Shown here piece by piece: positions 1 through 64,000 of a DNA stretch of 64,000 bases (position 1 is the first letter of the stretch; every line of letters begins with the position of its first letter). The notes beneath the pieces are model-generated. The model had not been told where the DNA came from and searched no databases. It saw only the letters and a program-made list of their open reading frames with translations. The position numbers and the translations under genes were made by a program. This DNA is from an uncultured Candidatus Micrarchaeota archaeon (GTDB lineage: Archaea > Micrarchaeota > Micrarchaeia > Micrarchaeales > Micrarchaeaceae), in contig CAVUGN010000002.1 of assembly GCA_963741095.1 (NCBI GenBank), positions 64,001 through 128,000 on the forward strand, read 5' to 3'.

Positions 1-695
1 GTGCCGAACTTGAACCCGGTCTTTATCACATAACCCCTGCTGCGCCAGTCCGCGTAGACTTGGTAGAGCTTCATGAAGTCTGATCTTCTCTTCTCCGCGA
101 TGTCGAGTATCTGCTTCCTGGTGTAATTCCGAACCTTCAGGATGCCTTTGTCGATGAGAAAAACAGTTTCGTATATATCGAGCTTGTTGAGCCTGCCCCG
201 TTCGCTGACTTTGTATGTGCCGTACTGCCCGAACCAGAAGCCGTTGTATATTGCCTTTCCCTTCTCATCGTCGTCGACAATGGTCGTCATGTCCGCCGGG
301 AAGAAGACGCCCTCCAAATTGATGCGCCCTAGCTTCAGCGGCGATGCGTTGTATCTCTTCAGCTGCGCCTTCGCCCCCTCTCCAACGAGCCCGGAAGGCC
401 TCTTAATCACCAATCCGCGATCTCTCCAGTCCTTGTAAGTGAAATACCGTGCCATGAACTTGCTGCTAGCGCTGAATTTCAGGGCTATGTCGTTGAATGA
501 TACCTCATTGCCGCTCTGCACCGACTTGCACGAGGCGTGCCTCACGTCTATCAGGTACAACCCCTCTTCGGGAGTCAGGATAAGCTTGTCCTTCTCTAAT
601 GCCCCGAAATAGCCCCCATGCAGGATGTCCTTCGTCGACTGGTCAGTGGCAAATATGGTCTTTGTCTTCTCATCGAACAACAATTCCAGCGTCAT
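1..695 (-). CDS. endA: tRNA splicing (intron) endonuclease, multi-unit type; runs off the window start
   Basis: Manual translation from ATG at 695 gives MTLELLFDEK...EEGLYL...YFTYKDWRDRGLVIKR...FMKLYQVYADWRSRGYVIKTGFKFG. Two EndA-like units lie in tandem, and the second has the canonical G(F/L)KFG motif. Not in the ORF track because it is truncated. Confidence 0.9.
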   Translation of the reverse strand, partial: MTLELLFDEKTKTIFATDQSTKDILHGGYFGALEKDKLILTPEEGLYLIDVRHASCKSVQSGNEVSFNDIALKFSASSKFMARYFTYKDWRDRGLVIKRPSGLVGEGAKAQLKRYNASPLKLGRINLEGVFFPADMTTIVDDDEKGKAIYNGFWFGQYGTYKVSERGRLNKLDIYETVFLIDKGILKVRNYTRKQILDIAEKRRSDFMKLYQVYADWRSRGYVIKTGFKFG

Positions 696-700
696 AAGAT

Positions 701-1471
701 CTAATCCATTGACTTGCACATCGCCGTCACTATCTCCTTTTCAATGCTTGTCATCTTCGCAGGCACGATTATCACCGAAGGCCCGCCGAGCTCCAAGGTC
801 TTCGCCTTTTCAATGCTGGCGAAGAGCTTCTGCTGCCTCTCCGATGACAGGCAATTGAGCACAATTATCTTCGTGTCCTCCTTTATTATACCCGATTTGT
901 AGTGTTTCTCCGCCTTTTCCAATATGCTGATTGACTCCTTTATGCTCAAAGAGGCGGCCAGCTCTTGGCTGTAATCCAGCAGCAGGAGCGAATGCAGGTT
1001 GTTCTCAATGTTCCTCCGCAGGGTCTCGTAAAAAGACACTGGCGCGTAGTGCGCGCTCCACTTCGGTATCGTGGCTATGGCGCCAAACCTGTAGAAGTCA
1101 AGTCCGCTCTCGCCTATCGCGGCGGTCAGCACGGAATTCGAATGGATCACCTCAACCTCCACATTCCTCTTCCTTGCCTCTATGAACAATATCTTGTGGG
1201 TCGTTGCCATTAGCGGATCCCCGCCGATGAGCACGGCGACGTCCCTATCGACCGCTTTTGAGACTATGTCCTTTGCACCCTCCTCCATGTCCCTCCTTAC
1301 GAGCACCTTTATCGTGGACTTGCCAGAAAGCTTCTTTATGAGATTAAGATGATCGTCGTCGACGAGGCAGGTGTACCTGTCGACCATCAGCTCGCTCCTC
1401 TTGCAGGCGTCTATGGCCCTCAGCGAGAGGTCATTGCCCGTCAGGCCTATTCCAACTAGAAACAGCATCAC
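701..1471 (-). CDS. dph5: diphthine synthase
   Basis: LFLVGIGL start, GDPLMATTH, GLDFYRFG and LHSLLLLD motifs. Confidence 0.93.
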   Translation of the reverse strand: MMLFLVGIGLTGNDLSLRAIDACKRSELMVDRYTCLVDDDHLNLIKKLSGKSTIKVLVRRDMEEGAKDIVSKAVDRDVAVLIGGDPLMATTHKILFIEARKRNVEVEVIHSNSVLTAAIGESGLDFYRFGAIATIPKWSAHYAPVSFYETLRRNIENNLHSLLLLDYSQELAASLSIKESISILEKAEKHYKSGIIKEDTKIIVLNCLSSERQQKLFASIEKAKTLELGGPSVIIVPAKMTSIEKEIVTAMCKSMD

Positions 1472-1472
1472 A

Positions 1473-2423
1473 TCAGTCTTTTATGCCTGCAGGCGTTATC
1501 TTCATCACGCATTCGCCTTCCGGCATGTTCGGCGAATCGACAAGCCTCACAATCCTCTTGTCCTCCTTGCTCTTCCTGAGGTATAGCCTTGTAGTGGCCG
1601 CATGGGCGAGTATGTTGCCCCCAATCGGCGTCGTAGGGTCCCCAAACAGCATTCCAGGGTTGTCCATGACCTGGTTAGTGATATAAACAGCCAGGTCGTG
1701 CTTGTCAGCGAGCATCTGGAGCGCGTGTATGTGCTGGTTGAGCTTCTGCTGCCTCTCACCCAATGCACCCCTGCCTATGTACTCCGACCTGAACAGGCTC
1801 ATAAGCGAGTCAACTATGACCAGTTTTATGTTCTTTTCGACTATCAGCTTGTCAGCCCTCTTGACCGCCAGCACCTGCTCGTCGGTCGTAAGAGCCCTGA
1901 TGACCATTATGCCCTCAAGAGCCTTCTCCGGCTCAAGCCCCCTGGCCTTTGCTATGCTCTCTATTCGCTCCGGCCTGAACGTTCCTTCCGTGTCTATGAA
2001 CAAGCATCCGCCTTCCAAGCCGCCCTCGCTCTTGGGCAGCTGCACGTCAACTGCAAGCTGGAAGCCGAGCTGCGACTTTCCGCTCGCGAACCTTCCATAA
2101 GTCTCAGTTATAGCCCCTGTCTCTATCCCTCCACCTATGAGTTCATCCAAATCCTTGCAATTGGTGCTTATCTTGCCCAGCTCCTTCCTCTTCTCGGAGA
2201 CCTGGGTTCCTGTCTGATAATTCAGCGTTACTGCATCATTGGCCGCCTTTATCGCTTCCGTGGCCTTCTCTACGTTTATGCCGCTCAGCTCGCTCAATTC
2301 GTGGGGGGACATCGTGGCTATCTTGTCAAGAGTGTCGACCCCTGCGGCCTTAAGCTTCTCTGCAGTAGTGGGGCCTATTCCAGGCAGGTCCTCTAGAACC
2401 TCTATATCCTTCTCCTTTGCCAT
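1473..2423 (-). CDS. radA: DNA repair/recombination protein RadA
   Basis: N-terminal HhH (LEDLPGIGPTTAEKL), Walker A GRFASGKSQ, IDTEGTFRPERI, RQQKL, GGNILAH. Start reassigned to MAKEKD (2423), with a TATA-like CTTAAATA about 30 nt upstream. Confidence 0.97.
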   Translation of the reverse strand: MAKEKDIEVLEDLPGIGPTTAEKLKAAGVDTLDKIATMSPHELSELSGINVEKATEAIKAANDAVTLNYQTGTQVSEKRKELGKISTNCKDLDELIGGGIETGAITETYGRFASGKSQLGFQLAVDVQLPKSEGGLEGGCLFIDTEGTFRPERIESIAKARGLEPEKALEGIMVIRALTTDEQVLAVKRADKLIVEKNIKLVIVDSLMSLFRSEYIGRGALGERQQKLNQHIHALQMLADKHDLAVYITNQVMDNPGMLFGDPTTPIGGNILAHAATTRLYLRKSKEDKRIVRLVDSPNMPEGECVMKITPAGIKD

Positions 2424-2489
2424 GGAAACACGATATAAAATGAACGAATAAGTATTTAAGCCTTGGAAATACAGGAATAACACGTTAGC

Positions 2490-2575
2490 GATAAAGAAGA
2501 AATAGTGCCAGCGCGGCGAACCACGCTGGCAAGGCGACCAGTTCTTCACGACTTTCCTACAGTAGAGAACCCGTG
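2490..2575 (-). ncRNA. candidate small structured RNA (UUCG-capped 11-bp hairpin followed by a U-rich tail)
   Basis: Minus strand reads UGCCAGCGUGG-UUCG-CCGCGCUGGCA then CUAUUUCUUCUUU; a second pairing GGUUCU/AGAACU lies upstream. Confidence 0.35.
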
Positions 2576-2648
2576 ATTTACATTACAAAATATAGGCTTA
2601 AAAACCTATGTTAATAATGGAATAATACCACAAAAATGGAATGTTCAA

Positions 2649-3353
2649 ATGACCTTTCTGACGTTAAATTTCAAGGGTGCACTGCTGACTCTAATCCTAG
2701 GGATAGCCTTTTTCGAGATCGGATTAGACATAGGTTACTTCTTCGTTGCTGTGATGCTATTATTCCTCATCCTGGCCGCAATCGTCACGGCTGTCGGAGC
2801 CAACTACAAGAAGAGAATAGGCACCTTTCAGAAGTACCGCGGAGTCAAAAACGTGCTTGCAAACGGCCTTGCGCCGTTCATGATGGCGTCGCTGTTCTTC
2901 TGGACTGCCACGCATGGTTATCCAACGATTGCAATGCTGTCCATCATAGCATTCGTGGGGAGCGTTGCGGCCGCCACGGCAGACAAGTTCGCCAGCGAGC
3001 TCGGAGTGTTCGGCGGCATGCCCCGGCTGATATTCACATCAAGGAAGGTGAAGCGCGGGGTCTCCGGCGGCGTGACTCCGCTCGGACTTAACGCCAGTCT
3101 CATCGGCGCCTTCCTCATCGCATTGACAGTGCCGCTGATCGCTTACAAGCTAGGCGGTATGGGAAGCATGTACTACTTCAACCCCTTCTTCACCATACTC
3201 GGCATAACGATCGCCGGTCTGCTGGGCAGCATAGTTGACTCAATGCTAGGCTATTATGAGGAAAAGGGCATCGGCAACAAGTCCACCTCCAACTTCGTCT
3301 GCGGGCTTGTGGGTGCCATAGCAGCGGTCCTGGTCTACATCCTCCTGCTCTGA
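2649..3353 (+). CDS. DUF92 / TMEM19 family membrane protein
   Basis: RGVKNVLANG, AAATADKFASELG, GVSGGVTPLG and GSIVDSMLG motifs; multiple TM segments. Confidence 0.88.
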   Translation: MTFLTLNFKGALLTLILGIAFFEIGLDIGYFFVAVMLLFLILAAIVTAVGANYKKRIGTFQKYRGVKNVLANGLAPFMMASLFFWTATHGYPTIAMLSIIAFVGSVAAATADKFASELGVFGGMPRLIFTSRKVKRGVSGGVTPLGLNASLIGAFLIALTVPLIAYKLGGMGSMYYFNPFFTILGITIAGLLGSIVDSMLGYYEEKGIGNKSTSNFVCGLVGAIAAVLVYILLL

Positions 3354-3357
3354 AGCC

Positions 3358-4650
3358 TTATGGAGTCAGCCGCTTCCTGTCCCTCGGGAACAGCGAGCAT
3401 TCGCGTATGTTCTGCGCGCCCGTGATCTGCATGGTCATCCTTTCGAGGCCTATGCTCCAGCCGGCGTGCGGCGGAGCGCCGCACCTGAAGGCGTTTATGT
3501 AGAAATCGAAGTGCTTCGGGTTCAATCCCTTCTTCTCCAAAGACTTGATCAGCAAATCCGGCTTGTGTATACGCTGCGCGCCGCTCGTTATCTCAAGGCC
3601 CTTGTAGATGAAGTCGAAGCTGTTCGTCAATTCCGGGTCCTCTTCCTTCGGCATCGAGTAGAAGGCCCTTAAAGAAGCCGGGAAGTCCTTCACGACAACC
3701 GCATCGCCGTAGATCTTCTGCAGCGCGGTCTCATGGCCCCTTGAGATGTCGTGGCCGAACTCTATCTCGAATCCCTTCGTCTTCAGCTTTTCAATCGCCT
3801 CAGAATAGGTCACTGTCTTGACCTCCGGCACCTTCAAGTCGACTTTCAAGAGTTCCAGCTCCTTCTTGTTGTTCTCCTTGACGCTCCTTATTATCGAAAG
3901 AACGGTCTCGGAAAGCACCTTGATCGCGTCGTCCGAACCGGACACGAAGGCCATCTCAATATCCATCTGCGTGCATTCCGTCAGGTGGTAGACTGTGTTG
4001 GACTTCTCCGCCCTGAACGCCGGCGTTATCATGAACACCCTATCCATGCCTCCGACTATCGCCAACTGCTTGTACAACTGCGGCGACTGCGCCAGGTAAG
4101 CCGCCTTCTCGAAGTACGCTATAGGGAAGAGGTCGCTGCCTCCCTCGCTCGCCTCCGCGATCATGCTCGGCGTGCGGATCTCCTCGAATCCCATGCCGGA
4201 CACCGCATTCTTGAAGGCGTTCAATACGGTCGATTCTACTCTAAATATTGCCGTAGGCTCGGCCCTTCTTAGGTCGATGTACCTGTAGTTCAGCCTTACA
4301 TCAAGGTCGACCGGCACCTTGCCCGTGACCTCAAAAGGTATGTTTATCGATAATGGATTGAGGTCCTCGACCTCGTTCGGCAGGATCTCGAATCCGGCCT
4401 TCGCCTCCCCGCTGGCCTTCACAACGCCGGTCACCCTGACAACGCTCTCCTTTGGCAGGTCCATCGCCTTCATCACTGTCTCGCTCGTGACTCCCTTCTT
4501 GCCTATGACCTGCAGCGTGCCGGTGGTATCCCTCAGAATGAGAAACTTGATCTTAGCGGTATCCCTGACCTCATGAACCCAGCCCGCGACTGTGACGGTC
4601 TTGCCATCAAGCGCGCCGGTTACCTCTTTAACATAATGAGTCCTTATCAT
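3358..4650 (-). CDS. aspS: aspartyl-tRNA synthetase, non-discriminating archaeal type
   Basis: AGWVHEVRD, LAQSPQLYKQ, FRAEKSNT, GAPPHAGWSIGLER. His in GWVH and Pro in FEILP match the ND-AspRS signature positions. Confidence 0.95.
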   Translation of the reverse strand: MIRTHYVKEVTGALDGKTVTVAGWVHEVRDTAKIKFLILRDTTGTLQVIGKKGVTSETVMKAMDLPKESVVRVTGVVKASGEAKAGFEILPNEVEDLNPLSINIPFEVTGKVPVDLDVRLNYRYIDLRRAEPTAIFRVESTVLNAFKNAVSGMGFEEIRTPSMIAEASEGGSDLFPIAYFEKAAYLAQSPQLYKQLAIVGGMDRVFMITPAFRAEKSNTVYHLTECTQMDIEMAFVSGSDDAIKVLSETVLSIIRSVKENNKKELELLKVDLKVPEVKTVTYSEAIEKLKTKGFEIEFGHDISRGHETALQKIYGDAVVVKDFPASLRAFYSMPKEEDPELTNSFDFIYKGLEITSGAQRIHKPDLLIKSLEKKGLNPKHFDFYINAFRCGAPPHAGWSIGLERMTMQITGAQNIRECSLFPRDRKRLTP

Positions 4651-4716
4651 TCGACCATCTCTATTAGATTAGACAATAATGTTTAAAAACATCCTCGCCT
4701 TAATAATATTGTTCGA

Positions 4717-5004
4717 ATGGCCGATTACTGGAAGATAGACAAAAAGCTCATAGACCGCATATGCGCAGTCGCAAGGCTGACTCTCACGGAAAAGGAGAAG
4801 GAGATGTACGTTAAACAGCTCCAGGATGTTCTTGAGGCATTCAAGCAGATAGACGGCATAGAATCGAAAGAAAGCCCCGCATTCCATTCGGTTTCAGTCG
4901 AGAACGTGTGGCGCGATGACGTTGCGAAGAAGACCGACTGGGAGCCGCTGGGCAACGCAAAGCAGAAGGAAAACGGCTATTTCAAGGGTCCAAGGATAGT
5001 TTAA
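4717..5004 (+). CDS. gatC: Asp-tRNA(Asn)/Glu-tRNA(Gln) amidotransferase subunit C
   Basis: ARL..., NVWRDD and GYFKGPRIV; directly upstream of gatA. Confidence 0.9.
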   Translation: MADYWKIDKKLIDRICAVARLTLTEKEKEMYVKQLQDVLEAFKQIDGIESKESPAFHSVSVENVWRDDVAKKTDWEPLGNAKQKENGYFKGPRIV

Positions 5005-6405
5005 GTGGCAGCAAAACGACTCTCGGTCGAAGAGTATTTGAAGGGCGCAAATGAAGGCAGCATTTCGGCAGCCGACTCGATAAAGGAAGCGGTAACAAAG
5101 TCAAGGGGAATACAGAAGAAATATTCGCCATTCATAACGATAAACGACAAGGCAGAAGCATCGAAGACAAAGGGCAGGCTGTACGGCCTTGCGGTCTCGG
5201 TCAAGGACAACATCTGCACCAAGGGCCTTCAGACAACAGCGGGATCGAAGATACTCGAAGGCTACATACCTCCATTCGATGCCACCTGCATCGAGAAGAT
5301 AAAAAACGAGGGAGCAACCATAATCGGGAAGACCGCGCAGGATGAGTTCGGCTTCGGAACATTCTCGGTCAACACTTCACTCACAATACCGAAGAACCCC
5401 TCCGACGTAGAAAGGACCTGCGGAGGGAGCAGCGGCGGCGCGGGTTGCATAACCGCAGCGGCAGATTTTCCGCACGTTGCCATAGCAGAATCAACGGGCG
5501 GCAGCATAACCGCACCAGCAGCGTTCACCAGCACAATAGGACTGACTCCGACATACGGCAGGGTGTCAAGATACGGCTTGATCGATTATTCAAACAGCAT
5601 GGACAAAATAGGTGTATTGGGCAACCGTGTCTACGACTGCGCGCTGATGCTTTCAATAATAGCCGGTCACGACCCGCTTGATTCGACAAGCAGCGAACTT
5701 CCGACTGAAGATTTCACAAAATACCTGAACGCGGACCTCAAAGGCGTCAAGATAGGTATGCCAAAAGAATACTTCTCCGATGGCGTCGACAAAAGGATAT
5801 CAAAGATTGTTAGGGACAAGGCAGCAATGTTGGAATCCCTGGGTGCAAAATGCGAGGAGACCTCCTTACCATCGACCCCATACGCAATCCCGTCGTACTA
5901 TCTGATAGCGGTGAGCGAGGCATCAACGAATCTTGCGAAGTATTGTGGCCTAAGGTACGGGCTCCAGAAAGATATCACCGGAAATTTCGACGAATATTTC
6001 ACGAAAGTCAGGACCGAAGGCTTCGGAGACGAGGCAAAAAGAAGGATCATACTGGGAACATTTGCGAGGATGGCTGGCTTCAGGGACAAGTACTACTTCA
6101 AGGCGCTCAGGATAAGGGCAACAATAATAAAGGAGTTCAAGCAGGCCTTCAAGAAATATGATGCGCTGATAACACCATCAATGCCTGTGGTCCCGCCGAA
6201 ATTCTCTGACATCAAGAACCTCACGCCCCTGCAGAACTATTACATGGATATACTTACGACCGCGCCTAACATGGCCGGAATGCCGACGATATCAATGCCC
6301 ATGGAAAAGGTCGACGGGTTGCCGGTCGGCATGCAGATCATCGCCGACCAGTTCAACGAGGGCAAACTGATAAAGATAGCGCACAAATTCGAGGTTTCAG
6401 CATGA
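5005..6405 (+). CDS. gatA: amidotransferase subunit A
   Basis: Amidase signature VSVKDNI, GGSSGG, STGGSI, PTYGRVSRYGL; EAKRRIILGTF. Confidence 0.95.
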   Translation: MAAKRLSVEEYLKGANEGSISAADSIKEAVTKSRGIQKKYSPFITINDKAEASKTKGRLYGLAVSVKDNICTKGLQTTAGSKILEGYIPPFDATCIEKIKNEGATIIGKTAQDEFGFGTFSVNTSLTIPKNPSDVERTCGGSSGGAGCITAAADFPHVAIAESTGGSITAPAAFTSTIGLTPTYGRVSRYGLIDYSNSMDKIGVLGNRVYDCALMLSIIAGHDPLDSTSSELPTEDFTKYLNADLKGVKIGMPKEYFSDGVDKRISKIVRDKAAMLESLGAKCEETSLPSTPYAIPSYYLIAVSEASTNLAKYCGLRYGLQKDITGNFDEYFTKVRTEGFGDEAKRRIILGTFARMAGFRDKYYFKALRIRATIIKEFKQAFKKYDALITPSMPVVPPKFSDIKNLTPLQNYYMDILTTAPNMAGMPTISMPMEKVDGLPVGMQIIADQFNEGKLIKIAHKFEVSA

Positions 6406-7808
6406 GTGTAATGATAGGATTGGAGGTTCACGTCCAGCTCAACACAGAGAGCAAGCTCTTCTGCAGCGACAGCGTCGACACTCGCAACAAGGCGCCGAAC
6501 GAGAACACCTGCCCGATATGCCTGGGATTCCCGGGATCGAAGCCGAAGCTGAACAAGAAGGTCATAGACTACGCGATAATGACCGGCCTGGCACTTGGAT
6601 GCAGAATACCAGAAGAATCGTTCATGTCAAGGAAGATATACTTCTACCCCGACCTTGCGAAGAACTACCAAATCTCGCAGTACGAATCGCCGCTAGTCGG
6701 CGAAGGTTTCATGAATCTCCCAGATTTGAAGATCAGAATACGAAGGATACACATCGAAGAAGACCCGGCGAAGCTGGTGCACATCGGTGGCGACATCACC
6801 TCGGCGGAATACGTCCTCATAGATTACAATCGTTCGGGCATACCGCTGATGGAGATAGTGACGGAACCGGATTTCACCACACCGAAGCAGGCAAGGCAGT
6901 TCCTGGAGAAACTCTCCTCGATATTAGAGCATCTAAACGTCTACGACGCGAGTAAGGAAATGTCGCTCAGGGTCGATGCAAACGTCTCGATAAACGGGGG
7001 CGAAAGGATAGAGGTCAAGAACATAACGGGATTCGAGAACGTAGAAAAGGCGCTAAATTTCGAGATAATAAGGCAATCAGGAATGGCGAGGATGGAAGTA
7101 AAAATAGAAAGGGAAGTAAGGCACTTCGACGCCGAGACCGGCACGACTAAAGGCCTTAGAAAGAAGGAATACGAGGAGGATTACGGCTACGTCTTCGATC
7201 CAGATCTGCCAATAATAAAAGTCGACAGGGCATGGGTAGAAAAAATAAAGTCGTCGATGCCCGAGCTGCCGGACCAGAGGGTGAAAAGATTCACTTCGCA
7301 GTACAAGCTCAACGAGTACACCGCAAGCGTCCTCATATACACGGACAAACATCTCGCGGATTTCTACGAAGAGTGCTGCAAGCTTTACAAGGATCCGGTC
7401 GTCGTCGCAAACTGGACGACCAACGAGCTGCAGAAGAGCCTGAACTGGAGGTCCGAGCGCATAAACGACTCGAAGGTCAAGCCTAAAACATTCGTGGAGC
7501 TCCTAGAATTAATAGACAGCAAGGAGATAACCGAGCGATACGCCAAGGAACTGGTCAAGGAATACGTCGACACCGGCACATCGCCGAAAGCGCTTGCGAA
7601 GAAGAGCGTAGTCAAGCTGTCCAAGAAGGACCTCGAATCTGCGGTGCAGCAGGCACTAGATAAGAATAAGAAGGCAGTCGAAGAGATAAACTCAGGAAAA
7701 ACCGAGTCGCTCCAGTTCCTCATAGGCCAGGTTCTGGCACTGACTAAGAAACAGGCTGACCCGAAAGAGATTAAAGCACTCATACTAGAGATGCTAAAGA
7801 AACAATAA
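6402..7808 (+). CDS. gatB: amidotransferase subunit B
   Basis: IGLEVHVQLNT, RKIYFYPDLAKNYQISQY, IHIEEDPAK, DYNRSGIPLMEIVTEPD. Confidence 0.97.
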   Translation: MSVMIGLEVHVQLNTESKLFCSDSVDTRNKAPNENTCPICLGFPGSKPKLNKKVIDYAIMTGLALGCRIPEESFMSRKIYFYPDLAKNYQISQYESPLVGEGFMNLPDLKIRIRRIHIEEDPAKLVHIGGDITSAEYVLIDYNRSGIPLMEIVTEPDFTTPKQARQFLEKLSSILEHLNVYDASKEMSLRVDANVSINGGERIEVKNITGFENVEKALNFEIIRQSGMARMEVKIEREVRHFDAETGTTKGLRKKEYEEDYGYVFDPDLPIIKVDRAWVEKIKSSMPELPDQRVKRFTSQYKLNEYTASVLIYTDKHLADFYEECCKLYKDPVVVANWTTNELQKSLNWRSERINDSKVKPKTFVELLELIDSKEITERYAKELVKEYVDTGTSPKALAKKSVVKLSKKDLESAVQQALDKNKKAVEEINSGKTESLQFLIGQVLALTKKQADPKEIKALILEMLKKQ

Positions 7809-7815
7809 CAACAAT

Positions 7816-7888
7816 GCCTCGATAGCTCAGTAGGTAGAGCGATCGGCTGTTAACCGATAGGTCGCAGGTCCGAGTCCTGCTCGAGGCG
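7816..7888 (+). tRNA. tRNA-Asn (GTT)
   Basis: Acceptor stem GCCTCGA/TCGAGGC, D arm GCTC/GAGC, anticodon arm ATCGG-CTGTTAA-CCGAT, T arm GCAGG-TCCGAGT-CCTGC; no intron and no full encoded CCA. Confidence 0.95.
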
Positions 7889-7913
7889 CCTTATATTCAG
7901 CACATCGATAACA

Positions 7914-8276
7914 TCAAACAGACAAAGCGACTATGCCTAACACTATCAATGCCATGCCCATCACCTGCGTCTTCTCAGGTTTTTCCCCCAGAAAGAACAC
8001 CCCAAACAAGATAGGGAGCATAACCGCGCCAGAAGTAATCGGTGCGATTATTGCAGCAAAATTGAGCGTGACACCAAGATTGTATGATATGCTTCCGACA
8101 AAATTTGCCAACCCCCCAAGTAAAATAATCAGGCAACCTCCTTTTCCAAACGCCATCAACTTTGTACGTTTGGTGCAACCATAACCAAAAATAAGTATTA
8201 ATGTTATCAGATTCAGTAGAAAAACAGCGTCAAACCAACCAAAACAACCATAAAATAGGTTAATTCTCCATCTCAC
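7914..8276 (-). pseudogene. EamA/DMT transporter-like fragment (C-terminal half)
   Basis: AAIIAPITS...ILFGVFFLGEKP...GMALIVLGIV is typical of an EamA C-terminal repeat. The ORF is AT-rich, has only one repeat and a poor N-terminus, and lies just past the tRNA 3' end. Confidence 0.55.
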
Positions 8277-8281
8277 AGAAA

Positions 8282-8302
8282 GGGTTTTAAGCTTAAAATC
8301 CC
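8282..8302. promoter_or_regulatory. palindromic TATA-like element upstream of gyrB
   Basis: Perfect 14-bp palindrome TTTTAAGCTTAAAA (8285-8298) flanked by GGG/TCCC, about 40 nt before the gyrB ATG. Confidence 0.5.
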
Positions 8303-8335
8303 CATCAATATTGGATCGGTTTCGGATTGATTTTT

Positions 8336-10249
8336 ATGGTTGAAAATAGGTACGATGCAGAAGACATAATAGTCCTTTCCGGTCCGCAAGGTGTCAGAAA
8401 AAGACCCGCAATGTACGTTGGTTCAACTGGCAGCCGCGGCTTCCTCCATCTTCTCTACGAAGTGCTTGACAATGCGATAGATGAATCGCTCGCCGGATAC
8501 TGCAAGAACATAAAAATAACGCTCACGAAGGACAACGACGTCGATGTCGCAGAGATCAGCGATGACGGCAGGGGAATACCCGTAGACATGATGCACAAGG
8601 AGGGCAAGCCCGCTCTCGAAGTCATCATGACCTCGCTGCATTCCGGCGCGAAGTTCGACAGCAAGATATACCAGGTCGCCGGAGGCCTTCACGGCGTTGG
8701 CCTCACAGTCGTAAACGCCCTTTCGGAATACACCGAAGTCACGATAAAAAGGAACGGGAAGACCTACCAGCAGCTTTTCAAGAAGGGAGAGGCGGCAGAC
8801 GAACTCAAGATAATCAACGAAACCGCGACAGACACCGGAACAACAATCAAATTCAAGCCAGATACGACCATATTCTCGGTAAAGAACTTCGATTCGATGG
8901 AGTTGGTTGAGCGGCTTAGGCAATTGGCATTCCTGAACAAGGGCATAAAGATCGACCTTGACGATGCCAGAGAAACCGGAATAGAAAACAAAGCAACTTT
9001 TGCTTCACAAAAAGGAATTCCAGACTTCCTGGATTTCGTCCGCGGCAGCAAGGTCCCCCTTACAAAGCCTATAATGATAGTAAAGGAAGCCGGCGCGACA
9101 AAGGTGCAGCTCGGAATACAGTACGTCGAAGGGTACAGCGAGGAAATCCTTTCATTCGTGAACAACATAAGGACGGCCGAAGGGGGAACTCACGTTTCGG
9201 GTCTTCATTCCGCGCTGACAAAATCGATTACAAATTACATGCAGAAAAACTCCAAGAAGCTTGGCAAGCAGAAGGCCGAGATAGAAGGGGATGACACCAG
9301 AGAGGGCCTGATTGCAATTCTTTCGATAATGATGCAGAACCCGGAGTTCGAAGGCCAGACGAAAGAGAAGCTGGGCAATCCAAGCATAAAGAGCATAGTC
9401 GACACCGCAGTTTACGCTGCATTATCCCAATACTTAGAAGAGAATCCGCCTGACGCTTTGGGCATAATCCGAAAGGTGCTCGGAGCGGCAGAAGCGAGAG
9501 AGTCTGCGAGAAGAGCGAGGGAGCTCGCTAGGAAGAAGAGCCTGTTCGAAGGCCCGCTTCTGCCGGGCAAGCTGTCCGATTGCACGGAAAGCGACCCGGA
9601 GAAGTCAGAGATATTCATAGTCGAGGGGGAGAGCGCGGCAGGCTCCAGCAAGCAGGGCAGGGACAGGATGTTCCAGGCAATACTGCCACTGAAGGGAAAG
9701 ATACTGAACGTCGAAAAGGCATCCGACGAGAAGATATTCAACAACGCTGAACTGCACTCAATGGTCACCGCATTCGGCGTAGGGATAAGAGAGACGTTCA
9801 ATCCGGAGAATCTTAGGTACAAGAAGGTCATATTACTTACGGATGCGGACGTGGACGGCAGCCACATACGAACGCTGCTGCTCACTTTCTTCTACAGGTA
9901 CATGCGCCCGCTCATCGAGCGCGGCAACATATACATCGCCCAGCCGCCTCTGTACAAGATCACCAAAGGCAAGGAATCGAGGTACATATACTCCGATGCC
10001 CTGCTATCTGGGGAGTTGAAGAACGATCCGAAGGTGGCGATACAAAGATACAAAGGTCTCGGAGAGATGAATCCAGAACAATTGTGGGAGACTACGATGA
10101 ATCCGGCGAACAGGGTGCTCAAGCGAGTTTCGATAAAGGACGCGCAGATCGCAGAGGCGATATTTACGGTGCTCATGGGGGTCGATGTAGAAAAGAGACG
10201 CCACTTCCTGGAAGAGCACTCAACGGAAGTATCGTTCCTGGACGTATGA
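8336..10249 (+). CDS. gyrB: DNA gyrase subunit B
   Basis: VRKRPAMYVG, EVLDNAIDE, GGLHGVG, VEGESA, PLKGKILN, DADVDG, QRYKGLGEMN. Confidence 0.97.
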   Translation: MVENRYDAEDIIVLSGPQGVRKRPAMYVGSTGSRGFLHLLYEVLDNAIDESLAGYCKNIKITLTKDNDVDVAEISDDGRGIPVDMMHKEGKPALEVIMTSLHSGAKFDSKIYQVAGGLHGVGLTVVNALSEYTEVTIKRNGKTYQQLFKKGEAADELKIINETATDTGTTIKFKPDTTIFSVKNFDSMELVERLRQLAFLNKGIKIDLDDARETGIENKATFASQKGIPDFLDFVRGSKVPLTKPIMIVKEAGATKVQLGIQYVEGYSEEILSFVNNIRTAEGGTHVSGLHSALTKSITNYMQKNSKKLGKQKAEIEGDDTREGLIAILSIMMQNPEFEGQTKEKLGNPSIKSIVDTAVYAALSQYLEENPPDALGIIRKVLGAAEARESARRARELARKKSLFEGPLLPGKLSDCTESDPEKSEIFIVEGESAAGSSKQGRDRMFQAILPLKGKILNVEKASDEKIFNNAELHSMVTAFGVGIRETFNPENLRYKKVILLTDADVDGSHIRTLLLTFFYRYMRPLIERGNIYIAQPPLYKITKGKESRYIYSDALLSGELKNDPKVAIQRYKGLGEMNPEQLWETTMNPANRVLKRVSIKDAQIAEAIFTVLMGVDVEKRRHFLEEHSTEVSFLDV

Positions 10250-10261
10250 TTGGTATTTTGC

Positions 10262-12703
10262 ATGGCTGAAACACTGGAAACGACCATTGAGAATGAAATG
10301 CAGTCGAGCTACATCGACTACGCGATGAGCGTGATAATAGGCAGAGCGCTGCCCGATGCAAGAGACGGCCTAAAGCCCGCGCAGAGGAGGATACTCTTCG
10401 CCATGTACAAGCTCAACAACATGCACAACCAGCCGACGAAGAAGAGCGCAAGGATAGTCGGAGACGTGATTGGAAAATACCATCCGCACGGAGACGTCGC
10501 AGTCTATGAGACCATCGTAAGGATGGCTCAGGACTTCTCGATGAACCACACGCTTGTCGAAGGCCAGGGCAACATGGGCTCCATCGACGGCGATTCGGCT
10601 GCGGCACAACGTTACACCGAAATACGATTGAGCAAGATAGCGGAAGAGATGCTCGCGGACATCGAAAAAGAATCGGTGCCGTTCGGCCCTAACTTCGACA
10701 ACACCGAACAGGAGCCGCTTCTGTTACCTACAAAGTTGCCCACCCTCCTGCTTAATGGCGCATCGGGAATAGCGGTCGGAGTTGCGACAAACATACTGCC
10801 ACACAACCTCTCCGAACTGAGCGATGCGGTTGTCGCGTATGTGGCAAACCCCGAGATAAGCATAGAAGAAATCATGACTCACATACAAGGGCCCGACTTC
10901 CCGACCGGCGGCTCCGTCTTCCACAACAACGCGCTCGAGATGTCCTACAAGTACGGCAGGGGATCGGTCATTATAAGGGGCAAGACCGTCGATGAGAAGA
11001 TAGGGAACAGGGAGGCGATAATAATAACCGAAGTCCCCTACACGGTGAACAAGGCCACGATGGTGGAAGAGATAGCGAACCTCGTGAGGAACAAGAAGAT
11101 AACCGGCATATCGGACCTTCGCGACGAAAGCGGTAAGGAGGGCATAAGGGTCGTCATCGAGCTCAAGCAGGATGCAGACAAGGCGGTCCTACTCAGCCAA
11201 CTGTACGCGCACACCAATCTCCAAATCTCGATGCCGGTCATGAACATAGCCGTCCTGGGCAAGGAGCTTCTGACGTTCAACATCAAGCAATTCATCAAGG
11301 TGTTCGTCGACCACAGGGTCAACGTGATAAAGGCAAGGAGCAACTACGACCTGAGGGTCGCTTCGGACAGGCTGCACATCGTCGAAGGCCTTCTGATCGC
11401 GGTCGGCAACATAGACCAGATCATATCACTGATAAAGAAAAGCAAGGACACGAAAGAAGCACGTGCGGCACTGATGAGCAAGTACGAACTGAGCGAGAAG
11501 CAGTCCAACGCGGTTCTCGACATGAAGCTCAGCAGGCTTACCTCCCTCGAGCTGGAGTCCCTGCAAAGCGAAAAAGGCGAGCTCACAAAGAGCATAGACA
11601 ACCTGAAACAGATCCTCTCGGACGACAAGCGCGTCTACCAGATAATCAAGGACGAGACACTGGAAATCAAGAAGCTGTACGGCAAGCCGAGAAAGACGAT
11701 AATAGACTACAACGCCCCGCTGCAGGAATTCAACCAGGAAGAGGTGATACCCGACGACGAGTCGACAGTCATACTCACGAACAACGGCTACGTGAAGCGC
11801 ATGCCGACCAAGGTGTACCGCGAACAGGAGCGCGGCGGCAAGGGCATAATAGCGATAGAGCTCAAGGAGGGCGACTTCGTCAGGCAGATAATCTCCTGCA
11901 GGCTGAAGGATTACCTGTTCCTGCTGTCGAACAAGGGAAGGGCGTACTGGTTGAAGGCATACATGGTCCCCGAAGAGAGCAGGTACGGCATGGGCAAGGC
12001 GCTGGTCAACCTCGTCAAGCTGACGGACGGCGAACGCATACGCGATGTCATCAACACGAAGATATTCTCGAACACCTACCTAAACTTCATGACGACGAAG
12101 GGCAGGGTCAAGCGCGTCAAGGCCGAGCGGTTCTCCAAGCCAAGGGCCAACGGGATAAGGGCGATACCACTCTTCCAGGGCGATGAGCTTGCCGGCGTCT
12201 GCCTGTCAAGCGGCTCGAACGAGCTGTTCATAGGCACGACGATGGGCAAATCGCTAAGGTTCAAGGAGACCGACATAAGGCCGATGGGCAGGGAAGCCCA
12301 CGGGATACGCGGCATAAAGCTGAACGCGAACGATTCCGTGGTCAAGATGGCTGCGGTAATGCCCGAAGACCTCATAGTAACCGTTACTGAAAAAGGATAC
12401 GGGAAGGCGACGCCGGTCAACAAGTACAGGCTGCAGAAAAGGGGCGGCAAGGGCGTAATAAACCTCAAGATAAAGGACAAGACCGGTGCTGTGGTCAAGC
12501 TGCTCACCGCGGCCAATGATGACAACATACTCATGATAAATTCCAAGGGGCTCTCCATAATCTTCCCCGCTTCGAACGTGCGCGTCACCGGCAGGGGCGC
12601 AAGCGGTGTCAGGCTGATGCGGCTGGACCAGAAGGTCAAGGTCGTCGACGCGCAAGCAATGGGCAAATCCGTACCGGTGCCTCAATCGGCTGCGGTCGTG
12701 TAA
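10262..12703 (+). CDS. gyrA: DNA gyrase subunit A
   Basis: [15 protein letters not shown], catalytic AAQRYTE, GyrA-box QERGGKG, C-terminal pinwheel repeats. Confidence 0.97.
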
Positions 12704-12769
12704 TAAAATAACGGTTTTCTACAACTAATTCTATCAACCTATCCAGTGCAAGCTAATGCGGGTGGTAGG

Positions 12770-13288
12770 ATGATTTCGGTACTTGCCATTGGCAAGTATA
12801 GCTACTTGAACAGTCTGGACCTGTGCCTTACCGCCAGGGCTTTCGGCGCTTCCGAGATGATGTTCACAAGGCGCAAAGACCAGCGGATAATGCGGTACGT
12901 GGGCAGGATCCAGAAGAACTGGGGCGGGAAGTTCGAAGTTTCCTTCATAAGGAGCTACAAGGAGGCGCTGAAAAGTGCCACAAAATACAAAAAGGTGTAC
13001 CTCACGCGCTACGGCATTCCGCTGAACAAACTGACCTACGTGCTCAACACCTACAAGAACATAATGCTGATAGTCAGTTCTAAGGAGGCTCCCCAAAAGG
13101 TGCTGGACGATCTCGCGGATTTCAACGTCAGCATAACTGAACAGCCGCATTGCAGCGTAGCCTCCATAGCCATTTTCCTGCACGATTTCTACCGCGGAAG
13201 GGAATTTGCAATGCATTTCGAGAACGCAAAATACAAGATTGCCCCGAAAGAGCACGGAGTGAGCGTCGTAAAGACTAATCGAAAGTAG
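12770..13288 (+). CDS. tRNA (cytidine56-2'-O)-methyltransferase-like protein (divergent aTrm56)
   Basis: LTARAFGA, WGGKF, LTRYG, DFNVSITEQPH. The N-terminal HR..RD.R.TTH motif is missing. Confidence 0.8.
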   Translation: MISVLAIGKYSYLNSLDLCLTARAFGASEMMFTRRKDQRIMRYVGRIQKNWGGKFEVSFIRSYKEALKSATKYKKVYLTRYGIPLNKLTYVLNTYKNIMLIVSSKEAPQKVLDDLADFNVSITEQPHCSVASIAIFLHDFYRGREFAMHFENAKYKIAPKEHGVSVVKTNRK

Positions 13289-13296
13289 ATGCAAGC

Positions 13297-16050
13297 CTAG
13301 ACCGACCAGTACTTCTTGGTCCTTATGAAGTTCTTCTGGGCCTCAAGGAGATCCATGAAGAAAGAGTGCTCGTCGTGCTTGAGCATCATCAATGTGCGCG
13401 CCGCAGTCCTGTAGCCAACACCGTACACCGATAGGGCCACTGCCGCTTTGCCTCCGTACGCGCTGAAAAGGCTGGCGTACCTTATTGCCTCCCGCATCAC
13501 CTCAATCTCGCCGCCCCTCAATCGCATCCCCTTCCTCGTCTTGTCGACGACTTTCTTGTAAGAGTCGTCATAAATCGTCAACATCGGGCTCTGGCAGCTC
13601 GGGCAGGTTATCCTCTCGCTGTCCTTTATCTCGCTCAGCTTCCTTGTGAAGTTGAAGCCGCAGTAGGTGCAGAGGAATTTGATGTCTCTCGAAAGTATGA
13701 ACTGCGAGAACGATTCCACGAGCTCGTTGTTGGGCGTCAAGGGCGCTATCAGCTCCTTCGTGTAATACGCTGAATTCAAAACCGCCTTTGTGAACGGCGA
13801 TGGCGATTCATTATAGACCTCCCTGATCTTAATCTTGTCAAGCCTCAGGTCCTCCAGGAAATCCTTCAGCGTCTTTATGTCTAGGTAGTTGTTCATCAGC
13901 GCCCTGAGCGTCTCTTCATGGATCGGCGTGCCTTCCATCATGGCCATAAGTCTTCTCGCAAGCGAGCGCGATACCGTTGCATCCCTGTCTATCACGCCAA
14001 ACAGCTTCGCCACAACTATGAACTGGTATCTGAAGAGCTCGGTGCCCGTTATCGCCCTCTCAAGCTCCCTCTCCACCAGTTCTGGCTTCAACTGCCTCAG
14101 AGTGTGCTCCATATTGATATGCTTCGGCAGCTCTATGAACACCAGATACGGCGAGGCCTTGACGTTCACGCTGCTTCCTGTCCTCATGTTGAATATGCTG
14201 GCGAGCAATCTTGCAAGCGCCTCGTTCGCCTGCGTGCCCAGCCCCGTGTACAGGACCCTGAAACCCTCAAGCGATTCGATGAAAAGGGTGTCCTTCGAAG
14301 GCAGAAAGAACTGCTTCTGGGATTCAGCAAACTTCTCTATCTGCAACTTTGTCCGCTCATCGGTGCCGATCTTCGCGCCGCCGGCCCTGCCCACCAACTC
14401 GAACACCGTCTGCGCAGTCCTGTACCCGACAGGTATGTCCTCGCCTGTCCAGTCGGGGACCGCGGCCTCAAGCTCCATGCTCGGCTCCACGCTGATCACG
14501 TTCTCCTCTATGCTCAAGACCTTCCATGGCAACCCTTTCGTTATGAAAACCGAACCTTCGTCGACCTCGTTCGCGACGAACCTTTCGTCAAGCGTGGATA
14601 TTATCCGGTTGCCCACTATGTTCTTCACGAGGAATCTCTTCGAATCGGGTATGACGCTGAGGTGCCCGTAGTAGTACATCCTCGTCCTAGGCCCGCAGGT
14701 TATTATCCTGCCATCGAAGCCGACCATCCTCTGCTTGCCCATGAATTCCAGCAGAAGCTTCAGCCTCTCCATGCCGAACGAGGCGTAGAGGTGGGCTCTG
14801 TCGATTATCTTGTGCAGCCCTTCCACATCAAGAGTGCCCTTGTCAAGCGCAATGCCGCACACCTGGTTCGCAAGAACGTCCATCGCGCCTTCCTGCATGC
14901 TGAACCGCTCCAACTGGCCATCAAGCGCCTGCTGGTATATCGCCACCGATTCCACCGCTTCTATCACGTTCGTGGGCACGACGAGCCCCCGCGAGACGCC
15001 CTTCTGCGTGTGGCCGCTGCGCCCTATCCTTTGTATGAACCTCAGCGCCTGCCTCGGCGAGCCGTACTGTATGACGAGGTCGATGTTCCCTATGTCTATT
15101 CCCAGTTCAAGGGAGCTGGTCGCTATTATGCTCTTTATCCCCCCGGCCTTGAAGGAATTCTCTATCGCTATCCTCTCCTCCTTGTCCAGGGAGCCGTGGT
15201 GCACGCCTATGCCTCCGAAGGGCTCTATCGTGTTGAGGTAGAGCAGCCTGCTGCCAAGCGCCTCGACCACCTGGCGCGTGTTCGCGAAGACGAGCGTCGA
15301 CTTCGAGCCGGCAATCCCTTCGGATATCAGATCCAATCTCGCCAGCGAGCTGCTGTCGAGCCCGAACTTGTCCTCCATCGGCTTCAATTCCTTCCTGTAA
15401 CCCGAAGGGATCCTTATCCTGACTTCCATCTCCCTTACGTTCTTGATCGTGGCTATCCTGCAATCGCCCTTGCCGCAGAGGAATTTCTGCACGGCTTCGG
15501 CATGCCCTATGGTCGCGCTTATGCCTATCCTTTGGAAACCCGGCGCCTTTTCTTCGAGCCTTTCGAGTGCCAGCGACAACTGTGCGCCCCTCTTCGTGTA
15601 ATAGAGCTCGTGCACTTCGTCCACGACAACTGCCTTCACGTTCTTCAGCGCGACTCCTAACGTCTTGGTGGGCAGTATGCTCTGCAGCGTCTCCGGCGTA
15701 GTGATCAGGACCATCGGTGCCCTCCTTGCTTGTTTCCCTCTCTCGCTCTGCGTGGTGTCCCCGTGCCTCACGGCGACCGTCATATCAGCAACGGAGCAGA
15801 GCTCTTCAAGCCTCTTTATCATGTCCCTGTTCAGTGCCCTGAGCGGAGTTATGTAGATCAGCATTATGCCTGATTTGTCCCCGTCCTTCATCCTCTCAAG
15901 GAGTGGAAGAACGGCCGCCTCCGTTTTCCCTGCGCCGGTAGGGGCGATTATGAGGCAATTGCTGCCGCTCGCCACGATGGGCATCGCCACCTTCTGTATC
16001 TCGGTGTACCCTCCGTATCTATGCAAAAACGCCTCGTAGACCCCGGACAT
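13297..16050 (-). CDS. lhr: Lhr-family ATP-dependent DEAD/H helicase with C-terminal Cys-rich motif
   Basis: APTGAGKT, ITPLRALNRD, DEVH, SAT, HHGSL, SSLELGID, QRIGRSGH; CTYC...CPSC near the C-terminus. Confidence 0.92.
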   Translation of the reverse strand: MSGVYEAFLHRYGGYTEIQKVAMPIVASGSNCLIIAPTGAGKTEAAVLPLLERMKDGDKSGIMLIYITPLRALNRDMIKRLEELCSVADMTVAVRHGDTTQSERGKQARRAPMVLITTPETLQSILPTKTLGVALKNVKAVVVDEVHELYYTKRGAQLSLALERLEEKAPGFQRIGISATIGHAEAVQKFLCGKGDCRIATIKNVREMEVRIRIPSGYRKELKPMEDKFGLDSSSLARLDLISEGIAGSKSTLVFANTRQVVEALGSRLLYLNTIEPFGGIGVHHGSLDKEERIAIENSFKAGGIKSIIATSSLELGIDIGNIDLVIQYGSPRQALRFIQRIGRSGHTQKGVSRGLVVPTNVIEAVESVAIYQQALDGQLERFSMQEGAMDVLANQVCGIALDKGTLDVEGLHKIIDRAHLYASFGMERLKLLLEFMGKQRMVGFDGRIITCGPRTRMYYYGHLSVIPDSKRFLVKNIVGNRIISTLDERFVANEVDEGSVFITKGLPWKVLSIEENVISVEPSMELEAAVPDWTGEDIPVGYRTAQTVFELVGRAGGAKIGTDERTKLQIEKFAESQKQFFLPSKDTLFIESLEGFRVLYTGLGTQANEALARLLASIFNMRTGSSVNVKASPYLVFIELPKHINMEHTLRQLKPELVERELERAITGTELFRYQFIVVAKLFGVIDRDATVSRSLARRLMAMMEGTPIHEETLRALMNNYLDIKTLKDFLEDLRLDKIKIREVYNESPSPFTKAVLNSAYYTKELIAPLTPNNELVESFSQFILSRDIKFLCTYCGFNFTRKLSEIKDSERITCPSCQSPMLTIYDDSYKKVVDKTRKGMRLRGGEIEVMREAIRYASLFSAYGGKAAVALSVYGVGYRTAARTLMMLKHDEHSFFMDLLEAQKNFIRTKKYWSV

Positions 16051-16060
16051 ACTTCAACAA

Positions 16061-18043
16061 CTATTCGTCCTCCTCGGAATACCTGCCTTTGACGAATCTT
16101 CCAGACAGAATGGCCCCCGATATCGCGATTATGGTCACCGCTATCAGGGACGGAGTTATAAACAGGATCTTCACCGTGCCGCCGGAGAGCAATATATCCT
16201 TCTTGATGCCGAGATATTCAACATAGCCGGACACATGACCGTATGGCACATTCGTGAGGTTCAATACTCCAGAGTCGCCCAGATACGAGACCAGCCGTGT
16301 TCCGTTGTCGAACGTGAGGTTGAGACTCGCGTTGACTGGGGTGCCGAACGCGCTCACTGCGCGTATCTGGACTTCGTACAAAGGCACTTGAAGCGTTACC
16401 GTTTGGGGCATCTGCACGGAGAACTGACGGTTCAGTGGGATCTTCACCCCCTTGTAATAGAGATAGTTCACGGTGTAGCTCTGGTTTTCGAAAAGGTACG
16501 AACTGCTGTTATCGATGTTAATCCCGTTCACGTTGTAATAAGCTACGTTGGGCACCACCTTGCCGGATATGTTCTCGGGCTCGAATGTCACGAGGAACTG
16601 GGTCTTGAACACCGCGGATATGTTTTCGGGTGAACCCGCCAAGAAGCTTATGGTGCTGTTCGCATAGCCGTTGCTCCATTCATAGAATCCGAGCCTGGTT
16701 TCGCTGTTCACCGGCACCACCGTTTGGTTCAGATGCAGGGTCACAACGCTGTTCTGGTTGTACCAACCTGTTCCTTGCACTCCACCGTATGGGGTCGTTG
16801 CGGTTATCTTATACTGCGTGGTCCACAGCGGCTTCAACGTGACCGGACTGCTGACGCGTACCACAGTGGAATTTTTCGCTACACCATTGCTCCATCCGGC
16901 AAAAACCACACGCGTGCCATTGCCAAAGTCTACTATATTGCTCGCATGCAGTGTGGCTGTGCTGTTCGCATCATACCATCCGCTTCCGCTGGTGCCATAG
17001 CTCGAATTGACGCCGACATAGTACTGCGTCTTCCAAACAGCAGTCTCTGTTATATTCCCATTCATCTCTATGGAGGCGTTGGCTTTTTTACCGCTGTAAG
17101 AGCCAGGTCCACTGCCGATCCATCCTGCAAAAGCTGCACGAGTGCCGTTGCTCAGATTGACTGCCTGCGGAACTTGCAAAGTCGCGTAAGCATAGGCTAA
17201 ATAATTGTTTGTTCCGGACACGTTTCCGTATGCCGATATGACCTTGAGCGAATAGCCGATGTCCCACAAGGTGGTCTGGTTCTGCAAAGGCAGTCCGCTG
17301 CCCACCACAAAGTAATCGACCTGGCTATTAACCTCGCTGACTCCGTAAAGGTTGCGCAGCCTTGTGCTGCTGTCCTTGCCATAGCTTATCAGCGAATAGC
17401 CGACCGGCACCGCTTTCGGTCCCTCATTCGAATAGAAATCGAGATTCTTGAACATGACACGCTTCATCGTCTGGGTGTTTATGCTCGTGTCGGCCAATTC
17501 GCCGATTGCGGTCGGGGAATTGATCCCGGACTGCGATGCTCCGAGGTCGATGCTGCCTATCGGCTGCCCATTGAAATAGACCGTCCATACGTTGCCATTC
17601 GACTGGAATGAATAATTGTTGAACGTTCCATTCATGCCTGCCGAGCCGTCCGGTCCGATGCCTCCATAGAACTGGTCGTTCCCGCCGTCAGCAGTGAAAT
17701 ACTCCCAGAACCACGTTGGCTTGCCGGCAGTCAGCAGAGTGCTTCCATCGCACCCGCTAACCGAGCACGTCGTCGGGTAGTCTCCAGACACATTCACTAT
17801 CTGGTATCCTGCCTGTATGAAAGCGTCATTGCTCAGACTCTCGCCGACCCAGAAGCCGAAGGAGCCGTCGCTGACATTCTGCCAAACAGTCTGAATAGAA
17901 ACGCCTGCGCCCTTGTTGAATTCGGCTTTGTTGGAGCCCATCGCGCCGCTCTGGAACCAATAACTGGCTCCGGCAAGGTTTGCGGCTGTCGCAAACGCAA
18001 GGAGCGCAAAAAGCAGGCATGCCCTAAACTTAGACCCTCTCAT
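16061..18043 (-). CDS. secreted, C-terminally anchored surface protein with a G1 (glutamic) peptidase-like N-terminal domain and GxGWY repeats
   Basis: Signal peptide; FWVGESL..DAFIQAGY; repeated TRxxFxxW and GSGWY/GTGWY units; many N-x-S/T sequons; C-terminal TM. Confidence 0.7.
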   Translation of the reverse strand: MRGSKFRACLLFALLAFATAANLAGASYWFQSGAMGSNKAEFNKGAGVSIQTVWQNVSDGSFGFWVGESLSNDAFIQAGYQIVNVSGDYPTTCSVSGCDGSTLLTAGKPTWFWEYFTADGGNDQFYGGIGPDGSAGMNGTFNNYSFQSNGNVWTVYFNGQPIGSIDLGASQSGINSPTAIGELADTSINTQTMKRVMFKNLDFYSNEGPKAVPVGYSLISYGKDSSTRLRNLYGVSEVNSQVDYFVVGSGLPLQNQTTLWDIGYSLKVISAYGNVSGTNNYLAYAYATLQVPQAVNLSNGTRAAFAGWIGSGPGSYSGKKANASIEMNGNITETAVWKTQYYVGVNSSYGTSGSGWYDANSTATLHASNIVDFGNGTRVVFAGWSNGVAKNSTVVRVSSPVTLKPLWTTQYKITATTPYGGVQGTGWYNQNSVVTLHLNQTVVPVNSETRLGFYEWSNGYANSTISFLAGSPENISAVFKTQFLVTFEPENISGKVVPNVAYYNVNGINIDNSSSYLFENQSYTVNYLYYKGVKIPLNRQFSVQMPQTVTLQVPLYEVQIRAVSAFGTPVNASLNLTFDNGTRLVSYLGDSGVLNLTNVPYGHVSGYVEYLGIKKDILLSGGTVKILFITPSLIAVTIIAISGAILSGRFVKGRYSEEDE

Positions 18044-18827
18044 AATCCAGACCCAGCTCGCCAAGCCGCCCTATTATCGTTTCCCTGTCGGCTGCTTTAA
18101 TACTTTTCCATTCTATCGCAGCCACTTCGACTTCCAGATCGGATCTTTCAGCCGCCTTCTGAAGCATGTCGAAGTTGCCTATCTGATATCTCGGCAGCAT
18201 GTGCGCGAAAGCGTACTTGCCCTCCAGCGCCAACTTCGTGAACTTCTCGGGATAGTGCGTTCCGCCTATGCCGATCGCGACCTTCTCGTATTCCCCCTGC
18301 TCATGGTGCAGCATGTCGACTATCGATTCCGCGACCACTCCGGCGTAATCCCTGTTGCCTATCGTCTCGGCATTCCCTCCAAGCTCGACGAAAAGCGACG
18401 GCGTGTTCAACAAAGGCCCATGGTGCGTGGCCTCGTACGTCACCGGAATGGACGTGGTGTTTGTCCTCTTCAGCGCGCACAGCATCGATAGCATGTTCAG
18501 CGGGGATGCCATGCCCAGCGATTTCGGCATACCTCCGAATTCCGCCTTGTCGGACCAGTTGCCTTCCGGATGCGTGGTGAACGTGGCGACGCCCTTGGCG
18601 CTCGAGTGCCTGCTCATGAATACGATAAGGTCCGCGCCAAGGGATTTGTCGAGGAAATCCGCCTTGATGAGCTCCGTGCCCATCTCGACCATGTCGATGT
18701 GCTCGGAATAAAAATGCCTTAGGCCGCCCAACGGCTTCGTTTCCTCGAAATTCATGCGGGCCTTGACCGCCTCGGCTATGTTGACAGACGCGACATCAAG
18801 CGTCGAATAGACAAGGCAGGGCATCAA
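18030..18827 (-). CDS. dtdA: D-aminoacyl-tRNA deacylase (archaeal DTD2)
   Basis: FMSRHSS, FTTHPEGN, EATHHGP, FVELG, GIGGTHY. Confidence 0.92.
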   Translation of the reverse strand: MMPCLVYSTLDVASVNIAEAVKARMNFEETKPLGGLRHFYSEHIDMVEMGTELIKADFLDKSLGADLIVFMSRHSSAKGVATFTTHPEGNWSDKAEFGGMPKSLGMASPLNMLSMLCALKRTNTTSIPVTYEATHHGPLLNTPSLFVELGGNAETIGNRDYAGVVAESIVDMLHHEQGEYEKVAIGIGGTHYPEKFTKLALEGKYAFAHMLPRYQIGNFDMLQKAAERSDLEVEVAAIEWKSIKAADRETIIGRLGELGLDYERV

Positions 18828-18965
18828 TCACACCGCATCTGGGGAACGAATAAATTAGCTATACAACATATTAAAGCAGATGCGCTGAAATCTGCAGAGA
18901 AACCCCGCAAACGAACGAGCGCGGGCAAGGCTTAAATTGTTTCACTCACATCCCGTAGTGGTATA

Positions 18966-19343
18966 ATGCTGTACAACTACATAGCGATACTCTTCTTCGC
19001 GGTGCTGGGGATATCGATACCGCTGCTCTTCCTGCTCATTGCAAAGCTCATCGGCCGAAGGTCTCCAGGCAACAAAATAAAGAACGCGCCCTACGAGAGC
19101 GCCGAAGAGTCTCTTGGCGGGAGCAGGGACGTTGACAACGAATACTTGCCCTACTTCATGCTCTTCCTGCCGTTCGAGATAATGCTCGTCATACTTATAC
19201 TTTGGTCTACCGTGGCAAGGACGATAGATTATAATACGGGCCTTGACATCATACTGCTTGTCATCATATCGATGGCGTTTTCACTGGCGGGCTACAAGCT
19301 CATAGGTGGTACTACTGGAAGAGCAAAGACCGTATACGGATAA
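18966..19343 (+). CDS. nuoA: NADH-quinone oxidoreductase subunit A
   Basis: Three TM segments; [16 protein letters not shown]. Confidence 0.85.
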
Positions 19344-19938
19344 GCAATTCGCGAACGCCGAACGGGAGATGAACCAGTTGCTGGAAGGCTCAAAGCAGTA
19401 CAAGACATCGCAGAACGCGATGTTCGCGAAGCTCAGCGACATCACCAAGATGCTCTCGAAAGGCGTAATAAAATGGGGCAGGACCAACTCGCTATGGCCT
19501 ATGCAGTTCGGCCTCGCCTGCTGCGCGATGGAGCTTCTCGACTTCGGTTCCAGCCACATAGACGCGGAAAGGAAGGGATACCTGCTTTTCAGGGCGACGC
19601 CCAGGCAGACCGACGTGATGATAGTCGCTGGCTGGGTCACGAAATCCATGGCCCCTCGCGTCAAAAGGCTGTACGAGCAGATGGCAAAGCCAAGGTATGT
19701 AATCGCTTACGGCGAGTGTGCCACTTCGGGAGGCCCATGGTTCGAGAGCTACAACATACTGAAAGGGATAGACCAGATACTGCCTGTCGATGTTTATGTT
19801 GCGGGATGCCCTCCAAAGCCGGAGAGCCTTTTCGCTGCGATGATGAAGCTACAGGAAAAGATAAGTGGTAGAAGTGCAGGAAATTCAGAGCGAAGCGTTA
19901 GTGAAAACATTAAGGGGACGGAAGTCAGCGGGCTATGA
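19306..19938 (+). CDS. nuoB: NADH-quinone oxidoreductase subunit B
   Basis: [43 protein letters not shown]. Confidence 0.95.
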
Positions 19939-20248
19939 TTACCTAAAGAAGATAACCGCCGTCGACTACGTTACCTACCTCGAGGTAGTGTACATAATCT
20001 ACAATCCGGCCAAGCGCGAGCAGGAGGTCATCAAGGCAAAGCTCCCCGTAGAAAAACCTTCGATAGACACCGTGACCGAGATATACAAGGCGGCCGATTG
20101 GTACGAGCGGGAATTGTCTGAGATGTTCGGCATAAAGATAAAGGGAAGGACCGCGAAGCGCTTGCTTCTTGAGGAATGGAACGGTTCTGGTGCGCCATTG
20201 AGGAAGAGCTTCACGTGGGGCAAGGAGGATTACGAAAAGGTTGTCTGA
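19865..20248 (+). CDS. nuoC: NADH-quinone oxidoreductase subunit C
   Basis: [27 protein letters not shown]. Confidence 0.92.
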
Positions 20249-21345
20249 TGCCGGTAATGAGCATAAACGTCGGCACTGTGCATCCAAGCACGCACGGAGT
20301 GCTCAGGCTCCTGGTCGACGTGGACGGTGACACGATAAAAGGTGTCGAGCCGCACATAGGCTTCCTCCATCGGGGAGTGGAGAAGCTGATGGAGACGCGC
20401 ATGTACATGCAGAACCCCTCCTACACGGAAAAGCTGGATTATGTCGCCCCGCTGAGTTGGGACGAGCTCTACGTTTCCGCTGTCGAAGCGGCGCTCGGAA
20501 TAGAGGTGAAGGAAAGGGCGCAATACCTGCGTGTTATACAACTGGAATTCCAGAGGATAGCCAGCCATCTGCTCTGGCTCGGCACGTTCTCCAACGACAA
20601 CGGGCAGTTCTTCACCATGTTCATGTGGGCGTTCAGGGAGAGGGACGCGATACTCCGACTGCTGCAGGACGTATCTGGTGGCAGGATGTTCTACCTCAAC
20701 CTCCGCCTCGGCGGCTTCAAGAGCGATCTGCCGCAGGATTTCAGGAAGAGAGCGTACACGCTGACCGATTATCTCGAAGAGAAGATACTCGCGTACCCGG
20801 ATATGCTTGACGCCAACCCCGTTTTCATGGAGCGGACCAAGGGCGTCGGCGTGCTGAGCGAGAGCGCTGCCATTGATCATGGCGTTTCGGGGCCGGTGCT
20901 GCGCGCTTCAGGAGTGGAAGAGGATGCCAGGAAAAGCAGTCCCTATTACGTGTACGACAGGATAAAATTCATAACACCCACCGGGTCCCATGGCGATGTG
21001 TATGATCGTTACCGGGTCAGATACGAAGAGATGCTTCAGAGCATAAGGATAATACGGCAGGCGCTGGACATGATGCCTGACACTGGCGACATCATCGGCC
21101 TGCCGGTGAAGCTGATAGGACCGATAGCGAAACCCGACACTGTGATAGTCCAACGCGAACTGCCAAGGGGCGAAGGCCTGATCTACATGGTGCCGGACAA
21201 GCAGAAGCCCTATCGCATATCACTGCGGGCTCCGACCTTCATAAACCTCGCAGCGCTGCCGAGCATGGTCGAAGGCCAGAAGTTCGCCGATCTATTCCCA
21301 ACCCTTGGCAGCCTGGACATAATACTGGCTGAGCTCGACAGATAA
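20248..21345 (+). CDS. nuoD: NADH-quinone oxidoreductase subunit D
   Basis: HPSTHGVLRL, GFLHRGVEKL, SGPVLRASG, ELPRGE, ends LAELDR. No NiFe CxxC motifs; TGATG coupling to nuoC. Confidence 0.95.
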   Translation: MPVMSINVGTVHPSTHGVLRLLVDVDGDTIKGVEPHIGFLHRGVEKLMETRMYMQNPSYTEKLDYVAPLSWDELYVSAVEAALGIEVKERAQYLRVIQLEFQRIASHLLWLGTFSNDNGQFFTMFMWAFRERDAILRLLQDVSGGRMFYLNLRLGGFKSDLPQDFRKRAYTLTDYLEEKILAYPDMLDANPVFMERTKGVGVLSESAAIDHGVSGPVLRASGVEEDARKSSPYYVYDRIKFITPTGSHGDVYDRYRVRYEEMLQSIRIIRQALDMMPDTGDIIGLPVKLIGPIAKPDTVIVQRELPRGEGLIYMVPDKQKPYRISLRAPTFINLAALPSMVEGQKFADLFPTLGSLDIILAELDR

Positions 21346-21421
21346 CCGCTGCCGGGAGCCCACCCGCCGATCTACGTGCCGCTACTTCTATAAACTTTAA
21401 CTGGCATAACTGCTTGATAAC

Positions 21422-21766
21422 ATGGATAGGGATCAAATCGAAAAGCTCACCAAGGAGTACCAGACGCTTCAAGACCAGCTTCAGTCGGTCGCAATGCAGA
21501 AGGAGCAGTTCACAGAGATGAAGGAGGAGTTCAAGGAGGCGATGTCCGAATTGGAGAAGGCAACGGGCAAAATATACCTCTCGGTCGGCGGCGTGATAGT
21601 CGAGGTCGCGAAGGAGAAGGCTGTAAAGGACATAAAGGAGAAGCAGGATTCGACGGAGATGCGATTAGGGATAGTCGCGAAGCAGTACGAGGACCTCTCG
21701 AAGAGGGAGCAGTCCCTGAGGGCGAGCATAAACACCGCGCTCAAGGATTTCAAGGGACAAGCATGA
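21422..21766 (+). CDS. pfdB: prefoldin beta subunit
   Basis: Coiled coils flanking IYLSVGGVIVE; 114 aa. Confidence 0.88.
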   Translation: MDRDQIEKLTKEYQTLQDQLQSVAMQKEQFTEMKEEFKEAMSELEKATGKIYLSVGGVIVEVAKEKAVKDIKEKQDSTEMRLGIVAKQYEDLSKREQSLRASINTALKDFKGQA

Positions 21767-21770
21767 TAAG

Positions 21771-22763
21771 ATGAACATCATCGATTTCGAGATACTCAGA
21801 TCAACGCTGACTGATTACCGGACAAAAAGGATAATGCTCACATTCCATTCCTTGGGCGACACCGATTCGGTGTCATCCGCCTTCGGGCTTGCGGAATACT
21901 TCACCAACTCGACGATAGCGACACCGGATTTCATAACGGCGAACTCGAAGCGCATACTCGACCAGCTCGGTTTCGACCAGAACAGGGTCACGAACAAGTT
22001 CGACGACGCAGCCGACCTTGTGATAATGCTCGACGTGAACAACTTCGAGGATTGCGGCGCGTTCAAGGAGAAGCTGGAAGCGCGCAAAAAGCCGATACTG
22101 ATAATCGACCACCACGTGTCGCAGGACATGAACAAGGATAACGTGATGGTGTTCAACGACGAATTCTACAATTCGACGGCAAGCATAATCTACGAGATCC
22201 TGAAGCCCACAGGGATTATGATATCCAAGAGCATCGCGGAGCTGCTCGCCCTCGGCATCATATCAGATTCCGCCGAATTCAGGAATGCGTCATACCGGAC
22301 CTTCGAGGAGGTCGGCGAGCTTCTCAGCATCTCAAATGTCGATTACGTGTCGCTGCTGCCGATAATGCAGCACACCACCTCTGTCGATTCGAGGGAGCAG
22401 TCAATGCACGACCTGTTCAGCTCGAAGACAACGATCGTGGCGGGGCTGCTGTTCGCAAGCGGCATGGCAAAAGGGCACGCGAACCAATCCGCGGACGACG
22501 CGATAAAGGTGGGCGCGGATCTTGCACTATTCTATTCGGTGAACAAGCGGGAAGTCTCCTTCTCGGCCAGGCTAAGGCCGCCGCTTGACAAGGAACTGGG
22601 GATACACCTCGGCAAGATGATGAAGGAACTCGCGCCGATAATCGGCGGGCACGGCGGCGGACATCCCTGCGCGGCCGGCGCATACGGGCCTTCGATCCCG
22701 AAGGCGGCCGAGTTCGCCAGCAAGTTCGTAGCCGGGATATCAAAGACCGTGGACCGCAAGTAA
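21771..22763 (+). CDS. DHH/DHHA1 phosphoesterase (NrnA-like)
   Basis: HSLGDTDS, IIDHH, GIISDS, SAR, GGHGGGH. Confidence 0.88.
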   Translation: MNIIDFEILRSTLTDYRTKRIMLTFHSLGDTDSVSSAFGLAEYFTNSTIATPDFITANSKRILDQLGFDQNRVTNKFDDAADLVIMLDVNNFEDCGAFKEKLEARKKPILIIDHHVSQDMNKDNVMVFNDEFYNSTASIIYEILKPTGIMISKSIAELLALGIISDSAEFRNASYRTFEEVGELLSISNVDYVSLLPIMQHTTSVDSREQSMHDLFSSKTTIVAGLLFASGMAKGHANQSADDAIKVGADLALFYSVNKREVSFSARLRPPLDKELGIHLGKMMKELAPIIGGHGGGHPCAAGAYGPSIPKAAEFASKFVAGISKTVDRK

Positions 22764-22786
22764 CGCTAAAAGACAAAGGTCAATCC

Positions 22787-23980
22787 ATGAAGCTGGCAAT
22801 CGTCTCAGATTTGCACATAGGGCACGAGAAATTCGCAGAGGACGCGATCAACCAGGCAAGAGAAGCAATGGAGCTCGCCTGCTCCATGTCCGATGCAATA
22901 CTCCTTCCGGGCGACATCTTCGACAAGCGTTCCCCGAAGCCTGATGTTATAGCGCAGGCGATAAACCTGTTCAGGGACATCTCGAAGAAAAGCTGGAACG
23001 CAAAGGTCGTCTCATTCAGCGGCAAGGCGCACACAAACATACCCGTCGTAGCGATCTCCGGCACCCACGAGCGCACGATGGAGGGCAAGGACAATCCGCT
23101 CAACCTGCTCGCGCTGGCCGGATTGCTGGTCGACACGAGCGAGGCCACCACGATCATAGAGAAGGGTGGGGAAAAGGTTGCGGTCTTCGGATTGGGCGGT
23201 CTGTCCGAGGAGCGCGTCAAGGAGAAGCTGAACGAGCTCGATCCGAAGCCTGTGCAAGGCGCGTTCAACATCTTCATGTTCCACCAGTCCGTCTACGAGC
23301 TATTGCCGTTCAACGAAGACGTAATACACTACAGCGACCTGCCCAACGGCTTCGACCTCTACGTCTGCGGGCACATCCACACGAGGATAGAAGACACCGT
23401 CCACGGCAAGAAATTGCTGATACCCGGCAGCACAGTGCTCACCCAACTGAAGGACGGCGAGCAGGAGCCGAAGGGTTTCATAATCTACGACACCGAGAAA
23501 CAGACCTACGAGTTCAAGCACATAAACTCCAGGGAGTTCGTCCATCGGACCATCCGCTTCGAGGGCGCAGAGCCGAAGGACGTGCTCGAGAAGAGCGAAA
23601 AGGAGATCGCTTCGATACTCGCGAGCAGCAAGGGCAAGCCGATAATCCGGCTGAGCCTGGAGGGCACGATAAAGGACGGCTTCACCAACCTTGACATGCC
23701 GATCCAGTCCATAACCGGCAGGTATTCCAGCAAGGCGATACTCAGCATAGACGCGTCAAGGCTCGTCAGCCCCGCAGTCGAGGACAGCATAGAAGACATC
23801 AGGGGCAACAGGGCAGGGAGCCTGCCGATAAAGGAACTGGGCATGGGACTGTTCATATCGAAGCTCAAGGACCTCAAGTTCGGCGACCCCACAAAGGCTT
23901 CAGAACTGTTCGAGATATTGAGCAGCTCCTCGAGCAAGGACAAAGTGATAAAGGAAGCGGAGGAATTCCTCAATCCCTGA
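22787..23980 (+). CDS. mre11: DNA double-strand break repair nuclease Mre11
   Basis: SDLHIG, GDIFD, GTHE, FMFHQ, GHIH, PGS. Confidence 0.88.
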   Translation: MKLAIVSDLHIGHEKFAEDAINQAREAMELACSMSDAILLPGDIFDKRSPKPDVIAQAINLFRDISKKSWNAKVVSFSGKAHTNIPVVAISGTHERTMEGKDNPLNLLALAGLLVDTSEATTIIEKGGEKVAVFGLGGLSEERVKEKLNELDPKPVQGAFNIFMFHQSVYELLPFNEDVIHYSDLPNGFDLYVCGHIHTRIEDTVHGKKLLIPGSTVLTQLKDGEQEPKGFIIYDTEKQTYEFKHINSREFVHRTIRFEGAEPKDVLEKSEKEIASILASSKGKPIIRLSLEGTIKDGFTNLDMPIQSITGRYSSKAILSIDASRLVSPAVEDSIEDIRGNRAGSLPIKELGMGLFISKLKDLKFGDPTKASELFEILSSSSSKDKVIKEAEEFLNP

Positions 23981-24763
23981 TCAGCTCAGCATCGATTCCT
24001 TCTTGAACCTCTTTATAGCCACGTAGACTATGAGGCAATCCGCGACTATCAGGACCAGTATCAGGTAGAACATGAAAAGGAACGTTATCTTGGTCTCGCC
24101 GAATATGGCGGCGAAAGGCAGCAAAAGAACGGGCAGCACAAGTAGCGAGCTGATCTGCTGCGCCTCCTTTATGCTCTTCACGTTCGAAGAGACGAAGACG
24201 ACTATGCCCATGCCGGCTATCGCGAGCAGCGGCGAAGCCGCAAGCATCATCAGCCAGGGTACGGTGGGCAGCACATAGGCATGGAACTGCCCATAGGAAA
24301 GGAAATCGACCATAAGGCCGTACAGCGTGAACACAAAGACCGTCAATATCACCGCAGGCAGGAATGACGCAAGCAGTTTGCCAACCAAAAGCTCGTTATC
24401 GCTTATGGGCATAGAGAGAAGCGCCTCACCGGTCTTCCTCTCCTTCTCGCCGACGAAGCTGTCCGCGGCTATGACAGAGGCGGTGAATATCGGCATCGTC
24501 ATGAATATCGGGCCGAGCACGTTGACCGCAAAGAAGAGCGTGAAGGCTATGCTCTTGAGATACATGTCGTTCGCCTGGACTGGCAGCTGCACGAGGGCAA
24601 GCGCGGTCGCAGGCGCGGCTGTTGTAGCGATGTAGAGCGTAAGAGCCGGCAGCACGATCGCAAAGAACATTGGCACTCCGAACATCGGCCCGTATATCCC
24701 TATGTTGCTGAACACCTCCTTGAGGTCCTTCATCGCCACTGCATAAGCGTTTTGGAAGTTCAT
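23981..24763 (-). CDS. ABC-2 type transporter permease
   Basis: AADSFVGEKERKTGEALL..P, GKLLAS; about six TM segments. Confidence 0.9.
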   Translation of the reverse strand: MNFQNAYAVAMKDLKEVFSNIGIYGPMFGVPMFFAIVLPALTLYIATTAAPATALALVQLPVQANDMYLKSIAFTLFFAVNVLGPIFMTMPIFTASVIAADSFVGEKERKTGEALLSMPISDNELLVGKLLASFLPAVILTVFVFTLYGLMVDFLSYGQFHAYVLPTVPWLMMLAASPLLAIAGMGIVVFVSSNVKSIKEAQQISSLLVLPVLLLPFAAIFGETKITFLFMFYLILVLIVADCLIVYVAIKRFKKESMLS

Positions 24764-25671
24764 CTCTTTCCACCAAAGACAAGCTTTTCGAGCGCGGGCT
24801 CAGCATAGTCAACGCCCACCACGTACGCGCCGCCGTCGACCAGCGTCTTTATCATCCTGCTGACCTCGCCGTAGCTGTTGACCCTGACTCTTATGAGCGT
24901 CGGATTCTTCGCGTTCTTCCAGACCACGTTCCTTACGCCTTCCAAGAGCTTCTCGCCCATGGGCCTGGCAAGTCTCACACTCACCTCAATGCCCTTGAAT
25001 ATCGTGCCGTAAAGCCCCTCGACCGTGGTCTCGCTCACCAGTTTTCCCTCCCGTATCACAAGTATCCTGGAATTCAGCCTCGTGACCTCGTCCAGCCTCT
25101 GCGTCACGAACATTATCGTTTTGCCTTCCCTCTCCAGGTCCTGGATGTGGCTTCTGACGACATCGGACGCGCTCGCGTCCAGGAAAGCGGTGGGCTCGTC
25201 AAGGAGGAGGACCTGTGCGTCGTTGAGCATCGACCTGCAGAATGCGACTTTCTGCTTCGTGCCCCTGCTCAGCGTTTCGACTTTGGCGTCCATGTACTGC
25301 CCGAGATTGAGCTCTTTCGTGACGATGGCGCTTTTTTTGATGGCTTCTTCACCATGCAATCCGTGGAACCTGCCGAAGAATTTGAGGTTGTCCTTCACGC
25401 TCAAGAAATCGTAGAGCCCGTAGACGTCTGCCAGCAGCGATATCCTGAGCCTCGCATGCGCATCGGTGTAGGGATCGGCATCAAGCACCCTCACCTCTCC
25501 GCCGCTAGGAAGGTAGAGGCCGTCTATGCACTTCAGCAGCGTGCTCTTTCCTGCCCCGTTCGGGCCGAGGATTATGTTTATCCCTCTCTTCGAGGAGAAG
25601 TTGACTCCCTTCAGGGCCGTGTTGTTGCCGAACCTCTTCACGAGATTCCTTACAGCGATGTCGCTCTGCAT
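24760..25671 (-). CDS. ABC transporter ATP-binding protein
   Basis: GPNGAGKST, LSRGTKQK, LLLDEPT. Confidence 0.93.
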   Translation of the reverse strand: MQSDIAVRNLVKRFGNNTALKGVNFSSKRGINIILGPNGAGKSTLLKCIDGLYLPSGGEVRVLDADPYTDAHARLRISLLADVYGLYDFLSVKDNLKFFGRFHGLHGEEAIKKSAIVTKELNLGQYMDAKVETLSRGTKQKVAFCRSMLNDAQVLLLDEPTAFLDASASDVVRSHIQDLEREGKTIMFVTQRLDEVTRLNSRILVIREGKLVSETTVEGLYGTIFKGIEVSVRLARPMGEKLLEGVRNVVWKNAKNPTLIRVRVNSYGEVSRMIKTLVDGGAYVVGVDYAEPALEKLVFGGKR

Positions 25672-25737
25672 GCTACAACATAACACAAAAAGTATAATAT
25701 CCTGAGTGCCCTGCGCGTGTTGTTGCCGGCCAGAAGA

Positions 25738-25992
25738 TCATTTCTTCCGCGGCGCCTTCCTCTGCTCTTTTTCCTCCATCCCGAGGGTCTTATTGACCAG
25801 CTCCTTGTCCTTTACGTCTATCATCTCCTTCAGGAACTCCAGATGGTTGGTGTTGCACCTCCTCTCCTTCGGCCTCACCGCAGTAACAATGTTCACGAAG
25901 TTGTTGTCAAGAACCTTCGTCACGACCGCCCTGCTGCCCGCGTCCCTCCCGTACTTCTTTATGCATACCCTGCCTACTTCTATCAGTGCCAT
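25738..25992 (-). CDS. rpl14e: 50S ribosomal protein L14e (own ATG with SD-like GAGTGA)
   Basis: IEVGRVCIKKYGRDAG..., RRCNTNHLE. Confidence 0.9.
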   Translation of the reverse strand: MALIEVGRVCIKKYGRDAGSRAVVTKVLDNNFVNIVTAVRPKERRCNTNHLEFLKEMIDVKDKELVNKTLGMEEKEQRKAPRKK

Positions 25993-26565
25993 TCGCTCAC
26001 TCGTTTTCGTTTTTCTATTTTTTATGAACTCTATAAGTATGTCCGCGACCTTGTCGGCGTCTATGTTGTCCGTGTCGATGTTGATGTCGAAGGGCGCGAG
26101 GTCCTTCCCGAACTCTATGCCGTACAGGCTCTTGTAGAGCTTGTAGTTCTTCTCGTCGCGCTGCTTGACTATCTCGATGCACGCGTCAAGAGATGTCTTG
26201 TCCCTCTCCGACATTCTTTCGGCCCTCTTCTCCGCGCTCCCGGAGAGCCAGACCTTTATGCCGTAATCGCAGATCCACGGCATCGTGTAGCTTGTTATCA
26301 CGACGTCGCCGATCTTCGCCTTCTTTATCAGCAGCGCATCCGCCCTCTTGTCGAAGTCGCTTATCTGCTTGCGGCGTTCCATGAACTTCATGCCTTCAGG
26401 AGTGTCCCACCAGCCCTCGCCGGTGACCTTGAAGCCAAGCTCCTCCGCCATCTCCTTGAGTACGTCCCCTCCGCCGACAACCTTGAGGCCCAGCTTCTTG
26501 GCTACTATGCCCCCTACGGTCGTCTTACCAGCGGCTGGCAGCCCCGAGATGATTATGGCGTCCAT
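25738..26565 (-). CDS. cmk: cytidylate kinase read in frame into ribosomal protein L14e (apparent fusion)
   Basis: IIISGLPAAGKTT...YKSLYGI (archaeal Cmk) continues without a stop into MALIEVGRVC (L14e). Confidence 0.85.
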   Translation of the reverse strand: MDAIIISGLPAAGKTTVGGIVAKKLGLKVVGGGDVLKEMAEELGFKVTGEGWWDTPEGMKFMERRKQISDFDKRADALLIKKAKIGDVVITSYTMPWICDYGIKVWLSGSAEKRAERMSERDKTSLDACIEIVKQRDEKNYKLYKSLYGIEFGKDLAPFDINIDTDNIDADKVADILIEFIKNRKTKTSERMALIEVGRVCIKKYGRDAGSRAVVTKVLDNNFVNIVTAVRPKERRCNTNHLEFLKEMIDVKDKELVNKTLGMEEKEQRKAPRKK

Positions 26566-26574
26566 GAAAACAGA

Positions 26575-26892
26575 TCAATGAGCTACCAATTGTAGCACGA
26601 AAGTCCTCTGCTTTATGCTTATGTCGTCGAGCTTCATGTCCCCCTGCTCTATGCGGCTGCCCATCTTTATCACGTCGGCAGTGCACTTCGCGCAAAGGGT
26701 GCCTCCGAACAGCCTGCTCGTGGTCTTCCTCGACTTGCCGCCCTTCAGGCTTATCCCGCTCAGCTCCTTCCTGCATATCGCGCAGTGCGGCATCGAGCTC
26801 TTGGCTCTCCTGTAGTGCACCACGTTCCTGCCCGTCGGGGTGACCCTGCTCATTCTCTTGAAGCTTGTTGACCTGTGCATTGGTTTTGGCAT
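26575..26892 (-). CDS. rpl34e: 50S ribosomal protein L34e
   Basis: RVTPTGR, CAIC, RLFGGTLCAKC. Confidence 0.93.
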   Translation of the reverse strand: MPKPMHRSTSFKRMSRVTPTGRNVVHYRRAKSSMPHCAICRKELSGISLKGGKSRKTTSRLFGGTLCAKCTADVIKMGSRIEQGDMKLDDISIKQRTFVLQLVAH

Positions 26893-26900
26893 ATAAGCAC

Positions 26901-27425
26901 CTACGCGTGGGCTTTTGCGCCCAGCTCTCCCTTCTCTGCCTTCTCAAGGTTCTGTTCATCGGCCTGCAGCAATTTCTCTTCCTTCTTCGTCATTGCCCGG
27001 TCGTAGAGAAGTATAATCATCGATGAAACGAGGCCCAGTATGAGCACCGTGTAGAAGAATATGGACTGGCCGTTCTTCGCGGTCATGCCTATCGCCAAAA
27101 GCAGCGCTGGCAGTACCAGGTAATAGACCACCAGGAAGACCGGCATGACAACAAGCATGGGCTTCATCGAAGTCCTCATGCTCTCGCTCATGAGCTTCAT
27201 GACCTCACTCTGCTTCGCGGCCTGCTGGTCCTTCGAGGCGTTGTTCCTGACCATCGTGTTGAGCTCGTTGGTCATCGTCTTTATCTGCGACTGTATCTGC
27301 CGCATGCGCTTCGGGTTCGTGAGCTTCCTCTGGAGCAGCACCGAAGCTACCGTGTAGAGCGCGCCTATGATTATGACTATGATCTCGGCCCCGTAAGGAA
27401 GCGAGATCGCAAGAATGCCCATCAT
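26901..27425 (-). CDS. DUF106 / EMC3-TMCO1 (Oxa1 superfamily) membrane protein
   Basis: TM-coiled coil-TM-TM layout, MKPM motif, conserved position between adk and rpl34e. Confidence 0.85.
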   Translation of the reverse strand: MMGILAISLPYGAEIIVIIIGALYTVASVLLQRKLTNPKRMRQIQSQIKTMTNELNTMVRNNASKDQQAAKQSEVMKLMSESMRTSMKPMLVVMPVFLVVYYLVLPALLLAIGMTAKNGQSIFFYTVLILGLVSSMIILLYDRAMTKKEEKLLQADEQNLEKAEKGELGAKAHA

Positions 27426-28015
27426 TGTTCACCGAATATCTCCTTGAGGCAGGCCTTCATCCTCTCCTTGCTGTCCTCAAGCATGTTCTGCCTGTTGAAT
27501 ATTACGTACAACGGGATATTTAAGCAGGAAGAATAGTACGAGAGCGCCGAGATGTTCACCAGCCTCTGCGTGTCTATGTAGACCGGATCCTCCTCGCTCC
27601 TCTTTCGGGTGCCGTCCGTCCTCCTCCTCTCGAGGATTCGGTCCGTGTGCGCATCGACGTAGATGAAGCCCTTCAGGTCCTTTATCAACCGAAGCGATTC
27701 CATCGGCAGCCCCGGCACGTACCTCCCGGTGCCCTCCGCCTCTATGGAACCGTGCGTGTCAACCACGACGTTGCCCTTCAGCGCGCCTATCTTCGCGAAC
27801 GCCTTGTTCCTGAGTTCCGAGTACTGCTCCGCGTTGCTCTTGTGCCTCAGGTCGTCGCGGCCCGCCGCGAACTTGTCCTTCGATGCGAACTCCAGCATTA
27901 TCGTGCCGACGCTCACAAGGGTGAAGTTCTTGTCTTCGGCTATGCTGCTCAATAGCGTCGACTTGCCTGCTCCCGGCGTCCCTGTTACGATTACGGTTCC
28001 TGGCACTAACAACAT
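27422..28015 (-). CDS. adkA: archaeal adenylate kinase
   Basis: VTGTPGAGKST, RDDLR, VVDTH, YVPGLP, RR..D..R.R. Confidence 0.88.
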   Translation of the reverse strand: MLLVPGTVIVTGTPGAGKSTLLSSIAEDKNFTLVSVGTIMLEFASKDKFAAGRDDLRHKSNAEQYSELRNKAFAKIGALKGNVVVDTHGSIEAEGTGRYVPGLPMESLRLIKDLKGFIYVDAHTDRILERRRTDGTRKRSEEDPVYIDTQRLVNISALSYYSSCLNIPLYVIFNRQNMLEDSKERMKACLKEIFGEQ

Positions 28016-28017
28016 CT

Positions 28018-29673
28018 TTAATCCTCTCCGCCCGGCATGCCGCCTCCCATTCCGCCCGGGCCGCCGCTTGGTGCCCTGCTCCTGGAGCTTATCATGTCGT
28101 CGATCCTCAGTATTATCTCAGCGGCCTCGCTGGCGCTCGTTATCGCCTGCTTCTTCACGCTCATCGGCTCGAAGACCCCGAGCTTGCTCATGTCGCCTAT
28201 CGCGTTGCTGAATATGTTCACGCCGTAGACGTAGCCGTCCTTCGCCTTGTGCTTCGTCCTCAGGCTCACGAGCGTGTCTATCGCGTCCATCCCCGCGCTC
28301 TCCGAGAGCGTCTTCGGCACAATTTCGACAGCGTCTGCGAACTTCTGTATTGCGAGCTGCTCCCTTCCGCCTACGTCGCTCGAGTAGTTCCTCAGCCCGT
28401 TCGCTATGTCAACCTCTATGCTGCCCCCTCCGACGACGTAGCGCCCGTTCTCGACCACGCTCGAAATCGCGCCTATCACGTCAGTTATGGACCTCTCTGC
28501 CTCATCCACGACCTGCTGCGTGCCTCCCCTTACGAATATGGTCACGCTCTTCGGGTCCTTGCACTTCTCGACGAACACCATGTGTTCGCCGCTTATCTTC
28601 CTTTCCTCGACCATTCCGGCCCAGCCGAGATCGTCAGCCTTAAGGTCATCGAGGCTCGTGGTTATCTTGGCCTTGGTGGCCCTCGCCAGCTTCTCGATAT
28701 CGCTCTTCTTTATGCGCCTTATCGCTATTATTCCGGCCTTTGCCAGGAAGTGCTGCGCCACGTCGTCTATGCCCTTCTGCGTGAAGACGACAGTCGCTCC
28801 GCTCTTCTTTATCTTCTCGACCATCTCCCTGAGCGTCCTCTCCTCCTGTTGGAGGAAGGCCTGCATCTGCTCCGGCGACGTGATCTCTATCCTCGCATCT
28901 GTCTCCGTCTTCTCTATCTCCAGAGCGACGTCGAGCAGCGCTATCTTCGCGTTGGCCATCGACTTCGGCATGCCCGGATGCGCTATCTCCTTGTCTATCA
29001 GGACGCCGTTTATGAACTGCGTGTCGCTGACGGAGCCTCCCGACTTCTTCTCGAGCTTTATGAAATCATGGTCGATTATGGTCTTGCCGTCCGCGCTCTT
29101 GTCCATGACCTGCTTTACCGCCCTTATGACGAGCTTTCCCAATTCGAGCTTCGTCTTGTCGTCGCCGACGTTCTTCGAGCCCATCGAGACGGCCGCGATC
29201 CTCTGCAGCGTCTGCTCGTCGCTCACGTCGAGCTTCATCGACTTCTCCTCAAGTATCTCTCCGGCCTTCTCCGCGGCCATCTTGTAGCCCTTTACTATGG
29301 TCGTCGGGTGTATGCCCTGCTCCAGCAGGTCTCCCGCTCCCTTGAGGAGCTCTCCAGCCATTATCACGACCGTGGTGGTGCCGTCGCCGACCTCCTTGTC
29401 CTGCGTCTTCGCTATGTCGACCATTATCTTCGCGACCGGGTGCTCGACGTTCATCTCCTGGAGTATCGTCGCCCCGTCGTTCGTTATCACTATGTCTCCG
29501 AGGTCGCTGACCATCATCTTGTCCATGCCCTTCGGGCCGAGTGTGGTCTTGACCGCACTTGCAACCGCCACTGCGACCGCTATGTTGGTCCTCTGTGCAT
29601 CCCTGCCCAGAAGCCTTGTAGCCCCTTCCGGAAGCAAAAGAACCTGTTGTCCGCCTAATTGGTTTTCAGCCAT
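28018..29673 (-). CDS. ths: thermosome (group II chaperonin) subunit
   Basis: [26 protein letters not shown] tail. Confidence 0.97.
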
Positions 29674-29926
29674 AATACTCACTTTTTAAACAGGATAGTA
29701 ATAGTCAAGCGACTCAAAAACTGACAGCATCGCGCATGCAATATAGAGTTTACACGCTCACTAATAAATTAGCAAAGAAAACTATATATAGGTTACCTTG
29801 CCGACGGTCTCTTTTCGCTCCGCCGACGGGGAAGCATTCCATCAAAGCGAAAATTTGAAGAAGAGTTAAATAGCTTTCCAATTATAATATCTTAAAATAG
29901 GAACTCTATTTGTATAAGGTGTATGA

Positions 29927-30277
29927 ATGAAAATAAGCGATTTGAAGGTAGGAGCTAGTAACGTCACTGTCCAGGCAAAGGTAGTGAACAAGGAGGACCC
30001 GAGGGAAGTCATAACCAAGTACGGGAAGAGGCTGAGCGTTGCAAACATAACGCTTCAGGACGACTCAGGATCGATACCGATGTCACTCTGGGGCAACGAC
30101 ATAAGCACGGTAGACGTCGGCGACACCATAGAGGTGGCGAACGGCTACGTCAACGAATTCAGGGGTGCGCCTCAACTATCAACGGGCAAGTTCGGCAAGA
30201 TAAAGGTCGTGGAAAAGGGCTCGGGCGCAAGCGCCGAGGCCTACTCCGCGGACGAGCCGACAGAGGAAGACGCATAA
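29927..30277 (+). CDS. ssb: single-stranded DNA-binding protein (single OB fold, acidic tail)
   Basis: DDSGSIPMSLW, NGYVNEFRG.PQL..GKFG; acidic C-terminus. Confidence 0.88.
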   Translation: MKISDLKVGASNVTVQAKVVNKEDPREVITKYGKRLSVANITLQDDSGSIPMSLWGNDISTVDVGDTIEVANGYVNEFRGAPQLSTGKFGKIKVVEKGSGASAEAYSADEPTEEDA

Positions 30278-30281
30278 TTCT

Positions 30282-31313
30282 CTAGTCCTTTCTTTTATTT
30301 CCTTTTGTGTTCCAGTAGCGTACAGTGTAAGCCAGGAACGCCGCTCCCAAGATGACTCCGAACCAGAGCGTGGCCATCCTCGACATTATCGTCGCAGCTG
30401 AGCTGACGGCAGTGCTCAGGCCGTACACCGAATGCAGCAATGCCACCATTGTGCCGTCAGTCACTCCTATGCCTCCGGGCAGGCTTGAGACCATGCCGAA
30501 GACCAGCGTGGTCGAGTAGGCAAAGATGCTCTCGGTGAGGCTCGGCATCACCCCTATGGATTTCAGCGTGAAGTAGAGTGCCATGGAATTGAGCAATTCG
30601 GCGGGCAGGGTGAAGAGTATCGAAGTGAGATAAATCTTCGAATTATTCAGCACGCTCTGCGATGCGTAGTACTGGTCTCCGTATATCGAGAACAGGCGGA
30701 GCAGCCTGCCCTCCTTCATGTGCTTTTTTATGATATTGTACAACCAATCGTCTATTATGAAAACGAATGGGATCAGCAGCAGGATGTCCACCACCGTTAC
30801 GTAGACCACGTACCTGTTCAGGTAAAGTGACGCGACCAATGCCAGTATCGCTGTGCCGAGGAAATCCGTGAATATGTCCATCGTCACTATCGGCACTATC
30901 TGCGCGAACTTTATGCTCGTTATCCTGTTCAGCGTGTAAGCCGCCACGATCCTGCCTATCCTTGCCGGGGTTATGTCCATGGAATAAACCGACATGTAGA
31001 CCGCGAAGTTCTTCCGCGCCGGCACCTTCAAGCCAAGCTCTTTTATGTAATAAGTCCACTTGCAGTACTTCAACAGGAATCCGGCGAAGACTGCAACGAA
31101 CGCAAGCAAATATATCCAGAGGTTGGCGGTCGACGCTACCTTGAGTACCTCGGAGAAATTTCCCAAAAGGGCTATCGCCATGAACACTATGACGCTCACA
31201 ACGAACGCTGCCACCGCGAAAATGCCTATCTTCTTTATCAGGGCTGTGTACCCCTTCTTGTCGAGCTTCTTGACTCCGATGATCCCGAACCACATCATCT
31301 TCTTCTTTGCCAT
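30282..31313 (-). CDS. UPF0104 / lysylphosphatidylglycerol synthase TM-domain (flippase-like) protein
   Basis: ITPARIG, LPGGIGVTD, R.ATLW; multiple TM segments. Confidence 0.85.
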   Translation of the reverse strand: MAKKKMMWFGIIGVKKLDKKGYTALIKKIGIFAVAAFVVSVIVFMAIALLGNFSEVLKVASTANLWIYLLAFVAVFAGFLLKYCKWTYYIKELGLKVPARKNFAVYMSVYSMDITPARIGRIVAAYTLNRITSIKFAQIVPIVTMDIFTDFLGTAILALVASLYLNRYVVYVTVVDILLLIPFVFIIDDWLYNIIKKHMKEGRLLRLFSIYGDQYYASQSVLNNSKIYLTSILFTLPAELLNSMALYFTLKSIGVMPSLTESIFAYSTTLVFGMVSSLPGGIGVTDGTMVALLHSVYGLSTAVSSAATIMSRMATLWFGVILGAAFLAYTVRYWNTKGNKRKD

Positions 31314-31326
31314 CCGATCAACGTCA

Positions 31327-32490
31327 TCAGTAGCGTATTGTGTCCAAGAACAGTTGCTCGTATTTCTTGGCTATCTTGTCCCAATTGTGCCTATTCATCA
31401 CGAACTTCCTACCTCTCCTAGCCATCTCCGCCATCTTTCTGCGATTATCAAGCGCGTATCTTATCCTATCAGCCAGCTGGTCCACGTTCTCCGGTTCAGC
31501 GTACAATCCATAACCGTCCATCATCTCCGGTATGCCTCCCACCTTTGAGGCTACGGATGGCATCTCGCAGGCCAGCGCCTCCAGTATGACGAGGCCCGCC
31601 GGCTCGTAAAGTGACGGCAGTGCGAACGCGTTCCCAAAATTGTAATAATACGGCAGATTCTTCTCAGCTATTCCATTCCTTATCCAGAATCTGTCACCAA
31701 TTCCGAGCGTTTCAGCCTCTGCATAGAGGTCATCTTCCAAAGGCCCTTTGCCTATGGTGAGCAGGCCAAGATGGTATCCCTCTTTTTCAAGTTCGGCAAT
31801 CGCCCTCATCAGATAAACCTGCCCTTTCTGGTCAATCAACCGGCCGTTAGTGACTATATTTGCGTCATTCGATTCGCATTCATTCCCGAGCTCTTTGACA
31901 ATGTGCTTCACGCCGGCATCTCTTTTGCCGATTGGCCGGAAAAGTTTGTAGTCGACACCGTTGTAGACGAGGTGTGCCTTGGCCATGTCCTTTTTCGGCA
32001 CAGTAGTGGCTATCGTGTTCCTCGAAACGCCAGTAAGGAGGTCCGATTCGTGCATAAGTATGCGCCCCCAGGTGATGTCATAGACGAGTCCGAGAGAGTC
32101 AGTTGTAGGGTCTATTCCAAGCGGCAGGGAGTTGTGGATCGTCAGGGCTATCTTGCCTCCGATCTTCCTTATGGCTGCGACATTGTCGCCAAAATATTGA
32201 TACCTATTGTTTATGTGGTAAAGATCGCAATGCACCTTCTTTATTGCGTGATTTAGCCCCCTCATTGTGATGAACGGCAACGGTGCCACAGGTATGTCTA
32301 CGTGCGTCGATCTCAATCGGTGTACCGTAATGCCCTCTATCTCTTCCACAATGCTCTTCGATCTGGGAGGTGCGGAAGTGATAACCGTGATGTTATGGTG
32401 TTTGGCCATCCTTCGGTATATCTCAAACAACACCTTTTCAGTACCCCCATTGTATGGGTAGAAAAACTGGTTGAGCACGCATATATCCAT
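31327..32490 (-). CDS. GT4 family glycosyltransferase
   Basis: GGTE, NGVD, GRLIDQKG, PSLYEPAGLVILEALAC. Confidence 0.93.
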   Translation of the reverse strand: MDICVLNQFFYPYNGGTEKVLFEIYRRMAKHHNITVITSAPPRSKSIVEEIEGITVHRLRSTHVDIPVAPLPFITMRGLNHAIKKVHCDLYHINNRYQYFGDNVAAIRKIGGKIALTIHNSLPLGIDPTTDSLGLVYDITWGRILMHESDLLTGVSRNTIATTVPKKDMAKAHLVYNGVDYKLFRPIGKRDAGVKHIVKELGNECESNDANIVTNGRLIDQKGQVYLMRAIAELEKEGYHLGLLTIGKGPLEDDLYAEAETLGIGDRFWIRNGIAEKNLPYYYNFGNAFALPSLYEPAGLVILEALACEMPSVASKVGGIPEMMDGYGLYAEPENVDQLADRIRYALDNRRKMAEMARRGRKFVMNRHNWDKIAKKYEQLFLDTIRY

Positions 32491-32727
32491 GGGTAACACT
32501 TACGAATAATATCAAGTCCATGAATGATGGTCGGACCCAAAATAAAAAGCTTTGCACACGAATTTTGGCACTGAACTGGCGCGTGCGGGGCCGTGAATAT
32601 TAGGTATCCGGCTCTGGCTACTGGTCCGGAATGACAAAATGTCCGCGTTTTTTAAGTTTTTTTCTGAAGAATAATGGTGTGAAACCGTTTCACCTATACG
32701 TATAAATAGGGTTTCAGCCACTGGGTA

Positions 32728-34152
32728 GTGATGAAAAATATAGTCGTCCTGCTAGTAGACACTATCAGGGCTGGAGATACCAGTGCAAATTCGCATATCA
32801 GTACCATGAACTATCTGGCGCGCAACGGCACCAACTACACGAACGCCATATCTCCTGGCACATGGACAGCACCGACCCACGCGTCCCTCTTCGTAAACCA
32901 GCCGGTCTCAAAAATAAGCAATGTTTCGAAGGACTTCTTCAACAACGGCGCGTACAAGATAGATCCGTGGATGGTAAAGACAAAATTCCTCGAAAGCGAT
33001 GCCACCACCATAGTGCAGAAGATGCACGACCTCGGCTATTATTCCATGTTGTTCTCAAACAATCCCTTCCTGTCTAGTTACACGAACTTGGCATTGGGAT
33101 TCGACAGGATCTACGACCTATGGATGAACTCCAACCTGAAGTACAACAAGTCGCTGGTAAACAAACTGTCCGCGATAATCAATGGCGGTGCAACGGCAAG
33201 GATGGCGATGTACCGAACGAGCCATCTGATGACATCAATGCTGCCCAAGCATGTGCTTGACGGGCTTTACATGAACCTGAGGAACCGGCTTGCAGACGGC
33301 GTGGCCGATGCGGACGGCAGCTTCAGGCTTGACAGGGGCGCCAGGGACGCGAACAAGGCCCTGGAGAGGCACCTTACCTACGAGTACAACTACAAGCCGA
33401 GCTTCATATTCGTCAACTACATAGAAGGTCATGAGAACTATCCGATAAGCAGGAGGTCCAACCTGCGCCAGGACAAGTGGATCTACCTGAGCGGCATCGA
33501 GGAGATGACGCCAGAGGTGATGGGCAAGTTCCACAACGGGTATCTTAAGAGATTGAGCTACCTCGATGGCAGGGTGAAGGATGCGATAAGTATTCTCAAG
33601 AGTAAGGGTCTCCTCGAAGACGCCACTGTCGTCGTCACGTCAGATCACGGACAGTCCTTCGGCGAGCACGGGATGCTGTACCATTCAATGTTCCCTTACC
33701 AGGAGATATCGCACGTGCCCCTGATAGCTGCCAACTACGAGAACGGCAAAATCGTGAAGGTGAGAGACAGGGTCGAGGAGCCGGTCAGCATACTGGCGCT
33801 GCACAGATCGCTGCTGGATCTCGCTACGGGCAAGGAGGAATACCTTAACGGAAACATGCGAAGGGGGAAATGCCTGATAAGCGAGCACACCGGCATATGC
33901 GAAGGCTGGGACGAGAACTTCCTGCGCATGCTGAAGCCGAGGGCGAAGAGTGCGGAATTGATATACAACGCCAAGAGCAGGTTCAACATGAAAGTGACTG
34001 CGGTCTACAAGGATAACATGAAGCTGCTTCACTATTTCGGAAAGAAGAAGGACGAGTTGTACGATCTGGCAAGAGATCCTGGCGAGTCGGAGAACCTCAT
34101 AGTCAGCAAGCGCGAAGTGGCGAGCGAGCTGCTTCACTCAACAGCGTCGTAA
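32728..34152 (+). CDS. sulfatase / alkaline-phosphatase superfamily protein (Thr nucleophile)
   Basis: VDTIR, WTAPTHASLF, TSDHGQSFGEHG, HVPL, ELYDL..DP.E..NL. Confidence 0.85.
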   Translation: MMKNIVVLLVDTIRAGDTSANSHISTMNYLARNGTNYTNAISPGTWTAPTHASLFVNQPVSKISNVSKDFFNNGAYKIDPWMVKTKFLESDATTIVQKMHDLGYYSMLFSNNPFLSSYTNLALGFDRIYDLWMNSNLKYNKSLVNKLSAIINGGATARMAMYRTSHLMTSMLPKHVLDGLYMNLRNRLADGVADADGSFRLDRGARDANKALERHLTYEYNYKPSFIFVNYIEGHENYPISRRSNLRQDKWIYLSGIEEMTPEVMGKFHNGYLKRLSYLDGRVKDAISILKSKGLLEDATVVVTSDHGQSFGEHGMLYHSMFPYQEISHVPLIAANYENGKIVKVRDRVEEPVSILALHRSLLDLATGKEEYLNGNMRRGKCLISEHTGICEGWDENFLRMLKPRAKSAELIYNAKSRFNMKVTAVYKDNMKLLHYFGKKKDELYDLARDPGESENLIVSKREVASELLHSTAS

Positions 34153-34162
34153 GCACCCATCA

Positions 34163-34966
34163 TCACGCACCGTTGATACTCTTCACGTAGGTCTGCTGGC
34201 ACGCGCCTGCGTTGCCTATACTGGCAAGCCCCGTCCTGCAGATGTAAGCGGTGAATATGTTCGCGCTTCCTATCAGCGCCTGTGATACCGGCGAGTTCGT
34301 ATCGTTCAGTTGCGCTATTATCTGCGCCCAGTTGCTGCTCTGTATGGACTGCGGCGTAGCCATTGGGCCGACCAGTATGCTCTTATTCCCAAAAACGGTG
34401 AATGGTATGTTGCCGCTCTTGTCGTATTCTTTCATCAACGCCATCTGCAGCGGATCAGGGGTGCTCAGTACATTGCCATTGATGTCTGCCGTTTCGACTG
34501 GGTCAAAATAAACGCTGTCGCTGACATAGCTTGAATTCTCGAAGGTGAAGGTAGCTGTGCTCGCATACACATCGTGGGCACCAGACTGCATGTACTTCAA
34601 TCCGGTGAAGTTCCCGAACCGCATGAGTGCTATTACGAGGCCCCACCGGTTTATGGCGCAATATGGGCAGAAGTCCGCGCCGATGTACACGACCCCGACC
34701 TTTCCGTTGACGACCAGCGCAGTGGAGTTGTTTATCGACAGTGGATAATTGGGATTGCCGCCATTGGCAGTGCTGCCGACGCCGACGTTGTCAGCCAGCA
34801 CATCGTTCATCGCTATTGTCTTCAGCTGCGAGAGTTGCGCGTTGCTAACCGGAGTGCCGATCTGACCGCTGACGGGCATGCTCCCGGACGACATGAACAC
34901 GTAACCAATCGCTATTACGACGATTATGACTACCACTATTATCGCATACCTGATGTTTTTTTCCAC
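34163..34966 (-). CDS. DUF929 family membrane-anchored thioredoxin-like protein
   Basis: YIGADFCPYCAINRW.L..AL.RFG and an N-terminal TM. Start reassigned to GTG 34966 because the longer ORF overlaps tRNA-Trp. Confidence 0.85.
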   Translation of the reverse strand: MEKNIRYAIIVVVIIVVIAIGYVFMSSGSMPVSGQIGTPVSNAQLSQLKTIAMNDVLADNVGVGSTANGGNPNYPLSINNSTALVVNGKVGVVYIGADFCPYCAINRWGLVIALMRFGNFTGLKYMQSGAHDVYASTATFTFENSSYVSDSVYFDPVETADINGNVLSTPDPLQMALMKEYDKSGNIPFTVFGNKSILVGPMATPQSIQSSNWAQIIAQLNDTNSPVSQALIGSANIFTAYICRTGLASIGNAGACQQTYVKSINGA

Positions 34967-35049
34967 AATCTCTACCCCTATAATCAGACAAAATAATTTT
35001 GATAGCAAAATATAATAACGCCCGTCTCGTATAACAATCCAGGCAAAGA

Positions 35050-35182
35050 GGGGTTGTAGCGTAACCTGGCAGCGCGGCGGGCTCCAGATGTTTAAAAAAT
35101 TTGAGCTAACGCGATGATGAGGATCTGGAATTACAATACATGAAGTAACCTGCAAGTCTGGGTTCAAATCCCAGCAACCCCA
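35050..35182 (+). tRNA. tRNA-Trp (CCA) with a 60-nt intron at 37/38 (35088-35147)
   Basis: Acceptor GGGGTTG/CAACCCC, D arm GCGT/GCGC, anticodon stem GCGGG/CCTGC with CT-CCA-G|A, T arm CTGGG-TTCAAAT-CCCAG. Confidence 0.92.
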
Positions 35183-35379
35183 GACAGTATATCTTACGAC
35201 GACAGAAGTGAGCCTGTCGTGTATGTATGAGATATGAACTCCAGGTCGGAATTGGGGACATGATGAATAGCAGATAGTCGAATCCTTACGTCTACTTAAT
35301 GTTTTGCATAATTCTGAATAAAGTTAACACAGTTTTTTTATAATATCTTATACAAGAATAAAATGAACTTGGTGGGATT

Positions 35380-35775
35380 ATGGCTAAAGGCAAGTCTGAT
35401 TTAATGGGATCTAGCAAGGCGGCTGCGTATATAGCAAAATGCCCGAAGGACGTACAAGGTAAACTAAGAAGAATTAGAGCCGCGATACGGAAAGTAGCGC
35501 CTGATGCTACTGAACGCACGGATTATTTTCAAATACCTGGATACTCCTATGAAGGTTATGATTACGATGGAATGTTTGTCTGGTTCAGCTTTAAGGAACC
35601 GTATATACGCCTACACTTACGTCCCCCAGTAATACAAGACTATAAAAAGGAACTTGCAGGTTATGCTACAACAAAAGGTATTCTTAGTTTCCCAGCAGGC
35701 GGAGAGATACCAATAGCACTAGTGAAGAAGCTTGTGAAGGCAAGTTTAAAGGTAATGAAAGACAAGTCCAAGTAA
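35380..35775 (+). CDS. DUF1801 (YdhG-like) protein
   Basis: AYIA...L..IRAAIRKVAPDATE...PGY; Y.TTKG.L.FP; IP.ALVKKLVK. Confidence 0.85.
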   Translation: MAKGKSDLMGSSKAAAYIAKCPKDVQGKLRRIRAAIRKVAPDATERTDYFQIPGYSYEGYDYDGMFVWFSFKEPYIRLHLRPPVIQDYKKELAGYATTKGILSFPAGGEIPIALVKKLVKASLKVMKDKSK

Positions 35776-35926
35776 CGCTTGTGGATCGCGCTGCGCAGTA
35801 TTATTTTATATATTTAATCATACAAAGCCCAATTGCAAGTAAAGGCCACTATCTCCAACCCCAAAGCATATTCCTATATCAATTTTTGGTTCGAAAGATA
35901 GTGAGGAAGCAGACATATGATCTAGT

Positions 35927-36289
35927 ATGGGTGATTTATTGCAACCAGATCCGAATAACGAATACTTAAAAAAAGAACAATATACTGATGACAAGTTAAC
36001 GGACATAGTGGAATATATAGAAAATCAGGAATTTCTTAGGGTTATAGCACGCTACCAAATACTGATAAGCGTATTGCTCGCCATGTTCGCCTTCTTCTTG
36101 GGGGCTGGTGATTACTATATTGCAGGTACTTTTGTTGTCCTCGCAATTATTACCTTTTGGATATACGAGAAAGAATGGGACAAAATTAAGGAAAAGCACC
36201 GGAAGATGGTGTACGAGCAGAACAAACGAAGGACAAATAGGTCGTACAAAAATGAACAGCGAATAAAAAGGAATGACAGCCTAAAATAA
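35927..36289 (+). CDS. hypothetical two-TM membrane protein
   Basis: 120-aa ORF with two hydrophobic segments and a basic tail. Confidence 0.6.
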   Translation: MGDLLQPDPNNEYLKKEQYTDDKLTDIVEYIENQEFLRVIARYQILISVLLAMFAFFLGAGDYYIAGTFVVLAIITFWIYEKEWDKIKEKHRKMVYEQNKRRTNRSYKNEQRIKRNDSLK

Positions 36290-36497
36290 AGTTACTTGAA
36301 AGAATATAAGGGATATTAGAAAAGAACAGAAGAGGCGACTACACTTCTGAATTATGTAGTCACCCACTTTTACCATCAAACAAACGTTTATACTCCTGTT
36401 TCCCCTACCAAAGTAAATAAGGCTACCCAATAATATACTTGCAATCTAAATCCTCTTCTATTTCTATTCGTTCCGGATTTCTTATATTCGGTGCTAT

Positions 36498-37064
36498 CTA
36501 AGTCTTAGTTCTTAAGGCAATACTTTTTATCCTAACTTTTTTAGACTCGGTATCAAACTCAGAAACCATCACGGTTTTTACAACAAAATTTCTAGCAAAA
36601 GCAAAATTCCTATACTCTTTGATGGTACGACAAAAGTCCTTTTTATTCAACTCACCATGCGTTATGGTGATATGCGGGACAAATCTTCTACCTTCTTGTT
36701 CTGCCGATTCTGGGAATTCCCTATCCACCAAACCCTTAAGTGCGGTTAGTCTTCCACTAGCTTTAACTTTTAAGTATATCACAAAATTGCGCTTTCGTGA
36801 TGCATCCAATTTCATAAAATATCCTACTCCCTCCACATCCAACGCAAATGGCGCGGTTTTGGCTGCCAAATTTTCTACTCTATCTATTACTGTTTTAAAA
36901 TTTTCTTTACGGCTGCGTACCTCCAAGATTGTGATATGCGGGCCCTTATATCCCTTCAAGTCGCGGTAGACTTTGTATTTCTTAGAAAAATTCTTAATAA
37001 TCTGAAAAATCTCATCCTGCACTTTTTTATCTGGTTGCAACCAAAGTGAAATTACTTTTTCCAT
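36498..37064 (-). CDS. 2H phosphoesterase (2'-5' RNA ligase / LigT-like)
   Basis: Two HxT motifs, PHITI and FVPHITI. Confidence 0.88.
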   Translation of the reverse strand: MEKVISLWLQPDKKVQDEIFQIIKNFSKKYKVYRDLKGYKGPHITILEVRSRKENFKTVIDRVENLAAKTAPFALDVEGVGYFMKLDASRKRNFVIYLKVKASGRLTALKGLVDREFPESAEQEGRRFVPHITITHGELNKKDFCRTIKEYRNFAFARNFVVKTVMVSEFDTESKKVRIKSIALRTKT

Positions 37065-37087
37065 GACGAGGATCAACCCATAATAGT

Positions 37088-37243
37088 TTAATGCGAGTTG
37101 AAGTGCATCTCAACAAATCCAGCAATAAAAAGTACTATGGCAACCACTAATAGCAGCCATCTAGCTTGGGGAGATATGTTGATCAAAAAGCAGATAAAGA
37201 AGACAGTGCCTGCGATGACCGCCCCCATCCCCAATTCTCCCAT
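37088..37243 (-). CDS. small two-TM hypothetical protein (51 aa), possibly a truncated gene
   Basis: Manual translation MGELGMGAVIAGTVFFICFLINISPQARWLLLVVAIVLFIAGFVEMHFNSH; below the ORF-track cutoff. Confidence 0.45.
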   Translation of the reverse strand: MGELGMGAVIAGTVFFICFLINISPQARWLLLVVAIVLFIAGFVEMHFNSH

Positions 37244-37422
37244 GAAAGTGATTGTCACCCAAACTATAAAATAACGGTGTTAACGGCTCTTATCATCTAA
37301 TGGGTGCTCATACCCCTCATTTTCCCCTGCGAGAGCAAACCTTAAATATCTAATAACACACGACAATAATCTACCGATTCGCCTAATAAGATAAAATCAG
37401 CCAATCGATTTTACCGGATTTT

Positions 37423-38679
37423 ATGATAACCAATAGTTCAAACGAGCATGTCCTCTCAAAGGCCATGATAACCGACTACTATCTTTCTAACCCCCCGCTT
37501 CAACCGAAAAGTGCCATTGCACATTATGTAAGGGATAATGGCATACTAGTACCAACCATATACGAAAGTCTGAAAGAAGCCATGAAAGCTCTCCGCCGGG
37601 GCGAGAGATTTATTGCAAGAAGCGAACATCCTGGAGACTACGCTAACAAATCCAACGCATCCGGGCTTCTTCCCAGCGAAAACCTGGGCAGATACGAATC
37701 AACGCTCTTCGAAAAAAGAAATACTCTAGAACGGTATCTCAACATCATTCTCAAGAAAAATAGCCGCTTTGATGGTGCGGACCTGAAAGAGCTCATAATA
37801 TTTGACCCGAAAAACGATTCCTCGTTGGCCGAAATGAATCAGTATTGTGCGCTATCAAATCGTGATTTTGCTGAATTCGTGAACGAGATTACCTTCTCAT
37901 TCTGGAAGCTGCTCGACGGATTCAATTGGAGAGTCATTGCAGACTCTTCCATCAAAGGAAAGTACCACATATTCACGACGTGGGGCATTCCTGGTGGAAA
38001 AAGCTCAAATTACACCATATTCCAGGATGGAAAGCAGACCACGTACTCTGATACACTGCCACAAGAGATGAGCAATAACATCCCTAAGATGATATCCTTC
38101 TACGAGATGGTAAGAACTCTGGAACGGTTTGATCCATTCAACTGCCCTACTATCGAAGGGCAGACCTTCGAGGGCAAAAACTATTTCCTGCAGTACCTTC
38201 TCGGGCGGAAATTCAATCCCCCAAAATTTGTACTTGATAGAGCACCAGAAAAAGATGAAAGGGAGGCACTTTTCATAAGGGGCGCTACCCCCGAGTCAGG
38301 CATACACTGCAATATCGTGTACCACTATGCCTGGTTCTTTGGCTTTGGCAAACCAGATATCAACAAACATGAGGACGGCTCATTCGATCTTCACACAAAT
38401 TCGTCATTCTCTGAACTTATGGTCCGAAACAGAACAATGCAACTGATTGATGCCCATGGATCCCCTCTTGAGGACGTACTAAAGATGGTGGCAGACGGAC
38501 ACCACTCCTATTCAAAGATTTTCAAGCCAGAGATCTATGCAGTAATAAGGCTGGGCGACTATTATCCAAGGAATGAGCGCAGCATAATGCTAAAAAACAT
38601 TTACGAAACCAAATCAGACGCCATGGTGCAGTTGTACGCCATATCCGATGGAAATCGGGCGTACCTCAGAAGAGACTGA
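37423..38679 (+). CDS. hypothetical protein, divergent PEP-synthase/PPDK-type ATP-grasp-like domain
   Basis: FIARSEHPGDY...SGLLPSE and PTIEGQ..GKNYFLQ resemble the VRSS..ED...AG..S and DIEW...YILQ motifs of PPDK_N. Confidence 0.55.
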   Translation: MITNSSNEHVLSKAMITDYYLSNPPLQPKSAIAHYVRDNGILVPTIYESLKEAMKALRRGERFIARSEHPGDYANKSNASGLLPSENLGRYESTLFEKRNTLERYLNIILKKNSRFDGADLKELIIFDPKNDSSLAEMNQYCALSNRDFAEFVNEITFSFWKLLDGFNWRVIADSSIKGKYHIFTTWGIPGGKSSNYTIFQDGKQTTYSDTLPQEMSNNIPKMISFYEMVRTLERFDPFNCPTIEGQTFEGKNYFLQYLLGRKFNPPKFVLDRAPEKDEREALFIRGATPESGIHCNIVYHYAWFFGFGKPDINKHEDGSFDLHTNSSFSELMVRNRTMQLIDAHGSPLEDVLKMVADGHHSYSKIFKPEIYAVIRLGDYYPRNERSIMLKNIYETKSDAMVQLYAISDGNRAYLRRD

Positions 38680-38783
38680 ATGGGGCGCATGGCAACTGGT
38701 TTCCTGTTTGCTTTTGCCTTCTACCCGTTCCAATTGGGCAAGAAGTAAATAACCTTCCAGACATATTGTAAATCGCGGTTTGC

Positions 38784-39677
38784 ATGCTAGAAAAATTAAT
38801 AAGTCTCCTTGTTCTTTCCGTGACGCTCTCACAGCAGGCAATTTACGGTGTAGCTCTCGGGGCGGTGCAAGGCATCTCAGAATGGCTGCCGATAAGCAGC
38901 AAGACCCAGATAATAATACTCGCAACGTACCTGCTACACCTGTCATTCAACGACGCCTACACCTTCGGGCTCTTCATGGAGATTGGCACGATATTTGCCG
39001 CGATAATCTACTTCCGCAAGGAAGTCGTCTCGATGATAATGAGCGTATTCGGCAAGGGTGGCAAAGAGGCAAGGTTCCTGCTCAAGTATGTCGTGATATC
39101 GACAATATTCACGGGAATCGTAGGCAGCGTGCTCTATCTGTATGTCAAATCGTTGCAAGGCACGTACAACGTCGGCATACCGATGCTCATCCTCGGGGTA
39201 ATACTGATCGGCGATGCGATTTTCATAAAATACTCCAGATCGAAGTATGCAAAGAACGCCAACAGAAGGACCGTGGAACAGATGGGCTTCAAGGATTATG
39301 CGATAGTCGGCATCGTACAGGGCATAGCAGCGTTGCCGGGAGTCAGCAGATCCGGAACAACAACCAGCGCGCTTTTGCTCCTCAACGTGGAAACTGACGA
39401 GGCGTTCAGGCTTTCATTCATAAACATGATATTAGCAACAAGCGGCGCGGTTCTGCTCACACTGGTTGTGAGCAAGGCCTCGGTATACTCGAGCATAGCT
39501 GCGTTAGGCATCTACGGGCTGCTGATATCAATAGTGGTTGCGACGCTCATAAGCCTGGCCTTCATAGGATTTCTGTTAAAAATTGCGAAGAAATCCAGCA
39601 TAATCTACCTGATATCTGCGCTGGGCATAATCGCAATCCTAGGCGGCGTGCTCGCCGCGTTGTACGGGGCCGCATAA
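38784..39677 (+). CDS. uppP: undecaprenyl-diphosphate phosphatase (BacA/UppP family)
   Basis: QGISEWLPISS, QGIAALPGVSRSG.T, AFRLSF. Confidence 0.92.
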   Translation: MLEKLISLLVLSVTLSQQAIYGVALGAVQGISEWLPISSKTQIIILATYLLHLSFNDAYTFGLFMEIGTIFAAIIYFRKEVVSMIMSVFGKGGKEARFLLKYVVISTIFTGIVGSVLYLYVKSLQGTYNVGIPMLILGVILIGDAIFIKYSRSKYAKNANRRTVEQMGFKDYAIVGIVQGIAALPGVSRSGTTTSALLLLNVETDEAFRLSFINMILATSGAVLLTLVVSKASVYSSIAALGIYGLLISIVVATLISLAFIGFLLKIAKKSSIIYLISALGIIAILGGVLAALYGAA

Positions 39678-39702
39678 TGCCGAACTTCAGACTGGCATAC
39701 CC

Positions 39703-40503
39703 TTAATTATTAACAAGATCGAACGGTACCGCCGGCGGCCTTTCCCTCCTTTTTACAAGCGCGTATACCACTACAATTATCACAATGCCAATCACTACGT
39801 ATGGCAAGATGCTGCCTACGGAGAAAGAGCTGTTCGTTGATGCTATTGTCGTTGTTGCGAGAACCGTCGTGGAAGCCGCTGCTGTTGTCGTGAGCACCGT
39901 CGCAATAGTGGTGCCCGGCGCTGTCGTAGTAGAGACCGGAATCGTCGTTGTATTTAAACTTCCGGCCTTGATAACATCAAAAGTCAAAATCGCCAGAAGC
40001 GCGGTGTTGGATGCGGCATCTGATTGATTTAAGAATAAGCCCAATCTGAAATCATTGCCCAATAATGCGGCCGGGCTTGCATTGATCGTAAGTACACCCG
40101 AAAAAGGCGCGGTCCCCGAAGCTTTGCTCAGGTTGATTGTCAGACCTTTTTTCATAAATCCAATATGGTGAACCCAAACCGTGACATTCGAGGTATTTTT
40201 ATCAAAACTGTTGTTGATTGTGTAATCTACATTCGCACTGCCCCCTGCAATAATTTTTAGGTAGTCCCTTGAGAACGTTGTGTTTTGCGCCATCGGTATT
40301 CCTACCGTCGATATTGTTGTCGTAGTAGTAATAACGGTGGTACTTGACTGGGTCGTTGTCAGAGGGGCGCTTGAAATTGTTGTGGTAGGCGCCGCCATAA
40401 CGGCATGCGTATTGGAAGCCAGCATCATCAATGCGAAAAGCAATATTGCCGCACAGAATAGCTCACGTAATGCCACCGTCTCACTAAGATTTCTTAACTG
40501 CAA
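39703..40503 (-). CDS. Thr-rich cell-surface protein (signal peptide, Ig-like domain, C-terminal TM)
   Basis: Two poly-Thr linkers around a beta-rich domain; TM followed by KRR. Confidence 0.75.
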   Translation of the reverse strand: MQLRNLSETVALRELFCAAILLFALMMLASNTHAVMAAPTTTISSAPLTTTQSSTTVITTTTTISTVGIPMAQNTTFSRDYLKIIAGGSANVDYTINNSFDKNTSNVTVWVHHIGFMKKGLTINLSKASGTAPFSGVLTINASPAALLGNDFRLGLFLNQSDAASNTALLAILTFDVIKAGSLNTTTIPVSTTTAPGTTIATVLTTTAAASTTVLATTTIASTNSSFSVGSILPYVVIGIVIIVVVYALVKRRERPPAVPFDLVNN

Positions 40504-40599
40504 AGGAATATAACTCTTTTTTAAGGCCGGTTACCTGGAAAACCATAGAAAGCCTTGGAAAGGCAAATGCATATCAAGGTTTGATCTTCAAATCAGACC

Positions 40600-40824
40600 A
40601 TGCGAATAAACGTTACGGTAACCCCGAATGCCCGGATTCCCGTCATCGTGAAAGGAGAAGACGGCAGCTACCGGGTGAAGGTAAATGCTCGTGCATCGGA
40701 CGGCAAAGCGAACATCCGCCTGATAGAAATGCTTGCAGACCACTTCAACGTCTCAAAATCACACGTGCGGATACTAAAAGGCCTTAGCAGCAGAAGCAAG
40801 ATCGTGGAGGTCATTGATGCCTAA
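40600..40824 (+). CDS. DUF167 (UPF0235/YggU) protein
   Basis: V.VTPNA, DGKAN..LI..LA..F.V.KS.V.I.KG..SR.K. Confidence 0.9.
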   Translation: MRINVTVTPNARIPVIVKGEDGSYRVKVNARASDGKANIRLIEMLADHFNVSKSHVRILKGLSSRSKIVEVIDA

Positions 40825-40828
40825 TCAA

Positions 40829-41731
40829 TCATCCCAGCACACTTTTCACTCTGCCAGCGGCGAATATCCTCGGCATCGCTTTCCTTATGAGCAGCACCTC
40901 CGTTCCCACCTCTGCCGGCAGCTTCGCTTTGAGATCAAGCTCAACCACATTGCCATCGACCTTGGTCACCGCACAATCGCTGAATCCGAAGCCCATGACG
41001 AGCCTGTACTGCGCGCCCTCCACCATCTTTTCCACAGCCATCTTGCTAGTCGTGAATTCGACGGAAATCCTACTGGCCCTACCGACCGGCGTCGCAGTCA
41101 GCAGATCACCTTTTCCGATGTCCTCATGCGATATGTCCTTAAGCGAGACCCCGACCCGCGTGCCCCTGTCGGCAGAAGTGATATCCACATCCTGGCTCTG
41201 AAGGCCCCTAACCACCACGAGCTTGCCTGACGTGTGGTAAAGCTTGTCGTGCTGCCTTATCACGCCCCTGGTAACTATTCCAAGTGCGACGGTGCCCACG
41301 CCCTTGACCGGGAAGCCCTTGTCTATGTCAACTCTTATCGTCCCTTCGCCTGCCGGCTGCGCGCTCTTCCGCACTGCATCCAGCAGTTCGGCCCTCGATA
41401 CCACACGGTAGCCGGACAGGCCCGAACCCTTCAATATCCCTTCCGCGTCGCTGTCATCGGTCAGCAGCAGCGGCCGCCCGAGCAGCGACGCCGCTATCAG
41501 GGCCTCCCCGAATCTCCTATCCATTGCCAAGGTGCTCAGAACGACCTGGGTGGAAAGCAGCAGGGACTGCGCAAGCGCGTAAACCTTCTCGTCCTCCTGG
41601 TTGGGATAGAGCACCACAACGACGTCATTCTCAAGCTTCCTGTTGTAGAAGGTTATGCTATTCTCCGAGCCCTTCTTGCCTATGAATGATGCGAGGTTTT
41701 CATCGACCGGCACTGATATTACTATGTTCAT
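40829..41731 (-). CDS. archaeal SelB-like translation factor with degenerate G domain (aSelBL)
   Basis: IDKGFPVKGVGTVALG, GLQSQD, GTRVGVSLK (EF-Tu domain II); no GxxxxGK P-loop. Confidence 0.8.
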   Translation of the reverse strand: MNIVISVPVDENLASFIGKKGSENSITFYNRKLENDVVVVLYPNQEDEKVYALAQSLLLSTQVVLSTLAMDRRFGEALIAASLLGRPLLLTDDSDAEGILKGSGLSGYRVVSRAELLDAVRKSAQPAGEGTIRVDIDKGFPVKGVGTVALGIVTRGVIRQHDKLYHTSGKLVVVRGLQSQDVDITSADRGTRVGVSLKDISHEDIGKGDLLTATPVGRASRISVEFTTSKMAVEKMVEGAQYRLVMGFGFSDCAVTKVDGNVVELDLKAKLPAEVGTEVLLIRKAMPRIFAAGRVKSVLG

Positions 41732-41759
41732 AAAATCCTTTGCAAATCTCAATGCGATT

Positions 41760-42482
41760 TCACGGTATGAGCGAAGTGAGCACGTATATCAGCAGGACGC
41801 CAAGCCCCATGAACAGCATCATCTTCCAATAGGTGTGCTTGTGGGTCTCCGGCAGCAGGTGCGACGCGCCGATGTAGAGGAACTCCCCTACGAAGAAGGC
41901 GAGCAGCAGCGCCAGCGCCCCCTCGCCTATGTTGACCGCAGAGGTGAACACCACTCCGACGACCGGGGCAAGCGCGTCCATGATCAGGAAGAGCTGCGTC
42001 CGAAGCAGTTTCTGCTTGTTCTTGAGCATGAGCGTGACGGTGTTTATCCCATCAGTGAAATCGTGGAATATGACCGCAAAAGCGACTATGAGACCCACCG
42101 AAGGGTTCACGGCATAGGCTGTGCCTATCGCAACTCCGTCAAGGAAGCTGTGGATAACAAGGCTGCTAGCGCCTATGGGGCCCATGATGTGCCCGTGCTC
42201 GTCATTCTCATCGTAATGGTGCGTCAGCAGTACCTTCTCCAGGAAGCTGTAGATCAGATAGGATATCACGACAACGGTGAGAACCGTCCTCACCGGTAGG
42301 TCTATCGAGCTCGCTATGCTCAGGCTCTCGGGAAGTATGTCAAAAAACGCGATTGAGATGAGGCTGCCAGATGCAAAGGCGAAGAAGTAGGGCAGGACTC
42401 TCCTGTACTTGACTGCCACTATGCCCCCGATCATGGTCGAAAAGAAAGTTATTGTCGCCAGAACAATCAAGATAGCCATCAT
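41760..42482 (-). CDS. ZIP family metal transporter
   Basis: HSFLDGVAIG, HDFTDG, His-rich loop, LLPETH. Confidence 0.92.
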   Translation of the reverse strand: MMAILIVLATITFFSTMIGGIVAVKYRRVLPYFFAFASGSLISIAFFDILPESLSIASSIDLPVRTVLTVVVISYLIYSFLEKVLLTHHYDENDEHGHIMGPIGASSLVIHSFLDGVAIGTAYAVNPSVGLIVAFAVIFHDFTDGINTVTLMLKNKQKLLRTQLFLIMDALAPVVGVVFTSAVNIGEGALALLLAFFVGEFLYIGASHLLPETHKHTYWKMMLFMGLGVLLIYVLTSLIP

Positions 42483-42522
42483 GCATACCACACATAAAAG
42501 ATTTCCTTGCTCCCCGGCAAGA

Positions 42523-43839
42523 TCAGACCTTTATCACCGGAGACAGATCAGTGACCCCAAGCTTCTTGCAGGTTTCGTCCGGATTATCATAATAGTTCTT
42601 TACCATCTCGTTTATGCTCTTCATGTCCCTCTTGCCGAGCTGGTTCATCTTTTCAAGAATAACCGCGCGCACCTTCTCCTCGCCGAGTATGTCCGAAGGC
42701 GGAACCCCTAGAAGCTTGGCCACCGTGTCCCTGTAGGTGACGCTGGGCAGTATCGGGGATCCCTTGAATGTGCGGTAATCAAACTTGTAAAGATCGGATA
42801 GGAGCACCTGTGTTTCAATGCCCGATACCTCTGACACCTGCGTTACCGCCCTGAACGGCTTGCCACCCGTGTAGACGAGCGACACTATGACGAGCGCGTC
42901 TATCACCGGTATTATGTCCCTCGGCACGTTCATCGGCGTGTGCAGCAGCCTGTTCACCATGTCCCTCGTGGATGACGCGTGTATGGTGCCCATCGATATC
43001 TTTCCGACATTCATTGCTGTTATCATGTCGTTCGCTTCTGCGCCTCGTATCTCCCCTATTATTATCATGTCAGGCCTCATCCTGAGGGCGTTCTTCACGA
43101 GGTCCTCCATGGGCATGTCTTCGGTCGTTTCAAGCCTGACGCAGTTCTCCTGCGTTTCGGTGTCCAGCTCGTAGGTCTCCTCTATGGTGACTATGCGCTG
43201 CTCCGGCCTGAAGAAGGAGAACATCGCGTTGAGCAGCGTCGTCTTTCCCGCCGCGGGCATTCCGCCGATGAGCATGTTAGCCGGCCTTACCTTCAACCCG
43301 TCGACATAGAGCCAGAGCCTGGCCGCCATGTCGTAGTTCAGTTCGTTCCTGTTTACCAGGTCAAGTATGCTGAACGGCGATTTCTTGAAATTCCTAACCG
43401 TCACGTCATAGCCCAACGGCGAGGATATTATGTTGACCCTGCTGCCTGTCGGCAGGTGCACGTCAAGTATGTTGCCCTTGGACGCCTCATTGGTCGCGTA
43501 GAGCTTGAGCTTGTCCACGAAGCGGTCCAACTCCTCGGTGTTGTTCATGGTCTTGTCAAGCTTCTTGCACCCCTCGCTAGAGGTCTGCACGAATATGTTG
43601 CTGGTGTTGTTTATCATTATGTCCTCGACGTCATCGCTCACCAGCATCTCATTTATGGGCGAAAGATCGCTCATGTCGGTTATTATCTCCTGAACTTGTT
43701 CATTGGTCACTTCAATAGAAAGAGCCTTCACGACCGAAGTTATCAGGTAGTTCCTTTCCTCGACGGAGCGCAAATTCACGAACCTGCCCTTCAGCCTTGC
43801 CAATACGGCATTCTCCAAACGGCGTAGTTCCTTGTCCAT
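42523..43839 (-). CDS. type II/IV secretion or pilus ATPase (CpaF/VirB11/FlaI family)
   Basis: VEDIMIN, GMPAAGKTT, TIEETYEL, LRMRPD..I.GEIRG, GTIHA. Confidence 0.92.
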   Translation of the reverse strand: MDKELRRLENAVLARLKGRFVNLRSVEERNYLITSVVKALSIEVTNEQVQEIITDMSDLSPINEMLVSDDVEDIMINNTSNIFVQTSSEGCKKLDKTMNNTEELDRFVDKLKLYATNEASKGNILDVHLPTGSRVNIISSPLGYDVTVRNFKKSPFSILDLVNRNELNYDMAARLWLYVDGLKVRPANMLIGGMPAAGKTTLLNAMFSFFRPEQRIVTIEETYELDTETQENCVRLETTEDMPMEDLVKNALRMRPDMIIIGEIRGAEANDMITAMNVGKISMGTIHASSTRDMVNRLLHTPMNVPRDIIPVIDALVIVSLVYTGGKPFRAVTQVSEVSGIETQVLLSDLYKFDYRTFKGSPILPSVTYRDTVAKLLGVPPSDILGEEKVRAVILEKMNQLGKRDMKSINEMVKNYYDNPDETCKKLGVTDLSPVIKV

Positions 43840-43886
43840 GCCATCAAGCTAGATAATAAAACAAGGCAAACTATAAAGATGTTGCA

Positions 43887-45083
43887 TCATGTGCTGGGGA
43901 GTATGGCGTCTATGACGAAGTTCGGGTCATAGGGCACGAGCGCGTCATAGCCTTCGCCTGTGCCGAAGAACAGCACGGGCCTGCCCGTCGTGTGCGCGAT
44001 GGAGAGAGCGCCGCCGCCCTTCGCATCGCAATCAAGCTTCGTGAGTATTATCCCGTCGATGTTCATGAACTTGCCGAACTCCCTTACCTGTTCGGATATC
44101 ATGTTGCCTGCCGTGCTTTCGCCGACGAATATTATGAGATCGGGCTTCGCCACCCGCACCATCTTCTTCATCTCGTCTATGAGGCTCTTGTTGGTCTCCT
44201 GCCTGCCCGCGCTGTCTATCAGCACCGCATCGATGCCGTGCGCGGTGGCGTAGGCTATCGCGTCGAATGCAACGCTGGCCGGGTCCGAACCGTAGCTGCT
44301 CCTTATGACCGGCACGCCTATCTTGTTCGCGTGGTGTTCTATCTGCTCTATTGCTGCGGCCCTGAAAGTGTCGCTTGCGGACAGGACGTTGCTTATCCCC
44401 GCGTTCTTGAATCTGTAGGCGAGCTTCGCTATGGTGGTGGTCTTCCCGGTCCCGTTAGGCCCCAGGAAGAGTATCTTTACCGGCTTGCGGCCTTCCGATA
44501 TCCTGTCCTTCATCAATTGCATCATATCAAAGTTCTTTGTGCTTGTCAGCACGGAGAGCAGGGAGTTCCTTATCATGCCGGTGACCTCGCCCTCTATGTT
44601 CCTGGAGCTGACCGGCGTCTCTTTAAACCGTTTCTGGAGATCTGCCAAGAAATACTCTGTTGTCTCGTAAGAGACGTCTGACTGCAGCATCGAGACCTTC
44701 ATCGCATCCAGAAACTTGTCTATGTCGGAGTCGCTCAGCTTTACCGTACCCACGAAGACGCTTTTTATCTTCGTCTTGAGCGACAGATTGATCAGGCTAT
44801 CCTTGCGCTTCTCTGCCGGTTCCGCGGTTTTTGCCTGCGTTGCCGGAGACGGCTGCGCCTTTTCAACGAGTTTCTCGACAACCTTCTCGGTTTCAGGAGC
44901 AGCGACTTTTATCTCTTCTATCTTGACCGGTTTTTCGACTTTTACCGGAGCCACCTTGACCTCCGGGGCGATCTCGGGCGTCTTCTCGGCCACAACCTGC
45001 GGCTTCGCCTCTATCTCCGCTTTCTCGGTTTTTATGAAGGAACTGACTGCGTTTTTCAGCTTCTTTTTCAGTTCATCAAACAT
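43887..45083 (-). CDS. ftsY: SRP receptor FtsY
   Basis: GPNGTGKTTT, DTFRAAA, DSAGR, TKLD.DAKGG. Confidence 0.96.
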   Translation of the reverse strand: MFDELKKKLKNAVSSFIKTEKAEIEAKPQVVAEKTPEIAPEVKVAPVKVEKPVKIEEIKVAAPETEKVVEKLVEKAQPSPATQAKTAEPAEKRKDSLINLSLKTKIKSVFVGTVKLSDSDIDKFLDAMKVSMLQSDVSYETTEYFLADLQKRFKETPVSSRNIEGEVTGMIRNSLLSVLTSTKNFDMMQLMKDRISEGRKPVKILFLGPNGTGKTTTIAKLAYRFKNAGISNVLSASDTFRAAAIEQIEHHANKIGVPVIRSSYGSDPASVAFDAIAYATAHGIDAVLIDSAGRQETNKSLIDEMKKMVRVAKPDLIIFVGESTAGNMISEQVREFGKFMNIDGIILTKLDCDAKGGGALSIAHTTGRPVLFFGTGEGYDALVPYDPNFVIDAILPST

Positions 45084-45091
45084 GGATATAC

Positions 45092-45514
45092 CTACCTGAT
45101 GGCCTTCTCCATCTTGTACGATATGTCGATAAGCGCGTTCTGCAGGTCCTTCCTGTTCTTGGCCAGGCCGTTGAGCAATTCCGTCCTTTTTGTCATCACT
45201 CTGCTGATGTAACCCTTCGCCTCTTCGATGTTCTTCTCGACGAGGTAACCCCCGCCTATGCTCACTATCACCGCGCCGGCGTTCTTCACCTCAGTCTTCA
45301 TGTACACGCTGGCGCCGACGTGCATCAGCGTCTCCTTGCCCTTCATCATCTCGCTGTTCTCCAGGGTGTTCTGCACCGCGCTCAGCATCTGTACCTCCTG
45401 CAGGCGCATGTTCATCGTGTTGTTAAGCACAGCGTACTGGTTCTGGTAGATCTGCTGCATGTACCTGAGCTCTTCGATACCTTCCGCATTTTCTCTCTCT
45501 TCATTTTCGGCCAT
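45092..45514 (-). CDS. pfdA: prefoldin alpha subunit
   Basis: VGASVY, VIVSIGGGYLVEK; conserved position upstream of ftsY. Confidence 0.92.
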   Translation of the reverse strand: MAENEERENAEGIEELRYMQQIYQNQYAVLNNTMNMRLQEVQMLSAVQNTLENSEMMKGKETLMHVGASVYMKTEVKNAGAVIVSIGGGYLVEKNIEEAKGYISRVMTKRTELLNGLAKNRKDLQNALIDISYKMEKAIR

Positions 45515-45561
45515 GAACGCACCCTTACTAATTCCACGCTTGCATTTAAGTGTTTACCGCA

Positions 45562-46233
45562 CTATTCCGAACCCAACCCGTCCATTATCCGCTGCAGCTC
45601 GTAGCCCGTCGTCTCCTCCCCGGCAATCACTGCCTTCGAGTTCGCTATCACCGAAAGCCCCACGTAAAGGGAACCCATGTTCGCGGTCGTCTTCTCCGAC
45701 CGGAATCCGCACCAGTTCTCGATCTTTTCCTTCTCCTGATCGGTGCACCTGTTGCTCACGACCAGGCCCTTGTTCGTGAGTATGTTGTTCGCGCCCACGG
45801 TCCTGAAACCTCCTATCTTTGCCTCGATGACCTCGACGCCGAGCGTGTCCCCTATCTGCTGCTTCGCTCTCAGGTCGTAATCGGAATTGACTATCGCTAT
45901 CTTGTCGTTGCACAGCACGTTGCTGCCTATCGCGTTGAGGTCGCTTTCTATGGTGCCTATGTTGATGCCCAGGCCCGATCTCTTCAGCACCTCGACCTCA
46001 TCATCCATCATCAGGCTCGACACCACTATGCCGTTGGAATTCGCCCTTGCGAACAATCCAACAAGGTCGGAGCCGGACACGGACATCTCGACGACCTTCG
46101 CTCCAAGCACTTCGGACATGATCTTCTTGTTGTTGTCGGTCAGCCCGCTGCCCACGAAGACCAGGTTGTCGGACGCAGTTGCAAAAACACCAACGTAGCC
46201 GCTACCCTTGATATTGTACTTGACCGATTCCAT
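45562..46233 (-). CDS. eif6: translation initiation factor 6
   Basis: GVF, LVG...NSNG, NDK, TANMGS..VG. Confidence 0.93.
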   Translation of the reverse strand: MESVKYNIKGSGYVGVFATASDNLVFVGSGLTDNNKKIMSEVLGAKVVEMSVSGSDLVGLFARANSNGIVVSSLMMDDEVEVLKRSGLGINIGTIESDLNAIGSNVLCNDKIAIVNSDYDLRAKQQIGDTLGVEVIEAKIGGFRTVGANNILTNKGLVVSNRCTDQEKEKIENWCGFRSEKTTANMGSLYVGLSVIANSKAVIAGEETTGYELQRIMDGLGSE

Positions 46234-46250
46234 AAAAAACGCTTTTAACA

Positions 46251-46580
46251 TTACTTCTTGACTTCCACAGCCTTCTTGGCCGGCTCCTTCGCTGCTGCGG
46301 CCTTAGATTCCTCCTTCTTGGCAGCCTTCTCGACGAACTGCGTCACCGTAGCGACGCCGTTGTCTATGTTGACGTTGACCTTCATCGGCGCCATTGTTTT
46401 CGAGTACTTCTTGAAAATCAGCGTGTTGAGGCCCTGGTCTATCCTGACGTTCCCAGGCTCTGTCTTCGTAAGGTGCGCCACGCGCTCTATCAGGAACTTG
46501 ACGTTCTTGTTTATCCTCTTGGTTCTCGGCTGCGTCGAGAGATACCTTCGTATGTTTATCGTTATCAATCGGTTTTGCAT
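46251..46580 (-). CDS. rpl31e: 50S ribosomal protein L31e
   Basis: ITINIR...PRTKR, V.ID..LN..I; operon position. Confidence 0.85.
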   Translation of the reverse strand: MQNRLITINIRRYLSTQPRTKRINKNVKFLIERVAHLTKTEPGNVRIDQGLNTLIFKKYSKTMAPMKVNVNIDNGVATVTQFVEKAAKKEESKAAAAKEPAKKAVEVKK

Positions 46581-46742
46581 TTAATTCACGTCAAGCTTTA
46601 GCTTGTTCCTCCTCCAGTCCCTGCCGAACAGGTTCGATTGAAGCCTCCTGTGCGTCCTCAGCGATGCAAGAAGCGGCAGCCTCCTGGCACGCTTGTTCCT
46701 GTTTCCCAGCGTCATCTTGAAACTCCTTGATTTCTTCGACAT
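46581..46742 (-). CDS. rpl39e: 50S ribosomal protein L39e (53 aa)
   Basis: Manual translation MSKKSRSFKMTLGNRNKRARRLPLLASLRTHRRLQSNLFGRDWRRNKLKLDVN; not in the ORF track. Confidence 0.9.
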   Translation of the reverse strand: MSKKSRSFKMTLGNRNKRARRLPLLASLRTHRRLQSNLFGRDWRRNKLKLDVN

Positions 46743-46750
46743 ACAACACA

Positions 46751-47062
46751 CTACTTATGCTTAAACGCAATTGTCGGTTCCTTCTTGTATGATATTTTTT
46801 CAAGTATCGACTTCAACTGTGCCTCCGATACCTTCCCTGTCACTCTGTTGGTCTGCACGAGGTTCACGATCAGGCCAACAAGCTGATCGTACAGCTCCGG
46901 GTTCGAGACCCTTATGTTCATCATACGCTCGTAAGCGTTGGGTTCGAGGAACTGCCTCATTATCTCCTTCTTCTGCTGATCTATCTGCTGCTTCCTCATT
47001 GCTTCTGCTACTCTCTTGCGCATCTCCTTTTGGTACCTCTGCTCCTCGTCTTCTTCAGCCAT
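46751..47062 (-). CDS. PDCD5-like DNA-binding protein
   Basis: LEPNAYERM.NIR...P, VSEAQLKSIL; between rps19e and rpl39e. Confidence 0.9.
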   Translation of the reverse strand: MAEEDEEQRYQKEMRKRVAEAMRKQQIDQQKKEIMRQFLEPNAYERMMNIRVSNPELYDQLVGLIVNLVQTNRVTGKVSEAQLKSILEKISYKKEPTIAFKHK

Positions 47063-47075
47063 CGCAAGTACCTCC

Positions 47076-47489
47076 TTACTGCTTGCTGCTGACCTCCTTG
47101 CATATCTTGTCCATGAAGGACTTGCCTGCGGGCGTTATCACTCTTCCCGCCTTTGTGTTTTTCACATAGCCAGCCTTCTCAAGCTCAATCATCGAATCCC
47201 TTATGATGCTGCCTCCAGCCCTGACATGATGCTTCTTGTGCACCACATGCTCCTGCTTCTTTCCGTACTTGGTCCTAAGGCGCGACACGCCGACAGGGCC
47301 GTTCATGTAGACCTGCCTGAGTATCGAGGCGCTCCTCACATACCAGAAGTTCGGGTCGCTCGGAAGTCTTTCCCTTCCAGAGCCCGACTTGACGAAATCC
47401 ATGTAGGCAGGCTTCTTCAGCTTGTCGTGCAGCCTCTCAGCTGCAAGGATTATAACGTCTGAAGCCTTCACATCGTAAACGGTTACCAT
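47076..47489 (-). CDS. rps19e: 30S ribosomal protein S19e
   Basis: MVTVYDV, WYVRSASILR, GVSRLRTKYG, GRVITPAG. Confidence 0.96.
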   Translation of the reverse strand: MVTVYDVKASDVIILAAERLHDKLKKPAYMDFVKSGSGRERLPSDPNFWYVRSASILRQVYMNGPVGVSRLRTKYGKKQEHVVHKKHHVRAGGSIIRDSMIELEKAGYVKNTKAGRVITPAGKSFMDKICKEVSSKQ

Positions 47490-47616
47490 AAGCTCACAAG
47501 CATAAAAGCAGTGACAAACAGCGATACTATTTAGTCGAAAAATCTATTAATACCTTTGTCTTTGTTCTGGAGCATTACCGGCACTGAGATACCGATTGGA
47601 AACGCCCGAAACGCGC

Positions 47617-48588
47617 CTAATTCCTGAAACGCTTAAAATTGCTGCGCCTTTCATGGGGCTTGAACCTTGCTGACGGGCCTCTTTGTGACGGCGGCCTGTC
47701 GCTCCAGGTGCTCTTCCTGTTCTTATCGCCGCTCCACTCCTTCCTTGGTGCGGCTGGCGGCCTGTTGTCCTTTACGGGAGCTGCCGGCTTGCTCTTGCCG
47801 GTCTTCATGTTCCTCATGCTCTTGTCAATGGCCTCCTTCAGCTCCTTGGCTATGAACCTCTTTGAGAATGCATCCGCCCTTGAGGCGATGCTTATCTTCG
47901 TGGCGTATATCCTGGCTATCCTGCCCCTAAGTTCGCGCTTGGCGCCGCCTATCTGCGTCAGTTTGAACAGAACACCGTACTTCGGCGCCTTGCTACCGAA
48001 CTTGAGGTGCTTGAACAGCGCCTTCTCTGCTCCTAGCAATTGCAGCGTGCTCGCAGGCATCGTCGCAAGCCTTTCCAATGAACCAGCTTTGCTCAGCAGC
48101 TCAGCCGCCACCTTCTCGTCCGTCAGATAAGTGATGTTCGGCATCACCCTGTTCGATGCACCTTTCATGTAACTGTCAAGCTCGTCCAGGGCCTCCTTCG
48201 CGTCCTTTCCTAACCTGGCGAATCCCACCAGCGCCCTCCTCTCATTCTCGTTCATCTGCCTCCCCATAGATGAGGATGCCTTTTCGAATATCTCTGCGCT
48301 CTTCCTGTCGTCCTTCAAAACAGCGTTGATTGCTTCTTTGCTAAGCTTGCTCCTGTCGTTGAGCACAAGCGCAAGCTCTGCAAGCTTCTCCTGGTCAGCG
48401 ACCTTCACCTCGGGGTAGTATATGCCGTACCACTCAGAAAGGCGCTCGTACATCAGATTGTAGGATTTCGAGGTCTCAAGGTAGGCGTTTATCGCCTGCA
48501 TGAGCGCGTACTCCTCATTAGCGTAGGCTTCCTTTATCTCGCTCTTTGTCTTGCTGAAGGCCTTTTCCCTCTGCTGCTCGAACGTCAT
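47617..48588 (-). CDS. nop5: C/D box RNP protein Nop5 (Nop56/58)
   Basis: ERLSEWY..YYPE, PASTLQLLGAEKALF, PKYG, RGRIAR; basic tail. Confidence 0.93.
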   Translation of the reverse strand: MTFEQQREKAFSKTKSEIKEAYANEEYALMQAINAYLETSKSYNLMYERLSEWYGIYYPEVKVADQEKLAELALVLNDRSKLSKEAINAVLKDDRKSAEIFEKASSSMGRQMNENERRALVGFARLGKDAKEALDELDSYMKGASNRVMPNITYLTDEKVAAELLSKAGSLERLATMPASTLQLLGAEKALFKHLKFGSKAPKYGVLFKLTQIGGAKRELRGRIARIYATKISIASRADAFSKRFIAKELKEAIDKSMRNMKTGKSKPAAPVKDNRPPAAPRKEWSGDKNRKSTWSDRPPSQRGPSARFKPHERRSNFKRFRN

Positions 48589-48691
48589 TTCTGCCAGAAT
48601 AGCACCGATAATGAATAGTGCACACAATTATAATAAACTCTTTGATGATAACTATACCGGTCTAGTTTTCACCAAGACTGAAGGTATTCTT

Positions 48692-50185
48692 ATGAACATT
48701 GATGATCTGTTTGCATTGGCAAAAAGCAGGGGTCTCTTCTGGCAGAGCGCCGAGATATACGGCGGTCTCGCCGGCATATACGATTACGGCCATCTGGGGA
48801 CGCTCATTAAGAGGCGGTTCGAGAACACCTGGCTCTCATTCTTCGTGGAATCGAGCGACAACTACTACCTGATTGAGGGATCAACAATACTCCCAGAAAA
48901 GCCGCTTGTCTCATCCGGTCATGCGGAGAGATTCAACGACGTGATAATAAGCTGTATGAAGTGCCATTCGTATTACCGCGCTGACGTCCTGCTTGCGGAT
49001 CTCAAAGTTGAGGTGTCGGAGGGCGCGACCCCCGAAGAGATAGACAAGGCAGTGCAGCAGAGCGGTGCAAAGTGCCCAAAGTGCAAGGGGCAACTGTCAA
49101 AATCCAAGGCATTCAACATGATGATGGATCTGTACCTCGGTCCGGAGAAGACCGACAAGAGCTACCTAAGGCCCGAGACTGCGCAATCCGCTTATCTTAA
49201 CTTCTTCAGGGAGTTCAACATCCGAAGGAGAGCACTGCCCATGGGCATAGCGCTGATAGGGAAGGCTTACCGCAACGAGATATCGCCAAGGCAGGGCCTT
49301 TACAGGATGAGAGAGCTGACGCAGGCAGAGCTCCAGATATTCTTCGACCCGAACTCGTGGAAAGTCGACACCGATTACCTGGGCAATCCGGCAGTCAACG
49401 TCGTAACCTACAAGAAGGGGACGATGGAGAAGAAAAAGATTGGCGAGCTGGTCAGTGATGGCACGGTGCCCGAATTCTACGGATACCACATGGCGCTCAT
49501 ACACACGTTCTATACGAAAGTTCTCAAGGTTCCCGAAGAGAAGTTCAGGTTTTTCGAGAAAGGCGGCGAGGACAAGGCATTCTACAACAAGATACACATG
49601 GATCTCGAGGTCGACATCGAAAGCTGGGGCGGCTTCAAGGAAGTTGGCGGTCTTCACTACAGAGGCGACTACGACCTCACATCGCACACGAAGGGCTCCA
49701 ATCAGGACCTGTCGGTATCGATCGATGGCAAGAGGATAATGCCGAACGTACTGGAGCTCAGTTTCGGCGTTGACAGGAACGTGTGGATGCTCATCGACGT
49801 GTTCTACAAGAAGGACGGCGAGAGGTCGCTGCTCAGCCTGCCTCCGATCATGGCGCCCTACCAAGCCGCGGTGTTTTCGCTGCAAAAGGATCCAGAGATC
49901 GAGAAAGCAACAGCTAAGTTGCGCATCATACTAAAATCGCGCTTCAAGATATTCGCCGACGAATCCGGTTCGATCGGAAAGAAGTATGCCAGAATGGACG
50001 AGGTCGGCACGCCCTACTGCATAACCGTGGATTTTGATTCCGTGAACAAGGAATCGAAGGATTACGGTACGGTGACCGTGCGCAGCAGAGACGACAGATC
50101 TCAGGTGCGCATGCCTCTAGAAAAGGTACTGCCGTTCATGGAAGAAAAATTCGCGTTCAATCCCATGGAATTCATGAAGGCATAA
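48692..50185 (+). CDS. glyS: glycyl-tRNA synthetase (alpha2 type)
   Basis: EIYGG, LRPETAQ, RNEISPRQ..R.RE..QAE, ELSFGVDR, SIGK.YAR.DEVGTP. Confidence 0.96.
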   Translation: MNIDDLFALAKSRGLFWQSAEIYGGLAGIYDYGHLGTLIKRRFENTWLSFFVESSDNYYLIEGSTILPEKPLVSSGHAERFNDVIISCMKCHSYYRADVLLADLKVEVSEGATPEEIDKAVQQSGAKCPKCKGQLSKSKAFNMMMDLYLGPEKTDKSYLRPETAQSAYLNFFREFNIRRRALPMGIALIGKAYRNEISPRQGLYRMRELTQAELQIFFDPNSWKVDTDYLGNPAVNVVTYKKGTMEKKKIGELVSDGTVPEFYGYHMALIHTFYTKVLKVPEEKFRFFEKGGEDKAFYNKIHMDLEVDIESWGGFKEVGGLHYRGDYDLTSHTKGSNQDLSVSIDGKRIMPNVLELSFGVDRNVWMLIDVFYKKDGERSLLSLPPIMAPYQAAVFSLQKDPEIEKATAKLRIILKSRFKIFADESGSIGKKYARMDEVGTPYCITVDFDSVNKESKDYGTVTVRSRDDRSQVRMPLEKVLPFMEEKFAFNPMEFMKA

Positions 50186-50195
50186 GGTAGATGAG

Positions 50196-51077
50196 TTGGC
50201 ACGTGAGCGCATCAGCCAAATAGCAACCTCGCACTTCGATCTGCGGCACACCTTCGAATCGGCCAATCCTCTGACATTCTTCGGCGAATACAACCCCAAA
50301 GAAAAGAGTCTCGCTTATCCTGCAGGCCGCAATCTGGTGAAAGTAAGGTTTGTCGGAGATTCGGTGAAGGGGAAGCTCATCCTAGATGGCGACAACCCGC
50401 ATCTGAAGAAAGAGGTAATCACTAGGCTGAGGCTCAATGATGACCTAAAAAAGATATACGCAGCCATTGCAACCGATGACTTCATGGAGCGCGCAATCAA
50501 AAAATATGACGGGATGCATGTCACGCTCAATGATCCGTGGGAGACGACCGTATGCTTCATAATCTCGCAGTATAACAACGTGAAACGCATAAGAAGGATA
50601 ACAAAAAGCATCGTCGAAAGATTCGGGCAAGACATACTGGGCAGAAATGGCTATGTTGTGGCAAAGAGTTTTCCCAAAACCGCAGATCTGGCTGAAGTTA
50701 CTATCAAAGAATTCATGGAATGCGGTGCGGGTTTTCGGGCAAGATACCTGAAAGAGGCTGCAGAATATTGTTCAAGCAGCATGAATCTGAACAAAATAGG
50801 CAGACTCGATTACGATTCGTTGAAAGAGGAATTGATGGAGATAAAAGGGGTGGGCGACAAGGTGGCTGACTGCATAGCCCTCATGGGATACGGAAAACTC
50901 GAGGCTTTCCCGATAGATGTTTGGGTTAAAAGGACTATGGAGAGGGTATACTTCAAAGGAAATGATATGAAGATAGAGGACCTGCGCAAGTTCGCCAACG
51001 AAAGATTCGGCGACTATTGTGGGTACGCGCAGCAGTATATTTTTCATACCTCAAGAATTAATAATTTGTATAAATAA
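50196..51077 (+). CDS. ogg: 8-oxoguanine DNA glycosylase (OGG1-like, HhH-GPD)
   Basis: DPWE...FIISQ.NN, GFRA.Y, IKGVGDKVADC, FPIDVW, GYAQQY.F. Confidence 0.9.
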   Translation: MARERISQIATSHFDLRHTFESANPLTFFGEYNPKEKSLAYPAGRNLVKVRFVGDSVKGKLILDGDNPHLKKEVITRLRLNDDLKKIYAAIATDDFMERAIKKYDGMHVTLNDPWETTVCFIISQYNNVKRIRRITKSIVERFGQDILGRNGYVVAKSFPKTADLAEVTIKEFMECGAGFRARYLKEAAEYCSSSMNLNKIGRLDYDSLKEELMEIKGVGDKVADCIALMGYGKLEAFPIDVWVKRTMERVYFKGNDMKIEDLRKFANERFGDYCGYAQQYIFHTSRINNLYK

Positions 51078-51086
51078 AAATTATTC

Positions 51087-51977
51087 ATGATAAGCGGTTG
51101 TTGCAAAAATTGTGGGAGAACCTTTTTCACTTTTCCCTCTGATATAAATAAAGGTGGAGGCAAATTTTGCAGCACAGATTGTTTTAACAAATATCGCATA
51201 GAGACGAACGGTTGGTTCAGCGGCGCAGAAAAAATGAGATGCCTTTCATGTGGCAAAGAGTTTTTAGTTGCTAAATGGTTTGTAATTAAAAGAGGGCGAA
51301 AATTCTGTAGTATAAAATGTGTTGGTAAATACTACTCTGGGAAAAACAGTCCGTTTTGGAAGGGAGGAAAAATAGAAAGAAAATGTCTAAATTGCGGTAA
51401 AATATTTGCAGTTAGAAAATATACAGTCGCTGAAAATCACGGCAAATTTTGTGGCAGATACTGTATGGGCAAGTATAATAGTAAACATTATTCTGGGAAA
51501 AACAGTTTTAACTACAGAGAGGATTCCGGTCCAAACATAACCGTAATATGTAAATTTTGTCATAAATCATACAAAGTCTACCCTTCCCAAATGAGGCGCA
51601 CAAAATTTTGTTCGAAGCATTGCTTAAATCTTCACAACTATATTAATGCGCCATCAAAAGATACTAACATAGAAAAAGAAGTTAGCCTGTGGCTAAATGA
51701 ATTACATATTAAATACGAACAACAAAAACTACTCCTAAATACTACCTTTGCGGATTTCTTTTTAGAGCCCAATATTGCAATATACTGTGATGGGAAATAC
51801 TGGCATTCAAAATCTTATACTAAAAATAGAGACAAATTCGTAAACAAGCTTTTGAAAGACAATGGTTATAAAGTCCTACGACTTAAAGAAAAAGAAATAA
51901 AGAATCAATCTGGCAAAATCAAACTGAATAATATCATAAAAATTAACAAAGGCGACAAATTTGAGGGAACTGATTAA
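51087..51977 (+). mobile_element. AT-rich inserted ORF: tandem Cys-rich zinc-finger repeats plus C-terminal Vsr/DUF559-like endonuclease (putative free-standing homing endonuclease)
   Basis: Four CxxC-G-K-x-F...KFC(S/G)xxC repeats; DFFLE...IYCDGKYWH...RDK..N..L...GYKVLRL; sharp AT-rich contrast to both neighbours. Confidence 0.75.
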
Positions 51978-52536
51978 CGACGTACGTAAAACAGGCAAGT
52001 ATCTGTCGAATAAGCAGAAGGAGTTCGACAGCGTGACGGACGTGAGCAGGGAGATCATACGCGATTCCGCGAGCGCGATAACCATGCTGCACAACAACGA
52101 TCCAAAAGGCGCGGCCAAGACGATAAAAGCGGCATACACAGGCGTTAAAAAGCTGAACAAGTCAGACACGAGATTCGAGTACTACTCAAGGCAGGCATAC
52201 CAGGAATACGCGGAAGCCACGATATTCTACGGGATAAAGACGAAGAGGGTGGTGCCATCGATCAAGGAAGTCGGCGTGGAGGCGGAAGCCTACCTGCTCG
52301 GCCTCATGGATGTGATGGGCGAGCTCAAGCGGGAGATACTGGAGGAATTGCGGAACGGCAACGTAGAAAAGGCCGAGTTCTATTTCGGCAAGATGAGGCT
52401 GATATACGACAGCACAAGAAGCCTTAGATTTGCAGAGGCGATACTCAACGGATTCAGGAGGAAGCAGGACGTGGCAAGAATACAGCTGGAGGGTGCGGGA
52501 AGCGAGATGCTCTCGTCAAAGTCGAAAAAAGAATGA
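51961..52536 (+). CDS. translin/TRAX (C3PO-like) family protein
   Basis: SREIIR, QEYAEA, YLLGLMD..GELKR, RRKQD.AR. Confidence 0.88.
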   Translation: MRELINDVRKTGKYLSNKQKEFDSVTDVSREIIRDSASAITMLHNNDPKGAAKTIKAAYTGVKKLNKSDTRFEYYSRQAYQEYAEATIFYGIKTKRVVPSIKEVGVEAEAYLLGLMDVMGELKREILEELRNGNVEKAEFYFGKMRLIYDSTRSLRFAEAILNGFRRKQDVARIQLEGAGSEMLSSKSKKE

Positions 52537-52538
52537 CA

Positions 52539-53861
52539 TCAGCGGCGCCTTGCGCGCGCGTCGACCGTCTTTATCGCGTCCTCGAATATGTCCAAGCCCT
52601 TTTTCAGATCCGCTTCGGTCGAAGTGACTGGGGGGATTATCCTTATGGCCGATTTGCCGCACGGAAGCAGTAACAGGCCGTTCCTGAACGCCTCGACAAG
52701 CACATCATCGCTCTCCTTGATTGCCGGAGTCTTGCTCTCCTTGTCCTTAACCAGCTCTACCCCTATCATCATGCCCATGCCCCTTACGTCGCCGACAATC
52801 TCGTAGTCATCCTTCATCTCGTTGAGCCTGTCCATGATCATTTTGCCGTTCTTCTTGACCTTTGCCTGCAGGCTCTTCATATTCTTTTTTACGTAATCAA
52901 GAGCTGCCTCAGCAGAAGCCACCTCGGGCAGGTTGCCGCCGAACGTAGTGCCGTGTGCGCCCCTTGGAATGTCCCCCAAAGAGCTCCTCGCGATAGTGGC
53001 GCCTAGTGGAAGTCCCCCTCCCAGCGCCTTTGCCATCGTGTAGATGTCGGCCTCGACGCCGAAGTTGTCAAGGGCCAAGAACTTCCCGGTTCTCATGTAT
53101 CCGGACTGCACCTCATCGGCGATGAGCAGTATGCCGTGCTCGCTCGCAAGCTTCCTCAACTCCTTCATGAACAGCTTGGGCGGCACTACATACCCTCCCT
53201 CTCCCTGTATCGGCTCTATCATTATCGCAGCCACTTCCTCGGGATCAACATCCCTTTCAAGTATCGTGTCCCTCAGGTAAGAGATGCAGAACCTTGCGCA
53301 CTCGTTGGCGTCTCCGTACGGAAACCTGTACGGATACGGATAAGGAGCATGAATCACAGAATTGAACGGTCCGAAGTGCGCCCTCTGTGTCTTGCTTGAT
53401 GCAGTCACGCCCAACGAGCCGTAACTTCTTCCATGGAACGCGCCGTAGAAGCCTATCACATACTGTCTTTTCGTGAATATCTTTGCGAATTTAATGGCCG
53501 CCTCGTTCGCTTCGGTGCCGGAATTGGAGAAGAAGACGCGACCGAAGCCCTTCGGGAACATCGTCACCAGCTTCTCCGCATAGCGCACTGGCAGTTCGGC
53601 GTAGAAGTCTGTGAATGCGGCGTGCATCATCTTGTCGATCTGCGCCTTGGCAGCCTTCCTAGAAGCTACGCGGCCATCCTCCCCCAGATTGTAAACGGAA
53701 ATGAAGCTTGTGAAATCTATGAACTTGTTTCCTGCTATGTCGTAGACGTAGTCGCCGTCGCCGTGGTCGGCAACGAACGGGTATGGCACCCTCTTCATCG
53801 AGAATATTACTTTCCCATCCCTCTCCATCACTTTCTCTATGCTCTTGGTGATCTTTATCAT
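52539..53861 (-). CDS. class III PLP aminotransferase (4-aminobutyrate/ornithine type)
   Basis: NSGTEANEAA, FHGR, EPIQGEGG, DEVQSG, AKALGGG, TFGGN. Confidence 0.92.
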   Translation of the reverse strand: MIKITKSIEKVMERDGKVIFSMKRVPYPFVADHGDGDYVYDIAGNKFIDFTSFISVYNLGEDGRVASRKAAKAQIDKMMHAAFTDFYAELPVRYAEKLVTMFPKGFGRVFFSNSGTEANEAAIKFAKIFTKRQYVIGFYGAFHGRSYGSLGVTASSKTQRAHFGPFNSVIHAPYPYPYRFPYGDANECARFCISYLRDTILERDVDPEEVAAIMIEPIQGEGGYVVPPKLFMKELRKLASEHGILLIADEVQSGYMRTGKFLALDNFGVEADIYTMAKALGGGLPLGATIARSSLGDIPRGAHGTTFGGNLPEVASAEAALDYVKKNMKSLQAKVKKNGKMIMDRLNEMKDDYEIVGDVRGMGMMIGVELVKDKESKTPAIKESDDVLVEAFRNGLLLLPCGKSAIRIIPPVTSTEADLKKGLDIFEDAIKTVDARARRR

Positions 53862-55255
53862 AAGATCTTGCCTCTGTACTTCGAATAGTCTATCAGCGCC
53901 GCCATGGAGCTTGCGGCCTCAGAAGGGGAACTGTAGACCGGCACGCCGGAGCTCTCCATCATCGCCCTGTGCGCCTGCGTGTAGCTGCCACCCATGCTTA
54001 TAACGACCAACGGCTTCTTCATCTGTGTGCCGAAATGTATCAGGCTCGCGGCAAGCTTCGAATCGGCTCCAGGCGTCTGGAACAGGGCTATCACAACAAT
54101 TGCGTCAACATTGTCGTCGCTCTCCACCGCGTTGAGCGCATCGCCGAACCTTTTTTCATCGGCATCTCCGGCAAGGTCCAAGGGCAACCTGATGTTCACT
54201 ATCGATGGCATGACCTTCTTCAGCGACGTCTCTGAATCCTTCGACAGCGTTGCCAATTTCAGGCCGCTCTTGTAAAGCGCGTCCGTGGTGAGCACTCCCG
54301 TCCCTCCGCCGTTAGTGATTATCGCGATCCTGTTGCCCGTAGCCAAGGGCTGCGTGCTGAGCACCTTTGCGAAGTTCAGCAGGTCCTTCAGGTCGCTCGC
54401 GATCGAGAATCCACACTGCCTGAAGACCGCCTCATAGGCCTGATAGCTGCCGGTCAGTGCAGCAGTGTGCGAATGCGCAGCTCCCGCGCCCGCCTCGGTT
54501 ATGCCGCCCTTTATTATCACGACCGGCTTTACCTTCGTAACCTCCTTTGCTATCTCTATGAACTCCTTGCCCCTCTTCACGCCTTCTATGTAGAAAATTA
54601 TGACCTTCGTCTCCTTGTCGTGCAGCAGATAGTGCAGTATGTCGACCTCGTCGACAACAGCCGCATTGCCGTAGGATATGAAGCGCGCAAGCCCGAAACC
54701 CTCGTTGTTTATCATGTCCAGCACCGAGCTTCCTACGGCGCCGCTCTGCGACACGAAACTGATGCCTCCGACCTTTGCCTTGTCGATCTTGAACGAGGGC
54801 AGGAACAAGGTGTTGTTCCTTGATCTCGGATCCATCACCCCCAAGCAGTTCGGCCCTATCACCGGCATCGAGTACTTCTTCGCGACCTTTTCGAGCTGGT
54901 TCTGCAGATCAACATTGCCGACCTCCGCAAAGCCGCCGCTCACAACCACTACTCCCTTGACTTTTGCCTTGCCGCATTCCTCGAGCACGCTGGGCACTAT
55001 CATCGCGGGCACCGCTATCACCGCAAGGTCTATCTCATCCTTCACGTCAAGAACGCTCTTGTAGGACTTGATCCCCATTATGGTGCCAGTGCTGTTGATG
55101 TTTATGGGATAAAGCTTGCCGGAATATCCCTCCTCAACGTAATTGCTCATGATTATGTGCCCGACCTTGTCCGGATTGTCAGACGCGCCTATTATCGCTA
55201 CCGATCTCGGGTGCACTATGGCCTCAATGTCTGCGTAGTTCTTGTTTTCGGGCAT
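53858..55255 (-). CDS. acdA: ADP-forming acetyl-CoA synthetase alpha subunit
   Basis: P.SVAIIGAS, GPNCLG, SQSGA, SHT (phospho-His), TNGGG.GV, DLAGDA. Confidence 0.93.
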   Translation of the reverse strand: MPENKNYADIEAIVHPRSVAIIGASDNPDKVGHIIMSNYVEEGYSGKLYPININSTGTIMGIKSYKSVLDVKDEIDLAVIAVPAMIVPSVLEECGKAKVKGVVVVSGGFAEVGNVDLQNQLEKVAKKYSMPVIGPNCLGVMDPRSRNNTLFLPSFKIDKAKVGGISFVSQSGAVGSSVLDMINNEGFGLARFISYGNAAVVDEVDILHYLLHDKETKVIIFYIEGVKRGKEFIEIAKEVTKVKPVVIIKGGITEAGAGAAHSHTAALTGSYQAYEAVFRQCGFSIASDLKDLLNFAKVLSTQPLATGNRIAIITNGGGTGVLTTDALYKSGLKLATLSKDSETSLKKVMPSIVNIRLPLDLAGDADEKRFGDALNAVESDDNVDAIVVIALFQTPGADSKLAASLIHFGTQMKKPLVVISMGGSYTQAHRAMMESSGVPVYSSPSEAASSMAALIDYSKYRGKIL

Positions 55256-55268
55256 AGGATCATGCATT

Positions 55269-55883
55269 CTATTCTATCATGCGCAGGTCGACCGCCTCAT
55301 AGCCGGTCTCGTTTATTATGATCGGGTTCAAGTCGAGCTCGCTTATCTTCGTGTCATAGAACATCCTCGACGCCTTCATCAGAAGATCCACGACCCTCTT
55401 TTCCGCTTCCGGATTCGGCGCGATGACATTGTGCGACTTGAGCTGGAGCAGCATCTCCTTTGCGTCGTAGGTGCTTATGGGGCAGACCCTGCTGGCCGCG
55501 TCCTTGAACGTCTCGACGTATATGCCTCCAAGTCCTATCAGTATCAGCTTGCCGAACTGCGGGTCGGTGTTGCCGCCGATTATTATCTCGATGCCCTTCT
55601 TTGCCATGACCTGCGCGAGTATCTCAAACGGCGCGAACTCCTGCGCCTTCTTCTCCAAATCGGCATAGGCCTTCGTTATCTTCTCCTTCGAATTCAGGTC
55701 AAGCGCCACGAGGCCGCTCTTTGACTTGTGCATCGCCTTCTGCGCTATCACCTTCAGCACTATGCTCCGGTTCCTGGAGAAATTCACCGCTTCATCCGCG
55801 CTCTTGACATAAGTGCTCTCGATGCTGCGTATCCCGTACTTCTCCAGGATTCGATAAGCTTCCATGTAGTCTAAAAGTGCCAT
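55269..55883 (-). CDS. acdB: ADP-forming acetyl-CoA synthetase beta subunit
   Basis: HKS..G.V.L, DPQFG, G.GGIYVE, ELDLNP, AVD.R. Confidence 0.9.
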   Translation of the reverse strand: MALLDYMEAYRILEKYGIRSIESTYVKSADEAVNFSRNRSIVLKVIAQKAMHKSKSGLVALDLNSKEKITKAYADLEKKAQEFAPFEILAQVMAKKGIEIIIGGNTDPQFGKLILIGLGGIYVETFKDAASRVCPISTYDAKEMLLQLKSHNVIAPNPEAEKRVVDLLMKASRMFYDTKISELDLNPIIINETGYEAVDLRMIE

Positions 55884-55911
55884 TCACTCACCCATACGCA
55901 GTTGCTGTCCG

Positions 55912-56679
55912 CTAGAACTTGATCAAATTCATCATGTACGCCAGCACGGCGACGATCACGATTATCCCGATAGCCGCAATCACATAATACATCCTCTTCA
56001 TCTTCGCCTTCTTTATGTTGGCTTCCAGCTGGTTTATGTCAAGCGGGGGTTTCTGCTGCGCAGCCGCAGCTGTTGCTGCTTGGCCGGTTCCTCCCATTGG
56101 CTGTGCACCCGCCGCTCCAGATTGCTGCTGGGCCGGCTGCTGCCCCTCCTGCGACATCGGATTCGCCGCCTGCTGCTGTGCATCCGCTGCAGCCTGTGCG
56201 GTCTTCTCCTCCTGCGTCTGAGGCATGCCACTTCTCGCCTGGACGAAGCCCTTCTCGGTAAGCGTTATGGTCACCAACCCGTTCCTGAACTCGTACGTGA
56301 GGTACTGCTGCTGCCCCAGTTTGTAGAGATGCATAGCAAGGTCGGTCGGCCTGATGTTGATGGCGCCGCTCAGATCCTGTATGGTCCGCTTGCCGTTAGA
56401 AAGCTGCGTAAGTATGGCATAATCCAGGTGCCCGAATTCCGCAGCGGTGCCTGCAATCGCATCGGCCATGACCTTCTTGCCCAGCTCCGTCACGGTCACC
56501 GCGCTCTGTCCCGGGAACGAGGTCGTGAAATCGACGAGCCCCTTCTGCCTCAGAGTGGCCAGTATGTTGGAGGCATCGAAGAAGGACGAGTTTATCATGC
56601 CGCCGAATTTTTCGGCGTAGGTGTCCGGTGTTATCCTGCTAAGCGCGACAATATCAACAAAATTTACCTCGTCAGGCAT
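55912..56679 (-). CDS. hypothetical tail-anchored protein with two winged-helix-like domains and a Q/A-rich linker
   Basis: Two LxxxGLV/YL...(V/L)T(E)xG wing motifs; low-complexity linker; single C-terminal TM. Confidence 0.7.
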   Translation of the reverse strand: MPDEVNFVDIVALSRITPDTYAEKFGGMINSSFFDASNILATLRQKGLVDFTTSFPGQSAVTVTELGKKVMADAIAGTAAEFGHLDYAILTQLSNGKRTIQDLSGAINIRPTDLAMHLYKLGQQQYLTYEFRNGLVTITLTEKGFVQARSGMPQTQEEKTAQAAADAQQQAANPMSQEGQQPAQQQSGAAGAQPMGGTGQAATAAAAQQKPPLDINQLEANIKKAKMKRMYYVIAAIGIIVIVAVLAYMMNLIKF

Positions 56680-56875
56680 TGAATCACTACTACTAAGAAA
56701 CAAACATATTTATTAGCTTTATCGCCTTTTGAGCATCTCCGGGGCGATGTCTGCCGGTTCAAGGCAAACCGCGCACGAGAAACTGCCATAGAAAGTATTT
56801 TAGTTTTTGGATTCGAAGCCAATGCACTAGGCGGCAGTCAAATCTTCATTTTAACACGACGAATGGTAATCATTG

Positions 56876-58132
56876 ATGCTACTAAATTTTCTGGGAGGCG
56901 CAAGAGAGGTTGGAAGGTCTGCCGTGCTACTGCAGGACGGCGGCAAGAGCCTGATGCTCGACCACGGGGTGAAAGTGGGTGACAAGCCGGAATACCCGCT
57001 CCCTGCCTCGCACGTCGACGGAGTGGTGCTGAGCCACGCGCATCTTGACCACAGCGGCTCCGTCCCCGTAATCTACAACAACGAGCTGGTACCGACCTTC
57101 GGCACCGCGCCCACACTCAAGCTGTCCGAGCTGCTTCTGGACGACTCGCTTGAGATAGCGAGGAAGGAGCACATGCAGCCCAGGTTCCACAAGCGCCAGA
57201 TATCGAGCTTCATGAACCGGTACATAAGCCTGAATTACCACGCGAGAAGCGAGCTCGGCAATTTCGGGATAGAGATGCACGATGCAGGCCACGTGAGCGG
57301 CAGTGCGGTAACGCTGATAGAAAGGACGAAAGCCAAGGAGAACCGGCGCGTGGTCTACACCGGAGACTTCAAGATGGAGGCGCAGTACCTCCACAAGGGG
57401 GCCGAGGTCGTCAAGTCGGATGTGCTGATAACCGAATCGACCTACGCCACAAGGGAGCACCCCGACCGGAACAAGCTGATAAAGGATTTCGTCGAGAACG
57501 TGCGAAGCACTCTGGATGACGGCGGAACGGCGCTGGTACCAGTGTTTGCCGTGGGGAGGAGCCAGGAGATACTCTCAATCCTTTACAGACACAGGCTCAC
57601 ACCTGCAACGTACGTGGATGGCATGGCCAGGGCCGCCACGACCATAATACTGAAGCACCCGGATTTCATAAGGCACGACGGCGTCCTGTCAAAGGCGGTC
57701 GAGGAGTGCATGATGATAAAGGACAAGCGCCACAGGAAGGACGTGCTGAACGAGCCGTCAATAATCCTGACCACCGCGGGAATGCTGAACGGCGGCCCTG
57801 TCCTGAATTATATAACAAAGCTGAACAAGAAGTCGAAGATACTCATAACCGGTTACCAGGTTGCCGGCACGAACGGCCGCACTCTTCTGGATCGGGGCGT
57901 TGTGATCATCGACGAGAACCCGGTGAAGATAAGCACACCGACCTTCTACTACGACCTGTCCGCGCATGCCGGCAAGGACGACCTGTACAAGTACGTCAGG
58001 CAGTCCGCGCCTCGGATTGTCATCTGCATGCACGGCGACGAGAACAACACTACGGATTTCGCAGAGAATCTTAAAATGGAGGGATACGAAGCCTACTCCC
58101 CAAAAATCGGAGAGACCATCAAGCTGGAATGA
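56876..58132 (+). CDS. MBL-fold beta-CASP ribonuclease (aCPSF2-like)
   Basis: GGAREVGRS, HAHLDHSG, AGH, YTGD, ESTY, FAVGRSQE, SAH, HGD. Confidence 0.93.
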   Translation: MLLNFLGGAREVGRSAVLLQDGGKSLMLDHGVKVGDKPEYPLPASHVDGVVLSHAHLDHSGSVPVIYNNELVPTFGTAPTLKLSELLLDDSLEIARKEHMQPRFHKRQISSFMNRYISLNYHARSELGNFGIEMHDAGHVSGSAVTLIERTKAKENRRVVYTGDFKMEAQYLHKGAEVVKSDVLITESTYATREHPDRNKLIKDFVENVRSTLDDGGTALVPVFAVGRSQEILSILYRHRLTPATYVDGMARAATTIILKHPDFIRHDGVLSKAVEECMMIKDKRHRKDVLNEPSIILTTAGMLNGGPVLNYITKLNKKSKILITGYQVAGTNGRTLLDRGVVIIDENPVKISTPTFYYDLSAHAGKDDLYKYVRQSAPRIVICMHGDENNTTDFAENLKMEGYEAYSPKIGETIKLE

Positions 58133-58141
58133 TTCTTAAAA

Positions 58142-59158
58142 TCAGAAGACGACCTGATTCTGCCGTCCTGCCGCTCCTCCACCAACCTGCGAACCGAAGT
58201 ATATCGACTGCTCTGAGAGCACCTGCTCCGGCACCTCGTAGGAGACCTTCGAATATGCCAGCAGCATCAGCGCTACAAGCCCGATGGCGCTTATGATTCC
58301 CATGTACAGCAGTCCGCTGCTCAGGAACTGGTAGCTGAACAGCACGGTCTCCGCAAGCCCGGTGATGAGGCCTATGGCGAAGCCCTTGTCCGACTGTATG
58401 AGTATGAAAATGGCTGCGAAGAGGCCGACTCCGGTCACCACCAGCCCGAGCAGCGCGCTCCCGTAGCTGTAGTTCAGATTTGCCAGGAAGTTGGGCAACC
58501 CAGACGAAGAGACGGCCTGGAATATGTACGCCAGCTGGCCGCTCGCAAAATACACGAAAGCGATGAACGCGAACAGGAACAGTCCCGCCGATATGAGGCT
58601 GATGCCGCTGTAGCTTGCGTACATCTCCTGGGCAAAGTTCTCCGACACCTTGTCTATGTCCTCAAGGCAGTAGTAACCGTGGCTGAATTCGACAGTATCC
58701 TCGTAGCAGAACGGCCTGTGGCAGTAGTCGCACACGGCATAGGCCGGCCTCCAGGGATGCCATTCGCAGAACTTGCCCTTTGCCTCGTCGCGCTCCTTGC
58801 CCGCATTCCTTTCAACCCTTTCGGGCATCGTCGAGGGCTGTGGCGCGGGCAAAGGGTGCACCTGCGTTTCAACTGGCGGCTCAACCTCGAAACGGCCTGC
58901 AGCCACGATCGGCTGCGCCGCCTGCGCTTTTTCCGGCTGGACCAACTCTCTCTTCTTGCCTCCGAAAATACCAGATAGTAAACCTTCGCCTTTTGGGGTC
59001 GCGGGCTTCTGCACGGGCTCCGCGGCCTTTGCCGGTGCTGCCGCTTCTGCCGCCGGCTCGACCCTCGCCGCTTCAACGGTCTGTGGCTTTTCGACTGCGG
59101 AGGTGCTCTTGCCTTTCCCTCTTAGCTTGAAGATCAAAAGATCCTCCGCCTCTACCAT
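58142..59158 (-). CDS. hypothetical membrane protein with a B-box-like zinc finger
   Basis: P/A-rich N-terminus; CEWHP....CDYC..PFC..D......YC; about four TM segments. Confidence 0.75.
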   Translation of the reverse strand: MVEAEDLLIFKLRGKGKSTSAVEKPQTVEAARVEPAAEAAAPAKAAEPVQKPATPKGEGLLSGIFGGKKRELVQPEKAQAAQPIVAAGRFEVEPPVETQVHPLPAPQPSTMPERVERNAGKERDEAKGKFCEWHPWRPAYAVCDYCHRPFCYEDTVEFSHGYYCLEDIDKVSENFAQEMYASYSGISLISAGLFLFAFIAFVYFASGQLAYIFQAVSSSGLPNFLANLNYSYGSALLGLVVTGVGLFAAIFILIQSDKGFAIGLITGLAETVLFSYQFLSSGLLYMGIISAIGLVALMLLAYSKVSYEVPEQVLSEQSIYFGSQVGGGAAGRQNQVVF

Positions 59159-59391
59159 CAGATCATCTTATTGGATTTCTCGATAGCCTTCCTCTTGAGC
59201 TTCTCGAAAATGCCCCTGTGCTTTGCGCAGCTTATGCAGTAGTAAACCTTCCTCCTCTCAAAGAACCTCACGTCCTGTGGCGTGTGGGTGTCCGTGCTGA
59301 AGGTGGTCGACCTCTCGTCTATAACGGCCTTGTTCCTTGGAACCTTCCTGCCGCAAGACTCGCATGTTGTTAGCGCGTCTCTTCCTCTCAT
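59158..59391 (-). CDS. rps26e: 30S ribosomal protein S26e (short form)
   Basis: CESCGRKVPRNKAV and YYCISCAKHRGI. Confidence 0.88.
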   Translation of the reverse strand: MRGRDALTTCESCGRKVPRNKAVIDERSTTFSTDTHTPQDVRFFERRKVYYCISCAKHRGIFEKLKRKAIEKSNKMI

Positions 59392-59522
59392 AAAACCTCG
59401 ATATAATCTCAAAACGAGAAGATTAATAACCCTTTACTAGCGGAAGAGCCTTTTCATGCCCGCGATCGCAGCCAACGGCAGAAGATATAAATACTCAAAA
59501 TCGGTAATAAAGACAGCCAAAG

Positions 59523-60119
59523 GTGGATGCTACGAAAGCCTACATTCTAAGCGAGAACGAATCCCATGGAATAGCTCTGGCGAACGTCGTGAACGCCGCG
59601 GGCAACACCGCAATAATGGAGGAGCACGAGTCCGAGAGCTACACGGACCTGATTGACGATGCGGTGGAGAGCCTTGGCAACGACTATGACCTCACCATAC
59701 TTGTCACCAGAAAGCCCTTCGAGGCGAGCATAGCCGCGAACAAGACCAACAAGCTCAGGGCCGTGGTGTGCCGGACTCAGGCAGACGCATCAAAGGCAAG
59801 GCAGGCCAGGGCGAACATCGTGATCATGGACGACGGCGAGTTCACCAAGACGAGCGCCTCTGGGATAATGCGCGGCTGGATAGGCTCCGCGCCAGACTCT
59901 TCGGAAGAAGAGGAAGAGCCGGAGAAGGGCATCAGCATAACCGAGATGGGGCAGAGCGCAATCAGCGCGCTCAATTCGAAGATTGGCATGATAAAAAAGC
60001 CGTCGCGCCAGAAGGCCAGGGCCAAGTCCGAAAGCAAGGACGAAGACGATGACGACATCCAGAAGCCCAAGGGCGGCGGGCTGATAAAGAACATCAAGTA
60101 CATGTTCGGCATCGAGTGA
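59523..60119 (+). CDS. RpiB/LacAB-like protein lacking catalytic motifs, with a charged C-terminal extension
   Basis: SIAANK...RAVVC......A...ANI..M matches the RpiB core; no DH or CGTG motif. Confidence 0.65.
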   Translation: MDATKAYILSENESHGIALANVVNAAGNTAIMEEHESESYTDLIDDAVESLGNDYDLTILVTRKPFEASIAANKTNKLRAVVCRTQADASKARQARANIVIMDDGEFTKTSASGIMRGWIGSAPDSSEEEEEPEKGISITEMGQSAISALNSKIGMIKKPSRQKARAKSESKDEDDDDIQKPKGGGLIKNIKYMFGIE

Positions 60120-60163
60120 GCGGATACTCGCCCGGGCAATGCGAATTTAATATCTCCCCGCGC

Positions 60164-61075
60164 ATGTTAACTACGAAAAGTGGGCAATTGTCACCTCAAA
60201 AAAACCTAAAGGAAGTGTCGATAGCAGGATGCAGGGACGAAATAACCGATTACACCATATACACAAGGCTCTCGAACATAGGCAAAGACAAAAAACTTGC
60301 CGGCATCTTCTCAAGATTGGCGGCCACAGAACACAAGCATTACCTGTTCTGGAGCCGGTACTGCAAAGGTGTGGAAGTCCATCCGGACACCCCCAAAATC
60401 TACTTCATGCTTTTCCTGCGGCATGTGCTCGGCGCTGCTTTCGTCGTAAAATACCTCGAAAGCACTGAGGCGACCGCGGTCAGAAACTACAACTCCATAA
60501 GATCTCTGATACCAAAGAAGGACGAGAAACTGCTCGACGCAATCATCAAAGACGAAGAGGAGCACGAGAAGGCGATCGCGGACCAGATCCAGGGATCATA
60601 CATAAAATACATCTCGTTCATCGTGCTCGGCCTTGCGGATGCGCTGGTCGAGGTCACAGCCATATTCACCGGATCACTGGGCGTTTACCACTCTACAACG
60701 CTGACCGGCCTTGCCGGAATAATAGCCGGGGCGGCAGCATCAATCTCGATGGCCTCTGCAGCATACCTACAGGCGAAGCAGGGGTTCAAGGGCTCACCGT
60801 TCATAGCCGCGGCGTACACCGGCTCGTCGTACTTCCTTAGCACTCTCGTTCTTGCGATGCCCTACTTCCTGACCAGCACCATGTACAACGCAATGGCGAT
60901 ATCAATAGCGCTCTGCGTCCTGATAATCGCCTCGGTGAGCTGGTACAACTCCATACTCACGGGAAGCAACTTCAAGAAGGATTTCACCGAGCTGGCCGGC
61001 ATAATGTTCGTGACCGCCATAATACTCTTCATCATCGGCCTGCTGATACGCAACGCCTTCGGCATAGTGGTATGA
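60164..61075 (+). CDS. rubrerythrin-like / VIT1-CCC1 fusion (MbfA-like iron exporter)
   Basis: E..H motifs (TEHKH, DEEEHE) followed by VLGLADALVE, SISMA..YL and TM helices. Confidence 0.88.
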   Translation: MLTTKSGQLSPQKNLKEVSIAGCRDEITDYTIYTRLSNIGKDKKLAGIFSRLAATEHKHYLFWSRYCKGVEVHPDTPKIYFMLFLRHVLGAAFVVKYLESTEATAVRNYNSIRSLIPKKDEKLLDAIIKDEEEHEKAIADQIQGSYIKYISFIVLGLADALVEVTAIFTGSLGVYHSTTLTGLAGIIAGAAASISMASAAYLQAKQGFKGSPFIAAAYTGSSYFLSTLVLAMPYFLTSTMYNAMAISIALCVLIIASVSWYNSILTGSNFKKDFTELAGIMFVTAIILFIIGLLIRNAFGIVV

Positions 61076-61173
61076 GAAATCCACGATGGACGTGCAATTT
61101 CCGAATGAAAGTAAAAAACAGGGCAGATAGGTTTAAAATACTTTCAAATCGCAAAATTACCTTAGTGCAAGTG

Positions 61174-62994
61174 ATGAGCAGCCAGGACAGTGTGTATGCT
61201 GAAGGGGTGAAAGACGATTCAACCAGCCAGAAGTCTGCGTCTTCGAACAACCCTGCTTCTACCGATCCGGCGCTCGCCCCGTACCACAGGACCATCGAAG
61301 AGATAGAGCGCATGCCCATAGTGGACCGGACCACAACCATCTGCCCGGAGTGCAAGCTGCTCATAGAGGGCATACTCTACAAGGACGAAGAGAACGTCAT
61401 GATAAGGAAGCGATGCCCGGAACACGGGTGGACCATCGAGAAGTACTGGGAAGACTACGACATGTACATGAAGATGAGGAATTACGGCTATTCTGGAAGG
61501 GGATTCGACAATCCAAACTACACCACCGACACGAAGGGCGCGAACTGCCCGTTCGACTGCGGCATGTGTGAGCGCCACAAGACGCACACTGGACTGGCCA
61601 ACGTCGTCGTGACCAACAGGTGCCACATGTCCTGCTGGTACTGCTTCTTCTTCGCAAAGGAGGGCGAGCCGATATACGAGCCGAACCTCGACGAGATAAG
61701 GAAGATGTTCAAGAACCTGAAAAACCAGAAGCCCATCTCGACAAATGCGATACAGATAACCGGCGGCGAGCCGACGATGCACCCGCAGATACTCGACATA
61801 GTGCGGATGGCAAAAGAGGAGGGGTTCGACCAGGTGCAGCTCAACACCACCGGAATAAACATCGGGCTCAATCCCGACCTTGCATACCAGCTGAAGCATG
61901 CTGGCACGAGCACGCTCTACATGAGCTTCGACGGCGTGTCGAAGAGGACAAACCCGAAGAACCATTGGGAGATACCGATGATTCTCGATGCCGCGAAGAA
62001 ATCCAAGCTCGGCGTGGTGCTTGTACCCGCAGTCATAAGGACCGTGAACGAGCACGAGCTGGGGGCTATGATAAATTTCGCGCTCAACAATCTGGATGTG
62101 GTAAGGGCTGTAAACTTCCAGCCCGTCTCTCTGGTGGGCAGGATGCCGACCGGGATGAGGGAGAAGCAGAGAATAACGATACCCGGCGCGATAAAGCTGA
62201 TAGAGCAGCAGACGAACGGTGTGATAAAGAGGCAGGACTGGTTCACGGTGCCCTACGTGGGCAGCGTAAACATGTTCATCGAGGCACTCACGGGCGAATA
62301 CAAGTACGACCTGTCGGTGCATTTCGCGTGCGGCGCGGGCTGCTACCTCTTCCTGGATTCAGACAACAAGATCATACCCCTGACGGAGTTCGTCGACGCC
62401 CCGGGGCTCTTCGAGTACATCAACAACGCCACCAAGGAGATGGAGGGGAAGGGCAAGCTCGCAAGAAAGGCCATAGCCATGAAGGCGCTGCTCGGCCTCG
62501 GCAAGTTCATAGACCGGACGAAGCAGCCGAAGAGCGTCAACTTCACCGAACTGCTAAAGTCCATATTCCTGAAGCATGACTTCTCGGCCATGGGCAAGTT
62601 CCACATGAAGAGCCTGTTCCTCGGCATGATGCACTTCCAGGACGAGTACAACTATGACGTGCACCGGGTGGAGAAATGCGGCGTCCATTACGCGATGCCC
62701 GACGGCGAGGTGCTTCCATTCTGCACATTCAACATCTTCCCCGAAATCTACAGGGACAAGATACAAAAGCAGTACAGCACTCCTGCTGGCGAGTGGCAGA
62801 AAACCCACCCGGGCTGGTCCTACTCGAAGGACAAGTACATCAGGAACATCAAGCAACTTGAGTCATCAAGGGCTTACCGGAAGACTTACGGCAGCAAGCT
62901 CGAAGATTATTTCGCACTGCCGATAAACGGCGGAAAGCCCGTGGCGAACTTCATGCTGGGCAAGCTGGAAGGACAGAAAAGCGGTGACAAATGA
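61174..62994 (+). CDS. tes: tetraether lipid synthase Tes / GDGT-MAS-like radical SAM enzyme (MJ0619 family)
   Basis: CPEC...CPEHG, CPFDCGMC..H, TNRCHMSCWYCFF, GGEPT, NFQPVS..GR, H..CG, C.VHY..PDG...PFC.FN. Start reassigned to ATG 61174 after a TATA-like TTTAAAATA. Confidence 0.85.
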   Translation: MSSQDSVYAEGVKDDSTSQKSASSNNPASTDPALAPYHRTIEEIERMPIVDRTTTICPECKLLIEGILYKDEENVMIRKRCPEHGWTIEKYWEDYDMYMKMRNYGYSGRGFDNPNYTTDTKGANCPFDCGMCERHKTHTGLANVVVTNRCHMSCWYCFFFAKEGEPIYEPNLDEIRKMFKNLKNQKPISTNAIQITGGEPTMHPQILDIVRMAKEEGFDQVQLNTTGINIGLNPDLAYQLKHAGTSTLYMSFDGVSKRTNPKNHWEIPMILDAAKKSKLGVVLVPAVIRTVNEHELGAMINFALNNLDVVRAVNFQPVSLVGRMPTGMREKQRITIPGAIKLIEQQTNGVIKRQDWFTVPYVGSVNMFIEALTGEYKYDLSVHFACGAGCYLFLDSDNKIIPLTEFVDAPGLFEYINNATKEMEGKGKLARKAIAMKALLGLGKFIDRTKQPKSVNFTELLKSIFLKHDFSAMGKFHMKSLFLGMMHFQDEYNYDVHRVEKCGVHYAMPDGEVLPFCTFNIFPEIYRDKIQKQYSTPAGEWQKTHPGWSYSKDKYIRNIKQLESSRAYRKTYGSKLEDYFALPINGGKPVANFMLGKLEGQKSGDK

Positions 62995-63617
62995 TGGACA
63001 GGAGAGACGCACCCATGGCAACGGGCCCCAACGAAGCCGCACAAGGATCCAATCTCGGCCCCTACGTGATCGAGGACGGGAAGCAGTACCGCATGCCATA
63101 CGGGATCGTGAGGAAGGCGACCTTCTCAAACCTAAAGAAGGCCGAGCTTATGGACACACCGCACTCGGCGAGGCTCCAGTACCGGCTTATGCTTCTCGGA
63201 GCGGTGATAAAAGCCGCAGTTGATTTCGACGACGCGCGAATAACAATAATCTACAATCCAAGCAACGCGGACAACAGGAGCGATAAGACGACTCTGGGCG
63301 AATTGATAGGTGCGCTCTCAAAGGAAGGGGTCAAAACTGATCAAGCCAGCACCAGCGACACCGATTACGACTACTACAAGGACATCTACACCTACTCCTA
63401 CAACCCGAAGACCATAAAGGAGAGCCCGCCCTACGGCTACACCGAAACTGAGTGGTCCAAGATGCGCGCAAAGTGGCAGAAAAAGATGGAAGAATCCAAG
63501 ATCAAGAAGCAGGCGAAGTTCAGGCTCTGGCAGGAAAACTATCTAAACTCGAAATCGGGCATCACGCAGAAGATAGCCGAAGAGCATGCGAACGAAGCCG
63601 CGAGCACGACCGACTGA
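62991..63617 (+). CDS. hypothetical protein with an HMA/ferredoxin-like core, translationally coupled to tes
   Basis: ATGA overlap with tes; V.AAVDFDDARITIIYNP...L..AL.K.G resembles an HMA fold without CxxC. Confidence 0.65.
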   Translation: MMDRRDAPMATGPNEAAQGSNLGPYVIEDGKQYRMPYGIVRKATFSNLKKAELMDTPHSARLQYRLMLLGAVIKAAVDFDDARITIIYNPSNADNRSDKTTLGELIGALSKEGVKTDQASTSDTDYDYYKDIYTYSYNPKTIKESPPYGYTETEWSKMRAKWQKKMEESKIKKQAKFRLWQENYLNSKSGITQKIAEEHANEAASTTD

Positions 63618-63619
63618 GG

Positions 63620-64000
63620 TCAGTTCTTGCGCATGTGGCCCATCCTCATCTCCGCCGCGACCACCGGTTCCTCCAGCTTGAAATTCTCCAGCACCTGCGG
63701 GGCTATCTCACCGAAGTAACCCACGACATCATTGCCTATGCTCATTCTTGCGCACCGGCCTTTTATGAAAGCGGGGTCGTCGAAGTCCTCTATCGAGTAT
63801 TTGCCGCCGCCGATGTGCCTCATTATCGCCTCGACCACGGATTTGATCTCCGCGAAATTGGCCTTCGAATGCTCGCTGACAATGCCCATGAGGTGGGTCT
63901 CCTTCACCTTGCCCTTCTCGACGCTGAACGCGCTTCCGATCTCGAAAAGCCTTTGCGGCATGCGCTCGTGCGCGGACTGGCCGAGGTTCTGCAGCAGCTG
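63620..64000 (-). CDS. pheT: phenylalanyl-tRNA synthetase beta subunit, 3' end
   Basis: PQRLFEIG, ANFAEIKS, FIKGRCA, GEIAP.VLENF.L..PV...E; open at the window end. Confidence 0.92.
   Translation of the reverse strand, partial: QLLQNLGQSAHERMPQRLFEIGSAFSVEKGKVKETHLMGIVSEHSKANFAEIKSVVEAIMRHIGGGKYSIEDFDDPAFIKGRCARMSIGNDVVGYFGEIAPQVLENFKLEEPVVAAEMRMGHMRKN

Follow-up and report, generated by a model that had tools for sequence, protein, structure and literature searches.

The window analysed here, a stretch of 64,000 nucleotides from a Micrarchaeota genome, carries a tract between the genes for 8-oxoguanine DNA glycosylase (ogg) and translin that we judge likely to be a free-standing homing endonuclease gene (HEG) of the EDxHD type, recently copied with co-converted flanks (51037–52011) into a 4-nt gap between the two host genes. 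The evidence comes from an empty site in a genome of the same genus, the composition of the tract, the relationship of the encoded protein to the homing endonuclease I-Bth0305I, and the recurrence of its closest homologues directly behind ogg in other lineages.

A compositionally foreign tract at the ogg–translin junction

All features lie on the forward strand. The native body of ogg, a member of the HhH-GPD family, extends from 50196 to the QQY codons at 51036, as delimited by Pfam and TIGRFAM matches (HhH-GPD, 2.2e-12; TIGR00588 ogg, 3.5e-43, the latter under its own cut-off) and by DNA identity. It is followed by a replaced, AT-rich tail encoding IFHTSRINNLYK and the stop codon (51037–51077), recognized from its composition and from comparison with the same-genus genome, so that the whole gene spans 50196–51077. 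A spacer of 9 nt (51078–51086) separates ogg from an intact open reading frame (ORF) of 296 amino acids with an ATG start (51087–51977). This ORF overlaps by 17 nt the start of translin (51961–52536, TTG start), which consists of 17 initial codons that diverge from the same-genus allele (51961–52011) and a native remainder (52012–52536; Pfam Translin, 8e-08). The initial annotation had placed the ORF 9 nt behind ogg with a 17-nt overlap into translin, and the coordinates agree.

The tract 51037–52011 is compositionally foreign. The GC content in 200-nt bins is 0.47 at 50800–50999, 0.29–0.39 across 51000–51999 and 0.51 by 52000, with a value of 0.33 for the tract as a whole. The GC3 of the endonuclease ORF is 0.32, compared with 0.57–0.73 in glyRS, the ogg body (0.57), the rest of translin and the aminotransferase gene. 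The change comes directly after the QQY codons, with the 13 codons of the ogg tail having a GC of 0.15 and a GC3 of 0.08; both the GC bins and GC3 thus confirm the abrupt AT-rich switch inside the last ogg codons that had been described initially. At the other end, GC3 is 0.53 in the first 17 translin codons and 0.73 in the remainder. The low GC of the gene is partly due to its amino-acid content, although GC3 points the other way.

A genome of the same genus has ogg and translin 4 nt apart, without an insert. Relative to this allele, approximately 975 bp in the window replace approximately 88 bp, including the last 12 codons of ogg and the first 17 codons of translin. DNA identity between the two genomes is 86% outside the tract; homology ends after 51037 and restarts at around 52012, with identities in 30-nt windows of 80–100% up to 51037 and 0.77–0.97 just past 52012. 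The initial annotation had taken the ogg tail for a replacement and looked to relatives for an empty site and a differing Ogg C terminus. The same-genus genome has both, and we found no homology between the window tail and its counterpart in that genome (LFWHGRNVA). We take the ogg tail (51037–51077) for a flank that was co-converted with the element, the ogg body being the host gene and the presumed homing target region. The first 17 translin codons, which share around 60% DNA identity with the same-genus allele as against 86% overall, are probably part of the transferred tract as well. The translin start codons fall in one alignment column, being TTG in the window, GTG and ATG in two of the occupied homologue loci (L166 and L107, respectively) and ATG in the empty allele. 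The gene order glyRS–ogg–translin is conserved: translin follows ogg in 15 of the 19 same-family loci, none of which contains an insert, and one of the other four is too short to assess.

Searches for terminal direct or inverted repeats flanking the AT-rich tract found none (an 11-nt pair at 50784 and 52150 is a chance-size match), and no Rfam family matched positions 50000–53000 at E ≤ 1, indicating that there is no group I or II intron at the locus. The absence of terminal repeats and intron features noted at the outset was thus upheld by both searches. A HEG borne by an intron or intein was rejected, as there is no ribozyme match, ogg terminates at its own stop codon ahead of the ORF and translin starts from a codon of its own.

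Both forms of the locus were also encountered in metagenome assemblies. Contigs of four runs from one study (X1–X4) bridge the junctions of the occupied form, and those doing so without differences cover 50943–51469 and 51926–52600 (both X2), 51025–51177 (X4) and 51340–52095 (X1). One contig from X3 matches 50918–51034 with three differences and then leaves the window sequence, continuing in an empty-type tail that is absent from the window and agrees with the same-genus genome in 29 of 30 letters. One soil metagenome thus seems to contain the two forms side by side, with the empty form represented by a single contig at a depth of 2.8 and all four runs belonging to one study that is possibly the source of the window itself. 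Three further runs (X5–X7) share 0.05–0.08 of the sequence words and were left out of the comparison, and no RNA data set was among the runs listed.

A zinc-module array joined to a Vsr-like nuclease domain

The endonuclease ORF is far beyond what chance would produce, because its homologues reach an E value of 1e-101 and 7,438 cluster representatives match at E ≤ 0.001. Amino acids 189–285 (51651–51941) form a Vsr-like (EDxHD) nuclease domain. A profile of 13 family members searched against the PDB matched 3r3p (I-Bth0305I) with an E value of 1.4e-13 and Vsr (1cw0) with 1e-4, and Foldseek placed chains of 3r3p at ranks one and two (TM scores of 0.80 and 0.71), the top alignment having an rmsd of 2.8 over 91 columns. 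Among the catalytic-motif residues, E196, D223, D235 (the x of EDxHD) and H240 are invariant in the 13 sequences and D249 is nearly so; in the window protein the motif can be read as D223...C234DGKYWH240. These five residues align with E, D196, N208, H213 and D222 of I-Bth0305I (PMC3239194), and the x position is Asp in the window protein, Asn in I-Bth0305I and His in Vsr. The 3r3p chain is a D196A/H213A mutant and hence shows Ala at two catalytic columns. With I-Bth0305I as the best solved relative by both profile and Foldseek, and with the motif kept, the original assignment to the Vsr-like (EDxHD) homing endonucleases is supported.

Model searches gave a similar picture. DUF559 (PF04480) scored 25.3 bits over amino acids 206–279, above its gathering cut-off of 20.6, whereas the Vsr models remained under theirs (PF03852, 18.6 versus 27; TIGR00632, 29.9 versus 97.85). 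The PADLOC 'HEase' (homing endonuclease) model matched at 4.3e-10 and PHROG 559 at 1.9e-13. A defence system was considered and rejected, PADLOC having returned just its 'homing endonuclease' model and one weak match. The EDxHD (Vsr-like) family of homing endonucleases, in which phage Hef is counted, was reportedly described by Dassa et al. in 2009.

The remainder of the protein is dominated by four zinc modules at amino acids 6–32, 52–78, 100–126 and 155–179 (51102–51623), which read C6xxC9...F27C28STDC32, C52xxC55...F73C74SIKC78, C100xxC103...F121C122GRYC126 and C155xxC158...F174C175SKHC179 in the translation and account for the DNA-level repeats D1 and D2. They are joined by linkers that comprise two YSGKNS motifs and are of the G.NS..WKGG type. 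Every sequence feature listed in the initial annotation, namely four CxxC...FC(S/G)xxC modules, two YSGKNS linkers and a D...CDG.YWH motif, is present. In the alignment of 13 sequences, 12 of the 16 array cysteines are invariant and 4 nearly invariant, and each module is predicted to fold as a β-hairpin plus helix (whole-model pLDDT of 85). The sole Pfam likeness of the modules is to zf-FCS, at 18.7 bits and below the cut-off of 22.4. No NUMOD or HTH family in Pfam matched the protein, and neither amino acids 1–188 nor any single module matched CapR, DUF4379 or DUF723 at E ≤ 10, in a search whose HMMER filters may hide very weak matches. Elsewhere the same array is fused to DUF559/Vsr, HNH, HNH_2, HNH_3 and NUMOD3-bearing proteins, a set of partners that points to a homing-nuclease habit of the family.

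We presume that the array is the DNA-recognition part of the enzyme. With its FCS-like zinc fingers, it would bring a type of DNA-binding module that is as yet uncharacterised into the EDxHD family. The four FCS-type modules might read DNA modularly, each recognizing one short stretch, such that the six ogg-linked natural variants could yield the recognition code of a compact non-C2H2 prokaryotic zinc-finger nuclease; this is a doubtful prospect. If true, the variants would be useful for deriving such a code, since the target would be the conserved ogg end beside the junction in each host. Use of the array as a tool or reprogrammable scaffold, as first proposed, is speculative.

Closest relatives and the ogg tail

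The gene is rare. No full-length homologue was found in 400 other genomes of the same class, of which 173 have a clear ogg and 16 contain partial matches only, or in 40 relatives. A single-protein search of species-genome contigs recovered no relative, and an alignment-based search of these contigs recovered 80 distant loci, none adjoining ogg. The gene is single copy in its own 1.08-Mb genome, where its only match is itself and no paralogue was detected elsewhere. The absence of full-length copies from all 400 genomes, together with the empty site within the genus, shows that the gene is not stably syntenic with ogg; stable synteny with a congruent phylogeny was the pattern that the initial annotation had named as speaking against a mobile element.

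The four closest homologue loci (L105/L108, which are one locus, L106, L107 and L166) all lie directly behind ogg, consistent with the earlier proposal of an element at the ogg 3′ end and extending it to other lineages. These homologues begin 0–15 nt past the ogg stop codon or overlap it, and they are 44–59% identical to each other; in all full-length ogg-linked copies the ORF and the five catalytic-motif residues are intact. Because L105 has a small Zn-ribbon ORF next downstream in place of translin, ogg is the constant neighbour. Such a constant link might also reflect a functional tie to ogg. The nearest genera of the ogg-linked hosts are Micrarchaeota of family f3 (g26 and g33) and family f1 (g3), and the endonuclease gene was not found in the sampled genomes of these three genera. 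Gene GC is 0.33–0.38 against 0.43–0.56 in the flanks in every ogg-linked homologue locus, and across the family the gene has a lower GC than the surrounding DNA at 96 of 102 loci. The wider family also has members at unrelated loci, the L109 copy lying between methyltransferase-like ORFs.

In a maximum-likelihood tree, the window protein pairs with an f3-hosted copy from another host family (support 81/83). Pairwise identities slightly favour a host-like pairing, and host-congruent groupings were not rejected by AU tests (p = 0.35 and 0.155), such that long vertical descent with many losses stays compatible with the phylogeny. At the identities given above, the divergence among the ogg-linked genes is old, and no recent donor was therefore found.

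The initial annotation had further suggested that the replaced ogg tail is immune to cleavage. An H..R[IN]N pattern is present in the tails of four of five occupied alleles and in 1 of 30 empty alleles (L168), and some genera (g3- and g26-like) have FH-type tails of their own; given that empty allele and these native tails, we rejected the motif as a sign of an immune tail. The Trp codon in the stretch after QQY is kept in 0 of 5 occupied and 17 of 30 empty alleles, as counted by eye in genomes that are kin to one another, and this contrast is the only hint that the tail may confer immunity.

Probable homing, other origins and known systems

By analogy with I-Bth0305I and with free-standing phage HEGs such as SegF, the zinc array would bind a long site in alleles lacking the HEG, most likely the well-conserved 3′-terminal ogg DNA that encodes GYAQQY(L/I)FW. 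A break would then be made by the nuclease domain, probably acting as a dimer, and repair from an occupied allele would copy the gene in while converting around 40 nt of ogg and around 50 nt of translin. The occupied allele would then escape further cutting because the recognition site in it is interrupted or changed. With so short a spacer and a translin start that lies within the end of the ORF, the operon would stay readable, and the cost to the host should therefore be small.

Allele replacement with diverged flanks demonstrates recombination and not what made the break, and the divergence among the ogg-linked copies indicates no recent burst of spread. Both points would suit a passive cargo. 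In this scenario, a selfish or defence-type nuclease gene, or a former HEG that is now inactive, entered with DNA taken up by the cell and was brought in by ordinary homologous recombination between the conserved flanks in ogg and translin, its own nuclease having no part in driving the event. We regard this as unlikely, as the intact ORFs and catalytic residues of the ogg-linked copies argue against it, as does the fact that hosts of two families carry the gene at exactly the stop codon of ogg, even with a differing gene downstream, which is what homing predicts; moreover, homing is proven for the closest relative that has been characterised, and the sole notable PADLOC match is a homing endonuclease model. 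The abrupt change in composition and the metagenome-type assembly of 11 contigs might instead suggest that a piece of an AT-rich organism was misjoined into the contig, but independent run contigs span both junctions without differences, the joins are gene-precise and preserve the reading frame, and the same arrangement is found at four other loci, which leaves such an artefact a negligible chance.

Translational coupling to ogg is seen in each of the five closest-clade members whose context is known, which would suit a host function. The gene could encode a nicking endonuclease that works with Ogg, either after removal of 8-oxoG or at G:T mismatches, and that descended vertically in some Micrarchaeota and was lost in most; its fold is shared with the repair nuclease Vsr, and the AU tests leave host-congruent trees standing. 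Yet full-length copies are missing from all 400 same-class genomes, including the 173 with a clear ogg, the Vsr models fall far under their cut-offs, a GC3 of 0.32 in a genome of GC3 0.6–0.7 speaks against long residence, and the wider family occupies unrelated loci such as L109. It is also implausible that losses in many lineages were so precise that they restored both the 4-nt spacing and an ogg tail of native type. We therefore hold a repair partner to be quite improbable, and the mismatch-nicking role alongside Ogg that had been raised as an alternative is unlikely given the distribution. The proposal of a chromosomal, intronless homing-type gene in a DPANN archaeon is instead favoured by the Micrarchaeota host, the empty site and the likeness to I-Bth0305I, and this core proposal withstood all computational tests capable of refuting it.

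[quoted passage not shown] 2011, PMC3239194). Like the window protein, it combines an N-terminal modular DNA-binding part with a C-terminal Vsr-like nuclease of approximately 100 amino acids bearing E-D-x-H-D, whereas the window gene is free-standing in an archaeal chromosome and has four FCS-type zinc modules, presumably for binding. Vsr itself (PDB 1cw0 and 1vsr) has the fold and catalytic residues in common but is a single-domain repair enzyme that lacks a zinc-finger array and is not mobile. HEGs in phage group I and II introns that carry CapR-like, DUF4379 or DUF723 repeats and an EDxHD/Vsr-like nuclease were described as a 'large unrecognized outgroup' (Merk, Jones and Eddy 2025, PMC12350094). 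They likewise have three to five small DNA-binding repeats followed by a C-terminal nuclease of around 100 amino acids and thousands of unannotated relatives; the window modules, in contrast, resemble only zf-FCS, and the gene lies outside an intron in an archaeal host.

The closest parallels in behaviour are other free-standing genes. T4 SegF and mobE are phage HEGs that undergo intronless homing with co-conversion of flanking markers (PMC2790892; SegF as cited in PMC5867893). As here, an optional gene sits between conserved genes, the flanks are replaced along with it and the neighbours are still expressed, but those enzymes are of the GIY-YIG or HNH type and spread at co-infection, whereas the enzyme in the window is of the EDxHD type and its gene belongs to the chromosome of a DPANN cell. 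Haloferax chromosomes harbour free-standing LAGLIDADG HEGs that are proposed to drive conversion of neighbouring genes (PMC5867893); these share an archaeal chromosomal setting but belong to another nuclease family and another phylum, and the excerpted text of that source describes no pair of empty and occupied alleles at a housekeeping-gene junction. Among the papers that our literature search listed, none describes an ogg-linked or FCS-finger EDxHD enzyme.

Rather than being a new kind of mobile gene, the element gives a clean natural instance of one already known. To our knowledge, phages have provided most of what has been learned about free-standing HEGs; reports from cellular chromosomes are rare, and from DPANN archaea there are hardly any. 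The present case is unusually clean in that the empty site is defined at single-base resolution, co-converted flanks are visible, and the gene lies behind ogg at five loci in two host families. It implies that Micrarchaeota symbionts exchange and recombine chromosomal DNA; if the modules do read DNA one stretch each, the patchy spread of the gene would be direct evidence of homologous DNA exchange between Micrarchaeota symbiont populations.

The endonuclease gene and its place between ogg and translin

The endonuclease ORF (51087..51977, + strand; 296 amino acids from an ATG start in the ORF list) is separated from ogg (50196..51077, +; Pfam HhH-GPD) by a 9-nt spacer and overlaps translin (51961..52536, +; TTG start; Pfam Translin) by 17 nt. 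GC content falls from around 0.5 to 0.29–0.39 across 51000–52000 before rising again, and the endonuclease tract, at 0.334, is the lowest-GC kilobase of the whole window. Comparison with the neighbours places this drop in synonymous sites, with a GC3 of 0.32 in the endonuclease gene and 0.08 in the 13 ogg codons after QQY, versus 0.57–0.73 in glyRS, the ogg body, the remainder of translin and the aminotransferase gene. We found no terminal repeats flanking the tract, and an Rfam search of it returned no family matches. The ORF list, GC and GC3 bear out as a real feature what the initial annotation had described (position, GC switch, motifs and lack of terminal repeats), and its protein motifs, four CxxC...FC(S/G)xxC modules, two YSGKNS linkers and D...CDGxYWH, are all found in the translation. 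A search for paralogues at other loci had also been suggested there; the window's own genome (1.08 Mb, 11 contigs) carries a single copy of the gene.

An imperfect 15-nt inverted repeat (window 51057–51088) crosses the ogg stop and the endonuclease start, and an AT-rich TTAATAAT, read by eye about 22–29 nt upstream of the endonuclease ATG, might be a putative archaeal promoter brought along by the element. Elsewhere in the window, a second low-GC island (35000–38700; 0.37–0.46 per kb versus around 0.53), with ORFs of no obvious identity (for example, 35380..35775, 35927..36289, 36498..37076 (−) and 37423..38679), may be another acquired segment.

Nuclease domain, zinc modules and family

The protein matched Pfam DUF559 over threshold (25.3 versus 20.6 bits) and zf-FCS weakly; Pfam MTES_1575 and Vsr scored under their thresholds, and a sub-threshold Vsr was the only NCBIfam match. 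PHROGs returned phrog_559 'HNH endonuclease' (amino acids 6–287, 1.9e-13) and PADLOC a 'homing endonuclease' model (4.3e-10). In a PDB search with a profile of 13 homologues, the best match was the catalytic domain of the homing endonuclease I-Bth0305I (3r3p, E 1.4e-13), followed by a DUF559-like protein (5e-6) and Vsr (1e-4), and 3r3p was also the top Foldseek match (TM 0.80, rmsd 2.8 Å) of the protein's AlphaFold model (pLDDT 85). Passages of Taylor et al. 2011 (PMC3239194) give the Vsr-like EDxHD motif of I-Bth0305I as a Glu, Asp196, Asn208 (His64 in Vsr), His213 and Asp222, and include free-standing members and phage Hef in the EDxHD family. In our family alignment, E196, D223, D235, H240 and D249 align with the EDxHD positions and are invariant or nearly so, and 12 of the 16 zinc-module cysteines are invariant, the other four nearly so. 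Each zinc module is modelled by AlphaFold as a β-hairpin plus a helix.

The number of matching cluster representatives drops from 7438 at E ≤ 0.001 to 1528 at ≤ 1e-10 and to 45 at ≤ 1e-30, and only one of them exceeds 50% identity. Elsewhere the zinc-finger array is joined to DUF559/Vsr, HNH, HNH_2, HNH_3 and NUMOD3-bearing proteins, a variety of nuclease partners that is domain shuffling, usual for homing endonucleases. A passage of Merk, Jones and Eddy 2025 (PMC12350094) describes a 'large unrecognized outgroup' that returns thousands of hits in UniProt and in which three to five CapR-like repeats are followed by an EDxHD/Vsr domain; unlike that outgroup as described there, the window protein has modules with no match to CapR, DUF4379 or DUF723. 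Our literature search, whose scope excluded supplementary family lists that may hold relatives, found nothing on an ogg-linked or FCS-finger EDxHD member.

Empty and occupied alleles

Of 41 genomes searched, comprising that of the window and 40 relatives, all but one yielded ogg. The glyRS–ogg order was conserved in the 19 same-family loci compared, 15 of which had translin after ogg at a spacing of −4 to 77 nt (one of the other four was too short to judge). The ogg locus of a same-genus genome titled 'uncultured Candidatus Micrarchaeota archaeon' (L006) lacks the gene and has an ogg–translin gap of 4 nt; outside the tract, its DNA and that of the window are 86% identical. Past 51037 this homology stops, picking up again at around 52012, with about 975 bp in the window versus about 88 bp in L006. 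Over the last 12 ogg codons, L006 has LFWHGRNVA and the window IFHTSRINNLYK; DNA identity over translin codons 1–17 is about 45–60% versus 86% elsewhere, and the translin start, in one alignment column, is ATG in L006 and TTG in the window. The initial annotation had proposed a replaced ogg 3′ end; this relative with adjacent ogg and translin defines the empty site, and its Ogg C-terminus does differ.

In four soil metagenome runs of one study, 59–78% of the words of 50400–52600 were present, and contigs spanned both occupied-form junctions with zero differences. One contig from a single run (X3; depth 2.8) matched 50918–51034 with three differences and continued past 51034 for 80 letters that did not fit the window; the first 30 of these, absent from the window, agreed at 29 positions with the same-genus empty-type ogg tail. 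This single low-depth contig, from a study that may be the window's source, is a good hint, not proof, that occupied and empty alleles occur in one community.

Among 30 empty alleles, the best-conserved DNA near the junction encodes GYAQQY(L/I)FW..GR, which makes it a candidate homing target. In by-eye counts across genomes that are kin, four of five occupied alleles had the tail motif H..R[IN]N, as did one (L168) of the 30 empty alleles; a Trp codon was kept behind QQY(L/I)F in 17 of the 30 and in none of the five. FH-type ogg tails are native to some genera, and the missing Trp codon would be only a hint of an 'immune tail'.

The ogg of L006 lies in two frames (around 1513–1519, − strand, corresponding to window position ~50955), with an A run one base shorter and one TGA inside the match; either the assembly is wrong here or the empty-site genome carries a broken ogg. 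Open frames through ogg of 521–531 amino acids, versus around 300, at G036:C24:42337-43182, G402:C44:15387-16214 and G349:C8:68532-69353 may be fusions to a downstream gene or read-through. The glyRS upstream of ogg falls into two classes across L005–L024, loci of one family, being 57–68% or 35–38% identical to the window's, a split suggestive of the replacement, in some genera, of one glycyl-tRNA synthetase by a divergent one without a change of locus.

Distribution and origin of the ogg-linked gene

The initial annotation had set homing against stable synteny with ogg across the lineage; such synteny was not seen, with no full-length homologue in the 40 relatives or in 400 other same-class genomes (these tallies include G111 and G301, flagged unpublished; other claims are independent of both). 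Partial matches, to the nuclease or fingers only, occurred in 16 of the 400, and in the two that could be compared (G014 and G353) match and ogg were on different contigs. The closest homologues come from outside these genomes, on four metagenome contigs (L105, L106, L107 and L108, with L105 and L108 counted as one locus because their overlap is identical) and a Micrarchaeota MAG contig (L166). In all of them the gene starts 0–15 nt past the ogg stop or overlaps it. Translin follows the gene in L107 and L166, whereas L105 has a small Zn-ribbon ORF there, so ogg is the constant neighbour; in L157, an empty relative, this small ORF is also present, with ogg on one side and translin on the other. 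Gene GC is 0.33–0.38 versus 0.43–0.56 for the flanks in all occupied loci. By Ogg identity, the nearest genera to the hosts are g26 for L108 (family f3; 60–67%), g33 for L106 (f3; 69%) and g3 for L166 (family f1; 60–70%), and the gene was not seen at ogg in any of the three.

The Zn-ribbon ORF has four Cys (L105, 1023–1217; L157, ~1341–1454 (−), in one f3 genus). The next-closest homologue (L109, 655–1584), 38% identical and with one extra zinc module, is flanked by two ORFs resembling DNA methyltransferases, and other family branches thus have other addresses. Three identical nuclease-domain matches exactly 25,989 bp apart in a same-class genome (G065:C1:352666, 378655 and 404644) point to a large tandem repeat or assembly duplication with a DUF559-type gene.

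The best explanation, and in our judgement a probable one, is a free-standing homing endonuclease element of the EDxHD type whose flanks were co-converted. Recombination would have delivered a recently acquired allele along with the ogg tail and translin head belonging to it, a history that would account for the native-type empty alleles and the GC3 gap together. Homing probably drove the acquisition, given the family of the nuclease, its intact catalytic residues and an address that stays fixed behind conserved coding sequence; the protein's homing activity is predicted from sequence. No close donor of the gene was found. Free-standing homing endonuclease genes in archaeal chromosomes are noted for Haloferax in a passage of PMC5867893.

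In the tree, the six ogg-linked proteins group together (support 87/88), and the partner of the window's copy is the one from L108, whose host is in f3 (81/83). Their pairwise identities, 44–59% except for the fragment P0005 and L106 (70%), lean slightly toward host-like pairing, and AU tests did not reject host-congruent groupings (p = 0.35 and 0.155). The tree is thus neutral as to transfer. Vertical descent of the gene with losses would need many precise deletions, each restoring a native ogg tail and 4-nt spacer, and would not account for the GC3 gap. That the gene is so strictly tied to ogg could have a functional reason. The gene lineage at the ogg address is old, which fits long-term cycling of invasion, loss and re-invasion among related hosts. 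While it introduces no new principle, the locus gives a clean empty/occupied pair, from a DPANN archaeon, that is testable at once.
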